From assembly GCA_000004985.1 (NCBI GenBank), contig GG739410.1: 1,476 nt of DNA, one strand, 5' to 3'. Shown here piece by piece: positions 1 to 1,476 of this stretch. Below the pieces are notes generated by a model. It made no database searches, was not told where the DNA came from, and saw nothing but the letters and a program-made list of their open reading frames with translations. Every line of letters starts with the position of its first letter. Positions within the stretch are counted from its first letter, which is position 1. The position numbers and the translations under genes were made by a program. Source of the DNA: Naegleria gruberi (taxonomy: Eukaryota).

Positions 1-116
1 ATAATTGTCTTAATTTGTGAGAAAAATTCTGAAACAAAAATCTGTCAAAAATGGCATAATCATCTCAGGAAAGACACCTTCTGTTTAAAATTTTTCTCTC
101 AAATTAAGACAATTAT
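1..116. repeat. Imperfect inverted repeat. Left arm 1-20 is ATAATTGTCTTAATTTGTGA and right arm 97-116 is TCTCAAATTAAGACAATTAT. The arms are 19/20 complementary, and the core 1-17 / 100-116 is a perfect 17-mer. The spacer is 76 bp and A/T-rich. The left arm abuts the window edge, so the repeat may extend upstream.
   Basis: I reverse-complemented 1-20 by hand and it matches 97-116 with one mismatch at position 18/99. A third ATTGT core in direct orientation sits at 119-123. Confidence 0.7.
52..60 (+). promoter_or_regulatory. Possible extended -10 element TGgCATAAT inside the inverted-repeat spacer. No convincing -35 is found. This is speculative.
   Basis: TG at 52-53, one base, then CATAAT at 55-60, which matches TATAAT at 5 of 6 positions. 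The nearest TTGACA-like hexamers are poorly spaced (19-22 bp). An alternative -10-like TGTAAT lies at 122-127. Confidence 0.2.
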
Positions 117-152
117 CATATTGTAATCTTTAGAAAATAAATTAGAAAAAAA

Positions 153-728
153 ATGCAATTGCGTCAGTATGATAATTTAGAAGATAAAGGAAATATTAAA
201 TTTACGAGTACACTATCCTTTCCTTTCACTGAACGAGCTGTCATGCGGTGTGTTGTTCTTGGCAGACACACGCAACCAACTGCAATAGCAAGAAAGAAGT
301 TTTGGTCAAATATTCCCTTATATAACTGCACAAATCTGTCAGTTTATGATTATATAAAATTAATTGCAGACCATCATGGTATTCCCCTTATTAGAGGCTA
401 CAAAGTTTATGTGTGGAACAAAACCAAGTACTTTGATTTCAATATAGAAAAAGTCAAGGAATCATACACTGATGAAAAGTTGTTTAATGAGTTGCAAACT
501 TTGAAATTCCAGAATATAATGAATGGGAACTATGTTCAAGAGTTGGTTCATAGTGATAAATCTGTTCTTCTTACAGATTTTTTCCAAATGGGAACCTTTA
601 GTGCTAAAAATCTTGACTGCTTCCTTATTGTTCACAAGATACAACAAGATGCAAAGAAAGAGTTATGGGATTTGTTTGTTGATATTGTAAGTTCAATTTC
701 TTTCTCTGATATTTATTCATCCATTTAG
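153..728 (+). CDS. Hypothetical protein of 191 aa with no family recognised. It is soluble-looking, with no signal peptide, no TM segment and no nucleotide-binding motif that I can see. It may be the N-terminal domain of a larger protease-containing protein (see findings).
   Basis: ORF from the supplied track. ATG 153 is the first start after the in-frame TAA at 138-140. It is preceded by a 12-nt pure-A tract rather than a Shine-Dalgarno sequence. Third codon positions are strongly A/T-biased, consistent with the rest of the window. The stop is TAG at 726-728. Confidence 0.6.
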   Translation: MQLRQYDNLEDKGNIKFTSTLSFPFTERAVMRCVVLGRHTQPTAIARKKFWSNIPLYNCTNLSVYDYIKLIADHHGIPLIRGYKVYVWNKTKYFDFNIEKVKESYTDEKLFNELQTLKFQNIMNGNYVQELVHSDKSVLLTDFFQMGTFSAKNLDCFLIVHKIQQDAKKELWDLFVDIVSSISFSDIYSSI

Positions 729-905
729 GAGAACAATGAAAACCAAACTAATCAACCTTCTTTAGCTGGAGGTAGAGGGACGAATCAACACGATAACAAA
801 GATAAAAAGAAAGCTAAAAATAGTCAAAACCTTATCTCACCTTATTCCGGGAGAAAAGAAATCAAAGACTTGTGGGAAAAATTGCAATCTGGAGGTGCTG
901 GAGAA
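729..905 (+). other. In-frame open segment immediately after the ORF1 stop. It is 59 codons long and contains no stop and no ATG or GTG. It encodes a polar low-complexity peptide, ENNENQTNQPSLAGGRGTNQHDNKDKRKAKNSQNLISPYSGRKEIKDLWEKLQSGGAGE. This is a candidate inter-domain linker of a gene interrupted by the TAG.
   Basis: Hand translation of frame 0 (same frame as 153-728). The first conceivable starts are TTG 870 and TTG 882. Codon third positions are A/T-rich like the flanking coding sequence. Confidence 0.4.
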
Positions 906-1476
906 GTGTATGACTTGAATAATGTAGTGTTACCTGATACACCTAAACCCCAATTTAACACTGCAAAGTTAGGATCAGAGAAACTACGTAGATTAATGGC
1001 TAGTACTGTTACTCGTTGTAACAAGGTCAATGGTACAGTTTTCCAAATTCGTGACACAATAATTAATGAAATTGGACACGGATTTTTCATATCTCCCTCA
1101 CACTTAGTTACATGTATCCATAACCTTCGTTTAGATAAACCAGATGAAATTGTGAAAGATATGACGGTTGAAAATGAGCTGTATATTTCATTCACGAACC
1201 AAACTGTGAAGACCAACTATAAGTTGCTTTATCCTAAAAAACTGAATGAAACAGTTTACAATGATTTCGACAATCTAGACGTTGCAATCTTAGAACTTGA
1301 TTTGACTGCCAAAGTGGAAAACAAAATTGACATATTTGACACTCCCACAGTTAATTTTATGAAATTTATTAATGATGCTGGAATTGTTATTAATCCAAAC
1401 CATCCATCTCTTCAACCGTCAGTTATTTATTATTATGATAATAATGATCCCTCTACACTTAATGAATCCATTCATG
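906..1476 (+). CDS. Trypsin-like (chymotrypsin-fold, S1 / Trypsin_2-type) serine peptidase, 5' partial. It runs off the window end. The start is uncertain. GTG 906 is chosen because GGAGG at 891-895 sits 10 nt upstream. Alternatives are TTG 870, ATG 996, or no own start at all if the frame is continuous with 153-728.
   Basis: Frame 0 is open from 729 to 1476. The motif NGTVFQIRDTIINEIGHGFFISPSHLVTCIHNL (1029-1127) resembles the GxGF...LVT(A/C)xH catalytic-His region of S1 peptidases. The motif NDFDNLDVAILELD (1260-1301) resembles the D[IV]A[LIV]L catalytic-Asp motif. The His-to-Asp spacing is 53 residues. No signal peptide is present at any candidate N-terminus. Confidence 0.55.
   Translation, partial: MYDLNNVVLPDTPKPQFNTAKLGSEKLRRLMASTVTRCNKVNGTVFQIRDTIINEIGHGFFISPSHLVTCIHNLRLDKPDEIVKDMTVENELYISFTNQTVKTNYKLLYPKKLNETVYNDFDNLDVAILELDLTAKVENKIDIFDTPTVNFMKFINDAGIVINPNHPSLQPSVIYYYDNNDPSTLNESIH

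What the first reader, a model, noticed from the sequence alone, without database searches (positions are those of the whole stretch)
153..1476. A single in-frame TAG splits what reads like one gene: unknown N-domain, linker, then trypsin-like peptidase
Frame 0 contains exactly one stop codon across 1,324 nt, the TAG at 726-728. Downstream of it the same frame stays open for 249 codons to the window edge. The 47 codons 729-869 contain no ATG, GTG or TTG and also no stop. By my rough base-composition estimate, a random frame in DNA this AT-rich hits a stop about every 12-13 codons. That makes 47 open codons unlikely by chance (order of a few percent). The 89 codons up to the first ATG at 996 are far less likely still. 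The intervening peptide is N/Q/K/G-rich like a flexible inter-domain linker, and its codons are A/T-biased at third positions like true coding sequence. No hairpin plus T-run terminator lies between 728 and the protease domain. Possible explanations are: (a) a nonsense mutation in a fused gene, making it a pseudogene or recently split; (b) a sequencing error; (c) programmed amber readthrough giving a short N-domain product and a long N-domain-protease product; (d) a TAG-recoded genetic context, as in some phages. I cannot distinguish these from this window.
Basis: partly seen in the sequence, partly recalled or inferred. Interest (0 to 1): 0.65.

Follow-up and report, generated by a model that had tools for sequence, protein, structure and literature searches.

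The report
Ordinary short intron in a Naegleria gene
The "in-frame stop codon" is the last three bases of a textbook 42-base intron in a gene of the amoeba Naegleria gruberi, and the public gene model already removes it, so the finding is ordinary.

Summary
The frame starting at ATG 153 has one stop, TAG 726-728, and is otherwise open for 441 codons to the window edge.

The window is a 1,476-bp Naegleria gruberi scaffold. This is a eukaryote with 33% GC and 1.7 exons per gene. Its only database relative is its own GenBank model, XP_002668038.1 / EFC35294.1 ("predicted protein, partial", 427 aa). That protein equals the translation of 153-686 joined to 729-1475 exactly.

The model therefore removes 687-728, a 42-nt phase-0 GT-AG intron:
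- Donor: GTAAGT at 687, the only GTAAGT on either strand of the window.
- Branch site: TCTGAT at 705-710, with the branch A 19 nt from the 3' end.
- Pyrimidine-rich tract, then acceptor TTTAG. The "TAG stop" is this acceptor.

A codon shuffle gives such an in-phase donor by chance in 0.6% of trials.

The "trypsin-like peptidase" label has no statistical support from Pfam, PDB, an exhaustive HMMER search or a small protease profile. The protein is an orphan.

Splicing itself is inferred from sequence signals. No transcript data could be reached.

Interest is low and the feature is already annotated.

The parts
153..686 (+). Exon 1 of the coding sequence. It runs from ATG 153 and encodes 178 codons ending ...ELWDLFVDI.
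   Evidence: Open frame. It equals residues 1-178 of GenBank model XP_002668038.1 (P0001) exactly.
687..728 (+). Predicted 42-nt phase-0 U2-type spliceosomal intron: GTAAGTTCAATTTCTTTCTCTGATATTTATTCATCCATTTAG.
   Evidence: Deleting exactly these bases reproduces P0001 at 427/427 residues. T content is 50% against 29-33% in the exons. T at codon position 1 is 57% against 18-24%.
687..692 (+). 5' splice site GTAAGT, which is fully complementary to the U1 snRNA 5' end.
   Evidence: It is the only GTAAGT on either strand of the window. A codon shuffle places an in-phase GTAAGT upstream of the stop in 0.56% of trials within 300 nt and 0.18% within 100 nt.
705..710 (+). Putative branch-point motif TCTGAT, with the branch A at 709.
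   Evidence: It fits the WCTRAY consensus (PMC2483917). A709 lies 19 nt from the 3' end of the intron, and the stretch between them is 73% pyrimidine.
726..728 (+). The 'in-frame TAG', which is the YAG 3' splice acceptor. A second in-frame AG at 730-731 makes a TAG|GAG tandem acceptor.
   Evidence: The alternative acceptor at 731 also keeps the frame open.
729..1476 (+). Exon 2 of the coding sequence: 249 codons that run off the end of the scaffold. It holds a low-complexity N/K/G-rich stretch and then a region with a weak protease-like motif (GHGFFISPSHLVTCIH ... DVAILEL).
   Evidence: Open frame. It equals residues 179-427 of P0001. It has no significant family match.

Best explanation
The window is a small nuclear scaffold of the amoeboflagellate Naegleria gruberi. 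It carries the 5' part of one protein-coding gene interrupted by a 42-nt, phase-0, U2-type GT-AG intron at 687-728.

The proposed mechanism is standard splicing:
- The spliceosome pairs U1 with GTAAGT at 687.
- It uses the A of TCTGAT (709) as the branch point.
- It cuts after the first downstream AG (728).
- This joins ...GAT ATT to GAG AAC... and yields one continuous ORF of at least 427 codons.

The 'TAG stop' is only the acceptor YAG read in frame. Because the intron length is a multiple of three, the frame looks unbroken in genomic DNA.

Shown: the organism name attached to the only database match, the identity of the spliced translation with the public model, and the splice signals with their improbability by chance.

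Inferred: that the intron is actually removed in vivo.

The encoded protein is a lineage-specific orphan of unknown function.
For: 1. The only database relative is 'predicted protein, partial [Naegleria gruberi]', XP_002668038.1 / EFC35294.1, on a contig of 1476 nt, which is the window length.
2. The translation of 153-686 joined to 729-1475 equals it at 427/427 residues.
3. Window GC is 32.4%. N. gruberi is 33% GC with 1.7 exons per gene, and a Naegleria study set its minimum intron length to 30 bp based on predicted genes (PMC8296547).
4. The donor GTAAGT is unique in the window. TCTGAT matches WCTRAY 19 nt from the acceptor, followed by a 73% pyrimidine tract and then TAG.
5. A codon shuffle gives P = 0.0056 for an in-phase GTAAGT ending at the stop's AG.
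6. The 42 nt lose the coding periodicity of the flanks and lie in the T-richest part of the ORF.
7. The region downstream of the TAG is clearly coding: 89 codons are open before any ATG (P about 9e-4), against 4 and 13 stops in the other frames.
Against: - No transcript evidence could be reached.
- The GenBank model is computational, and gene predictors can invent introns to step over errors, as documented for Entamoeba (PMC1950532).
- No homologue exists anywhere, so conservation cannot show that the 14 codons are absent from relatives.
- 42 nt is well below the N. gruberi mean intron length of 203 bp.
- The exon side of the donor (ATT) does not match the usual AG.
Confidence: 0.85

Rival explanations
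1. The intron in the public model is an annotation artefact. Under this reading, 687-728 is coding sequence carrying a real nonsense mutation (a pseudogene or recently truncated gene) or a base-calling or assembly error at 726-728. The gene predictor then stepped over it with a fortuitous GT...AG.
For: - The model is computational and labelled 'predicted protein, partial'.
- The scaffold is tiny (1476 nt), so it may be of low coverage.
- False introns that bypass assembly errors are documented (PMC1950532).
- The 14 codons contain no other stop, and their AT3 of 0.79 is not unlike coding sequence.
Against: - A perfect GTAAGT, unique in the window, sits in phase 39 nt upstream of the stop. It is followed by a WCTRAY motif at the right distance and a pyrimidine tract. 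This is unlikely to be coincidence (P about 0.002-0.006 for the donor alone).
- Composition and codon-position pattern shift within exactly this stretch.
- The errors documented for Entamoeba were frameshifts giving 3n+1 or 3n+2 introns, not 3n introns with a stop.
Confidence: 0.09
2. These are two independent adjacent genes that happen to be in phase: a 191-aa protein ending at TAG 728, and a second protein starting at ATG 996 or elsewhere.
For: ORF1 is a complete ATG-to-stop ORF of 191 aa. No homologue shows the two halves fused in another organism.
Against: - The 89 codons between the TAG and the first ATG are open in this frame only (P about 9e-4, with 4 and 13 stops in the other frames) and have coding-like composition.
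- A eukaryotic gene would need its own promoter and 5' UTR there.
- The splice signals explain the layout without coincidence.
Confidence: 0.03
3. The TAG is decoded. This could be programmed amber readthrough giving short and long products, or a TAG-reassigned genetic code (a contaminant from a recoded phage or protist).
For: There is a single in-frame TAG with coding sequence on both sides. This remains formally possible if the intron is retained.
Against: - The record is assigned to N. gruberi, which by established knowledge uses the standard nuclear code.
- There is only one TAG in 441 codons, whereas recoded genomes use the codon repeatedly.
- The context TAG-GAG-AAC does not fit the known CARYYA-type readthrough motif (my knowledge).
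- The 100 nt downstream have no unusual structure (z = -0.39).
- There is no similarity to any phage record or viral contig.
Confidence: 0.02

Closest known systems
Canonical U2-type (GT-AG) spliceosomal intron, short 3n phase-0 class carrying an in-frame stop
   Same: - GTAAGT donor.
- WCTRAY branch motif 19 nt from the acceptor.
- Pyrimidine tract and YAG acceptor.
- Removal restores one ORF.
- The host is an intron-containing eukaryote.
   Different: Nothing essential differs. It is short (42 nt against a mean of 203 bp in N. gruberi), and the exon side of the donor is ATT rather than AG. Splicing is not shown experimentally here.
Programmed UAG readthrough (for example tobamovirus or MuLV gag-pol type)
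   Same: One in-frame UAG separates an upstream domain from a downstream domain in the same frame.
   Different: There is no readthrough context and no downstream structure. A full set of splice signals brackets the codon, and this is a cellular eukaryotic gene.
TAG-reassigned genetic codes (recoded phages, some protists)
   Same: A TAG inside apparent coding sequence.
   Different: There is a single occurrence in 441 codons. The organism is assigned as N. gruberi. There is no phage or viral similarity.
PA-clan trypsin-like serine peptidases (Pfam Trypsin_2 / HtrA-like)
   Same: A GxGF-I...(V/L)T..H motif (GHGFFISPSHLVTCIH) is followed 53 residues later by DVAILEL. This resembles the His and Asp regions of HtrA-like proteases, and the mini-profile aligns the first motif there.
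   Different: - There is no significant match to Pfam, PDB or a protease mini-profile.
- The catalytic Ser region would lie beyond the window.
- The structure model is unusable (pLDDT 31).

Membership tests
U2-type spliceosomal intron | 5' splice site GT, ideally GTRAGT | tested here: met
   GTAAGT at 687-692 is the only copy on either strand.
U2-type spliceosomal intron | Branch-point motif (WCTRAY) about 10-40 nt upstream of the 3' splice site, followed by a pyrimidine-rich tract | tested here: met
   TCTGAT at 705-710. A709 is 19 nt from G728, and the stretch between is 73% pyrimidine. The consensus is from PMC2483917.
U2-type spliceosomal intron | 3' splice site YAG | tested here: met
   TTTAG ends at 728. 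The TAG 'stop' is the acceptor.
U2-type spliceosomal intron | Removal restores a continuous reading frame | tested here: met
   The spliced translation has no stop and equals XP_002668038.1 at 427/427 residues.
U2-type spliceosomal intron | The host is a eukaryote with spliceosomal introns | tested here: met
   The only database match is a Naegleria gruberi record on a 1476-nt contig. N. gruberi has 1.7 exons per gene (PMC8296547). GC is 32.4% in the window against 33% in the genome.
U2-type spliceosomal intron | The intron is absent from mature mRNA | not testable with these tools
   No transcript data could be reached. RNA-seq exists under PRJEB23822 (PMC6142364).
Programmed stop-codon readthrough | A stimulatory context or downstream RNA structure at the stop | tested here: not met
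   The context is TAG GAG AAC. The fold of 729-830 has z = -0.39.
TAG-reassigned genetic code | Recurrent in-frame TAG codons within genes | tested here: not met
   There is one TAG in 441 codons, and it coincides with a splice acceptor. Only one gene is available in this window.
PA-clan trypsin-like serine peptidase | Significant sequence or profile match to a trypsin-like family | tested here: not met
   Pfam gave no hit at E<=10. PDB gave no relevant hit. The mini-HMM scored 1.1 bits, with 126 of 2000 shuffles at least as good.
PA-clan trypsin-like serine peptidase | Catalytic triad His-Asp-Ser in that order | not testable with these tools
   Candidate His (TCIH) and Asp (LDVAIL) lie 53 residues apart (read). 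The Ser region would lie beyond base 1476.

The most novel reading that the evidence does not exclude
The 3n intron with its terminal in-frame stop could be retained in a regulated way. The gene would then yield both a 191-aa N-domain-only product (or an NMD target) and the full-length protein. That full-length protein would be a Naegleria-specific orphan carrying a highly divergent trypsin-like protease domain. Intron retention is reported as the dominant alternative-splicing mode in non-animal eukaryotes, including N. gruberi (PMC6142364). Nothing here tests this for the present gene.
Probability: 0.1. Interest if true: 0.2.

Novelty: already known. Interest (0 to 1): 0.05.

Why it matters
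It matters mainly as a caution for the scan. A window from a eukaryote that is read with prokaryotic expectations will show phase-0 introns of 3n length as "single in-frame stops splitting one gene".

The intron is already implied by the public gene model, so nothing new is learned about recoding or readthrough.

The only mildly interesting residue is that the protein has no detectable relative among about 1.8 billion representative proteins.

Tried and rejected
Searches that gave nothing:
- Pfam and PHROGs on both halves found nothing significant.
- blastn against phage records found no match.
- PDB sequence searches found nothing, or one irrelevant hit at E = 0.74.
- Exhaustive phmmer against 1.84 billion representatives found only the query itself.
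- Scans of metagenome and viral contigs for relatives found none.
- A look-up of contigs encoding P0001 found it not on record.
- A second word-indexed protein search with the C-terminal 169 aa found nothing. It did not even recover the self-hit, so that negative is uninformative.

Other dead ends:
- The AlphaFold single-sequence model had pLDDT 31 and was unusable, so no fold search was run.
Two earlier attempts failed on a command option.
- Rfam gave only sub-threshold miRNA-precursor-like hits on the upstream hairpin.
- Literature searches for a Naegleria-specific splice-site consensus or intron length distribution found none. The N. gruberi genome paper is not held.

Rejected readings: readthrough, recoding and two separate genes, for the reasons given under the rival explanations.

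Full report
**1. Observation**

The window is 1,476 nt with 32.4% GC. In the frame of ATG 153 the last upstream stop is TAA 138. The only later stop is TAG 726-728, and the frame then stays open for 249 codons to the window end.

After the TAG, the first in-frame start-like codons are:
- TTG at 870, after 47 codons.
- GTG at 906.
- ATG at 996, after 89 codons.

Base composition predicts one stop per 13.1 codons. Open runs of 47, 89 and 249 codons therefore have chance probabilities of 0.024, 8.7e-4 and 2.7e-9. The other two frames of 729-995 hold 4 and 13 stops. No terminator-like hairpin occurs in the window.

**2. What it is**

I searched the conceptual translation, with X at the TAG, against 5.8 billion proteins. 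There was one hit: P0001, 'predicted protein, partial [Naegleria gruberi]', 427 aa, on a contig of 1,476 nt. Its accessions are EFC35294.1 and XP_002668038.1. The window is therefore that N. gruberi scaffold.

P0001 differs from the raw translation only by lacking the 14 codons VSSISFSDIYSSI*. A script confirmed that translate(153-686 + 729-1475) equals P0001 at 427 of 427 residues. The public model thus treats 687-728 as an intron: GTAAGTTCAATTTCTTTCTCTGATATTTATTCATCCATTTAG.

**3. Anatomy of the intron**

- Donor: GTAAGT at 687. It is the only GTAAGT on either strand of the window, and it is a perfect match to the region that pairs with U1 (established knowledge).
- Branch motif: TCTGAT at 705-710. 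It fits the pan-eukaryotic WCTRAY consensus (PMC2483917). A709 lies 19 nt from the 3' end.
- Tract: the stretch between the branch motif and the acceptor is 73% pyrimidine.
- Acceptor: TTTAG, whose last three bases are the 'stop'.

The length is 42 nt (3n) and the intron is in phase 0. That is why the genomic frame looks continuous.

A codon-shuffle control kept the stop in place. It produced an in-phase GTAAGT, ending at the stop's AG, in 0.56% of 20,000 trials within 300 nt and in 0.18% within 100 nt.

The 42 nt are 50% T, against 29-33% in the exons. T at codon position 1 is 57%, against 18-24% in the exons, so the coding periodicity is lost. The stretch lies in the T-richest part of the ORF.

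A second AG at 730-731 gives a TAG|GAG tandem acceptor that would also stay in frame.

**4. Context**

N. gruberi has 33% GC, 1.7 exons per gene and a mean intron length of 203 bp. A Naegleria study set a minimum intron length of 30 bp based on predicted genes (PMC8296547). A 42-nt intron is short but within the annotated range.

3n introns that carry stops are a well-known class in gene prediction (PMC1950532).

**5. Mechanism and rivals**

Best explanation (confidence 0.85): ordinary spliceosomal removal of 687-728 gives one mRNA encoding a protein of at least 427 aa.

The identity with the public model and the strength of the signals are shown. Actual splicing is inferred, because no transcripts could be reached. 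RNA-seq exists under PRJEB23822 (PMC6142364).

Rivals:
- Predictor-made intron over a real nonsense mutation or a sequencing error (0.09). This is plausible in principle (PMC1950532), but it requires the full set of splice signals to be coincidental.
- Two genes in phase (0.03). The 89 ATG-less open codons argue against it.
- Readthrough or recoding (0.02). There is a single TAG, a standard-code organism, no stimulatory context, no structure downstream (z = -0.39), and no phage or viral similarity.

**6. The protein**

No homologue was found by any route:
- The word-indexed search.
- An exhaustive phmmer search of 1.84 billion representative proteins.
- Metagenome and viral contig scans.

Pfam, PHROGs and PDB gave nothing significant. 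The AlphaFold2 single-sequence model has pLDDT 31 and is unusable.

It scores only 1.1 bits, and 126 of 2000 shuffles scored as well or better. The would-be catalytic Ser lies beyond the window. 'Trypsin-like' is therefore an untested lead, not a finding.

**7. Novelty and verdict**

The feature is an already-annotated, canonical intron, so it is already known and of low interest (0.05). The most novel reading left open is regulated retention of this stop-bearing 3n intron in an orphan gene with a divergent protease (probability about 0.1, modest interest).

Noticed in passing
window 1-116 (arms 1-33 and 84-116): A 33-nt inverted repeat, 91% complementary with 50 nt between the arms, starts at the very first base of the scaffold, upstream of ATG 153. 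As single-stranded DNA it folds at -24.2 kcal/mol, with z = -7.4 against shuffles. Rfam gives only sub-threshold miRNA-precursor-like hits (28 bits against a gathering score of 90). It could be a foldback or MITE-like element, a promoter-region palindrome, or an artefact at the scaffold end.
   Followed up: partly
window 726-731: TAG|GAG forms a NAGNAG-type tandem acceptor. Splicing at 731 instead of 728 would stay in frame and drop one Glu codon.
   Followed up: partly
window 153-1476 (whole protein): The encoded protein has no detectable relative other than itself among 1.84 billion representative proteins, nor in the metagenome or viral contigs. It sits on a 1.5-kb unplaced scaffold and the gene runs off its end.
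   Followed up: yes
window 842-1216, minus strand: A 124-aa antisense ORF lies opposite exon 2. It is most likely a by-product of the composition of the sense coding strand and was not examined further.
   Followed up: no

What the first reader, a model, noticed from the sequence alone, without database searches (positions are those of the whole stretch)
996..1476. Cytoplasmic chymotrypsin-fold serine peptidase domain: His and Asp of the triad are present, Ser lies beyond the window
The sequence shows GHGFFISPSHLVTCIHN and DVAILELD, 53 residues apart. These match the conserved catalytic His and Asp neighbourhoods of the PA-clan S1 family, as in bacterial Trypsin_2 / HtrA / V8-like enzymes. ATG 996 lies 41 residues before the His, close to the N-terminus-to-His spacing of a minimal mature trypsin domain. 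The peptidase domain proper therefore begins near 996, and everything between 729 and 995 is extra. There is no signal peptide, so this is not a secreted Spl / V8 / exfoliative-toxin-type enzyme. Intracellular trypsin-like peptidases attached to non-catalytic N-terminal modules recur as effector or partner modules in prokaryotic conflict systems, for example the protease-containing AVAST/Avs types. That link here is inference only.
Basis: partly seen in the sequence, partly recalled or inferred. Interest (0 to 1): 0.5.

Follow-up and report, generated by a model that had tools for sequence, protein, structure and literature searches.

The report
Divergent trypsin-like half-domain in Naegleria gene
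The flagged stretch is the second exon of an orphan gene of the amoeba Naegleria gruberi, a eukaryote and not a bacterium; it probably encodes the first (His/Asp) half of a very divergent trypsin-like protease domain, but the support is weak and the half with the catalytic serine lies beyond the contig end.

Summary
The motifs, their spacing (His309 to Asp362, 53 residues) and ATG 996 are exactly as described. The window is a complete 1476-bp Naegleria gruberi contig encoding XP_002668038.1, a partial 'predicted protein' of 427 aa. The upstream ORF (153-686) and the flagged frame (729-1476) form one gene, joined by removing a 42-nt GTAAGT...TAG intron that holds the only in-frame stop. ATG 996 is therefore internal, and the prokaryotic defence framing does not apply.

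The protein has no detectable relative among 1.84 billion cluster representatives. Pfam, NCBIfam and PDB sequence searches find nothing for the untrimmed queries. Pfam Trypsin_2 appears only for trimmed fragments, at noise level (E about 0.1, 14 bits against a cutoff of 27.6).

The one real signal comes from two PADLOC protease-containing models. RT-Protease_XI scores E 1.8e-4 to 1.6e-3 and LmuA scores E 2e-3. Both align residues about 262-377 to the first half of their S1 domain, the same domain where V8 and DegP hit at 1e-14 to 1e-19. None of 25 shuffled or reversed controls hit a protease model. Narrow V8 and HtrA profiles, hhalign and AlphaFold gave no support.

Verdict: probably (about 0.6) a divergent S1-like domain. 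Catalytic competence cannot be tested here. Low interest.

The parts
1..116 (.). Upstream hairpin-forming inverted repeat (arms 1-33 and 84-116) at the very 5' end of the contig, ahead of the start codon. It is not part of the protein and its role is unknown.
   Evidence: 33-nt arms, 91% complementary; minimum free energy -35.3 kcal/mol, z = -7.8; only sub-threshold miRNA-precursor Rfam hits.
153..686 (+). Exon 1: start codon ATG 153 and residues 1-178 of XP_002668038.1. This is an N-terminal module with no recognisable family.
   Evidence: P0001 = 178 aa + 249 aa. The frame has no stops against 8 and 20 in the other two frames. The only Pfam hit is a sub-threshold TopBP1_BRCT0 match.
687..728 (+). 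42-nt spliceosomal-type intron, GTAAGT...TTTAG, 50% T. It contains the only in-frame stop (TAG 726-728), and its length is a multiple of three.
   Evidence: The NCBI model P0001 omits exactly these 42 nt. This is the only GTAAGT in the whole window, where 0.5 are expected by chance. Short introns are normal in Heterolobosea (PMC11589745).
729..1476 (+). Exon 2, residues 179-427, open at the 3' end because the contig ends.
   Evidence: 249 stop-free codons; 100% identical to P0001.
729..977 (+). Low-complexity linker rich in N, K and G (residues 179-261).
   Evidence: Composition. No family hit. The stretch is coding: GC1-3 = 0.46/0.36/0.28 and no stops.
978..1325 (+). Region (residues about 262-377) that aligns with the first half, the His/Asp barrel, of S1/Trypsin_2-type protease domains.
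   Evidence: PADLOC RT-Protease_XI profile positions 325-410 of 506-510, E 1.8e-4 to 1.6e-3. LmuA profile 14-81, E 2.2e-3. Pfam Trypsin_2 profile 1-59/144, E 0.07-0.11. V8 and DegP map the same profile regions as a full protease domain.
1074..1124 (+). GHGFFISPSHLVTCIHN, the candidate catalytic-His motif (His309 = CAT 1119-1121).
   Evidence: It aligns in register with 'igsGvvigkntvlTNkHv' of the V8/HtrA profiles.
1278..1301 (+). DVAILELD, the candidate catalytic-Asp motif (Asp362 = GAC 1278-1280).
   Evidence: It aligns in register with 'sDiAllql' / 'eDlAlvkl' of the HtrA and mixed profiles.

Best explanation
The window is a complete small contig of the eukaryote Naegleria gruberi. It carries the 5' part of one orphan protein-coding gene (XP_002668038.1, 427 aa, 3'-truncated). 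The gene consists of exon 1 (153-686), a 42-nt GT-AG intron (687-728) and exon 2 (729-1476). The protein has no signal peptide or membrane segment and is built of three parts: a 178-residue N-terminal module of unknown fold, a low-complexity linker of about 85 residues, and from about residue 262 the N-terminal beta-barrel of a very divergent Trypsin_2/S1-type (clan PA) serine peptidase domain. His309 and Asp362 are the candidate triad residues. By inference, the missing C-terminal barrel would supply the nucleophilic Ser about 75 residues after the Asp. The enzyme would then act as an intracellular endopeptidase, with the N-terminal module serving targeting or regulation. What is shown: the organism, the gene structure, the coding status, the presence of the motifs, and the weak in-register profile matches. 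What is inferred: the fold, the catalytic roles of His309 and Asp362, the existence of the Ser, and any activity.
For: Organism and gene model: (100% identity, 'predicted protein, partial [Naegleria gruberi]', longest contig 1476). Window GC is 32.4% against 33% for N. gruberi NEG-M (PMC8296547 Table 2).

Intron: the only GTAAGT in the window sits 39 nt before the only in-frame stop. The interval is 42 nt, T-rich and ends in TAG. The frame upstream of ATG 996 is open for 89 codons (P about 7e-4).

S1 assignment: the first, untrimmed PADLOC scan gave RT-Protease_XI at E 1.6e-3 for P0001 and 3.8e-4 for 996-1476. Other fragments gave 1.8e-4 to 2.9e-4 (18.5 bits). The score drops by about 5 bits when the ~20 residues before GHG are removed, as expected if they form the first strand of the domain. 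Genuine S1 enzymes, V8/SspA and the E. coli DegP protease domain, hit profile positions 325-503 of the same models at 1e-12 to 1e-19. Our match to positions 325-410 is therefore the first half of a real protease domain. The 88-residue core also hits the protease part of PADLOC LmuA (profile 14-81, E 2.2e-3), again where V8 and DegP hit. Pfam Trypsin_2 is the top family for two trimmed fragments, starting at profile position 1 = GHG and running to position 59, about DVAIL. Of 25 shuffled or reversed controls, none hit a protease model. Home-made V8, HtrA and mixed HMMs and hhalign place His309 and Asp362 opposite the family His and Asp columns.
Against: No curated threshold is reached. Pfam Trypsin_2 scores 13.7-14.2 bits against a cutoff of 27.6, and only for trimmed fragments. 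The untrimmed queries gave nothing at E<=10. Pfam hits of this strength arise in 2 of 10 shuffles and also for the N-terminal module (BRCT0). NCBIfam, PHROGs and PDB sequence searches show no S1 hit. Narrow-family profiles are not significant: hhalign against the V8 family gives probability 0.6% with no match at the motifs; empirical P is 0.02-0.2 against 3000 shuffles, similar to the N-terminal negative control at 0.05-0.12; hhalign P is 0.17-0.26. The PADLOC E-values, corrected for all four libraries scanned (about 87,600 models), come to about 0.003-0.03 and are not independent of one another. The three supporting profiles model the same superfamily, so they all reward the same two motifs. 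AlphaFold2 gave no usable model (pLDDT 31 and 37). The protein has no homologues at all, so conservation of the His and Asp cannot be examined. The 53-residue His to Asp spacing is longer than in V8 (42), which requires an insertion.
Confidence: 0.6

Rival explanations
1. Chance resemblance. The C-terminal region is a lineage-specific domain of another fold, or is partly disordered, and happens to contain a G-x-G-F...T-x-x-H string and a D-V-A-I-L string. There is no protease.
For: No curated cutoff is reached. Pfam-level hits of the same strength occur for shuffles and for the N-terminal module. Narrow S1 profiles, hhalign, PDB searches and AlphaFold2 give no support. The protein is a complete orphan.
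Against: PADLOC E-values of 1.8e-4 to 1.6e-3 come from two sibling models plus an unrelated-architecture model (LmuA). All are colinear and confined to the correct half of the protease domain. None of 25 composition-matched controls hit these models. Similarity extends beyond the two motifs: the ~20 residues before GHG contribute about 5 bits, and the strand-turn-strand segment before the Asp aligns.
Confidence: 0.27
2. Pseudo-protease or decayed gene. The domain descends from an S1 peptidase but is catalytically dead, or the locus is a degenerating or fragmentary copy on an unplaced mini-contig.
For: Divergence is extreme and there are no orthologues even in other Naegleria proteomes. The gene sits alone on a 1476-bp contig that starts with a foldback repeat. 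The region after the Asp (residues 378-427) is not covered by any profile match.
Against: The reading frame is intact over 427 codons apart from the intron. The candidate His and Asp are both retained in consensus-like contexts.
Confidence: 0.1
3. Two separate genes or a non-eukaryotic contaminant. Here 153-728 would be a complete 191-aa ORF ending at TAG, and a second protein would start at ATG 996. Alternatively the TAG would be read through or recoded, as in stop-codon-recoded phages.
For: Both ORFs are in the same frame and the 42-nt interval preserves the frame either way. No transcript evidence was available. The splice is an automated gene-model prediction.
Against: The 5' splice site is a canonical GTAAGT, there is a T-rich tract, and the 3' end is TAG exactly at the stop. 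The frame is open for 89 codons between the TAG and ATG 996, with coding-type GC periodicity. GC content matches N. gruberi. There is no similarity to anything in the phage, plasmid, viral or metagenome collections. Sigma-70-like promoter sites are fewer than in shuffles and no intrinsic terminator was found.
Confidence: 0.03

Closest known systems
Pfam Trypsin_2 (PF13365) / MEROPS family S1, clan PA serine endopeptidases
   Same: The motif G-x-G-F-x-I-x(4)-h-h-T-x-x-H is followed by a strand-turn-strand segment and D-h-A-h-h. The match is colinear with profile positions 1-59 of 144. The His-then-Asp order is correct, and a Ser would be expected just beyond the contig end.
   Different: The score is half the gathering threshold. 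His to Asp spacing is 53 against 42 in V8 and 30 in DegP (E. coli numbering, from my own knowledge). The Ser half is not available. There are 267 non-catalytic residues N-terminal to the domain. The protein is a eukaryotic orphan with no homologues.
Protease domain of PADLOC RT-Protease_XI models (PDLC02959/02960) and of protease-type Lamassu LmuA (PDLC03855)
   Same: These are the best-scoring profiles (18.5 and 15.4 bits). They match over the first half of their trypsin-like domain, which is the same region hit by V8 and DegP.
   Different: Only the protease half-domain matches. Nothing matches the reverse-transcriptase part (profile 1-324) or the remainder of LmuA. The host is a eukaryote and the gene has an intron. 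V8 and DegP also hit these models best, so the models behave as generic Trypsin_2 detectors rather than indicating a specific defence-system relationship.
Staphylococcal V8/SspA-type Glu-specific endopeptidases (S1B) and HtrA/DegP (S1C)
   Same: The local motif register at His and Asp agrees.
   Different: There is no significant profile similarity. There is no signal peptide. A PDZ domain cannot be assessed.
Eukaryotic intracellular S1-type proteases with large N-terminal extensions (e.g. yeast Ssy5, peroxisomal Tysnd1/Deg15, Nma111), named from my own knowledge and not tested here
   Same: The architecture is alike in concept: a long non-catalytic N-terminal region, a C-terminal chymotrypsin-fold domain, and an intracellular location.
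   Different: No sequence similarity was detected to any of them in the exhaustive search. This is an analogy only.

Membership tests
Pfam Trypsin_2 (PF13365) / Trypsin (PF00089), MEROPS S1 | Match to the family HMM at or above the curated gathering score | tested here: not met
   No hit at E<=10 for 729-1476, 996-1476 or the full protein. Trimmed fragments give 13.7-14.2 bits, E 0.07-0.11, against a cutoff of 27.6. Shuffles give hits of equal strength to unrelated families in 2 of 10 cases. PF00089 was never hit.
Pfam Trypsin_2 (PF13365) / Trypsin (PF00089), MEROPS S1 | Catalytic His and Asp in family-typical sequence contexts, in the order His then Asp | tested here: inconclusive
   His309 (TCIHN) and Asp362 (DVAIL) are present and align opposite the family His and Asp columns. 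Those alignments are not statistically significant on their own, and no homologues exist to test conservation.
Pfam Trypsin_2 (PF13365) / Trypsin (PF00089), MEROPS S1 | Nucleophilic Ser in a G-x-S-G-x motif about 75 residues after the Asp | not testable with these tools
   The contig ends 65 residues after Asp362. Attempts to extend it failed.
Pfam Trypsin_2 (PF13365) / Trypsin (PF00089), MEROPS S1 | Double beta-barrel chymotrypsin fold | tested here: inconclusive
   Single-sequence AlphaFold2 models have mean pLDDT 31.0 (full protein) and 36.6 (C-terminal 169 aa). No alignment can be built because there are no homologues, and half of the domain is missing.
V8/SspA-type endopeptidases (S1B) | Profile similarity to the family alignment | tested here: not met
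   hhalign probability is 0.6% with no alignment at the motifs. The HMM score is about 0 bits. Empirical P is 0.06-0.2.
HtrA/DegP (S1C) | Profile similarity to the protease domain | tested here: not met
   The HMM built from 80 Enterobacterales/Vibrionales DegP/DegQ loci scores 1-2 bits. Empirical P is 0.03-0.07. hhalign P is 0.26.
Prokaryotic defence proteins with trypsin-like modules (Avs1, RT-protease, protease-type Lamassu) | Prokaryotic or phage genomic context and the partner domain (STAND NTPase, reverse transcriptase, or LmuA core) | tested here: not met
   The source is Naegleria gruberi and the gene has a spliceosomal-type intron. Only the protease half of the RT-Protease_XI and LmuA profiles matches. 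There is no Avs hit and no match to the RT region.

The most novel reading that the evidence does not exclude
Naegleria gruberi carries a lineage-specific intracellular protein in which a novel 178-residue N-terminal module is tethered to a trypsin-like protease. The nearest detectable relatives of that protease are the protease modules of bacterial anti-phage systems (RT-protease, protease-type Lamassu). Under this reading it would be a horizontally acquired, intron-bearing immune-type effector in a free-living amoeba that is preyed on by giant viruses and intracellular bacteria.
Probability: 0.04. Interest if true: 0.55.

Novelty: new member of a known kind. Interest (0 to 1): 0.18.

Why it matters
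It matters little beyond annotation. If the assignment holds, one of the many 'predicted protein' orphans of N. gruberi gains a tentative domain label: a divergent S1/Trypsin_2-like peptidase with a long N-terminal extension. The main practical lesson is methodological. The window is eukaryotic, and the 'stop codon' separating the two ORFs lies inside a 42-nt intron. Reading such windows with bacterial rules (first ATG, no signal peptide, defence-island context) misleads.

Tried and rejected
1. Homologue searches. The word-indexed search found only the protein itself and did not even recover it when queried with the 996-1476 fragment. Exhaustive phmmer against 1.84 billion representatives found only self. 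tblastn against phages and plasmids returned noise only. Scans of IMG/VR and JGI metagenomes by peptide and by exact DNA found nothing.

2. Extending the contig to find the Ser. An exact-product look-up of P0001 and of the intron-retaining 191-aa ORF found nothing on record.

3. Structure. Two single-sequence AlphaFold2 runs gave pLDDT 31 and 37, so no fold search was attempted. I did not build an alignment forcing V8 or HtrA sequences onto the query, because that would be circular.

4. Narrow-family profiles. I used them to fetch families and build V8, HtrA and mixed HMMs and hhalign profiles. The alignments were in register but not significant.

5. Other libraries. NCBIfam, PHROGs and PDB sequence searches showed nothing relevant.

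6. Bacterial reading of the locus. Promoter-like sites are fewer than in shuffles and there are no terminators. I rejected this reading in favour of the eukaryotic gene model.

7. Rfam on the upstream hairpin gave only sub-threshold plant miRNA-precursor hits.

8. Literature. I found no paper mentioning this protein or S1-type peptidases of Naegleria. The Naegleria genome paper itself is not held.

Full report
**What is in the window.** The window is AT-rich (32.4% GC). Frame 3 is open from ATG 153 to the last base except for one TAG at 726-728. The translation of 729-1476 is 100% identical to a single database protein, 'predicted protein, partial [Naegleria gruberi]' (427 aa; EFC35294.1 / XP_002668038.1). 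Its longest contig is 1476 bp, so the window is that entire contig. Naegleria gruberi is a heterolobosean eukaryote. Its genome is 33% GC with 1.7 exons per gene (PMC8296547 Table 2), which is consistent with the window.

**Gene structure.** P0001 equals residues encoded by 153-686 (178 aa) plus 729-1476 (249 aa). The model therefore removes 687-728.
- This interval starts with the only GTAAGT in the window.
- It is 42 nt long (a multiple of three) and 50% T.
- It ends in TTTAG, the TAG being the in-frame stop.
- Both exons are stop-free, while the other frames carry 8-40 stops, and both show coding GC periodicity.
- The 89 codons between the TAG and ATG 996 are also open (P about 7e-4 if non-coding).

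ATG 996 is therefore an internal Met (M268), not a start codon. The 'extra' N-terminal part is 267 residues. It consists of a 178-residue module without a recognisable family (only a sub-threshold BRCT0 hit) and a linker rich in N, K and G. No hydrophobic segment exists anywhere in the protein. Short introns are usual in Heterolobosea (PMC11589745). No transcript evidence was available to me, so the splice remains a well-supported prediction.

**Is it an S1 peptidase? Negative results.**
- Pfam found nothing at E<=10 for 729-1476, 996-1476 or, later, the whole protein.
- NCBIfam and PHROGs found nothing relevant.
- PDB sequence searches showed no S1 chain.
- The exhaustive phmmer search found only the protein itself among 1.84 billion representatives.
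- Phage, plasmid, viral and metagenome searches were empty.
- AlphaFold2 without homologues gave pLDDT 31 and 37, which is unusable.
- I fetched the V8/SspA family (all members annotated PF13365/PF00089; my typed query was 100% identical to SspA) and 80 DegP/DegQ loci (the typed query was 100% identical to Escherichia albertii). From these I built profiles. hhalign against the V8 family gave probability 0.6% and no alignment at the motifs. HMM scores were 0-2.6 bits. Empirical P against 3000 shuffles was 0.02-0.2, no better than the N-terminal control at 0.05-0.12. hhalign P was 0.17-0.26.
- In all of these the best alignments nevertheless place His309 and Asp362 opposite the family His and Asp columns.

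**Is it an S1 peptidase? Positive results.**
- The first, untrimmed PADLOC scan returned only the two sibling RT-Protease_XI models. E was 1.6e-3 for the whole protein and 3.8e-4 for 996-1476, covering residues about 262-376 against profile positions 325-410.
- To learn what that profile region is, I scanned genuine S1 enzymes. V8 (residues 78-268) and the DegP protease domain (87-250) hit positions 325-503 of the same models at 1e-12 to 1e-19. The region is thus a Trypsin_2-type domain, and our match is its first half.
- Re-scanning fragments gave 1.8e-4 to 2.9e-4 (18.5 bits). The score fell by about 5 bits when the ~20 residues before GHG were cut.
- The 88-residue core also hit the protease part of LmuA (profile 14-81, E 2.2e-3), where V8 and DegP also hit.
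- Pfam Trypsin_2 appeared as the top family for two trimmed fragments (E 0.07-0.11, profile 1-59/144).

**Controls.** Twenty-five shuffled or reversed versions produced no protease hit in PADLOC. The best null hits were E 0.018 and 0.031, to unrelated models. Ten shuffles in Pfam produced two unrelated hits at E about 0.1. The Pfam hit is therefore at noise strength, and only its identity and register are notable.

**Weighing.**
- Corrected for all four libraries (about 87,600 models), the PADLOC hits correspond to E of about 0.003-0.03.
- The supporting profiles all model one superfamily and reward the same features, so they are not independent.
- On the other side, the match is colinear over about 100 residues, is restricted to the correct half-domain, starts where a first strand should be, and is absent from the controls.
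- I put the probability that this is a true, very divergent S1/Trypsin_2-type domain at about 0.6-0.7. Adding the gene-structure claims gives about 0.6 for the whole statement.
- Whether it is catalytically competent cannot be said. In V8 the Ser lies 76 residues after the Asp, and here only 65 residues follow Asp362.

**Comparison with known systems.** It works like, at most, an intracellular Trypsin_2-type endopeptidase with a long N-terminal extension. Membership of Pfam Trypsin_2 / MEROPS S1 is not established, because the HMM threshold is not met and the Ser and the fold are untestable. It is not a V8-type or HtrA-type enzyme by profile. The link to prokaryotic conflict systems fails on context: the host is a eukaryote and the gene has an intron. 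The RT-Protease_XI and LmuA models appear to act as generic Trypsin_2 detectors, since V8 and DegP also hit them best. UG9-type RT-protease fusions are described in PMC9226505, but nothing here matches an RT.

**Verdict.** The finding is an ordinary, if highly divergent and truncated, orphan eukaryotic gene: a new member of a known kind at best, and of low interest.

Noticed in passing
window 1-116: The contig begins with a 33-nt inverted repeat (1-33 / 84-116, 91% complementary). It folds into a long hairpin (-35.3 kcal/mol, z = -7.8). The only Rfam hits are sub-threshold plant miRNA-precursor matches. It could be a foldback or MITE-like element, a promoter-region palindrome, or an assembly-end artefact that explains why the contig is so short.
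   Followed up: partly
window 687-728: The single stop codon separating the two 'ORFs' lies inside a 42-nt GTAAGT...TTTAG intron whose length preserves the frame. A bacterial-style ORF reading therefore splits one eukaryotic gene into two.
   Followed up: yes
window 480-629 (P0001 residues ~110-159): The N-terminal module gives a sub-threshold Pfam TopBP1_BRCT0 match (E 0.026-0.1, 13.5-15.3 bits against a cutoff of 27.5). This is probably noise, and it is of the same strength as the Pfam Trypsin_2 hit.
   Followed up: partly
window 842-1216, minus strand: A 124-aa antisense ORF lies wholly inside exon 2. I did not test it. I regard it as a by-product of the coding strand, because it is simply the antisense of the coding frame.
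   Followed up: no
whole protein P0001: The protein is a complete orphan: no other protein among 1.84 billion cluster representatives reaches E<=0.001. No paralogue in N. gruberi and no orthologue in other Naegleria species was among them.
   Followed up: yes
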